DNA of 64,000 nucleotides from Acidimicrobiales bacterium. GTDB taxonomy: Bacteria > Actinomycetota > Acidimicrobiia > Acidimicrobiales > SZUA-35. The stretch lies in the NCBI GenBank assembly GCA_024638815.1, contig JAHEJM010000010.1, positions 939-64,938 on the forward strand, written 5' to 3'. The position numbers and the translations under genes were made by a program. Below the pieces are notes generated by a model. It saw only the letters and a program-made list of their open reading frames with translations, was not told the origin of the DNA and did no database searches. Below, one piece after another: positions 1-64,000 of the stretch (positions are counted from its first letter, which is position 1; every line of letters begins with the position of its first letter).

Positions 1-38
1 CCCCCTCAGGATCGGGGCGGCTCCGGTAGCGTGAACGG

Positions 39-2126
39 GTGAGCGAAAATGCCAGTAGCAAGGCCGATGACGACTACCTGTGGCTTGAAGAGGTCGAAGG
101 CGACCAGGCGCTCGAGTGGGTGGAGGAACAGAATGCCCTGACCATGGCCGAGCTGGCGGCCGATCCCGATTTCGAGGTGTTCCAGCACGAGGCATTGCGG
201 ATTCTCGAAGCCGACGACAAGCTGCCGTTCGGTGTGATCCGGGGTGAGCATGTCTACAACTTCTGGCAGGACGCCAACCACGTGCGGGGGTTGTGGCGAC
301 GGACCACCCTGGCCGATTATCGGAGCGATCAGAACCAGTGGCAGGTGCTGGTCGATGTCGACCGACTGGCCGCCGACGAGGGCGAGAACTGGGTGTGGCA
401 GGGGGCGAGTCTGACCGCCGACTACACCAAGGCCATGGTGTCGCTGTCCCGCGGTGGCAAGGATGCCTCGGTTGTCCGAGAGTTCGATGTGGCCTCGGCG
501 TCGTTCGTATCCGATGGGTTCGAGCTGCCCGAGGCCAAGTCGGCAGTGGCCTGGGTCGACCACGACACCCTGCTTGTCGGCACCGACTTCGGGCCCGGCA
601 CCGTGACCAGCTCCGGCTATCCGGCCACGACCAGGCGGTGGCGGCGAGGCCGGCCACTGGCCGAGGCTGAGCTTCTGCATGCTGTGCCTGAGCGCTACGT
701 GGCCCTTTGGCCCCTGGTCCAGGATCGGCCCGAGGGTCAGTACGTGTGCCTCTCGGCCAGCCCCGATTTCTTCACCGAGGAGATCACGCTGCTTGCAGCC
801 GACGGATCATTGCGGCCGCTGGACCTGCCTGCCGATGTCGACCTGCGAGCCTTCTTCGAGGGGCGGGCGTTGGCGGTCCTGCGCTCGCCGTGGCGGGGCG
901 CAGGACAAGGGGCGCTGGTAGCGGTCGATCTGAAGTCGGATCGGGTGGAAGTGCTGTATCAGCCCGACGAGCGGTCTTCGGTGGCGATGGTGGCCACCAG
1001 CCGCGACGCCGTCGTCTTCACCGCATTGGAGAACGTGGCCGGCGCGCTCTATGTGGCCCGGTTGGAGGGGAGCGACAACGGTGCCGATGGCGGCTGGCGG
1101 GTGAAGCAGGTGGAGATGGACGGGCTCGGTAGCGTCGACCTGATCTCGGTGCCCGATGACCGGAGCGATTTGTTCGTGTCCTACAACGATCACCTGACTC
1201 CACCGTCGTTGCTGATGCTGGAACTCGGCGCCGGGGACAACCCGGCCGCGGTCGAGGTGGTCAAGCGGCAGCCGGCACGGTTCGATGCCGGTGGTCTGGC
1301 CGTCACGCAGCGTTGGGCCACCAGCGCCGACGGAACCGAGATCCCCTACTTCCTCATCGGCCCCGCAGAAGTGGTGACTGGTGGCGACCCTTCCACTGAG
1401 CCCGATTCGGCTTCCGCCCCGGCACCGGTACTGCTCTACGGGTATGGGGGATTCGAGGTGCCGCTGGCGCCCGGGTACGGGGCCGTTGTCGGCAAGCTCT
1501 GGTTGGAGCGGGGTGGATTGTACGCTGTGGCCAACATTCGGGGTGGAGGCGAGTTCGGCCCGTCCTGGCATCAGGCTGCGCTGAAGACGAACCGGCACAA
1601 GGCCTATGAGGATTTCGAGGCCGTGGCCGAGGATCTGATTGCTCGGGGAATCACCAGCTCGGAGCGGCTCGGCATCATGGGCGGGAGCAATGGTGGGCTG
1701 CTGGTTGGCTCAGCCTTCACCCGGCGTCCCGAGCTGTACAAGGCGGTGATCTGCGCCGTGCCTCTGCTCGACATGCTGCGGTTCCACGAGCTGCTGGCCG
1801 GTGCCAGCTGGATCGGTGAGTACGGTGACCCCAACGATCCGGAAATCCACGGCTACTGGTCCACGCACTCCCCTTTTCATAGGGTGTCGGTTGATGCCGA
1901 GTATCCCGAGGTGTTCTTCCTGACGTCGACCAGAGACGATCGGGTTCACCCCGGTCACGCTCGCAAGATGGTGGCCCGCATGCTCGACCAGGGGCACCCC
2001 ATCCACTATTACGAGAACACCGAGGGAGGTCACAGCGCCGCCGCCAACCTCAAACAGCAGGCTCGGCTCTCGGCTCTTGAATATGTGTACCTCCGACGAA
2101 TGCTGATGTCGTCGTCGATCGAGTAA
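39..2126 (+). CDS. Prolyl oligopeptidase family serine peptidase (S9)
   Basis: 695 aa. The long N-terminal region is followed by a C-terminal alpha/beta hydrolase part with the nucleophile elbow GGSNGGLL. Later TSTRDDRVHP and GGH segments fit the S9A catalytic Asp and His regions. Confidence 0.85.
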   Translation: MSENASSKADDDYLWLEEVEGDQALEWVEEQNALTMAELAADPDFEVFQHEALRILEADDKLPFGVIRGEHVYNFWQDANHVRGLWRRTTLADYRSDQNQWQVLVDVDRLAADEGENWVWQGASLTADYTKAMVSLSRGGKDASVVREFDVASASFVSDGFELPEAKSAVAWVDHDTLLVGTDFGPGTVTSSGYPATTRRWRRGRPLAEAELLHAVPERYVALWPLVQDRPEGQYVCLSASPDFFTEEITLLAADGSLRPLDLPADVDLRAFFEGRALAVLRSPWRGAGQGALVAVDLKSDRVEVLYQPDERSSVAMVATSRDAVVFTALENVAGALYVARLEGSDNGADGGWRVKQVEMDGLGSVDLISVPDDRSDLFVSYNDHLTPPSLLMLELGAGDNPAAVEVVKRQPARFDAGGLAVTQRWATSADGTEIPYFLIGPAEVVTGGDPSTEPDSASAPAPVLLYGYGGFEVPLAPGYGAVVGKLWLERGGLYAVANIRGGGEFGPSWHQAALKTNRHKAYEDFEAVAEDLIARGITSSERLGIMGGSNGGLLVGSAFTRRPELYKAVICAVPLLDMLRFHELLAGASWIGEYGDPNDPEIHGYWSTHSPFHRVSVDAEYPEVFFLTSTRDDRVHPGHARKMVARMLDQGHPIHYYENTEGGHSAAANLKQQARLSALEYVYLRRMLMSSSIE

Positions 2127-2301
2127 CGTTTCGACCGAACTGCGACGTCTCACACGAGATAGGCAATCCTCGGTGCCCGCCGCCACCGTCGGACGACGGT
2201 GGTCGCTTCGACTTGATGTCGTGGTGGCCACTCGGGATTGTCGGAAGAGAACCGCACGATCAGGGTCGTACTACCAGGGTCAACGACGACCGGAGAGAAT
2301 C

Positions 2302-2565
2302 ATGCAGCCGGACAAGCCGCACGACGATGATTGGGACAACACGCCCGGAAGGGCGGACGAGCAGGAGTATTCGTCACCGTCGAGTGAACGGCGAAGAGCG
2401 GTTGTTGCCGCCGTGGATCGCCGCATCGTGAAGGAGGCCTTGCGACAGTTGGAGTCCATCGATTTCGATGACCCCGACTGGTGCGTCGAGCCGCTGCCGG
2501 TCTTCCCGGTGAACGTGCCCGAGGTCGAGTTGGAGGAACCTGTCGACGTCGAGGCCGACTGCTAG
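2302..2565 (+). CDS. Hypothetical acidic protein
   Basis: The ATG at 2302 is preceded by GGAGAG and codon usage looks coding. I recognise no motif. The longer 2173 start lacks an RBS. Confidence 0.45.
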   Translation: MQPDKPHDDDWDNTPGRADEQEYSSPSSERRRAVVAAVDRRIVKEALRQLESIDFDDPDWCVEPLPVFPVNVPEVELEEPVDVEADC

Positions 2566-2632
2566 TCAGGTCACAGGACTCCTCGACTCGAGTTCGACAT
2601 GAGGTGTCGCGGAGGGCTCCTACACCAACCTG

Positions 2633-3532
2633 TCAATCGTCAATGGCGATGACCACCGTCGCCTGATCACATAGTCCTGCCTTGTCGCAGACCTGATAGG
2701 AGAGTCGATCGACGCCGGAGAAGTCATCGACCGATCGGTAGTGGATGTGGTCACCGTGAACGCGAAAGTCCTTGGCGTGGGTCGGACCGCCGATGATGGT
2801 GAGGGTGTCCTTGTCGATCGACTCCGCCCCTTCGCTGTCATTCTCGAGGACCCGGATCTTCAGATCCTTTTCATCCTCACCCGAGGCTTCGTCGTTGCGG
2901 GCAGTCGGTCCGTTGGCAGCCGAGGTCGGAGGTTCCGTTGGTGGAGGTTCCGTTGTCGGCGCCTTGGTCGTGTCGGTGGTCGATGGTCGTGAGGTCGTGG
3001 TCGACGGTGGAGCGGTGGTCGTCGACGGTGGGGCGGTGGTCGTGGTCGTCGACGGTGGTCGCGATGTGGTCACCGTGATCGTCGACGGTGTCGGATCGTC
3101 GGCATTGATCACCAAGGCCGAGTCGCTGGAGCGACCGGGGCCGGTGTCCGGTTCGTCGGCCGAGGCGGCGCCGGACAGCGAACCGGAGGATCGACCGTCG
3201 GTTAGCTGCCGGGATCGGATCGCCGATGCTGCTCCATCGGCTTCCCCTCCGGTCGACGGGGTGGCCTGTAGGGCGGCTGCCGCGGTCTCTTCGGTCTGCT
3301 GGTTCGTGATGTCGGCGGCCGGTTCGGCCGGCGTACCGGACGCGGCAGCCAACGCGATGTCGGCGTCGATCTCGTTTGGTTCGGCGCCGAGGCGGTAGGC
3401 GAAGGCGGCCAGGACGCCCAGGATGCTCAAGGACAGGAACACTGTTTGTCCCGACCACAGCCGGGACCGGCCGCGGTCGGTGAGCCGCAGCACGGCCTTA
3501 CTGCTCATGATTGTCGGACGTACACGCACCAT
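2633..3532 (-). CDS. Membrane-anchored Thr/Pro-rich protein with C-terminal cadherin/Ig-like (VCBS-type) domain
   Basis: One N-terminal TM (TVFLSLSILGVLAAFAY) is followed by a TTTAPPSTTT low-complexity linker. The C-terminal VLENDSEGAESIDKDTLTI...VDRLSYQVCDKAGLCDQATVVIAIDD is typical of bacterial cadherin-like repeats. It lies directly downstream of an ECF sigma gene. Confidence 0.6.
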   Translation of the reverse strand: MVRVRPTIMSSKAVLRLTDRGRSRLWSGQTVFLSLSILGVLAAFAYRLGAEPNEIDADIALAAASGTPAEPAADITNQQTEETAAAALQATPSTGGEADGAASAIRSRQLTDGRSSGSLSGAASADEPDTGPGRSSDSALVINADDPTPSTITVTTSRPPSTTTTTAPPSTTTAPPSTTTSRPSTTDTTKAPTTEPPPTEPPTSAANGPTARNDEASGEDEKDLKIRVLENDSEGAESIDKDTLTIIGGPTHAKDFRVHGDHIHYRSVDDFSGVDRLSYQVCDKAGLCDQATVVIAIDD

Positions 3533-3709
3533 CTATCTGTGTCCTGCTCGGTGGACCATGATAGGGCGGATGTTACGGAATGGGCTCTTGCCGGCCAGGG
3601 ATCGGCACTGTCACGGGGAATACGGTCGCAGCCGCCGTGGACAGTGTTGCTCAGCGCTACCGCGCTGGCATACGGGATTTCGTGAGACGGCAGCGTCGGC
3701 TGCAGGCCG

Positions 3710-4306
3710 CTACTCGCCGGCGAGTTCGTCGAATTGAGTCAGCACTTGTTGGATCAGGCGCTGAGCAGTTCTCAGCCGCTTGCGAACACTCTGGGCTTGC
3801 AGCCCGAGTTGTTCCGCTACCTCCTTGATCCCCAACTCGTTGACGAACACGGCCAGGGCGACCTCGCGCTGTTTCTTCGGCAGCTCGTCGAACAGTCCGA
3901 TCAGCAGCGCACGACCGAGGTAGGCCTCGGCCTCGAACGGATGGTGTGGCACCGGGCGAACCACGAGGGGTCGAGTCGGTAGCGTGCCCGTGGGCCGATC
4001 CACGTAGCGGTCCTCACGGTTGATCCGGCGCTGATGCTTTCGGATCTCATCGATGTGGATGTTTTTTGCCGCCTGGCGGATGTACCCGTGCCAGCGCTTC
4101 CCGCCCCGCAGGCGGGCCCGAACCACGTGGGGCCTCTGCCACGTTCGCCACAGCTTGACCATGACCTGCTGGGCGACATCGTCAGCCTCGTGGGTGTTGG
4201 CTCCCCGGTTCAAGGCTTCCTGTCGTGCCAGCTTCAGGATGTCCGCCAACTCGCGATTGGACGGCGACTCTCCTGAGGGTGGATCGGTGGTGAAGTGGTA
4301 GGCCAT
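3710..4306 (-). CDS. ECF-type RNA polymerase sigma-70 family factor
   Basis: 198 aa. Region 2-like segment DDVAQQVMVKLWRTW. Region 4 HTH segment LPKKQREVALAVFVNELGIKEVAEQLGLQAQSVRKRLRTAQRLI. Confidence 0.85.
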   Translation of the reverse strand: MAYHFTTDPPSGESPSNRELADILKLARQEALNRGANTHEADDVAQQVMVKLWRTWQRPHVVRARLRGGKRWHGYIRQAAKNIHIDEIRKHQRRINREDRYVDRPTGTLPTRPLVVRPVPHHPFEAEAYLGRALLIGLFDELPKKQREVALAVFVNELGIKEVAEQLGLQAQSVRKRLRTAQRLIQQVLTQFDELAGE

Positions 4307-4490
4307 GGTTCCCTCCAGGCCGTTTGTTACCGTAACTGATTGTCGAAGCTTGTTCCAGTACTGTGTAGGTTACAGCACTGTTGATCATCAGTCCAAACGA
4401 AACCTCAGCAGCCAACGAACCGCTCGCACACGAGGGAGCCCCCACTGTTCAAGTTGGCTTGGAAATCGGGTTAGTCGAGCCAACAGCGCT

Positions 4491-4835
4491 CTAGTCGAAC
4501 TCGCCGTCGGCGAGTCCCCCTACGAATGCGATCCACTCCTCAGCATCGAAGTGGAGGCTGTTCGCTTCCGAGGACAGTGTGATGGCACCATCCTCTTCGC
4601 GCTGCAGACCGATGTGGGGCAGATGTCCAACCTGGTTGGCGAGGAGTGCATCGGTGAATTCGCACCACTCATCGAGTGTTAGAGCTATAATTGGCTGTGT
4701 ATGGCCAAGCAAGTTTTGCTTGCTGTCACGAATCCTCAGACGATCTGGGGTGCGAGAGATCTCTACACACTGCCCGGATGTACATCGCCGAGACCTTACC
4801 CAATTGACGGCTTCATCAATACTCGAACGGCTCAC
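4491..4835 (-). CDS. DUF397 domain protein (tandem: one complete plus one degenerate repeat)
   Basis: WVRSRRCTSGQCVEISRTPDRLRIRDSK...LTLDEWCEFTDALL matches the DUF397 pattern (W-x-S-x-C-x3-CVE ... RDSK ... W-x-F). A second half-domain ends in FDAEEWIAFVGGLADGEFD. It sits immediately downstream of an XRE gene, as in Streptomyces WhiJ-type loci. Confidence 0.75.
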   Translation of the reverse strand: MSRSSIDEAVNWVRSRRCTSGQCVEISRTPDRLRIRDSKQNLLGHTQPIIALTLDEWCEFTDALLANQVGHLPHIGLQREEDGAITLSSEANSLHFDAEEWIAFVGGLADGEFD

Positions 4836-4859
4836 AATTGCTCTCCACTTTCCTGCTAA

Positions 4860-5759
4860 TCAGCGACGAAACTTGTCGGTCGCTTTGAATACACCTTCTT
4901 TTTTGCGAGACAAGTCTGCATAGATCGCCTCGACCCGCCGTCTCGATTCCTCAAGAGATAACGCCCTCTCCTGCCCGTCATTCCAACAGAGCTCCAGCCG
5001 CCTGAAGTCAGAACTCCCGTGAACGGGGTCCAACAGGCGAACCACCTCCTGGAACGCAACTGTCGGAAGATACTTGCTTTCGAATGAAAGGAACGCAAGT
5101 GTCGATGAATTGGCGATACTACCAGGTGGCGAGTCGAAAGCTAGTACTCGGAGCTGAACGTTATCTTGTTCTGATATCTCGAGCACGTGCTCGAGTTGAG
5201 CCAAATGGGTTCCGAGTCCACTCCATCTCTGAACAAGGGCAGCCTCACTCACAATTACAGATAGTTTAACTGGATCGTCATCGTGTAAGCGCTCTTGGCG
5301 TTTCAGCCGAACGGAAACTGAATCGTCAATGTCCACCTGGCTGTACGAGGGTTCAAGTGCTATCAAGGCCCGAGCGTACTCCTCTATCTGCAGCAGTCCC
5401 GGGAAAATCATGCTTTCGTAAGCTCTGATATGGGTTGCGCCATATTCTAACGAAAATAGCCGTAGGGCATTCTCATCATAAAGATTTGCATATGCTTGCC
5501 ACCATCCTCGAAATCGAGCCTGCTCTCGAAGCTCATGGAGTTCGACTGAAGCCTCATCGTCGAACTCAAATAAGGTTATGACCTGATCGAGTTTATCGCG
5601 AGATAGGAGTGTTCGCTCGTTCTCAACAGCCGACCAGTAGTTGCGGGATACGTCGAGTCGACCAGCCAGTGTCTTGTGATCGATTCCGAGGCTCTTGCGG
5701 CGCGCTGCCAGGCGTCGGGCCAGCTCCCATCGGGCAACTGTCGACGATGACGGAGCCAT
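4860..5759 (-). CDS. XRE-family helix-turn-helix regulator with DUF5753-like C-terminal domain (WhiJ-like)
   Basis: N-terminal HTH segment LARRLAARRKSLGIDHKTLAGRLDVSRNYWSAVENERT. The long C-terminal domain is of the type paired with DUF397 genes. Local G+C is visibly lower than in the flanks. Confidence 0.8.
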   Translation of the reverse strand: MAPSSSTVARWELARRLAARRKSLGIDHKTLAGRLDVSRNYWSAVENERTLLSRDKLDQVITLFEFDDEASVELHELREQARFRGWWQAYANLYDENALRLFSLEYGATHIRAYESMIFPGLLQIEEYARALIALEPSYSQVDIDDSVSVRLKRQERLHDDDPVKLSVIVSEAALVQRWSGLGTHLAQLEHVLEISEQDNVQLRVLAFDSPPGSIANSSTLAFLSFESKYLPTVAFQEVVRLLDPVHGSSDFRRLELCWNDGQERALSLEESRRRVEAIYADLSRKKEGVFKATDKFRR

Positions 5760-5938
5760 GGATCTAGGCGTCCCCTCTGCTCTCGGTGGAAGTTCGGAGT
5801 TCCTGCGGGCAAGCTAGCCGATCGCAGATTGCTTACTGTAACAAGACACCGTATTGTAATCACCCACTCGTACCAGGAACACGTCTTGCGACGTCTGACT
5901 AGTGAGTACGGTCCAGTTGACACCGGGAGGAGAAGCCT

Positions 5939-6820
5939 ATGAACCGGTGCGTGCTTTGTCGATGCCAAGAACATGATGAGGTTTCCGGGAGGGAGACGGC
6001 CCACTACCGGGCATGGTCGGATGGCTCTCGGGCTGCTAGGGCCCGAGCCGTGTTGGCGTGTCCGGTGGGGGCGGTTCAAGCCGGTCTGTGGTTCGTGGCC
6101 GGCCATCCTGTGGCAGTGATGACCGCGGTGGTCGCTCTGACGCTGGGAGTGGCGGCCGAGGTGGCCGTGCCGGTGGCGTGCCTGGTCGATGCCGGAGTCA
6201 TCGGCACGGCAGCCTTCGGCCCCCGATCGATTGGTCGTCTTGCCTGGTCGTGGAGCCACGCCTGCCGATTTCGTCGGCGGCTGCCCAGTTGCCGCCGAAC
6301 ACGAGGTGGACGAATCGGGCTGTGTCGTGTCGCCGACCAGCTGGGAACGCTTCCCCGCTTTCATCGCGACGGGACCTTGACCTGGTCGGCCCACGCCTAC
6401 AGCGCCGATGGCCTCGTCGAGGCAAACGAATGGCTGCGCTGGTTGGCCGCGTGTGACGCCAAGGTCGCCGCCGTCGAGACGTTCATCGCCCACCACCAAC
6501 CGCCGATGGTCGAGATGCGGCTCCGACTGTGCGGGCCGGGCCAATGGTCGGTCAAAGCCGAGCGGGTTGCGGGATCCTCGGTTCCCATCGGCGTGGCCCC
6601 CGACCCCGACACACCCACCCGTCTCGGTGGTGTCGTGCTCGAGCAGCCGGTACGACTCGGTGTTGTCGCCGACACTGACGACCGGGCCGAGTTGCCCGAT
6701 TCGGCCGACAACGGCGACGGTCAGCGCCACCCTGTGCCGATCCTGCCGCCGAAGTACCGGAAGCGGGATTCGCCCACCGGCGCAGACCCTCGACGGCCCG
6801 GTTCGAGCGGTGCGGCCTGA
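5939..6820 (+). CDS. Hypothetical membrane protein (two predicted TM helices, Arg-rich linker)
   Basis: Third-position G+C is high in this frame. TM-like stretches are GLWFVAGHPVAVMTAVVALTLGVAAEV and VPVACLVDAGVIGTAAF. I recognise no family. It is divergent from the XRE gene, and the start codon is uncertain. Confidence 0.4.
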   Translation: MNRCVLCRCQEHDEVSGRETAHYRAWSDGSRAARARAVLACPVGAVQAGLWFVAGHPVAVMTAVVALTLGVAAEVAVPVACLVDAGVIGTAAFGPRSIGRLAWSWSHACRFRRRLPSCRRTRGGRIGLCRVADQLGTLPRFHRDGTLTWSAHAYSADGLVEANEWLRWLAACDAKVAAVETFIAHHQPPMVEMRLRLCGPGQWSVKAERVAGSSVPIGVAPDPDTPTRLGGVVLEQPVRLGVVADTDDRAELPDSADNGDGQRHPVPILPPKYRKRDSPTGADPRRPGSSGAA

Positions 6821-7000
6821 GGACCTGGTTGGGGCGGAGAACCGCCCCAACCTCAAGGGCCAACACTGTTCACCCTGGTCACGGCGGATCCCATGGACAA
6901 GCAGCAAGTACCAGAGGCGAACGCTGTTAGGAATGGTCTAGTGTGTGCCGATGCCCCGGCTCCTGGGGCCCACTGCCGCACCATAGGAGAGCACACAGAG

Positions 7001-7903
7001 ATGACCGTCGTTGCGACGACCGCTGCCCGTCAATACCTGGTACACGGAAGCCCGAACTGGGTCGACCTGCAAACCACCGACGCCGATCAGGCCAAAGCGT
7101 TTTACCGCAGCCTGTTCGGGTGGAGGTTCCGGAACCGCTTCAGTCTGAATCCGGTTGATGCCACCGGAGCCGTCTCGCCGTATCCGACGTCGACCCTGAT
7201 GGCCACGTCGAACGGGCAGCCGACGGCCGAGATCATCCAGCGAACCGAACGGTTCGCCGACATGCACCTGCCGGCAACCTGGTACCCGTACATCTACGTG
7301 GTCGACCTGGCGGCGACTCTACGCCGGGTCGAGGCCGCCGGTGGCACGGTGATAACGGGGCCGACGACCCGGGGCAGCCTGGCCACAATCGCCACCATTG
7401 CCGATCCAAGTGAGGCCGTGATCTGCCTGTGGCAACCCCGGGACATGTCCGGTGCTCAATCCATGCACACCGCCGGAGCGCTTACCTGGATCGAGTTGGA
7501 GACCCCCGATCTCGACTCGGCCTGTCGGTTCTACCATGCCGTCTTCGACTGGACGTCGAGCGAAACCACCGGTCTGCCCCGGGACGAGAGCGACATCATC
7601 AGCCCGACCCTCGACAGTTACACCGTGTTCAGCACGGCGATCGGCCGGGTGGCCGGCGCACTGCGTCCGCCCATCGACGGTATTCCGGCGTCTTGGTGCC
7701 CGGCGTTCGCCGTGATCGACACCGACATCATGACCAGCAGCGCCGCTCGCCACGGCGGGGTGGTCATGGCCGAGCCCTATGACCTGCCCATCGGCCGTCA
7801 GAGTGTGGTCATCGATCCCGGCGGCGCCCCCTTCTCACTGCTCGGCCCCCGTCGACACCTTCGAAAGGCCCGGCTTTCCGCTCTCGGCTACCGCCGGACA
7901 TAG
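7001..7903 (+). CDS. VOC (glyoxalase/bleomycin resistance/dioxygenase) family protein, two-domain
   Basis: Two repeats of the VOC N-terminal pattern occur (PNWVDLQTTDADQAKAFYRSLFGW and LTWIELETPDLDSACRFYHAVFDW). The ATG at 7001 is preceded by AGGAGA. Confidence 0.8.
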   Translation: MTVVATTAARQYLVHGSPNWVDLQTTDADQAKAFYRSLFGWRFRNRFSLNPVDATGAVSPYPTSTLMATSNGQPTAEIIQRTERFADMHLPATWYPYIYVVDLAATLRRVEAAGGTVITGPTTRGSLATIATIADPSEAVICLWQPRDMSGAQSMHTAGALTWIELETPDLDSACRFYHAVFDWTSSETTGLPRDESDIISPTLDSYTVFSTAIGRVAGALRPPIDGIPASWCPAFAVIDTDIMTSSAARHGGVVMAEPYDLPIGRQSVVIDPGGAPFSLLGPRRHLRKARLSALGYRRT

Positions 7904-7904
7904 C

Positions 7905-7943
7905 CGACCGCGGCCGGCCTCGGGCTGGGGCCGGCCGCGGTCG
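7905..7943 (+). terminator. Stem-loop terminator candidate (perfect 15-bp stem)
   Basis: CGACCGCGGCCGGCC (7905-7919) pairs perfectly with GGCCGGCCGCGGTCG (7929-7943). It starts 2 nt after the VOC stop and is followed by TGTTCT. Confidence 0.55.
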
Positions 7944-7953
7944 TGTTCTCCGT

Positions 7954-8028
7954 GTATTCGACTGCAACGTATTCGACTGCAAGGTATTCGACTGCAAGGT
8001 ATTCGACTGCAAGGTACTCGACCGCAGT
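7954..8028. repeat. Five tandem 15-bp repeats (GTATTCGACTGCAAG consensus)
   Basis: Read directly: GTATTCGACTGCAAC, then GTATTCGACTGCAAG three times, then GTACTCGACCGCAGT. The array is intergenic and ends 30 bp upstream of the VIT1-family start. Confidence 0.9.
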
Positions 8029-8058
8029 GCCCGACCAGCCGTTGGCTATCGTGGAGGC

Positions 8059-8790
8059 ATGGCTGACCCCCGGCATGACCACGATCACCACAGTCACATG
8101 GTGCACAATCACCGCGACGTCCAAGGTGGCACTGCCCGAGCCGCCGTGTTCGGCGTGTCCGATGGTCTGGTGTCCAACGTGGCCCTGATCCTGGGGGTGG
8201 CCGCTGCCGGCACCGAGGCGTCCACCGTGGTGTTGGCCGGGGTTTCGGGCCTGCTGGCCGGGGCCGCCTCCATGGCCGCCGGCGAGTACGTGTCGATGAA
8301 GGCCCAGAACGAACTGGTCGAACGGGAGCTGGAGATCGAGCGCCAGTCCCTGGCCCGGAACCCCGTCAAGGAAACCCAGGAGCTGGCACAGATCTACATG
8401 ATGCGGGGCCTGGAAGAATCGGAGGCCAACACCCTGGCCACGGCGGTCATGGCCGACCCCGACGTTGCCCTGGAAGTCCATGCCCGGGAGGAACTGGGTG
8501 TCGATCCCGATTCGGTCGGCAATCCGGTGGGCGCCTCCGTCAGCTCCTTCATCGCCTTCGCCATCGGGGCAATCATCCCCCTCATTCCGTGGTTCCTAAG
8601 CGAGGGAACGGCCGCCCGCAATGGGTCCATCGTGGTCGGGCTGCTTGCCGCCGCCACCGTCGGTACGTTGCTGGCCTATTTCACCGAGCGGTCCTACATT
8701 CGCACTGCGGGCCGGCAGGTGTTCTGGGCTGTATTGGCCTGTGCCTTGACCTGGGGTATCGGGGCGTGGCTCGGGGCGACCATCGTGTGA
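8059..8790 (+). CDS. VIT1/CCC1 family iron/manganese transporter
   Basis: His-rich N-terminus (DPRHDHDHHSHMVHNH). AAVFGVSDGLVSNVALILGV and AGEYVSM are typical of the VIT family. A central cytoplasmic helical segment is followed by C-terminal TM helices. Confidence 0.85.
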   Translation: MADPRHDHDHHSHMVHNHRDVQGGTARAAVFGVSDGLVSNVALILGVAAAGTEASTVVLAGVSGLLAGAASMAAGEYVSMKAQNELVERELEIERQSLARNPVKETQELAQIYMMRGLEESEANTLATAVMADPDVALEVHAREELGVDPDSVGNPVGASVSSFIAFAIGAIIPLIPWFLSEGTAARNGSIVVGLLAAATVGTLLAYFTERSYIRTAGRQVFWAVLACALTWGIGAWLGATIV

Positions 8791-8821
8791 CCGAACGGCA
8801 CACCGAGGGAAGGGGACAGCA

Positions 8822-9262
8822 ATGGTTCGCAGCGCAGCATCGACGGTCGAGGAGTATCTGGCCGATCTGCCCGACGACCGGCGAGACGCCATCGCCGAGG
8901 TGCGTGAGGTGATCCTGGCCAACCTGCCCGATGGCTACGAGGAGAGCATGAACTGGGGCATGATCTGCTATGAGACCCCGCTCGAACGGTGCCCCGACAC
9001 CTACAACGGCAAGCCGCTGATGTACGCCGCTCTGGCGTCGCAGAAGAACTACATGGCGGTGTACTTGACCGGGGTCTGGGTCAAGGATGGTGCCGCCGAT
9101 CGATTCGTCGAGCGCTACCGGGCCTCAGGCAAGAAGCTGGACATGGGCAAGTCATGTGTTCGGTTCAAGACAATCGATCAACTACCGTTGGATCTTCTTG
9201 CCGAGACCATCGCCGAAATCTCGGTCGACGAGTTGATCGAGTGCTACCAGGGAAGTCGATAG
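8822..9262 (+). CDS. DUF1801 domain protein
   Basis: STVEEYLADLPDDRRDAIAEVREVILANLPDGYEESMNWGMICYE matches the YdhG/DUF1801 N-terminal pattern. Confidence 0.7.
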   Translation: MVRSAASTVEEYLADLPDDRRDAIAEVREVILANLPDGYEESMNWGMICYETPLERCPDTYNGKPLMYAALASQKNYMAVYLTGVWVKDGAADRFVERYRASGKKLDMGKSCVRFKTIDQLPLDLLAETIAEISVDELIECYQGSR

Positions 9263-9300
9263 GTGACATCCGTTTCCGATCGGGCCCATGAGGCCTGGCG

Positions 9301-9774
9301 GTGACCGTCGAGCCCCAAACCGGGGCCGAGGTCGACGCGAGCTGGATGGCGGTTGCCCTGGATGAGGCAGCGGCTGCCCCAGCCCACGGTGACGTGCCGG
9401 TTGGGGCCGTTGTGGTGCGGGGCGACGAGGTGCTGGCCCGCCGGCACAACGAACGGGAACTGACCGGTGATCCCACGGCCCATGCCGAGGTGTTGGCCAT
9501 GCGCGATGCGGCTGCGGCCCTGGGGTCGTGGCGTCTGGACGGCTGCACCCTTTACGTCACCCTCGAGCCCTGCCTGATGTGCGGGGGCGCAGCCCTAAGC
9601 GCCAGGCTGCCCCGGCTGGTCTACGGGGCTCCCGATCCCCAGGCCGGCGCCTGTCTCAGTTTGTACAACATCTGTGACGATCCCCGGCTCAACCATGCCA
9701 TCGATCTGTGGTCGGGAGTGGAAGCCGAAGCCTGCGGCCGGCTGCTGTCGGACTTCTTCGCTCGGCGGCGCTGA
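9301..9774 (+). CDS. tadA: tRNA-specific adenosine deaminase
   Basis: Cytidine/deoxycytidylate deaminase zinc motifs HAEVLAMRDA and TLEPCLMCGGA. It lies directly upstream of a tRNA-Ser gene, an arrangement I recall as common in actinobacteria. Confidence 0.9.
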   Translation: MTVEPQTGAEVDASWMAVALDEAAAAPAHGDVPVGAVVVRGDEVLARRHNERELTGDPTAHAEVLAMRDAAAALGSWRLDGCTLYVTLEPCLMCGGAALSARLPRLVYGAPDPQAGACLSLYNICDDPRLNHAIDLWSGVEAEACGRLLSDFFARRR

Positions 9775-9830
9775 GACAACGATTTCAAATCCCGTCGGTT
9801 CCCGACTCGTGGTGCGGTAGTCTCGATTCC

Positions 9831-9918
9831 GGAAGGTTGCCAGAGCGGACGAATGGGGCGGCCTCGAAAGCCGTTGTGGCCCTTTGGGTCACCGTGGGTT
9901 CGAATCCCACACCTTCCG
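9831..9918 (+). tRNA. tRNA-Ser (anticodon CGA)
   Basis: Folded by hand. Acceptor GGAAGGT/ACCTTCC. Anticodon stem GCGGC/GCCGT with loop CTCGAAA. Long variable arm. T arm GTGGG-TTCGAAT-CCCAC. Discriminator G. CCA is not encoded. Confidence 0.9.
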
Positions 9919-9949
9919 CGCCGGGCCTGACGGAGCAGCCCCTAACGGA

Positions 9950-9973
9950 GTTCGGCCCCTGAGGGGCCCGAAC
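9950..9973 (+). terminator. Stem-loop downstream of tRNA-Ser
   Basis: GTTCGGCCCC-TGA-GGGGCCCGAAC forms a G+C-rich hairpin with one bulge. There is no U-tail. Confidence 0.45.
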
Positions 9974-10179
9974 GTCCCTGGCTGCCAAATTGGTCCTATG
10001 GGTTCGTATCTACTTACATCAGGATTGCGTCCACGGTTGAGTGTTGATTCCGTGGGGCCGGACTTGTTGTTGGAGCGCGGGCTGACGCGCAGCCATAGGG
10101 CCACCAGGACCTTTGGCCCTGGGGTCGTCACCGCACCTGTGCCCACAATGACAGTGCGGGCGGATCAGGGGCTGGAGCC

Positions 10180-10461
10180 ATGGACACCGACACCTTGAAC
10201 ACGGACACTTCCCGTGAGAAGCGAGCCCGGGAACGGGCCAAATCACTGGTCGACCTCATTTGGCATCTCGGCGTCTTCGTAATCGTCAACGCCTTTGTCT
10301 GGCTGCAGGACTACTTCACCGGCGGCGGGATCAGCTGGGCGTACTGGGTCACCATCCCGTGGGGTATGGGCCTGGCCCTTCACGGGCTCGCCCACGTCAT
10401 GCAGGGCCGACTCGGAGACCTCGAAGACCGCAAGACCAAGGAATATATGGGCAAGTCGTAG
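10180..10461 (+). CDS. 2TM domain-containing membrane protein
   Basis: 93 aa. A basic N-terminus is followed by two TM helices (LIWHLGVFVIVNAFVWL and WAYWVTIPWGMGLALHGLAHV), as in the 2TM family. Confidence 0.65.
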   Translation: MDTDTLNTDTSREKRARERAKSLVDLIWHLGVFVIVNAFVWLQDYFTGGGISWAYWVTIPWGMGLALHGLAHVMQGRLGDLEDRKTKEYMGKS

Positions 10462-10570
10462 CCGACTTACGCATCGATAGCGCCACCGCCGCTGCTGGGC
10501 GGGCCGCCGGCCTGGCTGTTGACATGGGTGGCGAGACGATGGGCCACTCGGCGTCGGCTATGGTCCTGAC

Positions 10571-11038
10571 ATGACGGAAGGTGGCAGCGATTCCCCCGAA
10601 GGACAACTGTGGTTACTGGCCGACCGCCGCCCTCAGGGGGTCGACGACGACACCGTGTCCGCGCTGGGCAAATTGGGCGAGGCACTGGAATGGGTGGAAC
10701 GGGCCCGGGGTCGGCTCTACGACTTTCACCAGATGAGCGGCCGCGCCGATCTCCTGCTCGGGGAGGCGGTGGACGAACTGGCGGAAGCCGGTCACCGGGA
10801 GCTGGCCCAACAGTTGCAGGCGGAGCTCGTCGGGCGCAATGTCCTCGAGGGACGATGGACGTTCCAGATCGTGGAGGAATACGACGCCACGTATTGGACC
10901 GTGCTTCGAGACTCCCATCAGCGGGCTCTGGATCTGCTGGTTGAAGGCCGTCATCACGTCTATGAGTCCGAGATGAAGGAACATCGGCGAACTCACGGTC
11001 GGCGACATCATGAGCAGCGACCCGAGCCCGGCCGGTAG
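10571..11038 (+). CDS. Conserved hypothetical protein
   Basis: Codon usage in this frame looks coding, and the protein is helical and acidic with a basic tail. It overlaps the ligase start by 29 nt. I recognise no motif. Confidence 0.55.
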   Translation: MTEGGSDSPEGQLWLLADRRPQGVDDDTVSALGKLGEALEWVERARGRLYDFHQMSGRADLLLGEAVDELAEAGHRELAQQLQAELVGRNVLEGRWTFQIVEEYDATYWTVLRDSHQRALDLLVEGRHHVYESEMKEHRRTHGRRHHEQRPEPGR

Positions 11039-12692
11039 CGCCGACGATCCGACCTGCAACGGCGGCAACCGTGGCGACGCCCCGGGTACGTCGTTGGGTC
11101 TTCTGGCGGCCGTCACCGAACAGGTTCGCCGCACCTCCAGTCGCAAGGAGAAGACCGAACACCTGGCTCGGCTGCTCGGTCGGTTGCATCCCACCGAGAT
11201 CGAGCCCGCCATCGGGTTCCTGCTGGCCAGGCCCCGGCAAGGGGCCATTGGTGTGGGCTGGGCCACGGTGGCCGGACTGGATGAGTCATCCGGCGCCGAG
11301 GCCGCAACCGAGCCGTCGGCCGACCCCCCGACGGTGCTCGGACTCGATCGCCTCCTCACCACGGTGATGCACGCCACCGGATCGGGCTCGGCCGCAGCCC
11401 GGGCCGAGCTGCTCAACCGCTTCCTGGCCCGCTGCGACGCCGGCGAGGTCGATTTCGTCAAACGGGTGCTGGTGGGGGAAGCCCGTCAGGGAGCACTGGC
11501 CGGGGTGATCACCGACGCCGCGGCGAAGGCCATCGGTGCCAAGGCGCCGATCATGCGTCGAGCCGTCATGTTGCAGGGCGACCTTGGACAGGCGGCCCGA
11601 ATCGGCCTGGTCGACGGACCCGAGGCGCTGGCCGCCATCGACCTGGAGGTCCAGCGACCGATCCTGCCGATGTTGGCCTCCACGGCCTCCGATGTGGCCG
11701 ACGCCTTGGACGCCACCGGCGTGGCCTCGGTGGAGTGGAAGTTCGATGGGGCCCGTATTCAGGTCCACCTGAACGCCGGCGAGGTGGCCATCTACACCCG
11801 CAATCTCAACCCGGTCACCGACCGTCTCGGCCTGGTCCGAGACGTCGTCGCTCGGCTGCGGTGCCGGTCGGCCGTGCTCGATGGAGAAGTGCTCGGCTTT
11901 TTCAGCGACGGTACCGACGTTTCGGACGGCGACCGGGCCGACGTCGACGAGCGGCGCAGCGAGCTGCCCAACGCCTTCCAGGACACCATGAGCGCCTTCG
12001 GCACCCGGGCTCCGGGTCATGGTCACGGACTGCGCCCCTACTTCTTCGACCTCATGTATCTTGACGGGGAGAGCCTCATCGACCTACCACTGGCCGAACG
12101 GGCCGAGGCGCTGAGGGAGCTGTTTGAGTCCAGTGGCGTAGCGGACTGCCTGATCCCACGGGTCGCCACCGCCGATGTCGCCGAGGCCGAAGCCCAGCTG
12201 GCCGCCGCCCTGGACGCCGGTCATGAAGGGGTCATGGTCAAGGCCGTCGACAGCACCTACGAGGCCGGGCGACGGGGCAAGTCATGGCGCAAGGTCAAGC
12301 CGGTTCACACTCTGGACCTCGTGGTCCTGGGGGCCGAATGGGGAAGCGGCCGCCGTCGGGGTTGGTTGTCCAACCTCCATCTCGGCGCCCGGGACCCTGA
12401 AACCGGCGGGTTCGTCATGGTTGGCAAGACCTTCAAGGGTCTGACCGACGAGTTGCTGGCGTGGCAGACCGAACGCTTCCTCGAACTGCAGCAGGACGAG
12501 CACCGCCGACCCGGTCGTCACGTGGTGATGATTCGGCCCGAGCTGGTGGTCGAGATCGCCCTCGACGGAGTGCAGACATCCACCCGCTACCCCGGCGGGG
12601 TTGCCTTGCGCTTCGCTCGGGTCCGCCGCTACCGGGACGACAAGGATCCGAACGAGGCCGACACCATCGACGCCGTCCGGGCGCTGCGCTGA
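11010..12692 (+). CDS. lig: ATP-dependent DNA ligase (three-domain Lig1/LigB type)
   Basis: Adenylation motif I EWKFDGARIQVH, plus motifs LDGEVL, FFDLMYLDGE, EGVMVKA and WRKVKP. An OB-fold C-terminus follows. The start codon is uncertain. Confidence 0.85.
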   Translation: MSSDPSPAGSADDPTCNGGNRGDAPGTSLGLLAAVTEQVRRTSSRKEKTEHLARLLGRLHPTEIEPAIGFLLARPRQGAIGVGWATVAGLDESSGAEAATEPSADPPTVLGLDRLLTTVMHATGSGSAAARAELLNRFLARCDAGEVDFVKRVLVGEARQGALAGVITDAAAKAIGAKAPIMRRAVMLQGDLGQAARIGLVDGPEALAAIDLEVQRPILPMLASTASDVADALDATGVASVEWKFDGARIQVHLNAGEVAIYTRNLNPVTDRLGLVRDVVARLRCRSAVLDGEVLGFFSDGTDVSDGDRADVDERRSELPNAFQDTMSAFGTRAPGHGHGLRPYFFDLMYLDGESLIDLPLAERAEALRELFESSGVADCLIPRVATADVAEAEAQLAAALDAGHEGVMVKAVDSTYEAGRRGKSWRKVKPVHTLDLVVLGAEWGSGRRRGWLSNLHLGARDPETGGFVMVGKTFKGLTDELLAWQTERFLELQQDEHRRPGRHVVMIRPELVVEIALDGVQTSTRYPGGVALRFARVRRYRDDKDPNEADTIDAVRALR

Positions 12693-12719
12693 CCGAGGTC
12701 GAAGGGCAAAGGGGATCGG

Positions 12720-13601
12720 TTATGACACCGCCAGTACTTCGCGGATGGCGTTGACGCAGGCGTCCGGCGCATCCTCCTGGATGAAATGGCCGGCGTCGCT
12801 GAGCTCGACACAGCCGGCGTCGGGGAACTGTCGACGCCACCGGGCGATGGTGGCGGCGTTGGCCAGGGCAGGGTCCTTCTTGCCGAACAACAACGATGCC
12901 GGCTTGGCTCGCAGGGTCTCCGCCACTCGCTTTTCCACGTCGCCGAGCCACGGACGGGACCCGACGATCTCCTTCGGGAACACGGCAATGCCCTCCCTCG
13001 ACTCGGGTGTGGGCACGACGTCGGTGTAGTGGGCCAGTTCCCGGTCCGAGAGCTTCACCTGCAGGCTGCGCCTCATGACCACGGTGACGAAGAGGTTGCG
13101 ATGCTTGATCAACCACTGCAAGGGTGGACTGCCCATCGTCTTGCTGAACACGGTGGTCAGACGGTCATCGCCGGGCCAGAACCAGGTGTTCCCCATAACC
13201 AGGCCCTTGACCCTGTCGGGCACACGCGACGCCACATCCATGCCGATGGGCCCTCCCCAGTCCTGACCCATGACCACCATGTCGGTCAGATCCAGGTGTT
13301 CGACGAGCTCGAGCACAACGTCGGCATGTTCGGCCGGGGTAAAGCCGTAGCCGTCGGGATGGGTGGACAAACCGAACCCGGGGTAGTCGGGGGCCACACA
13401 GCGCACCCCCGGACCCAGGGCGGTGATGATCTTCCGGTAGAGGAAGCTCCAGTCCGGGTTGCCGTGCAGGAGCAGCACGCTCGGTCCCTCGCCCTCGTCG
13501 ATGTAGTGCACGGGTCCGACCCTGCTGTCGAACCAGCGCGATTCGAATGGATACAGGGCGGGGTCGGGAGTGAAATCCACGATTCCTTGGGGACGCTCCA
13601 T
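12720..13601 (-). CDS. Haloalkane dehalogenase-like alpha/beta hydrolase (HLD-I-like)
   Basis: LLLHGNPDWSFLYRKII and the nucleophile segment GQDWGGPIG resemble DhlA/DhmA-type dehalogenases. The C-terminal DAGHFIQED carries the catalytic His. Confidence 0.7.
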   Translation of the reverse strand: MERPQGIVDFTPDPALYPFESRWFDSRVGPVHYIDEGEGPSVLLLHGNPDWSFLYRKIITALGPGVRCVAPDYPGFGLSTHPDGYGFTPAEHADVVLELVEHLDLTDMVVMGQDWGGPIGMDVASRVPDRVKGLVMGNTWFWPGDDRLTTVFSKTMGSPPLQWLIKHRNLFVTVVMRRSLQVKLSDRELAHYTDVVPTPESREGIAVFPKEIVGSRPWLGDVEKRVAETLRAKPASLLFGKKDPALANAATIARWRRQFPDAGCVELSDAGHFIQEDAPDACVNAIREVLAVS

Positions 13602-13670
13602 GAGTCTTCTCCTCAGACGGATGGCTGGATGTGACGGCGGGGCGGACAGGGCCTGTGCCGTCGCTCCGCT

Positions 13671-14459
13671 CTAGCTGGAAGCCGGCTGCATGAGCGAGAA
13701 CGAGCCGCCGTGAGGGTCGTGCACGATGGCGATGTGGCCCACGCCGGGGAACTCCATCGGCTCCTGCACCACCTGGCCGCCGGCCGCCTTGACCTTCTCG
13801 ATGGTGGCGGCGACATCGCTGACGCTGAAGTACACGGCCCAGTGGTTGGGCACCTGCTCCGGCATTCCCGGTGCCATGGACATCAGCCCGCCGAGACCGC
13901 CGTGGTCACCGCCCCGGATGACGTAGTACGCACCCATCGGCATGTCCTGGACGTCGTACTCCCAACCGAACACCCTCGAGTAGAACTCCCGGGCGGTGTC
14001 GACATCCCGGGTCACCAGCTCGTTCCAGCTCCAGGTATCGGGCTCGTTGGCCACGCCGGCGCCGATATGCTCATTGGGCTGCCACACCGACACGACGGCG
14101 CCGGTGGGGTCGGACAGAATGGCCATGTGGCCTGCATCCATGACCCCCATGGCCGGCATCATCACCGAGCCGCCGGCCTCCTGGGCCGCCGCGACGGCTG
14201 CTTCCGCATCGTCGACACAGATGTAGGTGTTCCAGGTGGCAGGCATTGCTTCCATACCAGGGGGCTGGCCACCCAGGCCGGCCACGATGCGGTCACCCTG
14301 CCAGAACTGGATGTAAATCCGATTACCGTCATCGTCGTGCTCAGGTTCACCCTTCCAGCCGAACACGGATTCATAGAACGCCACCGACGCTTCGGCGTTG
14401 GGGCTCGTGAGATCGACCCAGCACGGTGTCCCGGCCGAGTAGGAGTTGAAGTCGGGCAT
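13671..14459 (-). CDS. VOC family protein, two-domain
   Basis: GTPCWVDLTSPNAEASVAFYESVFGW and WSWNELVTRDVDTAREFYSRVFGW. It is a paralogue-like relative of 7001-7903. The ATG at 14459 is preceded by AAGGACG. Confidence 0.8.
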   Translation of the reverse strand: MPDFNSYSAGTPCWVDLTSPNAEASVAFYESVFGWKGEPEHDDDGNRIYIQFWQGDRIVAGLGGQPPGMEAMPATWNTYICVDDAEAAVAAAQEAGGSVMMPAMGVMDAGHMAILSDPTGAVVSVWQPNEHIGAGVANEPDTWSWNELVTRDVDTAREFYSRVFGWEYDVQDMPMGAYYVIRGGDHGGLGGLMSMAPGMPEQVPNHWAVYFSVSDVAATIEKVKAAGGQVVQEPMEFPGVGHIAIVHDPHGGSFSLMQPASS

Positions 14460-14651
14460 CGCAGTCGTCCTTTGTGACCAGTCTTTTGGACGGTTGTCTT
14501 TTGGATCCGGATCGCGAATGGTAGCACCGATGCCGGGCACCGGTCATCGGGATCCGGCGTCGGCAACGGTATTGGTGAAACGGTGTTGGGGGTGGAACCG
14601 GAGTTGGAGCGCCGGTGGACTCAAAACCGACGGACCTGGTGTCGGGTGATC

Positions 14652-15110
14652 TCAGCGCTGATCAGACGACAGCGATCGATTCAGGCTTCTCATTCCCATT
14701 CGGAAGCCAAGGGCTCCGGCTCGGCCCACAACCGAGCTGAGGAACCGGGGGATGATGGGCACGGTGACATCTTCGAACCACTCCACTCGTGATCCCGTAC
14801 CGTTGGCCTCAACGGTGAAACCGGCTCGGCCTCGCAGAATCGGACCGAGCTTCTCCACTTCGCATTCTCCCGAGGACGAGTCGTCCAGCCACTGGCACCG
14901 GGAGACCCGCATGCGGTCCTCGAGTGACAGCGGCCCGATCCCGGTCCAGGCGGTGAAGGTCGAACCCACGGCCGTCGGATCATCACCGTCGACCTCAACC
15001 CGCGTAGCCGGGATCCACTCCTCATGCCCTTTCCAGTCGACGAGCTCGTTCCACACCACACGTGGTGGGGCATCAAAATGAACGGTCACGGCGAACTGGA
15101 CTGGGGTCAT
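14652..15110 (-). CDS. SRPBCC (polyketide cyclase/dehydrase-like) family protein
   Basis: VHFDAPPRVVWNELVDWKGHEEWIP is a typical SRPBCC N-terminal motif. The size is about 150 aa. Confidence 0.7.
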   Translation of the reverse strand: MTPVQFAVTVHFDAPPRVVWNELVDWKGHEEWIPATRVEVDGDDPTAVGSTFTAWTGIGPLSLEDRMRVSRCQWLDDSSSGECEVEKLGPILRGRAGFTVEANGTGSRVEWFEDVTVPIIPRFLSSVVGRAGALGFRMGMRSLNRSLSSDQR

Positions 15111-15160
15111 ACCAACTCTTCGTCGATCCAGCTTGTTTCGATGCACGGTACGGTTCGTCC

Positions 15161-15583
15161 ATGGGTGAAACATCTCGTACCGTTGGTCGCTGGCTTCTCG
15201 GGCTCTTCCTGTTGACGGCCGGCATCGGCCACCTCAGCGTGCAGCGCAGCGAGTTCCAAGCCCAGGTGCCGGACTGGTTCCCCCTCGACGCCGATTTCGT
15301 GGTTGTGGTCTCGGGCCTGGTCGAGATCGCGCTCGGCTTGGCCCTGCTCTTCGTCATCCGCCATCGACCGCTGGTGGGCTGGGTGGTTGCCGCCTTCTTC
15401 GTTGTCATCTTCCCCGGCAACATCGCCCAATACGTGGAGGGCACCAACGCCTTCGGGCTCGACACCGACCGTGAGCGCCTGATCCGCCTCTTCTTCCAGC
15501 CGGTGCTGATCGCCTGGGCCCTGTGGTCGACCGGAGCGTGGCAGGCCTGGCGATCAGGCCGGACCGGTCGTAGCCGAGGATAG
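15161..15583 (+). CDS. DoxX-like integral membrane protein
   Basis: Four hydrophobic helices. The first, WLLGLFLLTAGIGHL, resembles the DoxX-type first helix. The gene is divergent from the SRPBCC gene. Confidence 0.55.
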   Translation: MGETSRTVGRWLLGLFLLTAGIGHLSVQRSEFQAQVPDWFPLDADFVVVVSGLVEIALGLALLFVIRHRPLVGWVVAAFFVVIFPGNIAQYVEGTNAFGLDTDRERLIRLFFQPVLIAWALWSTGAWQAWRSGRTGRSRG

Positions 15584-15821
15584 GGCAGCAACGGGGGCCA
15601 TGATTCTTCGTGGGCTGTCGGGCCCGACCCGTTGGCAGTTCCACCTATTCAGGACCTTGGACGTTCTGGCCATGGGCGCACCGTGGAAATTCGGCTGAAC
15701 AACTGACAACGCCCACATCTGCATCGGGGCCGGCGGTGGTGACGACCATCGGCCCCTCGCGCGTTCCGGCGAACGTCTCAAGAGCACCAGGCCCACTGCC
15801 GATGGCTAGTCGGGTTCCTGC

Positions 15822-16214
15822 TTGAGGACGAGAATGATCGCTGCCATTCACAGAGTCGTGCGCAGTCATCGTCTGGCTTTGTTGATCGTCACGATCACTG
15901 CCGGCGCCGTACTTCTCATCGAATCGTTCCGAGCCCTCAACGGCACACCCTTCTACGGCGACCATCCCACCGTCTATCTGGTGTTCGTCGTGCTGCTGCT
16001 GGTCACCGAGCTTCGGCCGATGCCGTCACTGACCGACGACACCGAACTCACGGCTTCCTGGGCGCTCGACATTCTGCGAGCACTGGGATGTGACGAAGTG
16101 CAGGGCTTTCTCCTGGGCCGGCCCCAACCGGCCGATGCGGTGGAATCGCTGCTCCGAGTAGGCGGAATCGATCTGACGACGGTCCCGGGCGGAGCGGCGG
16201 TGCCGGCCCGATGA
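15822..16214 (+). CDS. Membrane protein carrying only the extreme C-terminal remnant of an EAL domain
   Basis: Two N-terminal TM helices are followed by LRALGCDEVQGFLLGRPQPADAV. This matches the last conserved block of EAL phosphodiesterases (G-C-D-x-x-Q-G-[FY]-L-x-x-R-P). The rest of the domain is absent. Confidence 0.5.
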   Translation: MRTRMIAAIHRVVRSHRLALLIVTITAGAVLLIESFRALNGTPFYGDHPTVYLVFVVLLLVTELRPMPSLTDDTELTASWALDILRALGCDEVQGFLLGRPQPADAVESLLRVGGIDLTTVPGGAAVPAR

Positions 16215-17194
16215 TCACCGCCGTCTGCTTCCTGCTGCTCGTGGCCACCGTGCCGCTGCTGGGTGGTCGGTTGAGCCGTCTTGGCCAGATCCGGCTCAAA
16301 GCCTGGTGGACCATCGTCATGGCCCTCTTCATCCAGGTCCTGCTGATAGAGGTCTTCGCCGGCACGCTCGGCGGGGTGTTGGCCGCCATCGCTCATCTGC
16401 TCAGCTATGGCTTCGCCCTCGTGTTCGTCTGGCACAATCGCAAGCTCACCGGTATGGCATTGATGGTCACCGGGGGGCTGCTGAACCTTTCCGCCATCGC
16501 CGCCAATGGCGGGGTCATGCCGGCCGAACGAAGCGCACTGGAAATGGCCGGCATCATCGTCGACTCCCCCGAGTTCGAGAACTCGGCCGTCATCGACGAT
16601 GCTCGGTTGTGGTTTCTCGGCGACATCTTCGCCATCCCCGAGAGTGTGCCGTTCGCCAATGTCTTCAGTATCGGCGACATCGTCCTTGTCCTGGGCGGTG
16701 GCATCACCGTCCATACCGTCGCCCGGTCACGCCTGGGGGTGTTGCTGACCCGGTTGGATCCGTTGAATCGGTTCGAACCGGACCACGACGAACGGGATCA
16801 ACGTATCGCCGAGCTCGAGGGGCAACTCCGTCTGGCTGCTCCCCGTCTCGAGTTGTTGGAGCGGCTCGAAACCATCGCCGACTCCCAGTTCGAGACACCG
16901 GAGGCTGTGGCGCTCCGAGCGGCGATCGATCTGCTCAGGCAGGATGAGCAGCGCCACCGTCGCAAGCTGTCCGCCCTCCAGGCCGAATACGAGAGCCTGC
17001 ACCGACAGCTCAAGGGACTTCGCCACGAGGTCCTGGTCGATTTCGACCGGCGGCTCTCGGCCGTCCTGCCACCACCTCCGGAGCACCGGAAGCCGAATCC
17101 GACCGAACGGCGGAGGGCTCCTGCCGATTTCGAGACCGACTTCGAGTCCGATTTCGAGCGTCACCACGAGGCGTTGCCCACGCCCGGATCCTGA
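16211..17194 (+). CDS. DUF5317-like membrane protein with C-terminal coiled-coil extension
   Basis: The multi-TM N-terminal half contains NLSAIAANGGVMPA. The C-terminal 130 aa is heptad-like and charged. The start overlaps the upstream stop in ATGA (16211-16214). Confidence 0.5.
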   Translation: MITAVCFLLLVATVPLLGGRLSRLGQIRLKAWWTIVMALFIQVLLIEVFAGTLGGVLAAIAHLLSYGFALVFVWHNRKLTGMALMVTGGLLNLSAIAANGGVMPAERSALEMAGIIVDSPEFENSAVIDDARLWFLGDIFAIPESVPFANVFSIGDIVLVLGGGITVHTVARSRLGVLLTRLDPLNRFEPDHDERDQRIAELEGQLRLAAPRLELLERLETIADSQFETPEAVALRAAIDLLRQDEQRHRRKLSALQAEYESLHRQLKGLRHEVLVDFDRRLSAVLPPPPEHRKPNPTERRRAPADFETDFESDFERHHEALPTPGS

Positions 17195-17355
17195 CGGGTT
17201 GGACGAGCCACGCCCTGTCCGGACCGATAGGGCCTCCCCGGCTCTGTTTGGCGGCCAGGCCGAGACGTCCAACCGATTCGAGGTGAGTGGCTGGTGCTTC
17301 CTCCCCTACAATCGCGCCCAGGTTCACCGGTGGTGAGACCGACAGGGAGGTGGCC

Positions 17356-19026
17356 ATGGCCAACATGACCGATTACGAGGAGGAACGTGCCTCGTTCACG
17401 CTCGAGGTGCCCGAGGTGTTCAATGCCACCCGGGACGTCATCGACGCTCGGGCCGAGTCCGATCCGGATCGAAACGCCCTGCTCATGGTGTCTCCCGACG
17501 GCCGGAGAGGCGACCCCTACACCTTCGCCGACATGAGGGATCGGTCCAGCCGGATCGCCAACGTGCTGGCCGACCTCGGGGTGTCCAAGGGGGATAGGGT
17601 CTTCGTGATGTTGCCGCGGGTGATCGGCTGGTATGACGTGGTGCTGGGGGTCGTCCGCCTCGGCGCCATCCCCATGCCCGGTACCACCCAGCTGACGGCC
17701 AAGGACATCGCCTACCGGATTGGTCGGGCCGAGGCCACGGTGGCCGTCACCGATGCCGACGGCATGGCCAAGGTCGACGCCGTGCGTACTGAGTGTCCGT
17801 CGCTGGTCCACACCCTGGTGGTCGGTGACGAGCCCGTCGCTCTCACCGGTGATGATGCCGGTGGCGGGGGTACCGGTGGCGGGGCATGGATCGACCTGGA
17901 GGCGGCCCGCCGGGCGGCGTCGTCGACCGCCCCCATGTCGCAGCCCACCCTTTCCACCGACCCGCTCCTCATCTACTTCACCTCCGGCACCACCGGCAAT
18001 CCGAAAATGGTGCTCCATACCCAAGCCTCGTACGGGATCGGGCATCAGATCACGGCCCGCTACTGGCAGGATCTGCGACCCGGCGATGTGTTCTGGGGGG
18101 TGTCGGATACCGGCTGGGCCAAAGCGGCCTGGTCGAAGCTGTTCGGCCAATGGGCGTTGGGGGCCACGGTGATGGCGTGGAACGCCCAGGGCAAACCCGA
18201 CTTTGGCCAGATGCTGCGTATGATCGTCGATCACGGGGTGACCGTGTTCTGTGCCCCACCCACCATCTACCGCAACTTCGTGGTCCAGGACCTGGCGGGC
18301 TACGACTTCTCGAAGCTGCGTCATTGCCTGGCCGCCGGGGAGGCCCTCAATCCGGAGACGTTCGAGTCGTGGAAGGTGGCCACCGGCACCGAGATCCACG
18401 ACGGCTATGGCCAGACCGAGACCGTGAACCTGTTGGCCAACTACCCGTGCATGTCGATCAAGCCCGGCTCGCTGGGCAAGCCGACTCCGGGCCTTGACGT
18501 GGCCATCGTCGACGCCGACGGGAACCGGCTCGGCCCGAACTCCGAGGGCGTGATCGCGGTCAAGGTCCGCCCGGAACGGCCCCCCTGGATCTTCAGGGAA
18601 TACTGGAGGGATGAGGAGGCCACGGCCGACGCCCACCTCGGTGACTACTACCTGACCGGGGACAGGGCGTTTGTCGACGAGGACGGCTACTTCTGGTTCC
18701 GAAGCCGGGACGACGACATCATCATCTCGTCCGGCTACCGGATCGGACCGTTCGAGGTGGAGTCGGTGATCATGGAGCACCCGGCGGTGACCGAGACCGC
18801 GGTGATCGGTGTGCCCGACGAAGTGCGGGGCGAGGTGGTGAAGGCCTTCATCATCCTGGGCCCGGGCCATGAGCCGTCGGATGAGCTGGCGACCGAGATC
18901 CAGAAGTTGGTACAGCGCCAGACCGCCCCCTACAAGTACCCCCGGCATATCGAGTTTGTGGCCGAGTTGCCCAAGACGGTGTCGGGCAAGATCCGCCGGA
19001 TCGACCTCCGCAACCGACCGGTGTGA
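17356..19026 (+). CDS. AMP-dependent acyl-CoA synthetase (medium-chain/ACSM-like)
   Basis: AMP-binding motifs IYFTSGTTGNPK, DGYGQTE, YLTGDRA and PKTVSGKIRR. The ATG at 17356 is preceded by GGGAGG. Confidence 0.85.
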   Translation: MANMTDYEEERASFTLEVPEVFNATRDVIDARAESDPDRNALLMVSPDGRRGDPYTFADMRDRSSRIANVLADLGVSKGDRVFVMLPRVIGWYDVVLGVVRLGAIPMPGTTQLTAKDIAYRIGRAEATVAVTDADGMAKVDAVRTECPSLVHTLVVGDEPVALTGDDAGGGGTGGGAWIDLEAARRAASSTAPMSQPTLSTDPLLIYFTSGTTGNPKMVLHTQASYGIGHQITARYWQDLRPGDVFWGVSDTGWAKAAWSKLFGQWALGATVMAWNAQGKPDFGQMLRMIVDHGVTVFCAPPTIYRNFVVQDLAGYDFSKLRHCLAAGEALNPETFESWKVATGTEIHDGYGQTETVNLLANYPCMSIKPGSLGKPTPGLDVAIVDADGNRLGPNSEGVIAVKVRPERPPWIFREYWRDEEATADAHLGDYYLTGDRAFVDEDGYFWFRSRDDDIIISSGYRIGPFEVESVIMEHPAVTETAVIGVPDEVRGEVVKAFIILGPGHEPSDELATEIQKLVQRQTAPYKYPRHIEFVAELPKTVSGKIRRIDLRNRPV

Positions 19027-19076
19027 GCGTCGGTTCGTTCCCTTGAGGGATTTGGGCCGGTAAGGCAGGATTGGTC

Positions 19077-20465
19077 ATGGCGTTGAGTGCCTTCGACCTG
19101 TATTCGGTGGGGATCGGGCCGTCATCGTCGCACACGGTCGGTCCCATGCGGGCCGCTCACATGTTTGCCACCGGTCTGGCCGACGACGGGCTGTTGACCG
19201 CCGTGGCCCGGGTCAGGGTCGAACTGTACGGTTCGCTCGGCGCCACCGGCAAGGGGCACGGCACTCCGAAGGCGGTCCTGCTCGGGCTCGAAGGTGAGGA
19301 TCCGGCCACCGTCGACACCGCCACCAGCGATACCCGAGTCGAGGCCATGGCAGAGAGCGGCCGGCTCGTGCTGCTCGGTCGCCACGAGATCGTCCTCCAG
19401 CCCGCCGACCTGATCCTCCACAAACGCCGGTCGTTGCCCGGTCATCCCAATGGGTTGACCTTCGCCGCGTTCGGGGCCGACGGCAGCGAGATACGGGAGC
19501 GCACCTACTACTCGGTCGGCGGCGGATTCGTGGTCGAGCGCCATGACGGCCCAATGCCAGCGCACCTCGACCGGCTCGTCGCCGATGAAACGCCGGTCCG
19601 GTACCCGTTCTCCTCCGCCGAGGAGCTCCTGGCCATCTGTGCCGAGGGCGGGATGTCGATCAGCGACGTGATGTTGGCCAACGAGGCCGCCTGGCGGACC
19701 GAAGCCGAGGTTCGGGAAGGCATGCTGTACCGCTGGAGGGTCATGGCCGACTGTGTCGAGGCCGGATGCAGCGCGGAGGGAATGCTCCCCGGTGGACTAC
19801 ACGTCCCCCGTCGAGCCCCTGCGCTGCACAAGCGGCTCGCCACTCAGGCCCGACATCGACCCGATGATCCGCTCAGCATTATCGACCATGTCAACCTGTT
19901 CGCACTGGCTGTCAACGAGGAGAACGCCGCCGGGGGTCGAGTGGTCACCGCCCCCACCAACGGAGCGGCCGGGATCATCCCCGCCGTGCTCCACTACTAC
20001 GTCCGGTTCGTGCCCGGGGCCGACGACGACGGCATCGTGCGCTTCCTGCTCACCGCCGCCGCCATCGGCACCCTGTACAAGATCAACGCCTCCATCTCGG
20101 GGGCCGAGGTCGGTTGCCAGGGCGAGGTCGGATCGGCCTGTTCGATGGCGGCCGGTGCCCTGTGCGAGCGACTCGGCGGCTCGCCTGCCCAGGTCGAGAA
20201 CGCAGCCGAGATCGGGATCGAGCACAACCTGGGCTTGACCTGCGACCCGGTCGGCGGTCTGGTCCAGATTCCGTGCATCGAGCGCAACGCCATGGCCTCG
20301 GTCAAAGCTCTCAACGCCGCCCGCCTGGCCCTGCACGGCGACGGCAGCCACAAGGTGAGCCTTGACAGGGCCATCAAGACGATGCGCGACACCGGTCGGG
20401 ACATGAAAAGCAAATACAAGGAGACGTCCCGGGGCGGGTTGGCCGTCAACGTCGTCGAGTGCTGA
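19077..20465 (+). CDS. sdaA: L-serine ammonia-lyase (iron-sulfur dependent)
   Basis: The N-terminal [22 protein letters not shown] is diagnostic. The alpha-domain [18 protein letters not shown] follows. Confidence 0.9.
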
Positions 20466-20550
20466 TGCCCCGGCCGGACAGATGACCGGCCATACCGGGC
20501 TACGCCAACCGGCCGGAGTGGACGCCGCCGACTCAGGGTCCTTTGAACCA

Positions 20551-21000
20551 CTATGGACGACGACCCCGGGCCGCTGGCAAGGCCGCCGCGCCGCAGTCCA
20601 CGCAGTGCCGGTCGCGCTCCTTCACCACCCGCTTCTGCCTGGCGGTCGGGTGGCGCCGTCGAGATGAGGCATTGATCGGGTGCCCTTCGGCGTTGTGGAT
20701 CAACGCCCGTAGGAAGGCCGGCGGGGCCACCCGCTCCACCACCGATCCCGGGATCGGGCTCCCATCGTCGAGTGTGCATCCATCGCCTCGAACATGCAGC
20801 ACGACCTCCAACACGCCGTCGGCCGAGCGGTCACCTCTGCCCGACTCCGCCATGGTCGCCATCGCATCGGCGTGCCGCTGAGCCAGTGACGGCCAGTCGC
20901 CAGCAGCTCGGCTTCGTTGTTCGGGGCGGCGAATCGGGTGAGAGTGCGGATCTTGCTGTAGCTCACCGTCTGCTTGGTGAACGCGTCCGCGGACGCGTCA
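20551..21000 (-). pseudogene. DUF222/HNH endonuclease remnant (frameshifted, truncated at both ends)
   Basis: One frame reads FTKQTVSYSKIRTLTRFAAPNNEAELLA (DUF222-like). The continuation lies in a second frame, ...[39 protein letters not shown]. It stops where the HNH motif should begin. Confidence 0.6.
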
Positions 21001-21001
21001 G
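20982..21001. repeat. Perfect 18-bp palindrome ACGCGTCCGCGGACGCGT (copy 1 of an identical 20-mer)
   Basis: Read directly. It is self-complementary. The identical 20-mer ACGCGTCCGCGGACGCGTCA recurs at 21220-21239. Confidence 0.9.
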
Positions 21002-21219
21002 GCGGCCGACGCCGGACCGGGGCGAAGAAGAAACAGCCGAAGAAGAAGCGAGGTTGGGCATGATCGGTCCGATCTCGTGTGGTTGTCGGACCACCCGGGG
21101 AACGAAGCGAGGGGCTTGGTCGAGCTCGCTCGACCAAGAATAACAATCTGCTGTGACAGTCAAGACCGAACCGGGCGGCGGCCGGGCGACATCTGCAAAC
21201 CGAAAGCCGGGCTCGGGGC

Positions 21220-21239
21220 ACGCGTCCGCGGACGCGTCA
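21220..21239. repeat. Perfect 18-bp palindrome ACGCGTCCGCGGACGCGT (copy 2)
   Basis: This 20-mer is identical to 20982-21001. It lies 95 bp upstream of the DUF1059 gene start. Confidence 0.9.
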
Positions 21240-21333
21240 ACCGATCTCACAGCCGACCCCATCCGTGAGTCACTTCCGACCCAACGGCGCCCCGGAATGT
21301 ACCGGTGTCGGTCTATCGAGAAAGGGGTCGATC

Positions 21334-21507
21334 ATGAAACAGTTCGCCTGCGGAACCGTGGTCGATGGATGTGACGGAGTGGTCACCGGGGAAACCGATG
21401 ACGAGGTTCTGGCTGCTGCGGCCAAGCATGCCGCCGAGGCCCACGGGATGTCGGAGGTTCCCGACGACGTGGTCGCCGCCATCAAGGCCGGGATCACTGA
21501 GGTCTAG
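21334..21507 (+). CDS. DUF1059 small protein
   Basis: 57 aa. MKQFACGTVVDGCDGVVTGETDDEVLAAAAKHAAEAHGM matches the DUF1059 pattern. An AAAGGGG RBS lies upstream. Confidence 0.7.
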   Translation: MKQFACGTVVDGCDGVVTGETDDEVLAAAAKHAAEAHGMSEVPDDVVAAIKAGITEV

Positions 21508-21586
21508 GTCCCACCGGCACTGACGCCAACCGCGGACGGAGGGCAACCCCCTGGACTTCTTGGTCCGGAGGGTCTTGACGTCGACC

Positions 21587-22927
21587 CTAGTAGTCGATGG
21601 CGGTGGATGGCTCGGTGCTCGGCCTGATTTCGTCGGTCCCGGCCGGGCAGATGACCCGGGCCCGAGTCAGGAACGGCAAAGCGCCGAGCTGGACCACGGC
21701 GGCGACGAGAAACGAGGCGCTGTAGCCGAGCTGATCGGCGACACGGCCCAGAGCCGGGCTGGCGGGAATCCCACCGGCGGAACTCACCAAGGAATCGACC
21801 GAGAGAACCGTGGCCCGGTGTTTGGAGTCGATCTGGGCGTTGAGGAAGGCCTGTCGGACCGGAAGTATGACGGCGAACACCACCGACCACACCACCAGGA
21901 CACCGACGGCGATCCAGAAGTTGTCGACCAGCCCGATGAGGGCGACAAGGCCGGCTCCGACTGCGGTGAGCACCATGATGAGGGAGGTCCGGCTGGTGAA
22001 CCGGCGGCGGACCATTGCCGAGGTCATGCCGCCCACCATCTGGGCCCCGGCCACGACGGTGGCGGCCACCGACGCCACCAGGTACGCCTCGTTGTCGCCG
22101 TACAACTCGAGGAGATAGGGCTGCATGGCGTAGAAGATGTACCCCATACTGGCGAAGGCGAATGCCCCGGCCAGACTCATCCATCGCACAGGGGCGACCT
22201 TCCAGCCGAACTCGATCGAATCTCTGGTGGTCTGGCCGACAGCCTTGACGAAACTCCCGGCGCCATGGGGCTCGAACCCGAGGTCGTGCATCGCCCGGTA
22301 GGCCACGCCGAACGTGGCGAACAGCAGGATTGCCCTCAGGAGGTAGGGCACACCGAGGTCGGTCAGCTGGGCCAGCACGCCTCCCAACAAGGTGCCGGTG
22401 AGCATGGCCCCACCAAGGGCGATCTGGCCACGAGCGAAGACAGCCTCCAGGTCACCCCTGTATCCGGTGGCGGCGAGGGCGTCGACCAGCCAGGCTTCGG
22501 TGGCGCCGGAGAAGAAGGTGTAGGCGATCCCGAAACCGAGGGTGGCCAGTGCGAACCAGATGAACCCGGCGCCCACGTTCCACAGGTACCAGTAGAACAG
22601 GGTCCCGACGGCGAGGGCGAAGGCCCCGATCAGATACGACAGGCGTCGACCCTTCACATCGGCGATGGCGCCGGTGGGGACCTCGAAGAACACGGTGCCG
22701 ATGGTCATGAAGGCGTAGACGGTGAACACCTCGGAGGCGCTGAGTCCGGCGTCGAGCAGAAAGAGCGCGTCGATCCCCCGGATCACCGAGGCGGCGAACG
22801 TGGCCAGGAACGTCAAGGTGAGAAACGTCCGGCGGACCTTGGCCGCATCCGGCGGCAGCTCGGTCTCGGTCAGCGCCTCAGTGACGACCTCGTCCTCGTC
22901 ACCGTGCCGGCCGAAGCTGTCTGGCAT
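21587..22927 (-). CDS. MFS transporter
   Basis: 446 aa with about 12 hydrophobic helices. The loop 2-3 motif is GAIADVKGRRLSY (MFS D-R/K-x-G-R-R/K). Confidence 0.85.
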   Translation of the reverse strand: MPDSFGRHGDEDEVVTEALTETELPPDAAKVRRTFLTLTFLATFAASVIRGIDALFLLDAGLSASEVFTVYAFMTIGTVFFEVPTGAIADVKGRRLSYLIGAFALAVGTLFYWYLWNVGAGFIWFALATLGFGIAYTFFSGATEAWLVDALAATGYRGDLEAVFARGQIALGGAMLTGTLLGGVLAQLTDLGVPYLLRAILLFATFGVAYRAMHDLGFEPHGAGSFVKAVGQTTRDSIEFGWKVAPVRWMSLAGAFAFASMGYIFYAMQPYLLELYGDNEAYLVASVAATVVAGAQMVGGMTSAMVRRRFTSRTSLIMVLTAVGAGLVALIGLVDNFWIAVGVLVVWSVVFAVILPVRQAFLNAQIDSKHRATVLSVDSLVSSAGGIPASPALGRVADQLGYSASFLVAAVVQLGALPFLTRARVICPAGTDEIRPSTEPSTAIDY

Positions 22928-22979
22928 TGGGCCAGCCTAGTGCTCGCCGACTTGACCGTGTAGGCCGACAGCCCGCACC

Positions 22980-23288
22980 TTGCCTGGCTGCTCACCCAAG
23001 GTCGAGATTGTGCGGATCTTCGAGGACGGCGACCATGGCTACGGCCACGTCGAGTACGACTTCGCCGAGGTCGTGACCGGCTTCGAGGTGTTTCGGTTCG
23101 AGGACGGGTTGGCCGTCGAGCACCGGGACAACCTTCAGCACAAACACGACGGGCCGAACCCTTCGGGTCACATGATGATCGATGGGCCTACCGACATCGT
23201 GGATCTGGGCATAAACGAGGCCAACCGGGCCCTGGTGCGCGACTACGTCCAGGAGGTGCTCATCGATCGAAACCTCCATCGGCCCTGA
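22980..23288 (+). pseudogene. SnoaL/NTF2-like (COG4922-type) gene fragment
   Basis: The fragment begins mid-domain (KVEIVRIFEDGDHGYGHVEY...FRFEDGLAVEHRDNLQ). It then runs into the N-terminal part of a second repeat (EANRALVRDYVQEVLI) and stops. There is no plausible ATG or RBS. Confidence 0.35.
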
Positions 23289-23414
23289 CGGTGAACTTGC
23301 CGTGGAGTATCGGCGCTGCCATCGAGTGCCCGCCTGACTTGCCCACCGCCTTCGGCTGGACGATCATGGTCGGCCGAAGACAACCACCGTTCACTACACA
23401 ACCTGGAGGGACCA

Positions 23415-24392
23415 ATGCGACCGTCAACTACAAGAGTGTCGGCAACCCGCCGACCTGCCGGTCGTACCGTGGGCAAGACCGTCCGCGCTGCGGCACTGAC
23501 CCTGGCCACGATTGCGTCGTTCCTCGGCGTGGCCGCAGCACCGGCCCACGCCGGGAAGTCGAGACTCACAACGGTGTCCTGCGGGCAAGTCATCACTTCT
23601 TCGGTTCGGCTCGGTAACGACCTCAAGGACTGCCCCGGCGATGGTCTGATCGTCGGTGCCAGCGATATCACCATCGACTTGAACGGACACACCGTCGACG
23701 GCAACAAACCCGTCGACTACGGCGGCGGGTACGGCATCATCGTCCGAGCTCCCCATCACGGGGTCACGATCAAGAATGGGACGGTCCAGGAGTTCTCGTT
23801 CGGGATCTGGCTCGATCTGAGCAACGGCAATCGCCTGCGGCGGATGAACGTGAACGGCAATCTGATCGGGGTCGAGGTCTCCACCGGCTCTTCCAACCTC
23901 ATCCATCGCTCGGTTTTCGATCACAATCGTGACACCGGTGTGCGGCTGTTCACCGCCGATCGAAACCGGGTTCAGCGCAACAAGTTCCTCGGTGGTCGCT
24001 GGGGCGTCTTGCTCCAGGTTGGTGCCGACAACAATCGGGTCCACAAGAACACGATCGTGGGGGACGAGACCTCAACCGATCGTGGCATCCAGGTCGGTTT
24101 GAACTCGAACCGCAACCGCGTCTCCAACAACCGGATCTCCGGTTTCGACCAGTTCGGAATCAACGTGGACGACGCATTCAGGAACGTCATACGTTGGAAC
24201 CGGTCCAATGAGAATCCTGGAGACGGCATTCGCATCGGCCCCGGTGCCGAGAGAACGACGGTGGCCCGCAATGTCGCCAACGACAACGGTGGGTGGGGAA
24301 TCGCCGCCTACTCGCCGGTTCGTGACCCCGGTGGCAACTTCGCCGAGGGGAACGGCCAGCCCGATCAATGTTTGGGGTTGGACTGCTTTTAG
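23415..24392 (+). CDS. Secreted right-handed parallel beta-helix repeat protein (NosD-like)
   Basis: Signal peptide with an RR-containing n-region and an AAPAHA cleavage site. Repeated units of about 22 aa carry N-x-I/V-x-x-N patterns (ITIDLNGHTVDGN, GNRLRRMNVNGN, RNRVQRNKF, NNRVHKNTI, RNRVSNNRI). Confidence 0.8.
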   Translation: MRPSTTRVSATRRPAGRTVGKTVRAAALTLATIASFLGVAAAPAHAGKSRLTTVSCGQVITSSVRLGNDLKDCPGDGLIVGASDITIDLNGHTVDGNKPVDYGGGYGIIVRAPHHGVTIKNGTVQEFSFGIWLDLSNGNRLRRMNVNGNLIGVEVSTGSSNLIHRSVFDHNRDTGVRLFTADRNRVQRNKFLGGRWGVLLQVGADNNRVHKNTIVGDETSTDRGIQVGLNSNRNRVSNNRISGFDQFGINVDDAFRNVIRWNRSNENPGDGIRIGPGAERTTVARNVANDNGGWGIAAYSPVRDPGGNFAEGNGQPDQCLGLDCF

Positions 24393-25702
24393 CGGACCGG
24401 GTCGATGAGCCGGTCGTTGCGATGCGACCAGACGAAGGCCACGGCGCCCAGTGCGGCGAAGGCAAGGCTGAGCCAGTAACCCCGGGGGACCGAGGCGAAC
24501 GAGTCGACCAGACCGTCGGTTCCCAGATCAACCTCAGCCAGCCGCTCCACGGTCCACAGCAAGGCCACGGCGGCCAGCGCCGTCGAAGCGACGATCACAA
24601 ACGGTTGGTAGAAGGGCGTACGGCGCAACAGGTACAGGCCGGGGAACAAAAGCAGGATCACCACGACCTGACCGATCTCGATGCCGACATTCCGCCCGAG
24701 AAGCGAAATGAGCTGACTCGAACGCGTCACACTGAGATCGGAGACCAGCGAGGCGAAACCCATCCCGTGGAACAAGCCGAACACGAACGACAGGATCCAC
24801 TCGCGGTTCGGCATCACCGGCTTCAACGTGTGGAGGGCGGCGGCGGCAATGGAGATGGCGATGGTGGCTTCCACGATCTTGGCCGGCGGCGTCGGTAGCC
24901 ATCCCATACCGGCCAGGGTGAAGGTGATGGAGTGGGCCAGGGTGAAGAAGGTGGCGATCTTCAGCACCCGCCACAACCCGGCGCCGAATCCGGCCAGAGG
25001 CTCCCACCGGTCGGTGAAAACCAGCACCGAGGGGATCAGCAGAGCCAGGATGAACAGGATGTGGTCCGGCCCGGTTTCGATGTGATTGACGCCTAGCGAG
25101 ATGCTCGATCGGAAATTCCCCCACCGGCCGTCGGCTCCCAGGTCGACAAGACTCTGTCGCTCATCGGCGTCGACGTTGACCAGCGTTTCCTTTGCCGTTG
25201 TGAACTCACCCAGCTCGAATCCGCCGCTGATCAACAGCAGGCCGTCCTTCCCGTCGACCTCGTCGAAGAAGGGGTCGAATCGGATATCGAGCGTCTGTGG
25301 GATGGTTGTGTGGCCGCCGGCCGTGTACTGGATGACGGCGAATGCGAGCTCGGTCGACCCTTCACGGAACAAGTCGACCGCCCCGAATTCGATCGGCCGC
25401 TCCCCATCGGCGGTCGAGATGGTGATGTGGTCGGCCAGGTAGCGGTGGAGGGTTTCGGCGTTGTCCCTCAAGGTGGCCTCGATCGCTACATCGTCGCCCG
25501 ACAGATCCAGCCCGAGCGCTTTCTCCACGTCGCCGATGGCCAACTCGGCCCGACCGTCGATGCCCGACTCGGTGACGAACACATAGAGATAGGGCTGGTC
25601 GGTGCTGTGAGCTCCGGCTGCCGAGGCCAGCGTGAACAGCAGCAGTGCGATCACGGAGATCCCTACCGGGCCGGTCCACCGTCGGCCGGGTAGCCGGTTC
25701 AT
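24389..25702 (-). CDS. HupE/UreJ family membrane protein with about 200-aa N-terminal extracytoplasmic domain
   Basis: A signal peptide ending AAGA|HS is followed by a soluble domain. Then come ISLGVNHIETGPDHILFILALL (HupE signature H-x5-DH) and FGLFHGMGFAS in a 6-TM core. The start ATG overlaps the upstream stop (ATGA at 25699-25702). Confidence 0.8.
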   Translation of the reverse strand: MNRLPGRRWTGPVGISVIALLLFTLASAAGAHSTDQPYLYVFVTESGIDGRAELAIGDVEKALGLDLSGDDVAIEATLRDNAETLHRYLADHITISTADGERPIEFGAVDLFREGSTELAFAVIQYTAGGHTTIPQTLDIRFDPFFDEVDGKDGLLLISGGFELGEFTTAKETLVNVDADERQSLVDLGADGRWGNFRSSISLGVNHIETGPDHILFILALLIPSVLVFTDRWEPLAGFGAGLWRVLKIATFFTLAHSITFTLAGMGWLPTPPAKIVEATIAISIAAAALHTLKPVMPNREWILSFVFGLFHGMGFASLVSDLSVTRSSQLISLLGRNVGIEIGQVVVILLLFPGLYLLRRTPFYQPFVIVASTALAAVALLWTVERLAEVDLGTDGLVDSFASVPRGYWLSLAFAALGAVAFVWSHRNDRLIDPVR

Positions 25703-26565
25703 GTCGATTCGGTCGAGCGTCGGCGGGCCAGGAACCATCCCGCCCCCAGAGCGGCCGCCACCAGAGCAACCGCCGGTGCCACCCATCCGAGCGATCCGCC
25801 TTCCTCCGATTCGTTCTCGCCCGCCGCTTGATCGTCCACTGCTTGATCGTCCACCGCTTCCTCGGCCGATGCCCCCTCGACCGCCGTCGCTTCGCCGCTC
25901 TCGATGGCATCTTCGATCATGTCCATCTGAATTTCGGCGTCACCTTCGGTCAGGTCGGCCGGGGCCTCGGCTCCCGGAGGCGTGGAGTACCAGGCCTGCA
26001 GCGGTGCCGCCATCTCAGGGAAGCTGGACGGGCGGTCACCAGAACGCTCGGTAGGGGTGAAGAACTCCTCTCGTTCCCCGATGGCGACGGAGAAGCGAGA
26101 CGGAGCAGCTCCGATCACGACCCCCCTGTATCGCCCGGCCTGGGCCGGTTCTCGGACCTCGGCCAGCGTGATGTAGGACGTTTGGCTGAATGCCTCGTCG
26201 AAGGCCTCTCTCATTGCGGGAGCAATCGTGGTGGTGGTGCCATCAGGTGCTTCCAGTTCGACGATCGGCAGCTCGGCGTCGGCCAAGGCCGACTCCGGCT
26301 CCAGATTCGGAATCAACAGGGAGATATAGAGTTCCTCACCGTCCCGGAGATCGAACTCGAATCCCCTAGTGTCGCCCGGTTCCAGCACCGACCCGTACAG
26401 AGCCCACGAGATGGCTCCATCCGGCATATACGGCCCGAGTTCGGGACTGGTTTGATCCTCCTCGATGAAGATTGGATCGTGAGCGGCCGCGGGGACCGCC
26501 GTCAACACGAGTGCGACCGCGGCCAATGCCACCGTCGAGATCACTCGGGTACGGAATCGTCTCAT
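25699..26565 (-). CDS. Secreted protein with C-terminal TM anchor, unknown family
   Basis: Signal peptide MRRFRTRVISTVALAAVALVLTAVPAAA|HDP. The C-terminal stretch is acidic with an AVDDQAVDDQA repeat. It ends in the TM anchor GWVAPAVALVAAALGAGWFLARRR. Confidence 0.6.
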   Translation of the reverse strand: MRRFRTRVISTVALAAVALVLTAVPAAAHDPIFIEEDQTSPELGPYMPDGAISWALYGSVLEPGDTRGFEFDLRDGEELYISLLIPNLEPESALADAELPIVELEAPDGTTTTIAPAMREAFDEAFSQTSYITLAEVREPAQAGRYRGVVIGAAPSRFSVAIGEREEFFTPTERSGDRPSSFPEMAAPLQAWYSTPPGAEAPADLTEGDAEIQMDMIEDAIESGEATAVEGASAEEAVDDQAVDDQAAGENESEEGGSLGWVAPAVALVAAALGAGWFLARRRSTEST

Positions 26566-26853
26566 GGCCCGCCAAATACCCATAGGGAAGTTGACGATAG
26601 CGACCACGGCGGATTTGTTCCAGGTGCCGACCCCACAAAGTCGTGCGACCGAAGGCGAACCGCTCGCAGCCCGTACAGCTTCGTCATGACCCGGCGGACC
26701 TTGACCCTGGGTGCGGTATGGACGGGTCGACGTTGGCCGTTGGCAACGTCGGGTTCGGAAACCCGATCTCCTTTCCGGTCGCCGGTTGTCTTGAACAAAC
26801 GACCTGACAACAACTGACGACGTTCGATACTTCGAACAGTGTCAGATATTGTC

Positions 26854-27282
26854 ATGGATAACGGCAGCTCTCGTCGGCTTACACCCCGTGAGCGGAGACG
26901 GAGAGGGCGGCGCTGGCGGCCGACTGGCCGACGGAGCTCGGCACCGTCCAGAACCCGCGAGCCGAGGCCAAGCGAATGGTCGGCGAGTTCGTGGTCTTCT
27001 GTATTGAGGACCCGGTGCGCTACCAGCTGCTGTATCAGCGGGTCATTCCCGACTGGGAGCCGAGTCCCGAAACCTACGCCCTGGCCGTTGGAGCAGGTTG
27101 ACCACCTACGGGCCAACCTGGCCAGCCTCGGAATCGTTGAAGCCGAGGCCGTCGACTTGTGGACGGCGATGGTCACCGGCCTGACCGATCAGCAGATCAG
27201 CAATGACCCCGGTTGCGACCGGTGGAGCCGTCTCGTCGATCGGGCCGTGGACATGTTCTTCGACCATGTCGGGATCAAGTGA
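26854..27282 (+). pseudogene. TetR-family regulator remnant (HTH domain missing, frameshifted)
   Basis: The TetR C-terminal-domain-like sequence is split over two frames. One reads ...EAKRMVGEFVVFCIEDPVRYQLLYQRVIPDWEPSPETYALAV and ends at a TGA. The next reads EQVDHLRANLASLGIVEAEAVDLWTAMVTGLTDQQISND. No N-terminal HTH can be read upstream. Confidence 0.5.
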
Positions 27283-27286
27283 TCCC

Positions 27287-27553
27287 GTGACTCTCAAGGA
27301 GCACCATGATGGTCAATGCACGTTCATATTGAAAGACACCTCGCGCGGTGACTTCGCCGCCGTCGGGCGATTCGACGATTGGCGGCCGTTGGCCCGCGAC
27401 GCCTACAAGCGTCTGGCCGACGGGTTCGAGGCGCTTGACCCCGATGATTGGGAACGGCCCACTCCGCGCGAGGGCTGGACCGTACGCGATCTGGGCGGCC
27501 ATCTGGTTGGTGCCATGCGGGGGGCGGCTCGACTACAGGAGATGATGTCGTAG
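27287..27553 (+). pseudogene. Truncated DinB-like / mycothiol maleylpyruvate isomerase N-terminal domain gene
   Basis: LADGFEALDPDDWERPTPREGWTVRDLGGHLVG matches the start of the MDMPI_N/DinB fold. The ORF ends about 75 codons in, exactly where lower-G+C DNA carrying a TA cassette begins. Confidence 0.45.
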
Positions 27554-27646
27554 TCATTCGAAGGTTGAGTGGGTTGCAGGAAAGTCAGTGGGAACTCAAG
27601 CCGCCGGCTCTTGCAGGACGAGCGATTACAGATGTAAGATAGCTGT

Positions 27647-27871
27647 ATGACAACCAGCATTACGGTGAGGCTCGAAGACCGGCACATCGAGTGGTTGAAG
27701 TCGCGCGGAACCTCAATGACCGAAGCGGTACGGATGGCGCTCGATCGAGCCATTGAGGAGGAGAGCTATCGTCGAGCTCAAGAGGTGTTACGCCGAATCC
27801 CGCTGGATTCGGTTGATGACTGGGGTGACCCCGAGGATTTCATGCTGCGGGCGCGACCCGATGCGGGGTGA
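27647..27871 (+). CDS. Ribbon-helix-helix (CopG-like) antitoxin
   Basis: 74 aa. The N-terminal beta-strand plus helices ITVRLEDRHIEWLKSRGTSMTEAVRMALDRAI form an RHH pattern. It overlaps the toxin gene by 11 nt. Confidence 0.75.
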   Translation: MTTSITVRLEDRHIEWLKSRGTSMTEAVRMALDRAIEEESYRRAQEVLRRIPLDSVDDWGDPEDFMLRARPDAG

Positions 27872-28160
27872 ACTGCACTGGGCAGAGATCGTGCACGATG
27901 ATGGTGCCGTGAAACGTCGGCCCGTGTTGGAGGTCTCGGCGGTGGACCTGCGAACGCCACTGGTGGTTCCGGCGACAACGGTGGTGCGCGATCTGCCGTC
28001 AGAGGTACCACTAAAGGCCTTCGGCCTGCGAGGCGTCCTCAACACGTTGTCAACCGGTCCGATCCGCCGGGAGAATCTGACGGAAACGATCGGACTTGTC
28101 GACGATGATCTGCTCGATCAGGTGTGCCGAGCGCTTGCCTGGACGACAGGCTGCCGATAG
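27861..28160 (+). CDS. MazF/PemK-like toxin (type II TA)
   Basis: 99 aa. RGELHWAEIV...KRRPVLEVS...VVPATT...ETIGLVDDDLLDQVCRAL follows the PemK/MazF pattern (rGdi-w-v ... kRPvlVvS ... v-P-Ts ... iG-l). Confidence 0.75.
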   Translation: MRGELHWAEIVHDDGAVKRRPVLEVSAVDLRTPLVVPATTVVRDLPSEVPLKAFGLRGVLNTLSTGPIRRENLTETIGLVDDDLLDQVCRALAWTTGCR

Positions 28161-28219
28161 GTCCTTCGGGCGACCAACACGGGTTCAAGTAAGAACCGCC
28201 GGGTGTCGGGGGAGCGGCC

Positions 28220-28469
28220 TTTCGGTGGAGCCGAAACTCGGTTAGGGGTTGCTCCGCAACCCCGGCGTGCGCGAGGAGGGATTTGGATTGATCTCCGGGT
28301 GATGGTCTCGGCGGTCGACGTTTCGGTGGAGCCGAAACTCGGTTAGGGGTTGCTCCGCAACCCCGGCGTGTGGGTGGTGGGGTCTGGATTGATCTTCAGG
28401 TGATGGTCTCGGCGGTCGACGTTTCGGTGGAGCCGAAACTCGGTTAGGGGTTGCTCCGCAACCCCGGCG
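28220..28469. repeat. Three tandem 101-bp repeats of the tRNA-Leu 3' flank (each with two hairpins; two also carry a pseudo tRNA 3' end)
   Basis: An identical 48-nt core TTTCGGTGGAGCCGAAACTCGGTTAGGGGTTGCTCCGCAACCCCGGCG occurs at 28220, 28321 and 28422. Copy 3 abuts the real tRNA. Copies 1 and 2 are followed by TGCGCGAGGAGGGA and TGTGGGTGGTGGGG, which mimic the tRNA 3' end. Confidence 0.9.
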
Positions 28470-28553
<84 letters not shown>

Positions 28554-28652
28554 GAGTGTCTGAACCGTAGAGCAATTGTATCGCAGCATCGTAGCGCGGT
28601 TTGCCCTCCGTGCGATCCCAATACCGATTGTGGGCGAGTACCGTATACATCC

Positions 28653-29315
28653 ATGGTTCTGAAAAGCTTCGAGGACCGTCTGGAGCGCTTGGTGGAGGGC
28701 ATGTTCTCGCGGGCGTTCAAGAGCGGTCTACAGCCGGTGGAGGTAGGTCGCCGCCTCATTCGTGAGATGGAAGCAAGTCGAACCGTCGACGTCAGCGGCC
28801 GGGCCCTGGCCCCCAACCGGTTCGTGATCCGGATCTCGGAGGAGGACCATCAACGCTTCGCCGAGTTCGAGAAGTCGCTGATCGCGGAGCTGGCGGCCAC
28901 GGTGCGGGGGTATGCCGCCCAGGAGAACCTCTCGTTCATCGGTCGGGTCTCGGTCGAGCTGCAGGCCGACCCGACCATTCGGGTCGGCATGTTCCGCCTC
29001 CACCCCTCCTATGACGAGCGCCTACCCGAGGTCGAACCCGATGGCTGGCTCGAAGGACACGATGGTGTCCGCTATCGGCTCAAGAACGGGGTCATGTCAA
29101 TCGGTCGGATGTCCACCGGAGACATCGTGCTCAGCGACCCCAACGTTTCCCGGCGTCACGCCGAACTGCACCCTCTGGGCGACACGTATCAGTTGGTCGA
29201 TCTCGGGTCGACCAACGGGTGCAAGGTCAACGGTCAGCGCATCGAACGCCAGGTCCTGGTGGACGGCGACGAGCTGACGTTCGGGCCGGTCACCCTTCGT
29301 TTCCGCCGCCCTTGA
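28653..29315 (+). CDS. fhaA: FHA domain protein FhaA (DUF3662 + FHA)
   Basis: The N-terminal MVLKSFEDRLERLVEGMFSRAF is DUF3662-like. The C-terminal FHA is IGRMSTGDIVLSDPNVSRRHAEL...LVDLGSTNGCKVNG. It is the first gene of the conserved cluster. Confidence 0.85.
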   Translation: MVLKSFEDRLERLVEGMFSRAFKSGLQPVEVGRRLIREMEASRTVDVSGRALAPNRFVIRISEEDHQRFAEFEKSLIAELAATVRGYAAQENLSFIGRVSVELQADPTIRVGMFRLHPSYDERLPEVEPDGWLEGHDGVRYRLKNGVMSIGRMSTGDIVLSDPNVSRRHAELHPLGDTYQLVDLGSTNGCKVNGQRIERQVLVDGDELTFGPVTLRFRRP

Positions 29316-29352
29316 TGTACGACTCCATTCTTGTTGACTAGCCTGCTCTCCA

Positions 29353-29814
29353 GTGTCTGACGCTCTTCTCACCTTGTTGAAGTGGTGCCTGCTAGCATTG
29401 ATGTACCTCTTCTTCTTTCGAGTGCTACAGGCGACCTGGTTAGGTTCCACCACCAACGTGGCGGTCCGGAGGGTGACAAAGGCTCGCCCCGGTCGATCGA
29501 AGAAGCAGGCAAGGCCGGCGGCGGCACCTTCGTCGAGCATGGTTGTGCTCGAGCCTTCCCATTTGGCCGGCAGACAGTTCAACATCATGGGGGAAACGAC
29601 CATTGGAAGAGCAGCCGGCTGTCAGATCAGCCTGGACGACACCTACATGTCGCAGCTTCATGCTCGGATATCACCCACCGGCTCGGGCCTCCTCATCGAG
29701 GATCTTGGTTCCACCAACGGCACCTATGTCAACCGGCAAAAAGTGACCGCCCCTGTGATCGGTGAATCGGGCGATCGCGTCCAGCTCGGCGGGATTGTGA
29801 TGGAGCTTCGCTAG
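29353..29814 (+). CDS. fhaB: FHA domain protein FhaB/FipA
   Basis: An N-terminal TM is followed by the FHA segment TTIGRAAGCQISLDDTYMSQLHARI...IEDLGSTNGTYVN. Confidence 0.85.
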   Translation: MSDALLTLLKWCLLALMYLFFFRVLQATWLGSTTNVAVRRVTKARPGRSKKQARPAAAPSSSMVVLEPSHLAGRQFNIMGETTIGRAAGCQISLDDTYMSQLHARISPTGSGLLIEDLGSTNGTYVNRQKVTAPVIGESGDRVQLGGIVMELR

Positions 29815-31337
29815 TGCGACTCTGGGGTGCCACCTCGTCCCACGTCGGGAACGTGCGAGAGGTCAATCAGGACCGTGTCTACTTCCGCGGCTCGATTGCC
29901 GCCCTCGCCGACGGCATGGGTGGGCACCAGGGGGGAGAGCGGGCGGCCGAGTTGGCCATCGGCGAGTTCCGTATCGTTCGGTCCGAGCTGAGCCAGGCCG
30001 AGCTGGTCGATGTGGTCGAGGAGGCGAACCGTCAGGTTCATCAGCAGGCCGTGAACCCCGACCTACGGGGGATGGGCACCACCGTGGTGGCCTTGGGTCT
30101 TCACAAAGACGATTCGATTACCGTGGTCAACGTGGGCGACAGCCGTGCCTACTGGCTGCGGGATGACACGCTGGTTCAGGTCACCGAAGACCACAGCTTC
30201 GTCGAGGATCTTGTCCGACAGGGCCGGTTGTCGCCGGACGAGGCCCAGCTTCACCCTCAGCGGAACATCCTGACCCGAGCCCTGGGCATTGCCGATGAGG
30301 TGATGGTCGACCGCTTCGAGCTGGAACCGGAGGTCGGTGACCGTTTCCTGCTGTGCAGCGACGGGCTTTTCAACGAGGTGGAACTCGACGACATCGGCGC
30401 CATTCTGCTGGAGCACGAGGATCCGTCGGAGGCGGCCGATCGCCTGGTCGCCGCCGCCCTGGCCACACCATGCCGTGACAACGTGACCGTGGCCGTGGTC
30501 TCGGTGGTCGAGGATGATCACCCTGCCGTGGTCGGAACCGAACTGGACCATGGCATCGACCTCTCTCCGCCGGAGAAGATCACGGCTCAGCTGCCGATCG
30601 TGACCAAGGACGTGGTGAAGATCACCGATCGCCCCGATGGCGGCGATGGCAAGCGATCGAAGTCGGGTGGCGTCGACACTCTGGTGGCCGAGGCGGAGAC
30701 GGCGCGAGCCGAACCCGAAGGCCGGAGCGGTGTTGCCACCGGGCGGGTGGCCAACGACCGGGTCGACGACACGGCCAAAGCCAAGGGTGACGACTCGGCC
30801 AACGGCACGGCCGCCGGTATGAGAATGGTGCGTACGACCACGACCGCCGAGCGGGCCAAGCCGGTGCCCCGTCGAGGCACCGAATCGAAGCCCGCCGCGC
30901 TCGACACCGAACTGGACCGTCGCCGTCGTCGCTGGTGGCCGGCCGTGGCCGCGGTGCTGCTGGCCGGGCTGGTCGCTGTCGGCTACGTCGGAGCCGAGCG
31001 CTACAACGATTCCCTCTATCACGTGTCCGCCGTCGACGGGGAGCTGGTCATCTTCCACGGTCGTGAAGGCGGACTGGTGTGGATTGAGCCGGTGGCGGAA
31101 GAGCGCACCGGGCGCTTCGTTGATGACCTGACCGAGGCGTCCCGGGCCACTCTTGACGGCTGGGATCACTTCCCCTCGCTGCGGGATGCCCAGCTCAGTG
31201 TGGACAATCTCGAAATCGAGCAGGAGAGGATCGTCGGCGCCGACGGCGACGAACAGCCTCCGGGCGCGTCGGCCGGCGCCGGTTCGACCAACGATCAGCG
31301 GGGCGGGGACGACGACGCCGACAGCCAGGGCGGGTAG
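29814..31337 (+). CDS. pstP: PP2C-family Ser/Thr phosphatase PstP
   Basis: PP2C motifs NQDRVY, LADGMGGHQGGE, LLCSDGL and DNVTVAVV. A TM helix (WWPAVAAVLLAGLVAVGYV) and an extracellular domain follow. The GTG start overlaps the fhaB stop. Confidence 0.9.
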   Translation: MRLWGATSSHVGNVREVNQDRVYFRGSIAALADGMGGHQGGERAAELAIGEFRIVRSELSQAELVDVVEEANRQVHQQAVNPDLRGMGTTVVALGLHKDDSITVVNVGDSRAYWLRDDTLVQVTEDHSFVEDLVRQGRLSPDEAQLHPQRNILTRALGIADEVMVDRFELEPEVGDRFLLCSDGLFNEVELDDIGAILLEHEDPSEAADRLVAAALATPCRDNVTVAVVSVVEDDHPAVVGTELDHGIDLSPPEKITAQLPIVTKDVVKITDRPDGGDGKRSKSGGVDTLVAEAETARAEPEGRSGVATGRVANDRVDDTAKAKGDDSANGTAAGMRMVRTTTTAERAKPVPRRGTESKPAALDTELDRRRRRWWPAVAAVLLAGLVAVGYVGAERYNDSLYHVSAVDGELVIFHGREGGLVWIEPVAEERTGRFVDDLTEASRATLDGWDHFPSLRDAQLSVDNLEIEQERIVGADGDEQPPGASAGAGSTNDQRGGDDDADSQGG

Positions 31338-31338
31338 C

Positions 31339-32712
31339 ATGCGGGCCCGATCCGTCGAGCTGGTCCTGCTCATCCTGGCCACCTTCGTCACCGTCGTCGG
31401 GTTCGTCACCATCGGCCTGGTCCAGGCCGAGGCCGGTGATGTCAACTTCGATCTGCGGGATGACGTCACCGGGTTCCTGCTGGTGGTGGTGGGCCTGCTG
31501 TTGGGGGCCCACATCATGATCAGACTGTTCGCCCCACTGGCCGACGCCATGTTGTTCCCGTGCGCCGCCCTGCTGAACGGCTTGGGCTATGTGATGATCT
31601 CCCGCCTGGATCAGGGATTGGCCGACAGCCAGTCGGCCTGGACCTTCATGGGGGTTGCCGCCTTCTGCCTCGTCCTGCTCGTCCTAAGGGATCCCCGCCG
31701 GCTCGAGCCCTACCGCTACACCCTGGCCGTGGTCGGCGTCGGTCTGCTCCTGTTGCCGCTGGTGCCCGGCCTGGGGGCCACGATCAACGGGGCCCGCATC
31801 TGGCTTCGGGTCGGTCCGTTCTCCATTCAGCCCGGCGAATTCGCCAAGGTGGTGCTCGCCGCCTTCCTGGCCGGTTACCTGGTGGACAAGCGGGAACTAC
31901 TCACCCTGACCGGCCGCCGCATCGGGCCGCTGCATGTGCCCCACGCCCGCCACTTCGGCCCCCTGCTGCTGGCCTGGGGTGTGGCCCTGATGGTCATGAC
32001 CGCCGAACGCGATCTGGGCTCGTCGCTGCTGTTCTTCACCCTGTTCGTGGTGATGTTCTATGTGGCCACCGCTCGGGCCGCCTACGTGTTCAGCGGCCTT
32101 GTCCTGTTCATGGCCGGCGCGGTGTTGTCGTGGCGCATGTTCTCCCATGTACAGCGCCGGGTCGACATCTGGCTCGACCCCTTCGCCGACGCCAAGGGTT
32201 CGGGGTTCCAGATCGCCGAGGCCGCATTCGCGCTGGCCGACGGGGGTCTGACCGGCACCGGCCTGGGGCAGGGCACGCCGAAGAAGATCCCGTATGCCGC
32301 CACCGACATGATCTTCGCCGCCTTCGGTGAGGAGCTGGGACTTCTGGGTGCGTCGGCACTCCTCATGACCTTCATGTTCTTCGTCGCCGCTGGATTCCGG
32401 GTTGCCACCAATGCCCGCTCGCCGTTCGAGAAGCTCCTGGCCGCCGGGTTCACCGCCCTGATCGGCTTCCAGGCGTTCATCATCATCGCCGGAATACTGC
32501 GGGTGCTCCCGCTGACCGGGGTCACGCTGCCGTTCGTGTCGTACGGTGGTTCGTCACTGATCTCGAACTACATCATCCTGGCTGTGCTGATGCGCATCTC
32601 CCACAACTCCACCGAGCAGAGGGCCGAGGAGCTGGACGAGATCGAGCGCTCCGGTCACTCGCTCAACGTCAGTGCCCGCGCCCGTTCCGACTGGAAGGCC
32701 GTGGCCCGGTGA
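31339..32712 (+). CDS. rodA: SEDS family peptidoglycan polymerase (FtsW/RodA)
   Basis: Multi-TM protein. SIQPGEFAKV, ERDLGSSLLF and LPLTGVTLPFVSYGGSS are typical SEDS blocks. The ATG lies 1 nt after the pstP stop. The longer 31153 ORF lies inside pstP. Confidence 0.9.
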   Translation: MRARSVELVLLILATFVTVVGFVTIGLVQAEAGDVNFDLRDDVTGFLLVVVGLLLGAHIMIRLFAPLADAMLFPCAALLNGLGYVMISRLDQGLADSQSAWTFMGVAAFCLVLLVLRDPRRLEPYRYTLAVVGVGLLLLPLVPGLGATINGARIWLRVGPFSIQPGEFAKVVLAAFLAGYLVDKRELLTLTGRRIGPLHVPHARHFGPLLLAWGVALMVMTAERDLGSSLLFFTLFVVMFYVATARAAYVFSGLVLFMAGAVLSWRMFSHVQRRVDIWLDPFADAKGSGFQIAEAAFALADGGLTGTGLGQGTPKKIPYAATDMIFAAFGEELGLLGASALLMTFMFFVAAGFRVATNARSPFEKLLAAGFTALIGFQAFIIIAGILRVLPLTGVTLPFVSYGGSSLISNYIILAVLMRISHNSTEQRAEELDEIERSGHSLNVSARARSDWKAVAR

Positions 32713-32782
32713 TGTCGATCATGTGGGCGGTCATGAAAGCGGTCAGTCAGACCGTTCCGGGGGCACTGCGGCGGGGTGACCG

Positions 32783-34291
32783 GTGAACAAGCCGCTGAAG
32801 CATGTTGTCGCCGTACTGCTGGGATGTTTCACCATTCTGTTCGTGCAGCTCAACCGCATCCAGTTCTACGACGCCGACGCCCTCATCGACAATGCGGCCA
32901 ACACCCGGACCATCCAGCGCAAGTTCGATGTGCCCCGGGGCTTGATCGTGACCGCCGACGGTGTGGTGGCGGCCGAATCCCTCGACACCCCGGGCGGTGT
33001 GTTCTCCCGCCAGCGCAACTACCCCCAGGGCAACCTGTACGCCCATACCGTGGGCTATCTCAGCTTCAACTTCGGGGCCGACGGCGTGGAGCGAACCTAC
33101 AACGACGCCCTTATCGGGGCCACACCGGGTCAGGAGCTGTCGGGCCTGACCGACCTGCTCGACGGGGAGGGCAACCCGATCGGCAATGTCGTTCTGAACC
33201 TCGACCACGAACTCCAGCAGGCGGCCAAGGCCCAGCTGGGGGAGCGGCCGGGCTCGGTGGTTGCACTCGACCCGGTGACCGGAGCGGTCAAGGCCATGTG
33301 GAGTTACCCATCGTTCGATCCCAACCGCCTGGCCGTCAATGACGGCTCGGTGGCCAACGAGGCCTGGACCGAGCTGGTCGAGGCCGACGGCAATCCGCTC
33401 CGTCCCCGGGCCTATCGCGAGATCGACTTCCCCGGCTCCACCTTCAAGGTCATCACGGCCAGCGCCGCCCTGGAACGGGGCATTGCCACCATGACCCAAC
33501 CCGAGTTCGAACCGGCGGCGGAGTATGTGGCGCCCCTCACCGAGCGGCCCCTCACCAACTTCGGGGGCGGCACCTGCGGGGGCAATCTGACCGAGCTGCT
33601 GGTGGTGTCGTGCAACACCGGTTTCGGCAAGCTGGCGGCCGAGTTGATCGGGCCCGGGGCCCTTTCCTCCGAAGCCGAGGACTTCGGGTTCAACCAGGTG
33701 CCGCCGCTGGACCTGCCCGACCCGGCGGCCAGCCGGTTCCCGACCGACTACGGATCACTGGTTGCGGGCCCGAGCGAGGAGATCCCGGCCGGCGTCTACG
33801 AGGACACCCCCCTGCTGGCCCAGGCCGGTATCGGCCAGTACGACGTACAGGCCACGCCGCTGCAGATGGCGCTGGTGGCGGCCGCCGTCTCCAACGGAGG
33901 TCGGGTTCCGACAGCCCACGTGGTCGATCGCATCGAGGACTCGGTGACCCTCGAAGTCATCGACGACGTCGGCCCCGGAGCATGGCGTCAGGCCGTCGAC
34001 CAGGACACGGCGGGTCAGGTGGCTCAGGCCATGGTCCAGGTGGTGGAGCGGGGCTCGGGTCGGGCCGCCGCCGTGCCCGGTGTGGTGGTGGGAGCCAAGA
34101 CCGGTACCGCCCAGCTCGGCACCGATCCGCCCCGATCCCATGCCTGGCTCATCGCCTTCGCCGGCCGCCCGGACGGCCCGCCCGAACTAGCCGTGGCGGT
34201 GCTGGTGGAAGGGCAGGAGGGGCTGGATCAGACCGGCGGTGGGGCGGCCGCCCCCATCGCCCGAGCCTTGTTCGAGCGTTACTTCCAGTAG
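32783..34291 (+). CDS. pbpA: Penicillin-binding protein A (class B transpeptidase)
   Basis: An N-terminal TM is followed by the transpeptidase motifs GSTFK (SxxK), SCN (SxN) and KTGTA (KTG). Confidence 0.9.
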   Translation: MNKPLKHVVAVLLGCFTILFVQLNRIQFYDADALIDNAANTRTIQRKFDVPRGLIVTADGVVAAESLDTPGGVFSRQRNYPQGNLYAHTVGYLSFNFGADGVERTYNDALIGATPGQELSGLTDLLDGEGNPIGNVVLNLDHELQQAAKAQLGERPGSVVALDPVTGAVKAMWSYPSFDPNRLAVNDGSVANEAWTELVEADGNPLRPRAYREIDFPGSTFKVITASAALERGIATMTQPEFEPAAEYVAPLTERPLTNFGGGTCGGNLTELLVVSCNTGFGKLAAELIGPGALSSEAEDFGFNQVPPLDLPDPAASRFPTDYGSLVAGPSEEIPAGVYEDTPLLAQAGIGQYDVQATPLQMALVAAAVSNGGRVPTAHVVDRIEDSVTLEVIDDVGPGAWRQAVDQDTAGQVAQAMVQVVERGSGRAAAVPGVVVGAKTGTAQLGTDPPRSHAWLIAFAGRPDGPPELAVAVLVEGQEGLDQTGGGAAAPIARALFERYFQ

Positions 34292-34447
34292 GGCTCGACC
34301 CGGCGGTGCAGCGTTATCCGCCCCCTGATCACTGCCGCCCAATCGGTCATTATTGTACGGATGTTTAGGCTCGTTTTTGGAAAGAATCGCTTGATCCGGC
34401 CGGTGTGCGCCGCTTGGCCCATCGGCTTGAGTACCATTGAGGCCGTT

Positions 34448-36550
34448 GTGACGAACACCTCGGCTGCTCGCCCGGTTCTGAATGGACGTTACGAACTGCA
34501 CCGGCGTATCGCCCGGGGTGGTATGGCCGACGTCTTCCTGGCCAAGGATCAGCTTCTCGACCGCCCGGTTGCGGTCAAGGTGCTGTTCCCCCAATACGCG
34601 GCCGAGCCCACCTTCGTGGCCCGATTCCGGCGCGAGGCGCAGGCCGCCGCCAACCTCAACCACCCCAACATCGTGGCCGTCTATGACTGGGGCGAACACC
34701 AGGGCACGTACTTCATCGTGATGGAGTACGTCGAGGGTCGCACCCTGGCCGACATCATCGCCGCCGAAGGTCCCCTTCACCCGGAGCGGGCGGCCGACAT
34801 CGCATCCGAAGTGGCGGTGGCGCTCAGTTTTGCCCACCGCAACGGCACCGTGCACCGCGACGTCAAGCCCGGCAACATCATGATCACCCAGGCCGGGCAG
34901 ATCAAGGTCGCCGACTTCGGTATCGCCCGGGCCTTCGGCGGCTCCGACGACGAGCTGACCCAGACCGGTTCGGTCATGGGGACGGCAACCTACTTCTCAC
35001 CGGAGCAGGCCCAGGGTCGCACCGTCGACCCCCGCAGCGACCTCTACTCGCTCGGTGTGGTGCTGTTCGAGATGGTGGTGGGCGAGCCGCCGTTCCTGGG
35101 CAACACCCCGGTGGCCATCGCCTACAAGCACGTTCAGGAACCACCGCCCCGGCCCACCTCGCGGAACCCCATGGTGCCCCCGACCATGGATTCCATCATC
35201 TACCGTCTGCTGCAGAAGAACCTGGCCGACCGCTACCCGGCGGCCGAGGAGCTCCGCACCGATCTGCGCCGGTTCCGCAACGGTCAACCGCTGGCCAACG
35301 GCAGCGGCCCGGTCACCGAACCCACTGCGGCCTACAACGCGATTGAATACGACCCCACCATGGCCATGGCTGCGGGTGTGACAACGGCGGCCATGTCGGT
35401 GCGCAACCCCGACACCGGTTCGTCCCGGGCGCTGATCGACACCTCCCGGGCCGTTCCCGCCTCGGCCGCCCGGGCCCAGGAGGAACCGGTCGAGGAGTAC
35501 TACGAGCCCCCCAGCCGGACCGGCATGTTCGTGGTCATGCTGGCCGCCCTGCTGGTCGGTCTGGTCGGACTCATCTACTACATCACCAACACCTTCGGAG
35601 CTAACGACGACACCGACGCCGCCCAGGTCGAGCAGGAGCAGGTTCCCACCGTGGTCGGTGAGAACGCCACGACGGCCAAGAACCGCTTGACCGATGCCGG
35701 CTTCGAGGTCGTGATCGAATTCGAGGCCAGCGAAGACGTGCCTCCCAACGACGTCATCAGCCAGGACCCCGAAGGCGGGACCATGGTCGACGTCGGTTCC
35801 GTCATCACCCTCCTGGTCAGTGAGGCCGAGGAGCAGGTGCCGGTGCCCCAGGTCATCGGCATGACGCTGGACGAGGCCCAGCAGGCATTGCTGGACGTGG
35901 GGCTGGCGTTCGACATCCAGCGTGAGTTCAGCGACAGCGTGCCCCTCGATCACGTGATCGACACCGACCCCGCAGTGGGTGAGGATGTGGGCAAGGGATT
36001 CCGCGTCCAGCTCATCGTGTCCAACGGACCCGATCAGCTGGTCATCCCCCAGGTCGCCGGCCGTAGCGCAGCCGATGCAACTGCCGCCCTCCAGGCCGAG
36101 GGTTTCACCAACATCGTCCAGCAGGAGCAGGGTTCGGCCACCGTTCCCGCCGGTCAGGTCATCGAGACCGCCCCGGCCGCCGGTGAGCCCTACGCCCTGG
36201 ACAAGCAGATCGTCATCTACGTCTCGAGCGGCCCCCAGAACGTCGTCCTGTCCGATCTGCGGGGTAAGGATCCCGCCGCCGCCGAGACCTGGTTGAACGA
36301 CAACCAACTGGCGGCCCAGATCGAGTTCGTCGACCTTCAGCCCGGCGACGGTCGCATCGGCCTGGTCATCGAGCAGAGCCCGCAACCCGGTCAGACCGTA
36401 CAGCAGGGTTCCACGGTGGTTCTCCAAGTCGGTCGGGAAGGTCAAGCAACCACAACGACCTCGTCGACCACAACCACCCAACCTGAACAGACGACCACCA
36501 CCGAGAACACCACGACCACCGAGGCCGACAATGGAGACGGTGGCGGCTGA
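34448..36550 (+). CDS. pknB: Ser/Thr protein kinase PknB with four PASTA domains
   Basis: Kinase motifs GGMADVF, VAVKVL, HRDVKPGN, DFGIA and SPEQ. A TM helix and four PASTA-like repeats follow, then a Thr-rich tail. I prefer the GTG at 34448 (GAGG 6 nt upstream) over the 34361 ORF start. Confidence 0.9.
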   Translation: MTNTSAARPVLNGRYELHRRIARGGMADVFLAKDQLLDRPVAVKVLFPQYAAEPTFVARFRREAQAAANLNHPNIVAVYDWGEHQGTYFIVMEYVEGRTLADIIAAEGPLHPERAADIASEVAVALSFAHRNGTVHRDVKPGNIMITQAGQIKVADFGIARAFGGSDDELTQTGSVMGTATYFSPEQAQGRTVDPRSDLYSLGVVLFEMVVGEPPFLGNTPVAIAYKHVQEPPPRPTSRNPMVPPTMDSIIYRLLQKNLADRYPAAEELRTDLRRFRNGQPLANGSGPVTEPTAAYNAIEYDPTMAMAAGVTTAAMSVRNPDTGSSRALIDTSRAVPASAARAQEEPVEEYYEPPSRTGMFVVMLAALLVGLVGLIYYITNTFGANDDTDAAQVEQEQVPTVVGENATTAKNRLTDAGFEVVIEFEASEDVPPNDVISQDPEGGTMVDVGSVITLLVSEAEEQVPVPQVIGMTLDEAQQALLDVGLAFDIQREFSDSVPLDHVIDTDPAVGEDVGKGFRVQLIVSNGPDQLVIPQVAGRSAADATAALQAEGFTNIVQQEQGSATVPAGQVIETAPAAGEPYALDKQIVIYVSSGPQNVVLSDLRGKDPAAAETWLNDNQLAAQIEFVDLQPGDGRIGLVIEQSPQPGQTVQQGSTVVLQVGREGQATTTTSSTTTTQPEQTTTTENTTTTEADNGDGGG

Positions 36551-36552
36551 TC

Positions 36553-37560
36553 GTGTCGGCCGTCGATCCTGACGTCACGGTACGTCTTGGTCTGATTGCC
36601 GCCTCCCGTATCGCCGGGGGTGCGGTCATCGCACCGGCCCCCGACGTCGACGGGATGGAGGTGGTGGCCGTCGCCGCCCGTGACGCCGATCGAGCGGCCA
36701 AGGCTGCCGCCGAATGGAATCTGGCCCACAGCTTCGGTTCCTATCAGGACCTGCTCGAGTCCGATGAGGTCGATGCCGTCTACATCGGCACTCCGGCATC
36801 ACTGCATCGCCGCTGGGCGGTGGCTGCGCTCGATGCCGGAAGGCACGTGTTGTGCGAGAAACCCTTGGCCGCCAACGCCGACGACGGCCGGCTCATCGCC
36901 GAGGCGTCGGCTCGCAGCGACCGGGTGGCGATGGAGGGATACCACTGGCGCTACCATCCGCTGGCGGCCCGAGTTCGCTCGGTGATCGACTCCGGCGAGT
37001 TGGGTGAGCTCCGGCATATCGAGGCCCGGTTCGACATCGCCGACGGCCGAATCGGTCGAGACGACATTCGATGGAATCTGGCGCTGGGTGGGGGAGCGCT
37101 CATGGACCTGGGCTGCTACCCGGTTCAGTGGGTCCGCTTTGCTGCCGGTGGTGATCCGGATGTGGTGTCGGCTCGGGCCGAGTGCCCGGTCGATGGGGTC
37201 GACGGCCGGCTGGAGGCCGAGCTGTCATGGCCCGGGATCACCGGTTTGATCCACAGCTCCATGATCGCCGAGCACACGGTCAACAACCTGATCGTGACCG
37301 GCACCGACGGCACCCTGACCGTCGACAACCCACTGGCCCCTCAGAACGGGGCCGGCCTGGCCGTCGAGACGTCGACCGGCCGCCGGGAGGAACCGGTGCC
37401 GACCTCGGCCACCTATTACCACCAACTGGTCGCCTTCCGCGACGCCATCAGGCACGGCACGCCGTTCCCCACCACCATCGGGGACGGGGTCCGGACCATG
37501 GCCATCATCGACGCCTGCTATCGGGCCGCAGGCATGGAGCCCCGGCCCACCGCCGACTGA
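36553..37560 (+). CDS. Gfo/Idh/MocA family oxidoreductase
   Basis: N-terminal Rossmann fold (RLGLIAASRIA). The EKP motif occurs in HVLCEKPLA. The C-terminal domain is typical of the family. Confidence 0.85.
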   Translation: MSAVDPDVTVRLGLIAASRIAGGAVIAPAPDVDGMEVVAVAARDADRAAKAAAEWNLAHSFGSYQDLLESDEVDAVYIGTPASLHRRWAVAALDAGRHVLCEKPLAANADDGRLIAEASARSDRVAMEGYHWRYHPLAARVRSVIDSGELGELRHIEARFDIADGRIGRDDIRWNLALGGGALMDLGCYPVQWVRFAAGGDPDVVSARAECPVDGVDGRLEAELSWPGITGLIHSSMIAEHTVNNLIVTGTDGTLTVDNPLAPQNGAGLAVETSTGRREEPVPTSATYYHQLVAFRDAIRHGTPFPTTIGDGVRTMAIIDACYRAAGMEPRPTAD

Positions 37561-37614
37561 CCCCGGTCGGTCCGCACCCTGGGGACCAGCGGCGTCGACT
37601 GTGGGGTCCAGTCG

Positions 37615-38241
37615 TCAGCCCACCGGCGTGACCGTGTCCAACCAGTTGGTCAGCAGGTGCTTTCCCCCCACGGTGAGCACCGACTCGGGGTGGAATTGCA
37701 CGCCATGGACGTTCAGCGAGCGGTGCCGCAACCCCATGATCAAGCCGGTGTCGGTCTCGGCGGTGATCTCCAAGGAGTCGGGGAGGCCATCACGCTCCAC
37801 GATCAGCGAGTGGTATCGGGTGGCCTCCAGCGGAGACGGCAATCCCTGAAACACGCCGATATTGCGATGGCGGATGAACGAGGTTTTCCCGTGCATCAGT
37901 TCGGGGGCCCGGCTCACCGTGCCGCCGTAGATCTGCCCGATGCATTGGTGGCCGAGGCAGACGCCGAGCACCGGTCGCTTGCCGGCGAAGTGGACGATGG
38001 CGTCGTTGGAGACGCCGGCGTCGTCGGGTGTGCCGGGCCCGGGTGAGATCAGCACGGCGTCGGGTTCGAGGGCGGCGAGCTCGTCGATGGTCTTCTCGTC
38101 GTTTCGAACAACCACGGGATCCCACCCCAGTTCACCGAGGTACTGGACCAGGATATAGACGAACGAATCGTAGTTATCGATGACGAGGACACGCTGGCTC
38201 ACCGGGATCAGGGTAGTAGGCTGGATCCCGTGGTTCGACAA
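37615..38241 (-). CDS. trpG: Anthranilate/aminodeoxychorismate synthase glutamine amidotransferase component
   Basis: Class I GATase motifs [16 protein letters not shown] (catalytic Cys) and VQFHPES. The position after pknB matches Rv0013. Confidence 0.9.
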
Positions 38242-38520
38242 GACAAATCCAAGCCCGGTCGAGTAACCCCCAAGGGGACGGTGTCAACTCCCGAGAGTGG
38301 CACCGCCCCCAGCGGCGTGAGCCGCCAGCCGGTCAAGGTCGACTCTCCGTCGCCGGTCATCGTGCCCATCGTGATGTTCATCTCGTTCATTCTCGGCACC
38401 GGGATCATCCTGTTCAACTACCTGACCAACGACATTCTCGGTACTCCGAGCAACTGGTATCTTCTCGGCGGACTCGGCCTCATTCTGGTCGGGATCGTGG
38501 CCGCCACCCAGTACCGGTAG
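38230..38520 (+). CDS. crgA: Cell division protein CrgA
   Basis: 96 aa. A basic N-terminus (KPGRVTPKG) is followed by two TM helices ending [22 protein letters not shown], as in CrgA. Confidence 0.8.
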
Positions 38521-38567
38521 ACCCGGTACCGACAGGCACCGTACCGATTGGACCAGTACCGACAGGG

Positions 38568-38704
38568 TCTGTCCACACCCTGTTGATGATTGGACACGGA
38601 GTGCGATTCGCCTAGTGATTACTGGGTTCTGCACCTTGTCCAGGTAGTAGGCAGCGTCAGCCCGCAGCCATCGTTATCCACAAGATGTGGATTCTTTGTC
38701 CATC
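38568..38704. promoter_or_regulatory. Cluster of DnaA-box-like 9-mers
   Basis: CTGTCCACA 38569-77. TTGTCCAGG 38636-44. TTATCCACA 38674-82, facing TGTGGATTC 38686-94 (reverse GAATCCACA). TTGTCCATC 38696-704. The consensus boxes are TTATCCACA and TTGTCCACA. Confidence 0.4.
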
Positions 38705-39128
38705 ACAGGGCGTCGTCCTCGGTGGCGGTGAGCTCCATGTCCTCGGTGCAGTGACGGGGCGGATCGGGAACCTCGTCATTGGCCAGGGTCATACGGATCT
38801 CGGTTCCACAGATGTTGCACCGATACTTGAGCTTGACCCGCCGGAGCTCGCCGGCCGGCGGGGCGTCGGGGATGGGCCGGGCAAAGGCGCCGATGATGGC
38901 GAAACCAAGCCGGAACATGACATACATGGCCGCCACCGTGGCCAGCACCCGCCATGGCTCGAAGCCGGCGATCAACAACCCGGCGCCGATGGCCAGAACC
39001 GCCACCAGCAGGATGCGGTGTCGCCGCTTCTGAATGGTGGCATCACGCAGCTTGGCCGAGGACTCCACGGGGGTGTCGTCGGCGTCGATCCGTTGGGGAA
39101 CGTCGGTCACCGGTTCGAAATCGGTCAC
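38703..39128 (-). CDS. Conserved membrane protein (Rv0010c-like by size and position)
   Basis: 141 aa with two TM helices (ILLVAVLAIGAGLLIAGF and VLATVAAMYVMFRLGFAIIGAF). The C-terminal CNICG...HC segment follows. It lies next to crgA, as in mycobacteria. Confidence 0.65.
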   Translation of the reverse strand: MTDFEPVTDVPQRIDADDTPVESSAKLRDATIQKRRHRILLVAVLAIGAGLLIAGFEPWRVLATVAAMYVMFRLGFAIIGAFARPIPDAPPAGELRRVKLKYRCNICGTEIRMTLANDEVPDPPRHCTEDMELTATEDDAL

Positions 39129-39308
39129 ACCTCCTAGTCTAGTTCGCCGTCCTCACTCCCGACCTTTTGTGGCTCCTCATCCCCAAAACGGGACGATGGC
39201 ACACACAACCTCGCCGGGAGGGGGTCGAGATGACGCAAAGCTCGCGTTGGGGTCGAGTAGGGCTGGGTTCGTCGGCGGCCATGACCCTGGTGCGATGAGA
39301 CGGTGCTC

Positions 39309-39400
39309 GGCAACTCTCCGAGTTGCTCCGAGTTTGGCCTCCGGCCAAACATCGCCATAACTTGATTGGATCGTGAACATCCACGCCGCCAAGCCACACT
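39309..39400 (+). repeat. About 92-nt two-hairpin element, copy 1 (upstream of the acyl-CoA ligase)
   Basis: It aligns without gaps to 45732-45823 at roughly 70% identity by eye. It contains the hairpins GCAACTC-TCC-GAGTTGC and GTTTGGCC-TCC-GGCCAAAC, followed by GTGAACA. Confidence 0.7.
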
Positions 39401-39456
39401 ACGGTTGGGAGACCGAATCCAGAGCAGGTCGGCGGTCAGATCGAGAGGCGTTACCC

Positions 39457-41250
39457 ATGACAGAATCGGCAAGTATCGAAGCCACGGTTGCAGGCGAAAC
39501 CATCCCCACAATGATCCTGAAAACGGTGGCCGCCCACGGGGATCTGGTCGCCCTGCGGCACAAGGGCGACGACGGTGCCTGGCATGACACCACGTACACC
39601 ACCTACGCCGACCAGGTGGCTCGGGTCGCCGCCGGACTGGCTGCCCACGGCCTGGGACCGGGCGACCGTCTGGTCATGATGATCCGCAACCGGCCCGAAT
39701 TCCACGTGCTCGATGCCGCCGCCCTCTTTCTGGGCGCGACCCCGGTCTCCATCTACAACTCGTCTTCGCCCGACCAGATCGAGTATCTGGCCAACGACGC
39801 CTCGGCCAAGCTGGCGGTGGTGGAGGATGCCGGATTCCATCAATCGTTCTCCAAGGCTCGGCCGTCCATCGCCAGCCTGGAAAAAGTGGGCGTCATCTCC
39901 GACGGGGTCGATGCCGACTTCACCTATGCCGACCTGCTGGCCCACGACGCCATCGACCTGGACGAGGCGGCCCGGACGGCGAGCACCGATGATCTGGCCA
40001 CCCTCATCTACACCTCGGGCACCACCGGCCCATCCAAGGGGGTCATGCTCGACCACGCCAACATCTGCTGGACGGTCGAGTGCCTCCGGCGGTCCTTCGC
40101 CCTGGACGAGTTCGCCGGCAAGCGTGTGGTCAGCTACCTGCCCATGGCCCACATCGCCGAGCGCATGGTCAGCCACTACTCGATGATGTTCCTGGGCTAT
40201 GAGGTGAGCTGTTGTCCCGATCCGACGCAGTTCGCGGCCTATGCCGGCGAAGTGAGACCCAACATCATGTTCGGTGTGCCTCGGGTGTGGGAAAAGATCT
40301 ACTCCGGTATCCATGCCGCCCTGGCCGCCGACCCGGAGAAGGCCCAGAAGGTGGCCGAGGCGGTGGAGGCGGCGGCCCCTATCAAGGAAAAGATGACCTG
40401 GGGCACGGCAACCCCTGATGAGATCGAGACCTACGAGTTCCTGGACGCCGTTGCCTTCTCCACCATCAGAGGTCTGGTCGGTCTCGATCAGCTGGAGTCC
40501 GCCGTCACCGGCGCCGCCCCTATTCCGGCCGAGATGTTGAGCTGGTTCCGCACCATCGGTGTGCCCCTGTCCGAGATCTACGGCCTGTCCGAGACCTCGG
40601 GCCCGATGACCTGGGCTGCGTACAAGGTGAAGCCGGGCTACGTCGGTCCGGCCTGTCCCGGCGTGGAGGTCAAGCTCGACAGCGACGGCGAGGTCATGTG
40701 CCGGGGCGGCAACGTGTTCCGGGGCTACCTGAACCAGCCGGAGAAGACGGCCGAGGTGCTCGACGACGAGGGCTGGTTCCGCTCCGGCGACATCGGTGAG
40801 TTCGATGAGGACGGCTACCTCAAGATCGTCGACCGCAAGAAGGAGCTGATCATCACCGCCGGGGGGAAGAACCTGTCGCCCTCGAACCTCGAGGCTGCCC
40901 TCAAGATGATCCCGCTGGTGGGACAGGCCGTGGCCATCGGTGATCAGCGCCCGTTCGTATCGGCTCTGATCTGCCTCGACCCCGACGCCGCCGGCACCTG
41001 GGCCGCGGCCCACGGTCTGGAGGGGGCCGACCTCCACGAACTGGCCGACAACCCCGAGGTGATCGCTGAAATCGAAGCCGCCCTACCGGCGGCCATGGAG
41101 GGCTTCAGCAACGCCGAGCGAGTCAAGAAGGTCAAGATCCTGGGCGACGAATGGCTGCCCGACACCGACCTGCTGACCCCAACCTCCAAGCTCAAGCGCC
41201 GGGGCGTTCACGCCCACTATGGGGCCGAGATCGAGGCGCTGTACGCGTGA
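39457..41250 (+). CDS. Long-chain fatty acid-CoA ligase (AMP-dependent synthetase)
   Basis: AMP-binding motifs IYTSGTTGPSKG, YGLSETS, FRSGDIG and GGKNLSP are those of the FadD/FACL-type subfamily. The start is uncertain: the ATG at 39457 has a GAGAGG RBS, and an in-frame GTG at 39373 is an alternative. Confidence 0.85.
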   Translation: MTESASIEATVAGETIPTMILKTVAAHGDLVALRHKGDDGAWHDTTYTTYADQVARVAAGLAAHGLGPGDRLVMMIRNRPEFHVLDAAALFLGATPVSIYNSSSPDQIEYLANDASAKLAVVEDAGFHQSFSKARPSIASLEKVGVISDGVDADFTYADLLAHDAIDLDEAARTASTDDLATLIYTSGTTGPSKGVMLDHANICWTVECLRRSFALDEFAGKRVVSYLPMAHIAERMVSHYSMMFLGYEVSCCPDPTQFAAYAGEVRPNIMFGVPRVWEKIYSGIHAALAADPEKAQKVAEAVEAAAPIKEKMTWGTATPDEIETYEFLDAVAFSTIRGLVGLDQLESAVTGAAPIPAEMLSWFRTIGVPLSEIYGLSETSGPMTWAAYKVKPGYVGPACPGVEVKLDSDGEVMCRGGNVFRGYLNQPEKTAEVLDDEGWFRSGDIGEFDEDGYLKIVDRKKELIITAGGKNLSPSNLEAALKMIPLVGQAVAIGDQRPFVSALICLDPDAAGTWAAAHGLEGADLHELADNPEVIAEIEAALPAAMEGFSNAERVKKVKILGDEWLPDTDLLTPTSKLKRRGVHAHYGAEIEALYA

Positions 41251-42926
41251 GCGAATCAGCACCGGCCCAAGACCCGTCCCACGGTGGTCGGTTGGCGGCC
41301 AAGGCGCTCAAGGCGGCCGGGGTGGAATGCGTGTTCACCCTGTCCGGAGGCCACGTGATGGGCATCTACGACGGCTGCATCGACGAAGGCATCAAGGTGG
41401 TCGACGTCCGTCACGAACAGGCTGCGGTGCACGCCGCCGATGCCTGGGCCCGGCTCAACCCGGGAACGGTCGGTGTGGCCATTCTCACCGCCGGCCCGGG
41501 GGTCACCGACGGTGTCACCGGGGTGGCCAATGCCTGGCGGGCCAACTCGCCCATCGTGGTCTTCGGCGGCCAAGGTCCGTTCAACAACCTGCGCCGGGGT
41601 TCGCTCCAGGAGATGGACCATGTCTCGGTCATGAAACCGATCACCAAGTGGGCCGATGCCTGCTACCAGACCGAACGCATCGGCGAGTACGTCGAGCTGG
41701 CGGTGCGCAACGCCATGAGCGGGGTGCCGGGACCGTCGTTCCTGGAAATCCCCATGGACGTGCTCCACGGACCGGTCGACCTGGCCGCCGTCGGGGTACC
41801 TCGGTTTCGTGACTACCGGGTGGCGTGGTCGGCGCCGGACGACCGTCTCGCCGAGGTGGCACGGCTGCTGGCCGGGGCCGAGCGCCCCATGCTGATGGCC
41901 GGCACCGCTCTCAAGTGGTCGGAGGGTGGCGATGCCCTGCGGTCTTTCGTCGAGGCCACCGGGATCCCGTGCTACACCAACGGCATGGGTCGGGGCATGC
42001 TGCCCATGAGCCATCCCGGGTTCTACAGCCGCAGCCGCAAGGCAGCTCTGTCCGAGGCCGATCTGGTCATGCTGGCCGGCACCCCGCTCGATTTCCGTAT
42101 GCGGTTCGGGGCTTCAATCGGGCCCGACGCCACCATCATCCAGCTCGATCTGGACGAGACCCTGATCGGCCAGAATCGAGCGGCCGATGTGGGCCTGGTC
42201 GGCAACCTGGGGGCCAACCTCGATGCTGTGCGGGACCGGCTGGCAGCCGACGGCGTCGCCGGCCCGATCGGGGCCAAGGACTGGGCCGCAGGGCTGCGCA
42301 CCATCGAGGACGAGACCGAGGCGGCCCAGGCCTCCCAGCTCAACTCCGACGAGGTCCCCATCGATCCGCTGCGGCTGTGCCGCGAGATCGCCGACTTCGT
42401 GGCCACCAGCGATGACATGATCGTCATCGGCGACGGGGGCGACATCGTGGCCCAGGCGTCCAAGGTGCTGAAGGTACCGGACAGCGGGACCTGGATGGAT
42501 CCGGGACCGCTCGGCACGCTGGGGGTGGGTATGCCGTTCGGTCTGGCGGCCCAGATCACGCACCCCGATCGGCGGGTTCTGATCGTCTACGGTGACGGCT
42601 CGTTCGGCCTCAACGGCTTCGAGTTCGACACCGCAGCTCGGTTCGGGTTGCCGGTGGTCGGCATCATCGGCAACGACGGCGCCTGGGGCCAGATGATGCG
42701 GCCCCAGGCAATGCTGTACGGTTCCGAGCGGCTGGTGGCCACCGAGTTGAGCTACACCCGCTACGACCAGGTGGTGGAGGCCCTGGGTGGCCACGGCGAG
42801 CACGTGACCAAACCGGACGAGATCGGCCCGGCCCTGGAGCGGGCCTTCGCCTCGGGCAAGCCGGCCGTGGTCAATGTGGAGATGCGTAAGGACGTCGACG
42901 GCATCAAGGGTTCGACCTACGTGTAG
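41247..42926 (+). CDS. Thiamine diphosphate-dependent enzyme (acetolactate synthase / oxalyl-CoA decarboxylase / 2-hydroxyacyl-CoA lyase superfamily)
   Basis: The N-terminal Pyr domain reads VRHEQAAVHAADAWARL...TAGPGVTDGVTGVANA. The ThDP-binding motif is GDGSFGLNGFEFDTAARFGLPVVGIIGNDGAWG. The GTG start overlaps the ligase stop (GTGA at 41247-41250). Confidence 0.85.
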   Translation: MSESAPAQDPSHGGRLAAKALKAAGVECVFTLSGGHVMGIYDGCIDEGIKVVDVRHEQAAVHAADAWARLNPGTVGVAILTAGPGVTDGVTGVANAWRANSPIVVFGGQGPFNNLRRGSLQEMDHVSVMKPITKWADACYQTERIGEYVELAVRNAMSGVPGPSFLEIPMDVLHGPVDLAAVGVPRFRDYRVAWSAPDDRLAEVARLLAGAERPMLMAGTALKWSEGGDALRSFVEATGIPCYTNGMGRGMLPMSHPGFYSRSRKAALSEADLVMLAGTPLDFRMRFGASIGPDATIIQLDLDETLIGQNRAADVGLVGNLGANLDAVRDRLAADGVAGPIGAKDWAAGLRTIEDETEAAQASQLNSDEVPIDPLRLCREIADFVATSDDMIVIGDGGDIVAQASKVLKVPDSGTWMDPGPLGTLGVGMPFGLAAQITHPDRRVLIVYGDGSFGLNGFEFDTAARFGLPVVGIIGNDGAWGQMMRPQAMLYGSERLVATELSYTRYDQVVEALGGHGEHVTKPDEIGPALERAFASGKPAVVNVEMRKDVDGIKGSTYV

Positions 42927-42957
42927 GAGCCGACGGCGCAACAGCCTCGGTCGGACC

Positions 42958-43614
42958 TCAGCCGACCAGCTCGAAACCTCGCAGCAACATGGCCCGGAAC
43001 TCCGGTAGTCGGGCAGCGCCGGCCATGACCGACACGTACCCGGTGGCAAAGTCATCGGGTTCCACCCGGCCTTCGAGCAACTGCAGCAACGACGTGTATC
43101 CGACAGCCAACTCGATGTCGGGGTCGCCGGCACCGAAGGTGTCGCCGTAGTCAACGGCAACCGAGTCATCCGACGTGCGGATCGAGAATGGTTGATCGTC
43201 CACCGTCATCCGCACCGACAGGCTGGGCCGATCGTTCACGGCCTCCAGGGCCACACGGAGCGGCAGTACCACCGAGCGGAGGTTGCCGGGCGATCGTGGC
43301 TCGGGTTCGGGATCCAGCAGCAGGCCGAATCGGGCCAATTCCCACAGGATTCGGTCGGTGCGCCGGCCGATTGCGGTCAGTGTGTAGTGGGTCCGCCCAT
43401 CGACCATGGCTTTGGTCACCAGGCTGTTGTCGACCAGGTCGACGAGGCGTGTGGTCAGCAGGTTGGTGGCGATCCCCAGGCCGGTCTCCAACTCACCGAA
43501 GCGGGCTGGTCCGGCGTGCAGATCGCGCAGGATCAGCAACGACCACCGGTCTCCCAACGCATCCAGGGATCGGGCGATGGGGCAGAGCAAGAGGTAGCGA
43601 CGCTTGGGCGACAT
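42958..43614 (-). CDS. HxlR-family transcriptional regulator with C-terminal SCP2-like extension
   Basis: CPIARSLDALGDRWSLLILRDLHAGPARFGELETGLGIATNLLTTRLVDL is a typical HxlR winged helix. An additional C-terminal domain of about 120 aa follows. Confidence 0.8.
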   Translation of the reverse strand: MSPKRRYLLLCPIARSLDALGDRWSLLILRDLHAGPARFGELETGLGIATNLLTTRLVDLVDNSLVTKAMVDGRTHYTLTAIGRRTDRILWELARFGLLLDPEPEPRSPGNLRSVVLPLRVALEAVNDRPSLSVRMTVDDQPFSIRTSDDSVAVDYGDTFGAGDPDIELAVGYTSLLQLLEGRVEPDDFATGYVSVMAGAARLPEFRAMLLRGFELVG

Positions 43615-43641
43615 GAGATTCAGTTTACGGGCAAGCGCGAG

Positions 43642-43710
43642 ACTTGCTTGCAAAAAGCAAGTGAGCCGTGTTATCGTGAACGACACCCAGTTTCACTTGC
43701 AAATTGCAAG
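43642..43710. promoter_or_regulatory. Two CTTGC/GCAAG-arm palindromes (candidate operators) in a divergent promoter region
   Basis: ACTTGCT-TGCAAAA-AGCAAGT lies at 43642-43662. CTTGCAA-A-TTGCAAG lies at 43696-43710. Both sit between the HxlR gene and the carbonic anhydrase gene. Confidence 0.5.
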
Positions 43711-43751
43711 CGAACCTGATTTGACGGACTGACAACAGCAAGGACCGATCC

Positions 43752-44276
43752 ATGACAAACCTCACCCCTTTCCTCGACCGCAACCAGGCCTATGCCGACG
43801 GCGGCGCCTACAAAGGCCTAACCCCCATGCCGAAGCACCAGGTGTTCGTCATCACCTGCATGGACGGCAGGGTTGATCCGGCCCATTTCCTTGGGGTGGG
43901 ACCGGGTGAGGCGCTCGTCTACCGGAACGCCGGAGGTCGGGTTACCGACGAGGCGGTGCGTGAAGTCGCCTTCATCGGAGCCGTCACCGAGATGATGCTC
44001 GGTGATGAGGCCCCCATCTTCGAGGTCGCCGTCATCCACCACACCAACTGCGGTACGGCGTTCCTGGCCGACGAGAACTTCAACCGGGTCTTCTCGGCCA
44101 CGACGGGAGTCGCAGGGGATGAGCTCGAGGCCGAGGCCGTGGTCGATCCCCACCAGACGGTAAAGGCCGACGTGGACACGCTGCGGTCCTCGGCCCTACT
44201 ACCGGCCCACGCCGTGGTCTCGGGTCATGTCTACGACGTGCACACGGGAGTGGTGGAGACGGTGGTCCCGGTCTGA
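43752..44276 (+). CDS. Beta-class carbonic anhydrase-like protein
   Basis: The zinc ligand motifs VITCMDGRVDP (C-x-D-x-R) and HHTNCG (H-x-x-C) are present. Confidence 0.8.
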   Translation: MTNLTPFLDRNQAYADGGAYKGLTPMPKHQVFVITCMDGRVDPAHFLGVGPGEALVYRNAGGRVTDEAVREVAFIGAVTEMMLGDEAPIFEVAVIHHTNCGTAFLADENFNRVFSATTGVAGDELEAEAVVDPHQTVKADVDTLRSSALLPAHAVVSGHVYDVHTGVVETVVPV

Positions 44277-44396
44277 TCGGTCGGCCGCCGGCGTTGGCGT
44301 CGCCCCCGATGCAGATGGTCCATCCGATGCCTGGAGACGGATCAAGGCCGGACCGGGATGCAGGCCGGGGTGGCGAACTAGGTCTATGGTCAAACC

Positions 44397-44876
44397 ATGG
44401 CTGCGTTTCATGACCTGACCATGGAATCGATCACGGGGGAGCATGTGCCGTTCTCCCGCTACGAGGGCCACGCCGTCCTGGTGGTCAATGTCGCCAGCAA
44501 GTGAGGGTTGACCCCTCAGTACGCAGGTCTGCGTACCTTGCATCACGACATCGACAGGCTCACGGTGCTGGCGTTTCCCTGTAACCAGTTCGGGAATCAG
44601 GAGCCGGGCAGCAATGCCGAGATCCTGGAGTTCGCCCGGTCGACGTACGACGTGAACTTCCCCATGTTCGCCAAGATCGAGGTCAATGGCGGGAACGAGG
44701 CCCCGCTCTACACCCTGCTCAAGGCGGCACAGCCCGGCAACGGCACGTCGTCCGACATCAACTGGAATTTCGAGAAGTTCCTGGTGTCGCCTCATGGGGA
44801 GGTGCTGGCCCGATTCCCGCCCCAAACCACCCCGGAGGAGGTCGGCCGGCGGCTGGGGGATTACGTGGATCTGTAG
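44397..44876 (+). CDS. Glutathione peroxidase with in-frame TGA at the catalytic position (candidate selenocysteine, codon 44502-44504)
   Basis: Reading from the ATG at 44397 gives MAAFHDLTMESITGEHVPFSRYEGHAVLVVNVASK-TGA-GLTPQYAGL...FPCNQFGNQEPG...WNFEKFLV. The TGA aligns with the Cys/Sec of the GPx motif NVAS-x-[CU]-G-x-T. The ORF track reports only the downstream 122 aa. Confidence 0.7.
44519..44536 (+). promoter_or_regulatory. SECIS-like hairpin (7-bp stem, GGTC loop) 15 nt 3' of the TGA
   Basis: GTACGCA-GGTC-TGCGTAC. The core GCAGGTCTGC equals the apical part of the E. coli fdhF SECIS as I recall it. Confidence 0.5.
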
Positions 44877-44916
44877 GTCGGATCGGCCGCTTGCGGCACT
44901 GTGAGACAACCGGCGA

Positions 44917-45627
44917 TCAGACTAGGCCGAGCAGGATGTCGGCCAACACCTCGGGGTGGCTGAACGGGATCATGTGGCCCGCCTCGATCTCGTGGTAGGT
45001 CCACCGATCATCGGCCTCGGCCCGTCGGGCGGCCTGCCGGAATGCCGAGTCGGGGCCCTCGCCGGGGTCGGCCGTGGCCTTGATGAAGGTGAGGGTGAAC
45101 GGCCACTGCTCCAGCGGCATCGACAGGGACACCGCCTGGGTCATCGTGCGGATGGGCTGGGGGGTCCGGCGGGCGTCGGACCAGGCCGTCTCCTGCGGGG
45201 TGTCCAGTCGGCGGGGGAGCGGGACGATCTGCCACTCCGGCGGGGGCAGTGAGGCCGGCCCGGGCTCGGGTCGAGGCCCTCCGAACAGCTCCATGGCGGT
45301 CTGGCCGTTCACCGGGACGAAGGCGTCGAGGTAGACCAGGTGACCGACCCGCTCGCCGATATGGTCCAGGGCGCCGGTCACCACCATGCCGCCGTAGGAG
45401 AAGCCGAGCAGCACGACGTCGGTCAGGTCCTCGTAGAGGATGACGTTGACCAGATCCTGGATGTGGGTGGAAAGGTCGACCATGGGCCCGGCCAGATGGG
45501 ATCGCTCGCCGATCCCGGTCAGGCTGGGAGTGAACACCTCGTGGCCGGCCCCCCACAACAGGGGCCGGACCTTCCCGAACCCGTACGAACCACCCCACGC
45601 CCCATGACACAACACGAACGTCGACAT
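44917..45627 (-). CDS. Alpha/beta hydrolase (esterase-like)
   Basis: FVLCHGAWGG oxyanion region. GFSYGG nucleophile elbow. C-terminal EAGHM His. Confidence 0.8.
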   Translation of the reverse strand: MSTFVLCHGAWGGSYGFGKVRPLLWGAGHEVFTPSLTGIGERSHLAGPMVDLSTHIQDLVNVILYEDLTDVVLLGFSYGGMVVTGALDHIGERVGHLVYLDAFVPVNGQTAMELFGGPRPEPGPASLPPPEWQIVPLPRRLDTPQETAWSDARRTPQPIRTMTQAVSLSMPLEQWPFTLTFIKATADPGEGPDSAFRQAARRAEADDRWTYHEIEAGHMIPFSHPEVLADILLGLV

Positions 45628-45731
45628 CGCCTTATGCTAGATCTCGGTATGAGTGCCGACGAAGTCGGCTCCAACACCCGGAGGCTGGTAGGCGGAGCCT
45701 CCCGCTGGTGTTCGGCGGCGGAGCCCCTCAC

Positions 45732-45823
45732 GGCAACTCTCAATGTTGCTTCGAGTTTGGCCTCCGGCCGAACGTCGCTGAAACGTGACCTGAGCGTGAA
45801 CACCCAATCCACCAAGTGAAACT
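45732..45823 (+). repeat. About 92-nt two-hairpin element, copy 2 (upstream of the acyltransferase)
   Basis: GGCAACTCTCAATGTTGCTTCGAGTTTGGCCTCCGGCCGAACGTCGC...GTGAACACCCAATCCACCAAGTGA aligns to 39309-39400. The second stem keeps pairing through an A-to-G change (a U-G wobble). Confidence 0.7.
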
Positions 45824-45909
45824 GGATCCCGGCCGAGGCGGTCTCAATGGGCATCGACGTGCCGGCCCAAGCCGGGAATGGTCGGCCACCCGGGCCGGTT
45901 GCCTAGTGC

Positions 45910-46902
45910 ATGATCGAGACCCGACGCGACCGGTGGCGGCGCCGACGACGGACCATTCCCGCCATGCTCGGGGCCACGGTGTTGGCCCTCACCGCCGCTC
46001 CGATACTGGCCCCCACCCTGCTGGTGCTCGACATATTCCGGGGCCGTCGACGCCTTCCCATGGTCCGGGTGTACGCCTTCACCATCCAGTATCTGGTCAA
46101 CGACTCGGTCGAGATCGTACTGGCACCGGTGTACTGGCTGTGGGCCGGATTCGGACGCCGCCTCGATTCACCGACGTCGCTGGCCCGCCACCAGCGACTC
46201 CAATACTGGTCGGTGGCCCTGCTGGAGAGACGGGCCCGGCAGTTACTCGGCCTGTCCCTCGAGATCCACGACGGCGACCTGGCTCGGCTGGAACCGGGCC
46301 CGGTCATCGTCATCGGTCGCCACGTCTCGGTCTTCGACTCATCGGTTCCGGGCCTGCTCTACCAGCGGATGATGTTCCGGATGCGGGGCGTGATCATGGC
46401 CGAGCTGCTGGCTGATCCCGGTTTCGATCTGATCTACGGCCGGTTGGGGTCGGTGTTCATCCCTCGTGATGACGGTGAACGGGCAAGGGCCGCAATCGAC
46501 ACCCTGGCCCGAGGTGTCGATGAGCGAACGGCGATCCTGCTGTTCCCCGAGGGCCGTCTGTTCTCACCAACGGGCCGTGATCGCTCGCTGGAGCGGCTGG
46601 CCCGACGAGACCCGGAGCGGGCCGCCGCCCTGCAACCCCTGCGCCATCTGCTCCCGCCTCGTCCCGGAGGCTTCAACGCCCTCTTGGACCGCCTGCCGGA
46701 GTCCGATGTGGTGGTCATCGATCATCGAGGTCTGGACGGAGTCTCGCTCGGGTCACTGATCCACCGGGCACCCCTCGATCGCCCCGTTTCCGTCACCGCC
46801 CGGCGGGTCCCACGGGCCGAGATCGACGCGGCGGCGTCGCCGACCCACTGGCTCGATGAGCTGTGGCTGCACCTCGACCGGCAACTGGCCGCCGCCACCT
46901 GA
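45910..46902 (+). CDS. Lysophospholipid/1-acyl-sn-glycerol-3-phosphate acyltransferase family protein
   Basis: After N-terminal TM helices come the acyltransferase motif I GRHVSVFD (HX4D) and motif III LLFPEGR. Confidence 0.8.
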   Translation: MIETRRDRWRRRRRTIPAMLGATVLALTAAPILAPTLLVLDIFRGRRRLPMVRVYAFTIQYLVNDSVEIVLAPVYWLWAGFGRRLDSPTSLARHQRLQYWSVALLERRARQLLGLSLEIHDGDLARLEPGPVIVIGRHVSVFDSSVPGLLYQRMMFRMRGVIMAELLADPGFDLIYGRLGSVFIPRDDGERARAAIDTLARGVDERTAILLFPEGRLFSPTGRDRSLERLARRDPERAAALQPLRHLLPPRPGGFNALLDRLPESDVVVIDHRGLDGVSLGSLIHRAPLDRPVSVTARRVPRAEIDAAASPTHWLDELWLHLDRQLAAAT

Positions 46903-46911
46903 TCCCCTACC

Positions 46912-46991
46912 AACTTTGAGCTGCCCACGACCCGCTCAGGCCGAACTTTGAGCTGCCCACGACCCGCAAAGGGGTCGTCCGGGGCTCAAAG
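46912..46991. repeat. 24-bp direct repeat (x2) whose second copy forms a long hairpin; candidate bidirectional terminator
   Basis: AACTTTGAGCTGCCCACGACCCGC occurs at 46912-46935 and 46944-46967. The second copy pairs with GGGTCGTCCGGGGCTCAAAG (46972-46991). The region lies between convergent genes. Confidence 0.5.
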
Positions 46992-47007
46992 TCTGAGCGT
47001 GGTGGGG

Positions 47008-47934
47008 CTAGGTCCGCTGGAACCGTCCCGGCTCGACCTCGGCTGCCTCGCCCCGGTCCACCATGCGGGCGATGTGAAGCTCGGCCGTGCGTCGTTCCAC
47101 CGATTTGGCGAACGTGTGCTCCACATGGGGTCGGTACACGAACCGGTGAGCCACCATGTCCTCCAGGGACCGAGGCTCGACCAGGTACTCGAGCATGGCC
47201 CGGTGACGCCGGTCGATCACGGCCTGGAAGGCGTCCACCATTTCCACGAAGCTCTGTCGGCCCTCGATAATGCCCTTGTGGTGGAAGGTCACATACCAGT
47301 CGGCTTCCACCTCCCGCACCTTGTCCAGGCTCTCGTCGAACTGATCCAGGTCGGACCAGGCGTCGCCGTAGTACGGGCCGAATCCGGTCAGGTCGATGTC
47401 GGACAGGAAGAACACATTGCCGATGCGGAAACCGCTGTGACCGCGGGTGTGGCCGGGCAGATGCATGGCCTCGATGCGGATCCCGCCCACGTCGAACACG
47501 TGACCGTCACCGAAGCTTCGAGCGTCGCCCCGAGGCTGGTAGAAGAACTCCTCGGCCACCTGTTTGGCGAAATCCTCCCGGTCCTGACCCTGCAGCCCGT
47601 AGACGTTCATCAGCCCTTCCATGGACTGCACCGCCGGAAGATCGTCGTGGTGGATATGGAGTCTGGCCGCGGAGAACAGCGCATTGCCGGCGATATGGTC
47701 CTCGTGGCCGTGGGAGTTGATCACGGCGTCGACGGCCACCGGAGCCCCACCCCGCTCCACCACCGTAATCGACGGGTCGATCAACACGGTTTCACTCGAC
47801 CCTTCGACCAGCACCGAGTTGCCGGACGGGTAGCGACCGTTGTCGGCCCCCACCAGGACACTGACCGTCCGGGTGAGACGAACCTGGCCGTCATCCCATG
47901 AAACCTGCGGTGTATCCATGTCGTCGGCATCCAC
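47008..47934 (-). CDS. MBL-fold metallo-hydrolase
   Basis: The HxHxDH motif occurs in INSHGHEDHIAGN. A later HLPGHTRGH follows. Confidence 0.8.
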   Translation of the reverse strand: MDADDMDTPQVSWDDGQVRLTRTVSVLVGADNGRYPSGNSVLVEGSSETVLIDPSITVVERGGAPVAVDAVINSHGHEDHIAGNALFSAARLHIHHDDLPAVQSMEGLMNVYGLQGQDREDFAKQVAEEFFYQPRGDARSFGDGHVFDVGGIRIEAMHLPGHTRGHSGFRIGNVFFLSDIDLTGFGPYYGDAWSDLDQFDESLDKVREVEADWYVTFHHKGIIEGRQSFVEMVDAFQAVIDRRHRAMLEYLVEPRSLEDMVAHRFVYRPHVEHTFAKSVERRTAELHIARMVDRGEAAEVEPGRFQRT

Positions 47935-48038
47935 GAGGTAGACGCTACCGGAAACAGTCGCCGGCCCCGGAATCCATGAGGGCCATCGGCGGACACCGGC
48001 GCTAGGGTGCCTGAGGAGTGCCTGCGAGATTGGAGCCT

Positions 48039-49112
48039 ATGAGCAACGAACTCACCTGGTATGAGATCCCCGAGCTTCGGCGACCACTCCTGTTGATCGG
48101 TTTTGAGGGTTTGTTCGATGCGGCCGAGGCCGCCACGTCGGCCCTGCGCTGGGTGCGGGATCGGACGGAGTCGACCGAGGTGGCCATGGTCGACCCGGAA
48201 GGCTACTACAACTTCCAGGAGTCCCGACCCACGGTCCGCATCGATGATGACGGCGGACGGGTGATCGACTGGCCGGTGATCGAGATCCATGCCGTCAATA
48301 CCGACTCGGTTCGGGACCTGATGATCATGACCGGGGCTGAACCCCACTTGCGATGGCGGACCTTTGCCGACCAGGTGACCGAGGTGGCTCGACGGACGGG
48401 ATGCGAGATGGTGGTGACCGTCGGGGCGTTTGTCGGTATGGTGCCTCATACCCGCCCGTTCTCGGTGACGGGTTCGGCCGTCCACCCCGAGCTCATCCGC
48501 CGCCTCAACCTGTCGACGCCGTCCTATGAGGGGCCGACCAGCCTGGTCGGGGTCATCAATGAGCGTCTGGAGCGGGCCAACATCCCTGTGATCTCACTCC
48601 GGGTCGAGGTGCCCCACTATGTGCCCGGTCCACCGAACCCCAAGGCCACCCGGGCCCTGTTGCGCCGACTGCAGCAAACCACCGGGGTCGTCACCGGCTA
48701 CGAGGAACTGGACGCCGAAGTGACCGACTGGACCAGCCGGGTGGACCAGGCGGTGCTGGCCGATGACGAGAGCCGGGACTATGTGGCCCGGCTTGAGCAG
48801 CAGGCCGATTCGACCGAGGCCATGCTCCCCTCCGGTGACGATCTGGCCGGTGAGCTCGAAGCCTTCCTGCGGGATCAGGCCGCCGCCAAGCAGGCCGTGC
48901 TCGACGCCGTGAGCCGGGCCGATGACGCCGATGATGGCGACGATATCGACGGCACGGACGACGACACCGAAGCTACCGAGGACGACACCGTCGATTCCGA
49001 GGGCGAGACCGTCGATACCAAGGACGAGACCGACCAGGGCCGGCAGTGGGATAACGGTCGGGAGCGGGACGATCCAGACGATCCAAGCCAAGATCCGGGC
49101 GAAGAGGAATAG
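48039..49112 (+). CDS. PAC2 (proteasome assembly chaperone-like) family protein with acidic C-terminal tail
   Basis: LRRPLLLIGFEGLFDAAEAATSAL and VEVPHYVPGPPNPKAT are typical of actinobacterial PAC2 proteins. The C-terminus is strongly Asp/Glu-rich. Confidence 0.7.
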   Translation: MSNELTWYEIPELRRPLLLIGFEGLFDAAEAATSALRWVRDRTESTEVAMVDPEGYYNFQESRPTVRIDDDGGRVIDWPVIEIHAVNTDSVRDLMIMTGAEPHLRWRTFADQVTEVARRTGCEMVVTVGAFVGMVPHTRPFSVTGSAVHPELIRRLNLSTPSYEGPTSLVGVINERLERANIPVISLRVEVPHYVPGPPNPKATRALLRRLQQTTGVVTGYEELDAEVTDWTSRVDQAVLADDESRDYVARLEQQADSTEAMLPSGDDLAGELEAFLRDQAAAKQAVLDAVSRADDADDGDDIDGTDDDTEATEDDTVDSEGETVDTKDETDQGRQWDNGRERDDPDDPSQDPGEEE

Positions 49113-49172
49113 CGAACCGGGTTGACGAGTTTCCTTCTCCATTGCCCACCACCAATGAGGAGGAAATCACCA

Positions 49173-49640
49173 ATGAGATCTCTCAACCGCGCCCTGGCTC
49201 AGCAGGCCTCGTTCGCCCCGCTCATGATCAGGCTCATTCTCGGTGTCCTGTTCGTGCTCCACGGGATCGACAAGTTCGACACCGGCCTGAGCAACGTCGA
49301 AGGCTTCTTCGACTCCGAGGGGGTGCCGCTGCCGGCCCTCACCGCCCCGTTCACCGCCATCGCCGAGATCGTGTTCGGTGCCGCCCTCATCTTCGGTTTC
49401 GCCACCAGGCTCTCGGCCATCGTGCTCGGGCTGATCATGGTCGGTGCCATCATCTGGGTCAAGAACTCGGCAATCCTCGGCGGGGCGGAGCAGGAGCTGG
49501 CCTACTTGTCGGGCCTGATCGGTGTGGCTCTGCTGGGCCCGGGCCGGTTCTCGGTCGACGAGGCCATTGATGCCGATGACACCGTGATCGATCTCCGTTC
49601 CAACCGGGAGGCCGACACCAGGATTCGAGCGTCGGTCTAG
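49173..49640 (+). CDS. DoxX family membrane protein
   Basis: LMIRLILGVLFVLHGIDKF is a DoxX hallmark, and four TM helices are present. The ATG is preceded by AGGAGGAAA. Confidence 0.8.
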   Translation: MRSLNRALAQQASFAPLMIRLILGVLFVLHGIDKFDTGLSNVEGFFDSEGVPLPALTAPFTAIAEIVFGAALIFGFATRLSAIVLGLIMVGAIIWVKNSAILGGAEQELAYLSGLIGVALLGPGRFSVDEAIDADDTVIDLRSNREADTRIRASV

Positions 49641-49689
49641 AACACGCTCCCACCTGCACTCGTGCCGGCGTGGCCGGCTCGTGGGGTTT

Positions 49690-50778
49690 CTAGTGCGGGA
49701 AGATGTCGACGGCCTGTTGCCGTAGCCAATGGTCGGCCAGGACCAACAGGGTCATGGCTTCGACCAGGGGCACGGCCCGAGGGAGCACACAGGGATCGTG
49801 ACGACCTCTGGCCGCCAATGTGGTTGGCCGGCCGGAGGTTGTCACGGTTTTCTGCTCCGAGGCGATGGTGGCCGTGGGCTTGAACGCCACCCGGCACACG
49901 ATGTCGGCCCCGTTGCTGATGCCGCCCTGGACCCCGCCCGAGTGGTTGGTGGTCGTACTCGGCCGGCCGTCGGGGCCGGTTTGGAACGGGTCGTTGTGGG
50001 CCAGCCCGGTCATACGGGTGCCGGCGAACCCGCTGCCGATCTCGAATCCCTTGACCGCCGGCAGCGACACCATGGCCTTGGCCAGATCGGCATCGAGCTT
50101 GTCGAACACCGGCTCACCCAGACCGGCGGGAACCCCCCGGGCCACCATGGTCACCACCCCGCCCAGTGAGTCGCCGTCACGGCGGGCCCGGTCGATGGCC
50201 TCGGTGATCAGGCCTGCGGTTTCGGGGTCGGGGCAACGGGTCGGGTCGGCCTCGACCTGTTCTACGGTGACCTCGGCCGGGTCGACGTCGGCCTCGATGT
50301 CGTGAACCTGGCTGACCCAGGCCAGCACCTCCACACCCTGTTCGGCCAGCAATCGCCGGGCCACGGCCCCGGCCGCCACCCGTCCGATGGTCTCCCGGGC
50401 CGAGGACCGACCCCCGCCCCGATAATCGCGAACGCCATACTTGGCGTCGTAGGTGTAGTCGGCATGGCTGGGCCGGTAGACATCCTTCAGATGGTCATAG
50501 GCTCCCGAACGCTGGTCCGAGTTTCGGACCATCATCATCAGCGGAGTACCCGTGGTCCGTCCCTCGAAAAGCCCGGACAGGATCTCGACCCGATCGGCCT
50601 CGTCCCGCTGGGTCACCAGGCGGCTCTGCCCCGGTCGGCGTCGGTCGAGGTCACGCTGGATCTCGGCTGTGTCGATGGCCAGCCGAGGCGGGCACCCGTC
50701 GACGATCACGCCGACGGCGGGACCGTGGGACTCCCCGAACGTGGTCAGACGAAAGAGGCGACCGCTGCTGCTGGACAC
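49690..50778 (-). CDS. aroC: Chorismate synthase
   Basis: [31 protein letters not shown] and GGISNG are diagnostic. The start is uncertain. I chose the GTG at 50778 to match the usual N-terminus. Confidence 0.9.
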
Positions 50779-50968
50779 CCGATCAGCGTACCGGCGGCGC
50801 CTGCACACCAGATGAATGAGGACGTTGGCCTCCGGGAGCACGGGGCGGGCCGAAGACGATTGACCAAAGGCGCGCATCCGGAACGTCATTGCTCAGGTAG
50901 GCGATATTGGCCATCGTCCGCCCCTCGCAGATCGAGTTTCCTTCCGCGCCGGCTGCCGGCTCAGGCAC

Positions 50969-51376
50969 CTACCGTCGTGTCGAACGTGATCGGCTGAGAA
51001 TCACCAACCCGATGATGATCAGGACCGTCGCTCCGACGATCTCACCGCCGATGTCGACCAGGTTGCCGGCGGCAACGGCGACGAAAATCCCCGTCCAAAT
51101 CCAATCCGAAGTAGCTGGGTTGGGCGCAGTGGTCGAGACCGCTCGATACGAGTTCAGAGCCAGTGACCACGCACCAACGCCGACAAAGATCCAGGGCCAC
51201 CACCCCGCTCTGTCGCCGATCTCAGGGAGGATGTCGAGGGTCGCTCCCCCGAGTACCAGGCCGAGCCAGATCAGCACCCCCGCCCACCAGATCGACTCGA
51301 AACGCTTCCGCTCGTTGCGATCGGACTGTTCTTGTTGTTGTTCCGGGCTCTTCAGGAGTTCATTCATTGTGTTCAC
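50969..51376 (-). CDS. Hypothetical membrane protein (four TM)
   Basis: 135 aa with Trp-rich hydrophobic helices. I recognise no family motif. Confidence 0.5.
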   Translation of the reverse strand: MNTMNELLKSPEQQQEQSDRNERKRFESIWWAGVLIWLGLVLGGATLDILPEIGDRAGWWPWIFVGVGAWSLALNSYRAVSTTAPNPATSDWIWTGIFVAVAAGNLVDIGGEIVGATVLIIIGLVILSRSRSTRR

Positions 51377-51573
51377 CTCCTCACACCACCGTCATCTTCA
51401 CCACTACACCGAGGTTTGTGACGGCTCCAGGGCCAAAGGACCCCTTTTCGCCCATGGAGTGCTGCAGGCGGATCGTTGTGTTGTGTGCCGCCTTGGCCGG
51501 GCGCTGCCTTCTCGGTGTTGGCGCTACTCTGGCGCTACTCATGTACGCCTTCGCTCGATTCCGCCGGTAGGAG

Positions 51574-51927
51574 ATGCAACCCCTACCGGAAGCCCAATTC
51601 GAAGCTCTGGTCGGCGACGCCCTCGACGCCCTGCCCGATGAGTTCTTCGAGCTGATGGACAATGTGGTGGTGCTGATCGAGGACGAACCGCCGGATGATC
51701 AGCCCGATGATCTGCTCGGTCTGTACGAAGGCGTCCCCCACACCGAACGGGGTGAGTACGGGTACATGGACCTGCCCGATCGCATCACCCTGTATCGACT
51801 GCCGTTGTGCCGGTTCGTCGGGGATCGGGAGGAGCTGGTGGACGAGGTCAGGGTCACGGTGGTCCACGAGGTGGCCCACCATTTCGGCATCGACGATGAT
51901 CGACTTCACGACCTGGGGTGGGCTTGA
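51574..51927 (+). CDS. Zincin-like metallopeptidase family protein (DUF1025-type)
   Basis: 117 aa. VVLIEDEP is followed by the HExxH motif in VVHEVAHHFG. Confidence 0.8.
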   Translation: MQPLPEAQFEALVGDALDALPDEFFELMDNVVVLIEDEPPDDQPDDLLGLYEGVPHTERGEYGYMDLPDRITLYRLPLCRFVGDREELVDEVRVTVVHEVAHHFGIDDDRLHDLGWA

Positions 51928-52007
51928 CGCCCAGCCGGAGCGGTCCATCCTGGTCGGCCCCGTTGACCGGGGGCAGCCGTGCCCGATGACCACCGTTCCG
52001 AGGTGTA

Positions 52008-52382
52008 GTGGGCCCAAGGCCGGGGAATACCATAAAGGTGGTGAGTTCGACGGGACCATACGGCCCTGCGGTCGAGGCCGAACTACGAGTGTGGATCGAT
52101 CAGGATCTGTGCACCGGCGACGGTATCTGCACCGATCACGCCCCGGAGGTGTTCACGATCCTGGAGGACGGTATCGCCTATTGCCGGGAGGGCGCCAAGG
52201 TCTTCAGCGATCCTGGTGGGGCGGCCGAACTGGCGAGGGTTCCCGTCAACCTGGAGCAGCAGGTCATCGATGCTGCCGCCGAGTGCCCCGGAGAGTGCAT
52301 CTTCATCGAGTTGGGCGAACCTCCCGAACTCGACGGCTACGATGTTCCGGAGATCTCCCTGAACGGGGCCCGGCGGCGGTAG
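52008..52382 (+). CDS. Ferredoxin (single-cluster actinobacterial type)
   Basis: RVWIDQDLCTGDGICTDHAPEVF...AAAECPGECIFIE gives the C-x2-D/C-x2-C...CP cluster ligands. The true start is probably downstream of 52008. Confidence 0.7.
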   Translation: MGPRPGNTIKVVSSTGPYGPAVEAELRVWIDQDLCTGDGICTDHAPEVFTILEDGIAYCREGAKVFSDPGGAAELARVPVNLEQQVIDAAAECPGECIFIELGEPPELDGYDVPEISLNGARRR

Positions 52383-52413
52383 CCGCCTCACCCACACCGA
52401 CGGACGGCGTCCG

Positions 52414-53676
52414 ATGACTGACTTCGATGTAGAGGATCTGGAAGAGCTCACGAGGAGGCAGTACGAGAGTCCTGCCCTCGAGTACGACTACGATCCCACC
52501 TACTACGATCCGTCCGACACCGACGAGGAACTCGATCGTCTTCGGCCCGGTGGCAATGAGGAGCAGACCACGTGGGGTTATCTCGGTCTCCTCGGCGTGC
52601 TGTTCGTACTACTGGTCGGCTTCGCCTGGGCCTGCAACGAGCGAGGCGAGAGCGATCTGACCGCCACCCAGGCGGTGGAGGAGGAGCGCGAGTCTGCAGC
52701 CCTGACGCCGGTCCGCCTCACCATCGACATCGCCGGCGACACCGTCACCGTGCGGGGCTCCGTGCCCGACGACGGGGCCCGATCCCAGATCATCGCCACG
52801 ACCGAGGCCGTCTACGATTCGGCCAACCTGATCGATGAGCTGACGGTCGATCCCGCCACCACCCTGGAGGACGGCTCGGTGTCGGTCAGTGGCGTCGCCC
52901 TGGAGGACGATGATCGCCCCGACCGGCTACGGAATGCCCTGGTCGACGATCTCGCCCTGACCGACGGCGGCCTCACCATCGAACGCAGTGAGGTGGCGGC
53001 TGCGGTGCCGGTCACGGTCGACGTCGTGGTCGACGGCTCGTCGGTCGTCCTCAGTGGCGCGGTTCCCGACGAGGACTCCATAACCCAACTCATCGAGGCC
53101 GCCACTGCGGTATGGGGTGGCGGTGCCGTCGACGGCAGCGGCTTGACCGTCGGTGACCGATCGTGGACCAACGGCCGGGTCCGGTTGACCGGAACGGTGC
53201 CCGGGGGTGACGAGCGATACCTCGGTCTCGAGGCCGAGGTCCAGAGCCGACTGGGCGCCCTCATCTCCGTGGAGTCGGCCGGCGTGCAACAGGTCGACAA
53301 CACCGAGACCCTGAACGAGCTGGAGGAGCAGATCAAGGCGGCGTTGGAGGAGAGCCCCATTCTCTTCGATCCCCAGAGCAGCGAGATCCAGACCGCCAGC
53401 GACGAGGTGCTGGAAACGATCGCCGCCATCCTCCAGGGGGCGCCGGCCAACGCCATCGAGGTGGTCGGCCACACCGATGATCTGGGCCCGGACGATGAAA
53501 ACCTGCTCCTGTCCCAGGAGCGGGCCGAGGCTGTGGTGGCCCGGCTGATCGAACTCGGTGTCGACGAGTCATTGCTCAACGCCCGCGGCGAAGGTGAGCG
53601 GTTCCCCCTGGTCGAGAACGACAGCGACGAGAACCGCGCTCTCAACCGCCGCATCGAGTTCCTGCTCATCCAGTAG
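52414..53676 (+). CDS. OmpA-family protein with N-terminal TM and repeated BON-like modules
   Basis: C-terminal OmpA domain: VVGHTDDLGPDDENLLLSQERAEAVVARLIELGV...NRALNRRIEFL. A TM helix (LGLLGVLFVLLVGFAWA) precedes it. Three repeats with similar motifs follow (TVRGSVPD, VLSGAVPD, RLTGTVPG). Confidence 0.8.
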   Translation: MTDFDVEDLEELTRRQYESPALEYDYDPTYYDPSDTDEELDRLRPGGNEEQTTWGYLGLLGVLFVLLVGFAWACNERGESDLTATQAVEEERESAALTPVRLTIDIAGDTVTVRGSVPDDGARSQIIATTEAVYDSANLIDELTVDPATTLEDGSVSVSGVALEDDDRPDRLRNALVDDLALTDGGLTIERSEVAAAVPVTVDVVVDGSSVVLSGAVPDEDSITQLIEAATAVWGGGAVDGSGLTVGDRSWTNGRVRLTGTVPGGDERYLGLEAEVQSRLGALISVESAGVQQVDNTETLNELEEQIKAALEESPILFDPQSSEIQTASDEVLETIAAILQGAPANAIEVVGHTDDLGPDDENLLLSQERAEAVVARLIELGVDESLLNARGEGERFPLVENDSDENRALNRRIEFLLIQ

Positions 53677-53693
53677 CCGATCACGGATCAATC

Positions 53694-54392
53694 ATGCGAA
53701 TTCTCCACATTGCCGCCCACCCCGACGATCTCGACTTCGGTTGCGCCGGCTCAACCGCCCGGTGGACGGCCGAGGGCCACGACGTCGTGTACTGCCTGGT
53801 GACCGACGGTCAAGCCGGAGGTTTCGACCCCTCCATTTCCCGCACCGAGATGGCCGTCTTGCGCCGGCGGGAGCAGACCGAGGCGGCGGCCGTGGTCGGG
53901 GTGACCGAACTTCACTTCCTGGGGTTTGCCGACGGCTCGGTCGAGTCCAACCTCGACCTGCGAAGGTCCATCACGCGGATCATCCGCCAGACCAAACCAG
54001 ATCGGGTGGTCGGCCAGTCCCCGGTTCGGGATCTGAACCGTATGTACGCCAGCCATCCCGATCACCTGGCCGTCGGTGAGGCCACGCTGGCCGCCGTCTA
54101 CCCCGATTCCCGCAATCAGTTCGCCTTCCCCGAACTGCTGGCCCACGAGAACCTCGAACCGCACACGGTTCCCGAGGTGTGGCTCGTGGGCGGACCCACG
54201 GCCGATCAGTACGTCGATATCACCGCCACGGTGGACAAGAAGATCGAGGCCCTGCTCTGCCATACCAGCCAGATGCGCATGCCTCACGAGATGCCTGAGC
54301 GGATCCGCCAGTGGGGCCTGGATGTGGCCCAGGCCGGTGGCCTGCCCGAAGGCTCTCTGGCCGAGGCGTTCCGGGTTCTCGACACCCGGTAG
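53694..54392 (+). CDS. PIG-L/LmbE family deacetylase
   Basis: ILHIAAHPDDLDFGCAG (the AHPDD motif) and a later HPDH are typical of the family. Confidence 0.85.
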   Translation: MRILHIAAHPDDLDFGCAGSTARWTAEGHDVVYCLVTDGQAGGFDPSISRTEMAVLRRREQTEAAAVVGVTELHFLGFADGSVESNLDLRRSITRIIRQTKPDRVVGQSPVRDLNRMYASHPDHLAVGEATLAAVYPDSRNQFAFPELLAHENLEPHTVPEVWLVGGPTADQYVDITATVDKKIEALLCHTSQMRMPHEMPERIRQWGLDVAQAGGLPEGSLAEAFRVLDTR

Positions 54393-54413
54393 TCGCCGGC
54401 GCCGGTAAGGACG

Positions 54414-55439
54414 ATGATGGGCCTGGAGATCGGCACCGACGAGTATCACACGGCCGGTGAGCCGTTCCGGATCGTGACCTCGGGCGTGCCGGTCCCGGAG
54501 GGGGCCACCGTGCTCGACCGGCGCAGCTGGTGTCAGGACCATCTCGACGATGTCCGGGCCCTGCTCATCAACGAGCCCAGAGGTCATGCCGACATGTACG
54601 GCGGATTCCCGGTCCCTCCCGACACCGACGACGGCGATCTCGGTGTGGTGTTCTTCCACAAGGACGGCTTCAGCACCGCCTGCGGCCACGGAACAATCGC
54701 CCTGGTCACCTGGGCCGTCGACAAGGGGCGGATCGCAGCCGAACCGAACTCGGTCACCCCGGTGACGGTCGACGTGCCGTCGGGTCGGCTGCGGACCGAG
54801 GCCACCGTCGACCACGAGGGACGGGTGGCTGCGGTCCGGTTCTGGAATGTTCCGGCCTACGTGACCGGACGGGACATCGCCGTCGACTCGCCGTGGGGTC
54901 GGTTCACGGCCCACGTGTCCTATGGCGGCGCGTTCTACGCCTCGATTGCCGTGGACGATGCCGAGCTGCGGCCGGAGGCCGGGCATCTCACCGACTTGAT
55001 CGCCGCCGGTCGTCATATCAAGAAGGCCTTGAACGATCATCGGGCCGTGAGCCACGACGACCCCCGCCTGTCGGGGCTGTACGGGGTGACCTTTCACGAG
55101 ACACTCGACCCTTCCACAGTGCCGGGCGGAACCGGAGCGCTTGTCCAGCGAAACGTGACCGTCTTCGCCGACGGGGAGGTCGACCGTTCGCCGTGCGGCT
55201 CCGGGACGTCGGCCCGCCTGGCCGTACTGCAGGCTCTGGGCCACCTCGAGCCGGGTCGACGGTTTCTCAACCTGGGGGTGGCCGGTGGCGTGTTCGAGGG
55301 GCGGATCGAGGCGATGACGGCGGCCGACGAGCGGGTGTTGGTCCACACCTCGGTGTCGGGGGCGGCGTTCCGCACCGGCTCGGCCCGATTCACCCGGGAC
55401 GATCGCGATCCCCTCGGACTCGGTTTTCAACTCCGCTGA
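54414..55439 (+). CDS. Proline racemase family protein (Cys/Cys type: proline racemase or 4-hydroxyproline epimerase)
   Basis: EYHTAGEPFRIV is present, with the first catalytic Cys in STACGHGTIAL. The second is in DRSPCGSGTSA. Confidence 0.85.
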   Translation: MMGLEIGTDEYHTAGEPFRIVTSGVPVPEGATVLDRRSWCQDHLDDVRALLINEPRGHADMYGGFPVPPDTDDGDLGVVFFHKDGFSTACGHGTIALVTWAVDKGRIAAEPNSVTPVTVDVPSGRLRTEATVDHEGRVAAVRFWNVPAYVTGRDIAVDSPWGRFTAHVSYGGAFYASIAVDDAELRPEAGHLTDLIAAGRHIKKALNDHRAVSHDDPRLSGLYGVTFHETLDPSTVPGGTGALVQRNVTVFADGEVDRSPCGSGTSARLAVLQALGHLEPGRRFLNLGVAGGVFEGRIEAMTAADERVLVHTSVSGAAFRTGSARFTRDDRDPLGLGFQLR

Positions 55440-55516
55440 CGACCGATTCGTGATGACAAACTGTCACCGAACCGCCGTACAATGGAAACCTTGCGGCAAT
55501 GCGATCCGGAGGGCAT

Positions 55517-56164
55517 ATGACCGATCACAACTGGCCACCGCCCAGTGAGTCGTCCTCAGGTGGCCCCTCATCCGACTACCCGCCCCCGACCGGTCAGCCC
55601 GTCGGCGGCGATGTCCCGCCCTCGTGGGCGCCGGCTCCCGGTAATCTGAGCCCGGGGGCCGCCCCCGGTGGCGCCACGTACCAGCCGTCGAACCCACAGG
55701 GGTATCCCTCCGGCTACGGTATGCCCCCGGGTGTCGCTGCCGCTCCCGCCCGCAAGTCGAGGTGGTGGATATGGCTGCTGGCCGTCTTCTTCGGACTCAT
55801 CCTGCTCGTCGGCGGCTGCACGGCCCTGGTCATTCGGGCCGTCCGAGGTCCGGTCGACGCCTCCAACGAGTTCTTCGCCGCCGTCAACGACGGTGACCTG
55901 AGCCGGGCCGCCTCGCTGGTGTCCGCCGATCCGAGCTGCAGTTTCGGCACCGACCCCGAGAGTTCCATCGATCAACAGTTCACCGGTGTCACCGTTGAGG
56001 ACTACTTCTTTGCCGGGGCCTCGGTGAGCTCAAGCGACGGAGGCTCCACCGCCGAGGTCATCGGTCTGGTCACCACCCTGGAAGCGGGAGAGGTCGGCTA
56101 CGCCGTCGACATGATCCAGGACGGTGACGACTGGAAGGTCTGTGCCCTGGAGCGCACCGACTAG
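55517..56164 (+). CDS. Pro-rich membrane-anchored protein with DUF4878-like ectodomain
   Basis: A Pro/Gly-rich cytoplasmic N-terminus is followed by the TM helix WWIWLLAVFFGLILLVGGC. A small C-terminal domain follows. The ATG at 55517 is preceded by GGAGGG. Confidence 0.55.
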   Translation: MTDHNWPPPSESSSGGPSSDYPPPTGQPVGGDVPPSWAPAPGNLSPGAAPGGATYQPSNPQGYPSGYGMPPGVAAAPARKSRWWIWLLAVFFGLILLVGGCTALVIRAVRGPVDASNEFFAAVNDGDLSRAASLVSADPSCSFGTDPESSIDQQFTGVTVEDYFFAGASVSSSDGGSTAEVIGLVTTLEAGEVGYAVDMIQDGDDWKVCALERTD

Positions 56165-56183
56165 GCCCGACCGGCGATCGAGG

Positions 56184-57044
56184 TCAGAACAGATCGAGTT
56201 GATCGGCCCGTCGGGGCGTGGGCAGCGGGGCCAGTTGGGGCACCAGCTCGGCCAACGCGGCATGGAACCGCCGGTTGAGGATGGGGGCGTCGATGTTGTC
56301 CGGGGTGTGGGCGAAGAAATAGGGCCGCAGCCCAGACCGAAGCCATTGGGCCACCTTCGGCAACCACTGCTGCCAGTGCACGACGTTGTCGTCCAGGTGG
56401 CTCAGGCCGATGAATCGCACCAGGGGAGCGGTACCGGTGGCCACCGGTCTCACGCCGACCCGGGGCTTGTTGGCGAAGGCCTCGATCTCACCCGGCGTTC
56501 GGCACGGTCCCGAGAAAAGCGGTCGGCTGTCCAGCAACACCCGGTTGATGCTGTGGGCCGCCAGCAGATCGTTGAGTGGCCGCTCGGCCGAGCCGCCGGG
56601 GAAGAATCCGGGATGACGAACCTCGACCGCCCACCACCAGTCGCCCGACAGCCGCAGCACGAACTCGTCCAGCGCCGGCAGGTCGTCGGGGCCGAACGAC
56701 GGTGGAAGTTGGATCTGCACCGGCCCCGATCGGTCGGCCAGCGGGGCGATGGCCTCCAGGAATCGATGCAGCTCCTCCCGGGCGTGTCGAAGCCGTCGAT
56801 CGTGGGTGATGGTGTGGGGCAGTTTGAAACAGAACCGGAAGTCATCCGGGGCCTGATCACTCCAGCGAGCCACGGTGTCGGATGACGGCACGGCGTAGAA
56901 GGTCGTGTTCCCCTCCACCGCGTTGCACCAGGTGGCGTAGGCCTCCAGCTGGTCGACCGTGTCGGCCGGAAAGTACCGTCCCGTCCATTGGGGGTGCGAC
57001 CACATCGGCGCTCCCACTCTGAGCACCGGCTGTCGATCCATCAT
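56184..57044 (-). CDS. DUF72 domain protein
   Basis: VGAPMWSHPQWTGRYFP...TFYAVPS...FRFCFKLP matches the DUF72 pattern. Confidence 0.8.
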   Translation of the reverse strand: MMDRQPVLRVGAPMWSHPQWTGRYFPADTVDQLEAYATWCNAVEGNTTFYAVPSSDTVARWSDQAPDDFRFCFKLPHTITHDRRLRHAREELHRFLEAIAPLADRSGPVQIQLPPSFGPDDLPALDEFVLRLSGDWWWAVEVRHPGFFPGGSAERPLNDLLAAHSINRVLLDSRPLFSGPCRTPGEIEAFANKPRVGVRPVATGTAPLVRFIGLSHLDDNVVHWQQWLPKVAQWLRSGLRPYFFAHTPDNIDAPILNRRFHAALAELVPQLAPLPTPRRADQLDLF

Positions 57045-57110
57045 GGACCACCAGTCTACGACGCGGCTCGTCCGGGGACGGGCGTTGCCGTGGAGGGCCG
57101 GGGTCGCCGC

Positions 57111-57845
57111 CTACGGGGCCGGGGCCAGCCGAAGGTAGAACGTTGCTCCCTGGCCTCGGTGGGAGTCGACCCAGATCGACCCACCCAATCGATCCATGAT
57201 CCGGCGGGACAGGGCCAGGCCCAGTCCGCTGCCGGCCACGTCGAGATCGACCCGACCGTAGGGCGTGAAGATTCGGCCGTGGTCGGCCGGGTCGATGCCC
57301 CGGCCGTTGTCGGTGAAGGCAATGACGTGATAGCCCACATCGTCCCGATCGGCGGTGATCTGCACGGTCAGCGGTCGCTCCGAGCGGTAGCAAACGGCAT
57401 TGCCGAGGATGTTTCCGACGACCGTGGTCAGGTGGCCCCGCCGGCCGGCCACCGTGGGCAGTGGGTCGACGGTGACAGTGCCACCACAATTGCGCAGCGT
57501 GTGTTGGAGTCGGTTCACCGCCTCGGCCACCACCCGGTCGAGGTCGACGGCCACCAGGCCACCGACCTCGGCTCCGTCCAGAGACCGGAGATCGTCGAGC
57601 TGTTCGATCATCGACGTCGCCTCCCGACCGATGTCGACGGCCAGGCCGGCCAGATCGTGACGATCGAAGTCGCCATCGGCCAACTTCCGGGCGATGTACT
57701 CGGCGGAATTCCCGATGGCACGCAGCGGGTTCTTCAGCTCGTGAGCGGTGAATCGGGCCAGGAGCCTGGCCTCGTCGATGTCGGCGTCGGAATCCGGGTT
57801 GGTCGATGTGTCCGGCTCGAGCCGTGCCTTCATCACCCTTGCCAC
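57111..57845 (-). CDS. Soluble histidine kinase core (HisKA + HATPase_c only)
   Basis: H-box FTAHELKNPLRAI. N-box GNILGNAVCY. G-boxes DNGRGI and GSGLGLALSRRIM. There is no sensor domain or TM helix, and no adjacent response regulator. Confidence 0.8.
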   Translation of the reverse strand: MARVMKARLEPDTSTNPDSDADIDEARLLARFTAHELKNPLRAIGNSAEYIARKLADGDFDRHDLAGLAVDIGREATSMIEQLDDLRSLDGAEVGGLVAVDLDRVVAEAVNRLQHTLRNCGGTVTVDPLPTVAGRRGHLTTVVGNILGNAVCYRSERPLTVQITADRDDVGYHVIAFTDNGRGIDPADHGRIFTPYGRVDLDVAGSGLGLALSRRIMDRLGGSIWVDSHRGQGATFYLRLAPAP

Positions 57846-57908
57846 ATCGGCTGGTTCCCGGCTCGAATGAAGGGAGGGGGCGAACGAATATGGTGAAGAC
57901 CGTCGCGC

Positions 57909-59417
57909 TCAGTCGTACAGATCGGCGAAGACCCGACGCAGCTCGGCCTTCTGGATCTTGCCCATGGTGTTGCGGGGCAGCTGGTCAAGATACACGTACC
58001 GCCTCGGTTGTTTGAACCGAGCCAGGTTGTCGGCGATGGCCGCCCCCATCACATCGTCGGTGACATCGGGATCGGCCACGACGAAGGCCGTCACCGCCTC
58101 CCCATAGTCGCCGTGGGGCAAACCCACCACCGCCGTCTCCACCACCCCTGGGATCTGGTCGAGCTGCTGCTCGATCTCCTTGGGGTAGACGTTGTAGCCA
58201 CCGGAGATGATCATGTCACTGGAGCGGCCGACCAGGGTCAAACGCCCGTCACCGTCGACCCAGCCGATGTCACCGGTGCGGAAGAACCCGTCGTCGGTTG
58301 TGGCTTCGGCCGTCTTGTCCGGCAACTGCCAGTAACCCTTGAACAGGTGGGGACCTCGCACCTGGACGTGGCCGACCTCCCCCGTCGGGATCTTCTCATC
58401 CGACCGGTTGGCGATCCGGAGCTCCATCTGCGGCACCGGGTAGCCGACGGTCCCGGCCACCCGCTTGCCCTCGGGCGGGTTCGAGGTGATGATGCCGCAC
58501 TCGGTCATGCCGTAGCGCTCGCAGATCGTGTGTCCTGTGCGTTCGGTGAACTCATGGAACACGGCTTCGGTCAGCGGGGCCGAACCGCTGGTGAACATTC
58601 GGATGGTCTGGCAGTCATGTCGGCCGAACGATGGATCGGCCAGCAGGCGATTGTAGTGGGTGGGCACCCCCATCATCACCGTTGACCGTCGAAGACTGAC
58701 CCGTATCGCATCCACGTCAAACCGCAGGAGGAAGATGACCTCGGAGGTGTTGAGGATGGCGGGGTGGAGGGCCACGAACAGCCCGTGTACGTGAAACACC
58801 GGCAGGGTGTGCAACAGGACGTCGCCGGGCCGGAACCGCCAGATGTTGTGCAAGGCCAGGGCGTTGGCGGCGATCCCCCGGTGGGTCAGCATGGCCCCCT
58901 TGGATCGACCGGTCGTTCCCGAGGTGTAGAGCATGCAGGCGACGTCGTCGGCGTCCCGGGCCACCACGGTTCCGAGCGGGGTGATCTGAGACGCCAGGTC
59001 GGCCAGAGTTCCCGAACCGTCGTAGCCGAGAGTGAAGGTCGTGGGCACATCGGCGATGTCGGCCACCGCCGACAGCTTGGGGGCCAGGTCGGGCGGAAAG
59101 ACGAACACGGCCGGACCGGCATCACCGAGGAAGAAGCCGACCTCCTCGGCGGTGTAGGCGGTGTTGAGGGGCACGTAGATGAAGCCTGCTCTCAGACAGG
59201 CGAAGTAGAGGGCCACGGCGTCAGCCGACTTGTCCACCTGCACCACCACCCGATCACCGGGTCGGGCCCCACCGTCGGCCAGCACGGCGGCCATGGCGGC
59301 GCTGCGGCGATCGAGGTCGCCATAGGTGTGGCCGGCGCCTTCGGGCAGCGTGAGGAACGGTTCGTCCCTGGCGTCGGCGAACTTCGTGGCGAAGAGCTCG
59401 TAGATGTTGTGGCTCAA
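57909..59417 (-). CDS. AMP-dependent acyl-CoA synthetase (malonyl-CoA synthetase-like)
   Basis: LYTSGTTGRSKG, YGMTECG, FRTGDIG and MGKIQK motifs. The 502-aa size and N-terminus resemble MatB-type enzymes. Confidence 0.8.
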   Translation of the reverse strand: MSHNIYELFATKFADARDEPFLTLPEGAGHTYGDLDRRSAAMAAVLADGGARPGDRVVVQVDKSADAVALYFACLRAGFIYVPLNTAYTAEEVGFFLGDAGPAVFVFPPDLAPKLSAVADIADVPTTFTLGYDGSGTLADLASQITPLGTVVARDADDVACMLYTSGTTGRSKGAMLTHRGIAANALALHNIWRFRPGDVLLHTLPVFHVHGLFVALHPAILNTSEVIFLLRFDVDAIRVSLRRSTVMMGVPTHYNRLLADPSFGRHDCQTIRMFTSGSAPLTEAVFHEFTERTGHTICERYGMTECGIITSNPPEGKRVAGTVGYPVPQMELRIANRSDEKIPTGEVGHVQVRGPHLFKGYWQLPDKTAEATTDDGFFRTGDIGWVDGDGRLTLVGRSSDMIISGGYNVYPKEIEQQLDQIPGVVETAVVGLPHGDYGEAVTAFVVADPDVTDDVMGAAIADNLARFKQPRRYVYLDQLPRNTMGKIQKAELRRVFADLYD

Positions 59418-59474
59418 ATGCGTGTACCTGTCGGGTTGACCTGCCGATCGGAGCGGATCCTGCGGACCGGGCGA

Positions 59475-60686
59475 TCAGGCCCGGGTTCGCCGGAGCACAG
59501 GGTCGGCCAGGGCCAGCACCTTGTCGGCAATACTCAGCACACGACCGGGGGCGCCCGGCGTGTCGGAGTCGATGAGGTTCCCCATCACCCCCAGGGTGAT
59601 GTTAGCGATTGTCTCGGTGCCCACGGCGATTCGTAGCCCGGACCGGAGAATCAGGGGATGGCCGATGAGGAAGGAGAACCGACGGCCGGTGCGAAGGAAG
59701 CTGTCGAATCGTTCGCCGATCTGACGGTCATAGCGAGCGGGAGCGGTGATCGGGTCGTCGATGAACAGATCCGAAGCGAGGATGCCCGACTCCAGCCCGT
59801 AGTCGATGCCTTCGCCGTTCATGGGGTTGACCAGGCCGGCGGCATCGCCGATGGCCACCCAACCCGGCCCGTGACGGCGCTGGGCGCTCATAGGAAGCCT
59901 CCAGGCGCGGGGCCGTTCCAGATTGGGCCCGATCTGCCAGCTGTCCTTCACCAACCCCCGGTAAGACTCCAGCAACGTGTTCAGGTTGAGCTTCTTGAAG
60001 TTCTTCATGGTCGACAGGGCTCCGACGCCGATGTTGACCGTGCCGTCGCCGGCCGGGAACATCCACCCGTATCCGGGCACGGCCACACCGTTCTCGTCCC
60101 GCAGGGTGAGGCAGGCCTCGAGGTGGCGGTCGTCGTGACGCGGCGACTCGACGTAGGTGCGAATGGCCAGCCCGAACGGCTCGTCATCCACTCGCTCCGC
60201 CCCCACCAGCCGGGCTGCGGCCCCGGGGGCCCCGGTAGCCAGGACCACCATGTCGGCCCGGTGGCGCTCGCCATCGGCGGTGACCCCGACCACCCGATCA
60301 TTCTCGAGGTCGGGCAGGGCTTCGGTCTGCCACCGGAACTCGGCCCCGGCCTCAACGGCGGCGTCGACCAGCGCGGCGTCCAGCCGGCGGCGGGGCCACA
60401 CCGCCCCGTGATTCGGGAACCGGGTGGTCGTCGGCCATGCCAGCTCCCGCTCGGTCTTGTTGGCGATCATTCGCAACCCGTCGATGCGGTGAGCGTCGTC
60501 GAGCTTGATGTTGAGTAGGTTGAGGGCCCCTACGGCCCGGGGGGTGAGACCGTCGCCGCACACCTTGTCCCGGCCATAGGCCGCCTTCTCGAAGACCAGC
60601 ACGGACGCACCGGCCCGGGCCGCGGTGATGGCTGCCGCCGTTCCGGCCGGTCCTGCTCCGATGACGATGAGATCGTGACGAGCCAC
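59475..60686 (-). CDS. Geranylgeranyl reductase family FAD-dependent oxidoreductase
   Basis: The N-terminal HDLIVIGAGPAGTAAA dinucleotide fold is followed by KVCGDGLTP, typical of GGR. A later IGDAAGLVNPMNGEGI follows. Confidence 0.85.
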   Translation of the reverse strand: MARHDLIVIGAGPAGTAAAITAARAGASVLVFEKAAYGRDKVCGDGLTPRAVGALNLLNIKLDDAHRIDGLRMIANKTERELAWPTTTRFPNHGAVWPRRRLDAALVDAAVEAGAEFRWQTEALPDLENDRVVGVTADGERHRADMVVLATGAPGAAARLVGAERVDDEPFGLAIRTYVESPRHDDRHLEACLTLRDENGVAVPGYGWMFPAGDGTVNIGVGALSTMKNFKKLNLNTLLESYRGLVKDSWQIGPNLERPRAWRLPMSAQRRHGPGWVAIGDAAGLVNPMNGEGIDYGLESGILASDLFIDDPITAPARYDRQIGERFDSFLRTGRRFSFLIGHPLILRSGLRIAVGTETIANITLGVMGNLIDSDTPGAPGRVLSIADKVLALADPVLRRTRA

Positions 60687-60689
60687 CCT

Positions 60690-61904
60690 TTAAGGGTATG
60701 AAGTGGCGGACCGGGAAACCCGGGTCGGGGCCCCGCGTGTGTCAGACATCTCATTGCGGGCCCCCCCGGCCATCGGGCAGGACAGGATCATGACCGCGGT
60801 ATCGTCCTGGCGGGGCCGCCCACCGGTCTCGGCTTCGCCGATCAACCGGTCCACCTCGCTGATGATGGCGTCCAGCGTGCCGTCGGTGTCGGCCAGGCGA
60901 TCGACGAGCATGTCAACCGTGAGCCGGGGGAACATCGAATCCTGAAGCCCGTCACTGTAGACGATGAGATGCTGCCCCGGCTCGAGCCGGATCTCGACCT
61001 CGGTCGGTGTCTCGTAGTCGGGAAGGACGCCGACGACGGCACCATGGGCGATCACCAGCTCCGAGCGGTCCGGGCCGATGACGATGGGCGGAGGGTGACC
61101 GGCATTGGCCAGCCGTACCGTCACGCCGTCGGTGTAGGGAGCGACCCAGCCGAACACGGCGGTGCAGAACGTGGCGTTCGGTACCGCCTTGAGGGTTTCG
61201 TGCAGCCACGACAACACCTGGCCGGCGTCATCGAGGTGGAGGCCGGCAACTCTCAGGGCGTGGCGGGCCATCATCATGGTGCTGATGGTCTCCAGATTGT
61301 GCCCGCAGGCATCGCCGAGGAAGAACCCCCGGCGTTGGTCGCTCAGCGGAAACAGGTCGAAGAAGTCGCCGCCGATGTCGAGTGGTGGCGTTACCCCGTG
61401 GTATCGAGTGACCACGGTCAACCAGTCCATGCCGTCATGGGGGGTTGGTAGAGCATGGCGCTGCAGACGTTTGATGGTCTCGGCAGTGCGTCGTTGGGCC
61501 GTGATCTGCTCGGTCACGTCGGCGAATTGGGTGAGCGCCCCCCGCTCCCCGTCGATGTCGACCGGCCACGAATCGATCAACAGCCAACGGTAGATTTGAT
61601 CGCCGGTACGAACCCCCATGGGGAACTGGTGGACGGGCTCACCGGTGGCCAGGCACCGCATGGCCGGGTGTCGCTCGCCCGGCACCGGTCGCAGATCGAG
61701 ATCGACCGCCTGCCACGACGGGTCCAGTGAGGATTTGCCCGTCAGCTGTTCTGCCGTCATGGCCAGCACCTTGAGGGCGGCAGGATTGAAGTCGACCACC
61801 GTGCCGTCAGCGGTCTGGACCACGACGCCGGCGCGTTGATTCTCGACCACGATCGCCGCCAACGTTTCTTTCAAAACGCCGGAGCGCAGGTTGGACTCGG
61901 TCAT
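60690..61904 (-). CDS. PAS domain-containing PP2C/SpoIIE-type phosphatase
   Basis: The N-terminal PAS-like region (VVQTADGTVVDFNPAALKVLAMTAEQLTG) is followed by the SpoIIE/PP2C blocks GGDFFD, GDACGH and VYSDGL. Confidence 0.8.
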   Translation of the reverse strand: MTESNLRSGVLKETLAAIVVENQRAGVVVQTADGTVVDFNPAALKVLAMTAEQLTGKSSLDPSWQAVDLDLRPVPGERHPAMRCLATGEPVHQFPMGVRTGDQIYRWLLIDSWPVDIDGERGALTQFADVTEQITAQRRTAETIKRLQRHALPTPHDGMDWLTVVTRYHGVTPPLDIGGDFFDLFPLSDQRRGFFLGDACGHNLETISTMMMARHALRVAGLHLDDAGQVLSWLHETLKAVPNATFCTAVFGWVAPYTDGVTVRLANAGHPPPIVIGPDRSELVIAHGAVVGVLPDYETPTEVEIRLEPGQHLIVYSDGLQDSMFPRLTVDMLVDRLADTDGTLDAIISEVDRLIGEAETGGRPRQDDTAVMILSCPMAGGARNEMSDTRGAPTRVSRSATSYP

Positions 61905-62003
61905 GGTTCACCTTCGTCGGGCCCGGCGCGGCCAAGACTACCGCCGGGCCTTGCCCCCTCAACATGATCCCGCCTGTTGAACCCCGGCGGTTGTGCTCGC
62001 CGT

Positions 62004-63107
62004 TCAACGCTCGATGGCGACAAGTCCCCAGTCGTAGCTCGACAATGCGCCCCACGGTGCCACGACGACATCGGTGCCCAGGCGTTGTGCCAGGTTCACC
62101 GCGGCATCGGTCACCGGAGCGGTGATCGGGTTCACCTGCTCGAGCTTCTGCCACTTCTCGACGAAGGCGGGAATGGAGAAGTCGAACTTGGCGGTCTGTC
62201 GGTCCGGTCGGGAATGGTCGTTTCCCACGACCAGTTTGGAGGCCAGACCTCGGGTCACCATGTCCAACGCCTCGGGCCCGGTCTTGGCCGTTCCCACGCC
62301 CACTGCTTCCCGAACCACACCGAGTTCGTCGACCATCTGTTCGGCCGCCCGGTTGCGAAGGGCGAGGTCGGCATGGTCGAGAAAGGCATCGACCCCTGGT
62401 GCCGGCCGTTCGGCCCTCGACCCCTCGACCTCGAGAACCGTATACCGGCTGGGCAGGTGCTCGATGAAGAAGCCGACGGCCCGGACGTCACCACCCACGA
62501 CCACCAGCGCGTTTCCCGGGTTCAACTCGGCCAGCCGGTCGACGACCTCCCTGGCATTCTTCTCCCACGTGTTCTCCGCCGTCTGCTGGAACCGCCGTTG
62601 CGACCATCCGCCGGGGTGGCCTCGGTGAATATGGACCTCGTTGCCCTCGACCTCGTCCACGGCCAGTGGCGAACCGAGATCGTTCCGGGCGAAGAGATCA
62701 CCTCCGGTGCGATCGAGCAGCACGGCGACATGGCTGAGGTCGACCTGCGTCGCCTCCAGGATGGGCAGCAAGGCGGGGACCGGGCCGACGGTCACACTCG
62801 TACGACTGAGAGCGCGGATCATGGAGTGATCGACCAGCACCGAGGCATCGCCGTCGGTGTCCACAGCCACGATCAGTCGGGCCGTTGCGTCGGCGTGGTC
62901 GGCCTCAGCCAAGGCGTCGCCCACGACCGACACAGTGGGCGACCCGGCCTTGAGATGTTCGAGTTCAGCCGCGACATTTCTGCATCGGATTTCGTACCGA
63001 CGCTCGGCGTCGGCCGCCGTGGACGGGGTGGGTACGTAGACGGTGGTGAACGTGCCCACGTGATCGCCGATGGCGTTGCGGACCGCGGTGCTGGTGTCGT
63101 GCTGCAT
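62004..63107 (-). CDS. eRF1-like / Vms1-Ankzf1-like (bacterial baeRF-type) protein
   Basis: The central segment IHRGHPGGWSQRRFQQTAEN parallels the eRF1 catalytic loop HGRGGQSALRFARLREE. GGW-SQ stands in place of GGQS. The 367-aa size and three-part layout fit the eRF1 fold. Confidence 0.6.
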   Translation of the reverse strand: MQHDTSTAVRNAIGDHVGTFTTVYVPTPSTAADAERRYEIRCRNVAAELEHLKAGSPTVSVVGDALAEADHADATARLIVAVDTDGDASVLVDHSMIRALSRTSVTVGPVPALLPILEATQVDLSHVAVLLDRTGGDLFARNDLGSPLAVDEVEGNEVHIHRGHPGGWSQRRFQQTAENTWEKNAREVVDRLAELNPGNALVVVGGDVRAVGFFIEHLPSRYTVLEVEGSRAERPAPGVDAFLDHADLALRNRAAEQMVDELGVVREAVGVGTAKTGPEALDMVTRGLASKLVVGNDHSRPDRQTAKFDFSIPAFVEKWQKLEQVNPITAPVTDAAVNLAQRLGTDVVVAPWGALSSYDWGLVAIER

Positions 63108-63190
63108 GATCGGAAACTACCCGAGGCGGGGAAGTTACGTCGACCCCGTGCGGTAACGGTGCCACCGGGGATGGCGATCCCCAGTGGTTG

Positions 63191-63736
63191 CTACTTGGTG
63201 ATGGCGGTGATGAGCTCTTCCTTGCTCATGCCCGAGCGGCCGGCGATGTTGAGCTGCTGAGCTCGATCGTAGAGCTCGTCCTTGGTCCAGTTGTGGTAGT
63301 CGACGGCCTCGTCACCGATGTGCTTGATCTCCTCGGTGACCTCTTCGGTGGCGGTCTCGACCCGGGTGGCGATGCCCTTGACGCCGGTCTTGGTCGCTTC
63401 GGTGATGCGGGCGACGTCGGACTGTACGCCGGCCGATTCTCCCCTGACGGTGGTCACGACTCGCTTGCCCGACGACCGGACCTGTCGCACGATGGCGCCG
63501 GTGGCATCGGCCACCGATCCGGTTGCCTGCTTGGCCACGGCATAGGTGGTTCCGACCACTGCTCGCGGCAGGCGGAAGGCGGTGTCGGCCGGGGCGGGAA
63601 GGCGGTCTTCGAATTCGTCCAATCGGGCGGAAACCCGCCGCTCGATGGCGTCGAGATCGAAGGATTCGGGATCGAAGTTGAGATCGAGGCGATCGAACCT
63701 GTCGAGTTTGAATCGTTCGCGGGTTGTGCTTGCCAT
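63191..63736 (-). CDS. Rho_N (SAP-like) domain protein with LEA/apolipoprotein-like helical repeats
   Basis: The C-terminal WTKDELYDRAQQLNIAGRSGMSKEELITAI matches the Rho termination factor N-terminal motif. The middle region holds repetitive amphipathic helices (ATGSVADATGAIV..., TKTGVKGIATRVETATEEVTEE). Confidence 0.65.
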   Translation of the reverse strand: MASTTRERFKLDRFDRLDLNFDPESFDLDAIERRVSARLDEFEDRLPAPADTAFRLPRAVVGTTYAVAKQATGSVADATGAIVRQVRSSGKRVVTTVRGESAGVQSDVARITEATKTGVKGIATRVETATEEVTEEIKHIGDEAVDYHNWTKDELYDRAQQLNIAGRSGMSKEELITAITK

Positions 63737-64000
63737 GGTGCCTGTGCTCCTCGTGAGTGGCTGGATGGAAGGAAGCCGGGATGCGAACTGGCGGAGTGCT
63801 TGAACGGCGCCCGTTACGGGCCGGTTGTTTCTACCTTCGTTTGTATCTCTACCTTCATTTGTACCTCTTTTTCAGCCGTATTTGAACGGCGGAAACCCGG
63901 TTCCTGAGGTGAACCTGGGCACAATTCGCCCACCGTTCGCCGAGCCCGAGATCAGTCACACGGATCCGGTGGCTCCGCCAGGTCGAGGTCGAGGCTCAGG

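Follow-up and report, generated by a model that had tools for sequence, protein, structure and literature searches.

How is a glutathione peroxidase (GPx) gene decoded when its reading frame is intact on both sides of an internal TGA? This locus, in a window of 64 kb (the whole stretch of DNA analysed), raises that question. A mechanical ORF list gives only the piece after the TGA (44508..44876, 122 aa, TTG start), and the original prediction had placed the true beginning of the frame upstream, at an ATG at 44397 that follows a TAG at 44379. Both coordinates are correct: this ATG is the first in-frame start after the TAG at 44379-44381, and the frame closes with the TAG at 44874-44876, a single internal TGA lying between (Table 1). 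With Cys put in place of the TGA for protein comparisons, the full frame matches the Pfam family GSHPx (PF00255) with 131.4 bits (cut-off 27, E 1.2e-38), residues 4-109 corresponding to profile positions 1-108 of 108, and its N-terminus (MAAFHDLTMESITGE...) is homologous to that of relatives of full length. The best match among solved structures is yeast Hyr1/Gpx3 (PDB 3cmi, E 8.7e-41); NCBIfam scores stay below the equivalog cut-offs (159 vs 270).

Table 1 Features of the GPx locus (window coordinates)
Feature	Position	Strand	Remarks
Predicted selenocysteine (Sec)-type glutathione peroxidase CDS, complete	44397..44876	+	159 codons + TAG stop
UGA codon, putatively read as selenocysteine (U36)	44502..44504	+	motif NVASK-U-GLT (UxxT)
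Putative bacterial SECIS apical hairpin	44519..44536	+	7-bp stem GUACGCA/UGCGUAC; GGUC loop 44526-44529
Possible lower hairpin, pairing the UGA itself	44502..44518	+	UGAGGG-UUGAC-CCCUCA; window MFE fold; tentative
HxlR/MarR-type regulator	42958-43686		divergently transcribed; GPx neighbour
Beta-carbonic-anhydrase-like ORF	43752-44276		GPx neighbour
Alpha/beta hydrolase	44917-45627		GPx neighbour

The TGA was predicted to sit where GPx families carry the peroxidatic Cys or Sec, and the alignment agrees: in 154 distinct Cys-type homologues this column is the peroxidatic Cys (TGC/TGT) of NVASK-[U/C]-GLT, and 16 other distinct genes have TGA at the same codon. The catalytic tetrad is present, comprising U36 (NVASKUGLT), Q68 (FGNQEPG) and W123/N124 (WNF), an assignment that follows the residue numbering of GPx4. 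A reassigned genetic code was considered and rejected, TGA being the commonest ordinary stop in the window and ending 19 of the 37 confident genes. In a scan of in-frame TGAs over the whole window, only the GPx TGA has coding-type composition on both sides without being a gene-gene boundary, and the same scan returned no other selenoprotein-type in-frame TGA. Altogether, we estimate at roughly 90% the probability that 44397-44876 is one 159-residue GPx whose peroxidatic selenocysteine is specified by the UGA. This reading of the sequence is based on the following: TGA and a downstream hairpin are conserved together, the hairpin is constrained at the RNA level, both parts of the gene are under selection, and the hairpin has the same apex as that of Escherichia coli fdhF.

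The hairpin had been predicted to start 15 nt after the TGA, and both its position and its stem stand. It is part of the CDS and falls on the codons for Q-Y-A-G-L-R-T; 14 nt separate its stem from the TGA, and 21 nt its loop. The RNAalifold consensus of 14 aligned Sec-type genes consists of exactly the 7-bp stem and the GGUC loop, and 99% of the cells of this apical stem are paired across relatives. The stem is invariant in the 14 aligned sequences except for a U.G wobble in three and one A/G mismatch; with so invariant a stem, compensatory covariation is absent, and freezing at synonymous sites was used instead. Folding of 44495-44560 is only modestly better than that of shuffled sequences (z = -2.07), and the case therefore rests on comparison with relatives. 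Bacterial SECIS elements place the apical loop 16-37 nt from the UGA (PMC10778597) and have a small apical loop containing G (PMC1088965); the window hairpin, with its GGUC loop at 21 nt, agrees on both counts. Rfam covariance models gave no match at gathering thresholds and, at E<=10, only a chance match to a plastid 3'UTR family (E 0.92), and bacterial SECIS elements are poorly represented in Rfam (bioRxiv 10.64898/2026.04.03.716425, a preprint on Actinomarina).

The hairpin apex had been likened to that of E. coli fdhF, and the fdhF sequence bears this out. A 34-nt stretch of the fdhF SECIS was matched at 100% in fdhF of 5,419 of 5,426 E. coli genomes. The E. coli gene reads TGA-CACGGCCCATC-GGTTGCAGGTCTGCACC, and it has in common with the window hairpin the 10-mer GCAGGTCTGC, which comprises the upper stem and the GGUC loop. 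This 10-mer occurs once in the 64-kb window, with 0.16 occurrences expected by chance. Since the apex is identical to that of fdhF, read-through can be tested in E. coli. A lower hairpin over the UGA itself is tentative, as only 77% of its cells pair across relatives, no better than in shuffles. Slightly in favour of it, 8 of 14 TGA genes have CCT as the Pro codon at +4 vs 16 of 153 Cys genes (p ~1e-4); the U of CCU would pair with the A in UGA.

Relatives were gathered by protein similarity, the hairpin not being used as a query. In the best 80 loci, each species being represented by one genome, the catalytic codon of all the six nearest relatives is TGA, and CAGTACGCAGGTCTGCG comes after it; two of these six are Acidimicrobiales MAGs (65-69% identity) and four are Gammaproteobacteria/Pseudomonadales MAGs (52-60%), while the rest have TGC or TGT and no hairpin. 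Among metagenome contigs, the eight closest carry TGA and hairpin, and 73 Cys-type genes in other loci carry neither. The TGA is thus conserved in 17 distinct genes from two phyla at about 52-94% protein identity. In all 17, the window gene included, the frame is intact and homologous both before and after the TGA, and the hairpin is present, with a single mismatch in one of them, whereas it is absent from all 148 ordinary Cys-type genes. Orthologues do alternate between TGA and TGC, a pattern that the original prediction had proposed to look for, and the hairpin goes with the TGA. A further relative is L162, a 10.4-kb contig with the gene order found between 44.4 and 55.4 kb of the window and a GPx whose C-terminal part is 94% identical; it has the TGA, an identical hairpin and a synonymous AAG to AAA change in the codon directly before the TGA. 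This change breaks the outer stem of the window MFE fold (GCAAG/CUUGC), which is not conserved and was discarded.

These comparisons bear directly on whether the real codon is TGC or TGT and the TGA a sequencing or assembly error. One base separates TGA from either codon, and a metagenomic relative with CGA at the catalytic codon yet a perfect hairpin (L170) may itself contain such an error. However, the same TGA recurs in L162, a syntenic contig of independent origin, and in 15 more independent assemblies, and at least six members of the 90% cluster are shortened in the same way; divergent flanks and synonymous differences exclude that the TGA genes are artefacts of one assembled sequence. 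We regard an error as exceedingly improbable. The shortened ORF call recurs in these at least six cluster members, including two NCBI MAG contigs, and the fact that gene callers report such fragments, together with the existence of the TTG-start ORF at 44508, could be taken to mean that translation stops at the TGA and restarts to give a C-terminal GPx fragment that works alone. Such a fragment would have neither the catalytic residue nor the beta-alpha unit with which the thioredoxin fold begins. Moreover, the called fragments start at differing positions in the relatives, with products of 103-125 aa, and the 35 codons upstream of the TGA are under purifying selection, making two separate products barely conceivable. 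A different artefact is seen in L171 (P0005), which is annotated with 'W' at the catalytic position and actually has TGA and a perfect hairpin; the code used to translate it evidently has Trp for TGA. Many seemingly full-length database proteins show 'W' at this position, of which this one was checked.

Whether the hairpin is maintained as RNA or merely encodes a conserved peptide can be read from synonymous codons. Across the 17 TGA genes, the hairpin codons +5 to +10 are frozen as CAG TAC GCA GGT CTG CGT, with non-consensus synonymous codons in only 1/102 cases. The corresponding counts are 71/164 in flanking codons of the same genes (Fisher p ~3e-17), 13/36 at the same six codons in the six Cys-type genes that encode QYAGLR (p ~5e-8) and 277/610 for the same amino acids in other Cys-type genes (p ~1e-22), these p-values overstating independence because the sequences are related. 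Synonymous divergence in the clade is saturated (median dS ~1.2-1.3), and so the frozen block goes beyond what inheritance alone would leave. The hairpin is constrained as RNA and not as protein. The same constraint explains a peculiarity of the protein: proteins of the Sec clade read QYAGLR where ordinary Cys-GPx proteins read QYxGLE, with the 3' arm of the stem being provided by CGU, the Arg codon.

Selection is also evident in the protein. Between the window and L162 there are six synonymous and one non-synonymous codon changes upstream of the TGA (dN/dS 0.04) and 13 synonymous and seven non-synonymous changes downstream of it (dN/dS 0.17); the clade medians are 0.35 upstream and 0.21 downstream. 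Purifying selection acts on both halves of the gene. The claim that the rest of the gene is free of decay agrees with these ratios, and no further disabling mutations appeared in close relatives, L162 keeping TGA, hairpin and low dN/dS on both sides.

Together, these data weigh on the reading in which a TGC-to-TGA nonsense mutation has turned an ordinary Cys-GPx into a pseudogene and the hairpin is incidental coding sequence. Such a pseudogene would account for the splitting of the gene by ORF callers and for the failure to find Sec machinery in the window or in the 1.23 Mb searched, and QYAGLR does occur in some Cys-type genes, in one case with an intact hairpin. It would not account for a TGA kept in 17 distinct genes of two phyla with both flanking frames intact, for dN/dS values far lower than 1 in the 35 codons before the TGA as well as after it, or for hairpin codons that are frozen only in TGA genes (1/102, against 13/36 in Cys genes for the same peptide). 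We consider a pseudogene highly improbable.

The Cys-type genes that share the peptide are instructive in themselves. Six distinct Cys-type genes, all with QYAGLR, fall within the Sec clade, and in a neighbour-joining tree they are scattered among the TGA genes. In L163, L164 and L167 the catalytic codon is TGC and the hairpin has been lost by synonymous changes (e.g. CAA TAC GCC GGC CTA CGC); L166, with TGT, and L169, with TGC, have a hairpin with one mismatch; and L168, found on 12 contigs, has TGC and the only intact hairpin among the 154 distinct Cys-type relatives. The hairpin is therefore not merely the DNA form that QYAGLR forces, as genes for the same peptide lose it synonymously. The original prediction had reasoned that TGC orthologues with the same downstream sequence would reduce the hairpin to coding sequence; among these six genes three have lost it, two have one mismatch and one has it intact, and so this does not hold in general. 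The simplest reading is that several independent Sec-to-Cys conversions were followed by relaxed constraint and gradual decay of the SECIS, in which case the conversion in L168 would be recent and its SECIS a fossil.

The clade is further set apart by a missing cysteine. At the column of the resolving Cys, which aligns with the Cys of yeast Hyr1/Gpx3 (3cmi; 'efa' in the window vs 'qfc'), all 17 TGA genes have Ala or Val (Ala80 in the window), and so do the nested Cys genes of the Sec clade, whereas all 104 ordinary Cys-GPx relatives have the resolving Cys ('...FC...'). Judged from its residues, the predicted product resembles GPx4 and is a peroxidase that has no resolving Cys of its own. As reductant in an actinobacterium, mycothiol or thioredoxin would be more likely than glutathione.

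The selenocysteine reading presupposes a decoding apparatus. ARAGORN and Rfam found no tRNA-Sec in the 64-kb window, only tRNA-Ser(CGA) and tRNA-Leu(CAG), and NCBIfam found no selA, selB or selD among the 30 larger window ORFs. The flanks of the Sec-type relatives likewise contain no tRNA-Sec, and a tblastn search with E. coli SelA, SelB and SelD over 1.23 Mb of DNA gave no homologue, the sole match being generic GTPase similarity in L009. Because sel genes rarely adjoin selenoprotein genes, their absence from the DNA searched is weak counter-evidence. For Actinomarina, which belongs to the class Acidimicrobiia, a 2026 preprint reports a complete selA/B/C/D set in every one of 84 closed genomes (bioRxiv 10.64898/2026.04.03.716425). 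The window itself is from an actinobacterium, as had been supposed: it contains a PP2C-FtsW-PBP-PknB cluster, and the named relatives nearest to its AroC (78-82%) come from Acidimicrobiales or Acidimicrobiia MAGs. The neighbours of the GPx gene listed in Table 1 give no operon-level functional clue. A Sec-decoding trait of the host would follow from the GPx gene.

It is in this context that recoding of the UGA to a residue other than Sec, or by a non-canonical route, has to be weighed: Cys might be inserted via SelB and a tRNA-Sec-like tRNA, or the hairpin might stimulate near-cognate read-through with Trp or Cys. The sel genes were not found in the window or the 1.23 Mb searched, and the frequent interchange of Sec and Cys in the clade indicates that Cys is tolerated at the site. 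Against this, the hairpin apex is identical to the one that SelB binds in fdhF and is strongly constrained at the RNA level, the recoded position is the peroxidatic one, at which GPx proteins are known to carry Sec as an alternative to Cys, Trp or Arg there would abolish catalysis, and Sec machinery exists in Actinomarina of the same class. We therefore consider such recoding quite unlikely. That UGA and hairpin operate outside canonical selABCD decoding in the Acidimicrobiales lineage (e.g. by SelB-delivered Cys or other hairpin-driven recoding) seems to us very unlikely; if true, it would make the Sec/Cys switch a flexible recoding cassette that moves between phyla.

We propose the following model for selenocysteine insertion, its decoding steps drawn by analogy with fdhF. 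In the mRNA the hairpin would form 21 nt past the UGA, and its GGUC loop and GC-rich upper stem would be the contact sites for the winged-helix domains at the C-terminus of SelB. SelB with Sec-tRNA(Sec) would then deliver the tRNA to the UGA in the A-site, in competition with release factor 2. In the finished enzyme, reduction of a hydroperoxide would convert the selenocysteine to a selenenic acid, which, given that there is no resolving Cys, would probably be recycled by an external thiol or thioredoxin and not through an internal disulfide. We infer SelB binding, Sec as the residue at the UGA, selABCD in the host and the nature of the reductant. The gene belongs to a distinct clade common to Acidimicrobiales and marine/soil Gammaproteobacteria, several members of which appear to have since gone back to Cys and to be losing the hairpin.

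The practical consequence concerns annotation. Gene callers either cut the gene to a catalytically meaningless fragment of 103-125 aa or read the TGA as Trp (genetic code 4), and in public protein databases errors of both kinds are widespread for this clade. The gene also implies that Sec would be used for peroxide defence in an uncultured, high-GC Acidimicrobiales lineage. The clade is a natural set in which to follow gain and loss of Sec, with frozen-hairpin TGA genes, Cys revertants whose hairpins have decayed to differing degrees and a possible newly acquired resolving Cys. The current understanding of Sec decoding is unchanged by this GPx.

Bacterial Sec-GPx proteins with a UxxT motif are a recognised family (PMC13188914; PMC1794560; PMC1088965; PMC2398784), defined computationally and catalogued since 2004-2008. 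They were first noted in Treponema denticola (PMC1794560), which is listed with UxxT in PMC13188914. They are uncommon in bacteria, as the original prediction stated: the Global Ocean Sampling (GOS) data contain 40 Sec vs 3,287 Cys GPx sequences (PMC2398784). By its frame, the alignment of its UGA, its conservation and its SECIS, the window gene is, as far as sequence can tell, a member of this family. Known members (T. denticola WP_010957027.1; Sargasso Sea and GOS sequences) belong to the same Pfam family, PF00255, have UxxT with Sec at the peroxidatic site and an in-ORF SECIS just downstream of the UGA, and are rare relative to Cys homologues; the window gene is alike in these respects. The host differs, being an Acidimicrobiales bacterium, and the gene is likened to those of T. 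denticola and AACY01190440 by description and not by sequence or SECIS comparison. A limited literature search found no published report of a Sec-GPx in Acidimicrobiales. What is new may therefore be modest: the Acidimicrobiales host, a SECIS apex that is the same as in fdhF across two phyla, a resolving Cys lost throughout the clade, and a set of genes that have gone from Sec back to Cys and whose hairpins are decaying.

The comparison with E. coli fdhF extends beyond the apex. The SelB-binding mini-helix of fdhF (GGUUGCAGGUCUGCACC) shares with the window hairpin the 10 nt of the apex, GCAGGUCUGC, GGUC loop included; in both genes the apex is phased as GCA GGU CUG (Ala-Gly-Leu), and the hairpin is located inside the ORF just 3' of the UGA. 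The spacing is similar, as had been predicted, and longer by one codon in the window, with 14 nt instead of 11 nt from UGA to mini-helix and 21 nt instead of 18 nt from UGA to loop. In contrast, the fdhF stem (GGUUGCA/UGCACC) has a bulged U, while the window stem is a perfect 7 bp with none; the E. coli SECIS requires a bulged U in the 5' arm of its mini-helix. The window also has at most a weak separate hairpin over the UGA in place of the extended lower stem of fdhF, and the host protein is a peroxidase instead of a formate dehydrogenase.

At the protein level, the bacterial and yeast 2-Cys GPx proteins (Hyr1/Gpx3; NCBIfam PRK10606) have the same fold and motifs as the window GPx, but they combine a peroxidatic Cys with a resolving Cys ('QFC'), the site at which the Sec clade has Ala or Val. 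Mammalian GPx4, a monomeric, Sec-containing phospholipid hydroperoxide GPx, likewise has Sec at the peroxidatic site, the motifs FPCNQFGxQEPG and WNF, and Ala at the position of the resolving Cys, and solved GPx4 chains match the window GPx with E ~1e-32. The two differ in how Sec would be specified: mammalian GPx4 has its SECIS in the 3' UTR, where SBP2/eEFSec recognise it, whereas that of the window gene lies within the ORF and is presumably read by SelB.

The resolving-Cys column of the alignment differs between the Sec clade and ordinary Cys-GPx. This column holds Cys in 104/104 ordinary Cys-GPx relatives, and it holds Ala or Val in all 17 genes with TGA at the catalytic codon, including Ala80 of the window GPx, as well as in those Cys-type genes that fall within the Sec clade. 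Several Cys-type members of the clade (database proteins P0003 at locus L164, P0004, P0012, P0016, and P0019) have another Cys three residues before this column, in the motif EICEF, which may be a resolving Cys newly gained after loss of Sec.

The GPx at L168:10103-10160 (protein P0022, 12 contigs), which is Cys-type and of the gammaproteobacterial NLASQ subtype, has TGC as its catalytic codon, yet the SECIS-like hairpin is intact, GTACGCAGGTCTGCGTGC. We suggest that this gene probably underwent a recent Sec-to-Cys conversion, with the hairpin persisting as a fossil SECIS. At L170:406-460 (protein P0017, ENA ERZ23499074), a perfect hairpin follows the Arg codon CGA, which differs from TGA by one base; this codon, seen in one contig, reflects an error in sequencing or else an allele without catalytic activity.

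In the Sec clade, Trp stands in place of the catalytic residue in many public GPx entries listed as "full-length" (P0005-P0007, P0009, P0010, P0023, P0024, P0026, P0033, P0034, and P0039). At L171:406, the underlying codon is TGA, and the Trp of the database entry comes from translation under a genetic code in which TGA specifies Trp. Some of the remaining public entries are truncated, at 103-125 aa. Both kinds of entry are systematic annotation artefacts of the Sec-GPx clade.

The Pro codon four codons 3' of the TGA is CCT in 8/14 TGA genes versus 16/153 Cys genes (p ~1e-4). In a small hairpin, UGAGG...CCUCA, the U of this CCU codon would be the pairing partner of the A in UGA. Conservation of this small hairpin as a whole was not significant across relatives, with 77% of cells paired.

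Elsewhere in the window, the FadD11-like and acetolactate-synthase-like ORFs overlap by 100 nt as listed. A real overlap was rejected in favor of ORF over-extension: the profile match of the acetolactate-synthase-like ORF starts only at residue 39-45, and its true start is therefore probably further downstream than listed. The Rv2629-family homologue and the PAC2-family protein are typical actinobacterial genes with no relation to the Sec-GPx finding.

Positions of features in the window
Feature	Position	Strand
FadD11-like acyl-CoA ligase ORF	39373-41250	+
Acetolactate-synthase-like ORF	41151-42926	+
Pro codon CCT at +4, window GPx	44514-44516	
Ala80 of window GPx (resolving-Cys column)	44634-44636	
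PAC2-family (proteasome assembly chaperone-like) protein	48018-49112	+
Rv2629-family ribosome hibernation factor homologue	62004-63107	-

In a neighbour-joining tree of loci L001-L006, L082-L089, and L162-L171, MAGs of Acidimicrobiales and of Gammaproteobacteria occur together in the Sec-GPx clade. Because two phyla are mixed in this clade while their ordinary Cys-GPx fall outside it, the tree suggests horizontal transfer of the Sec-GPx gene together with its in-ORF SECIS.
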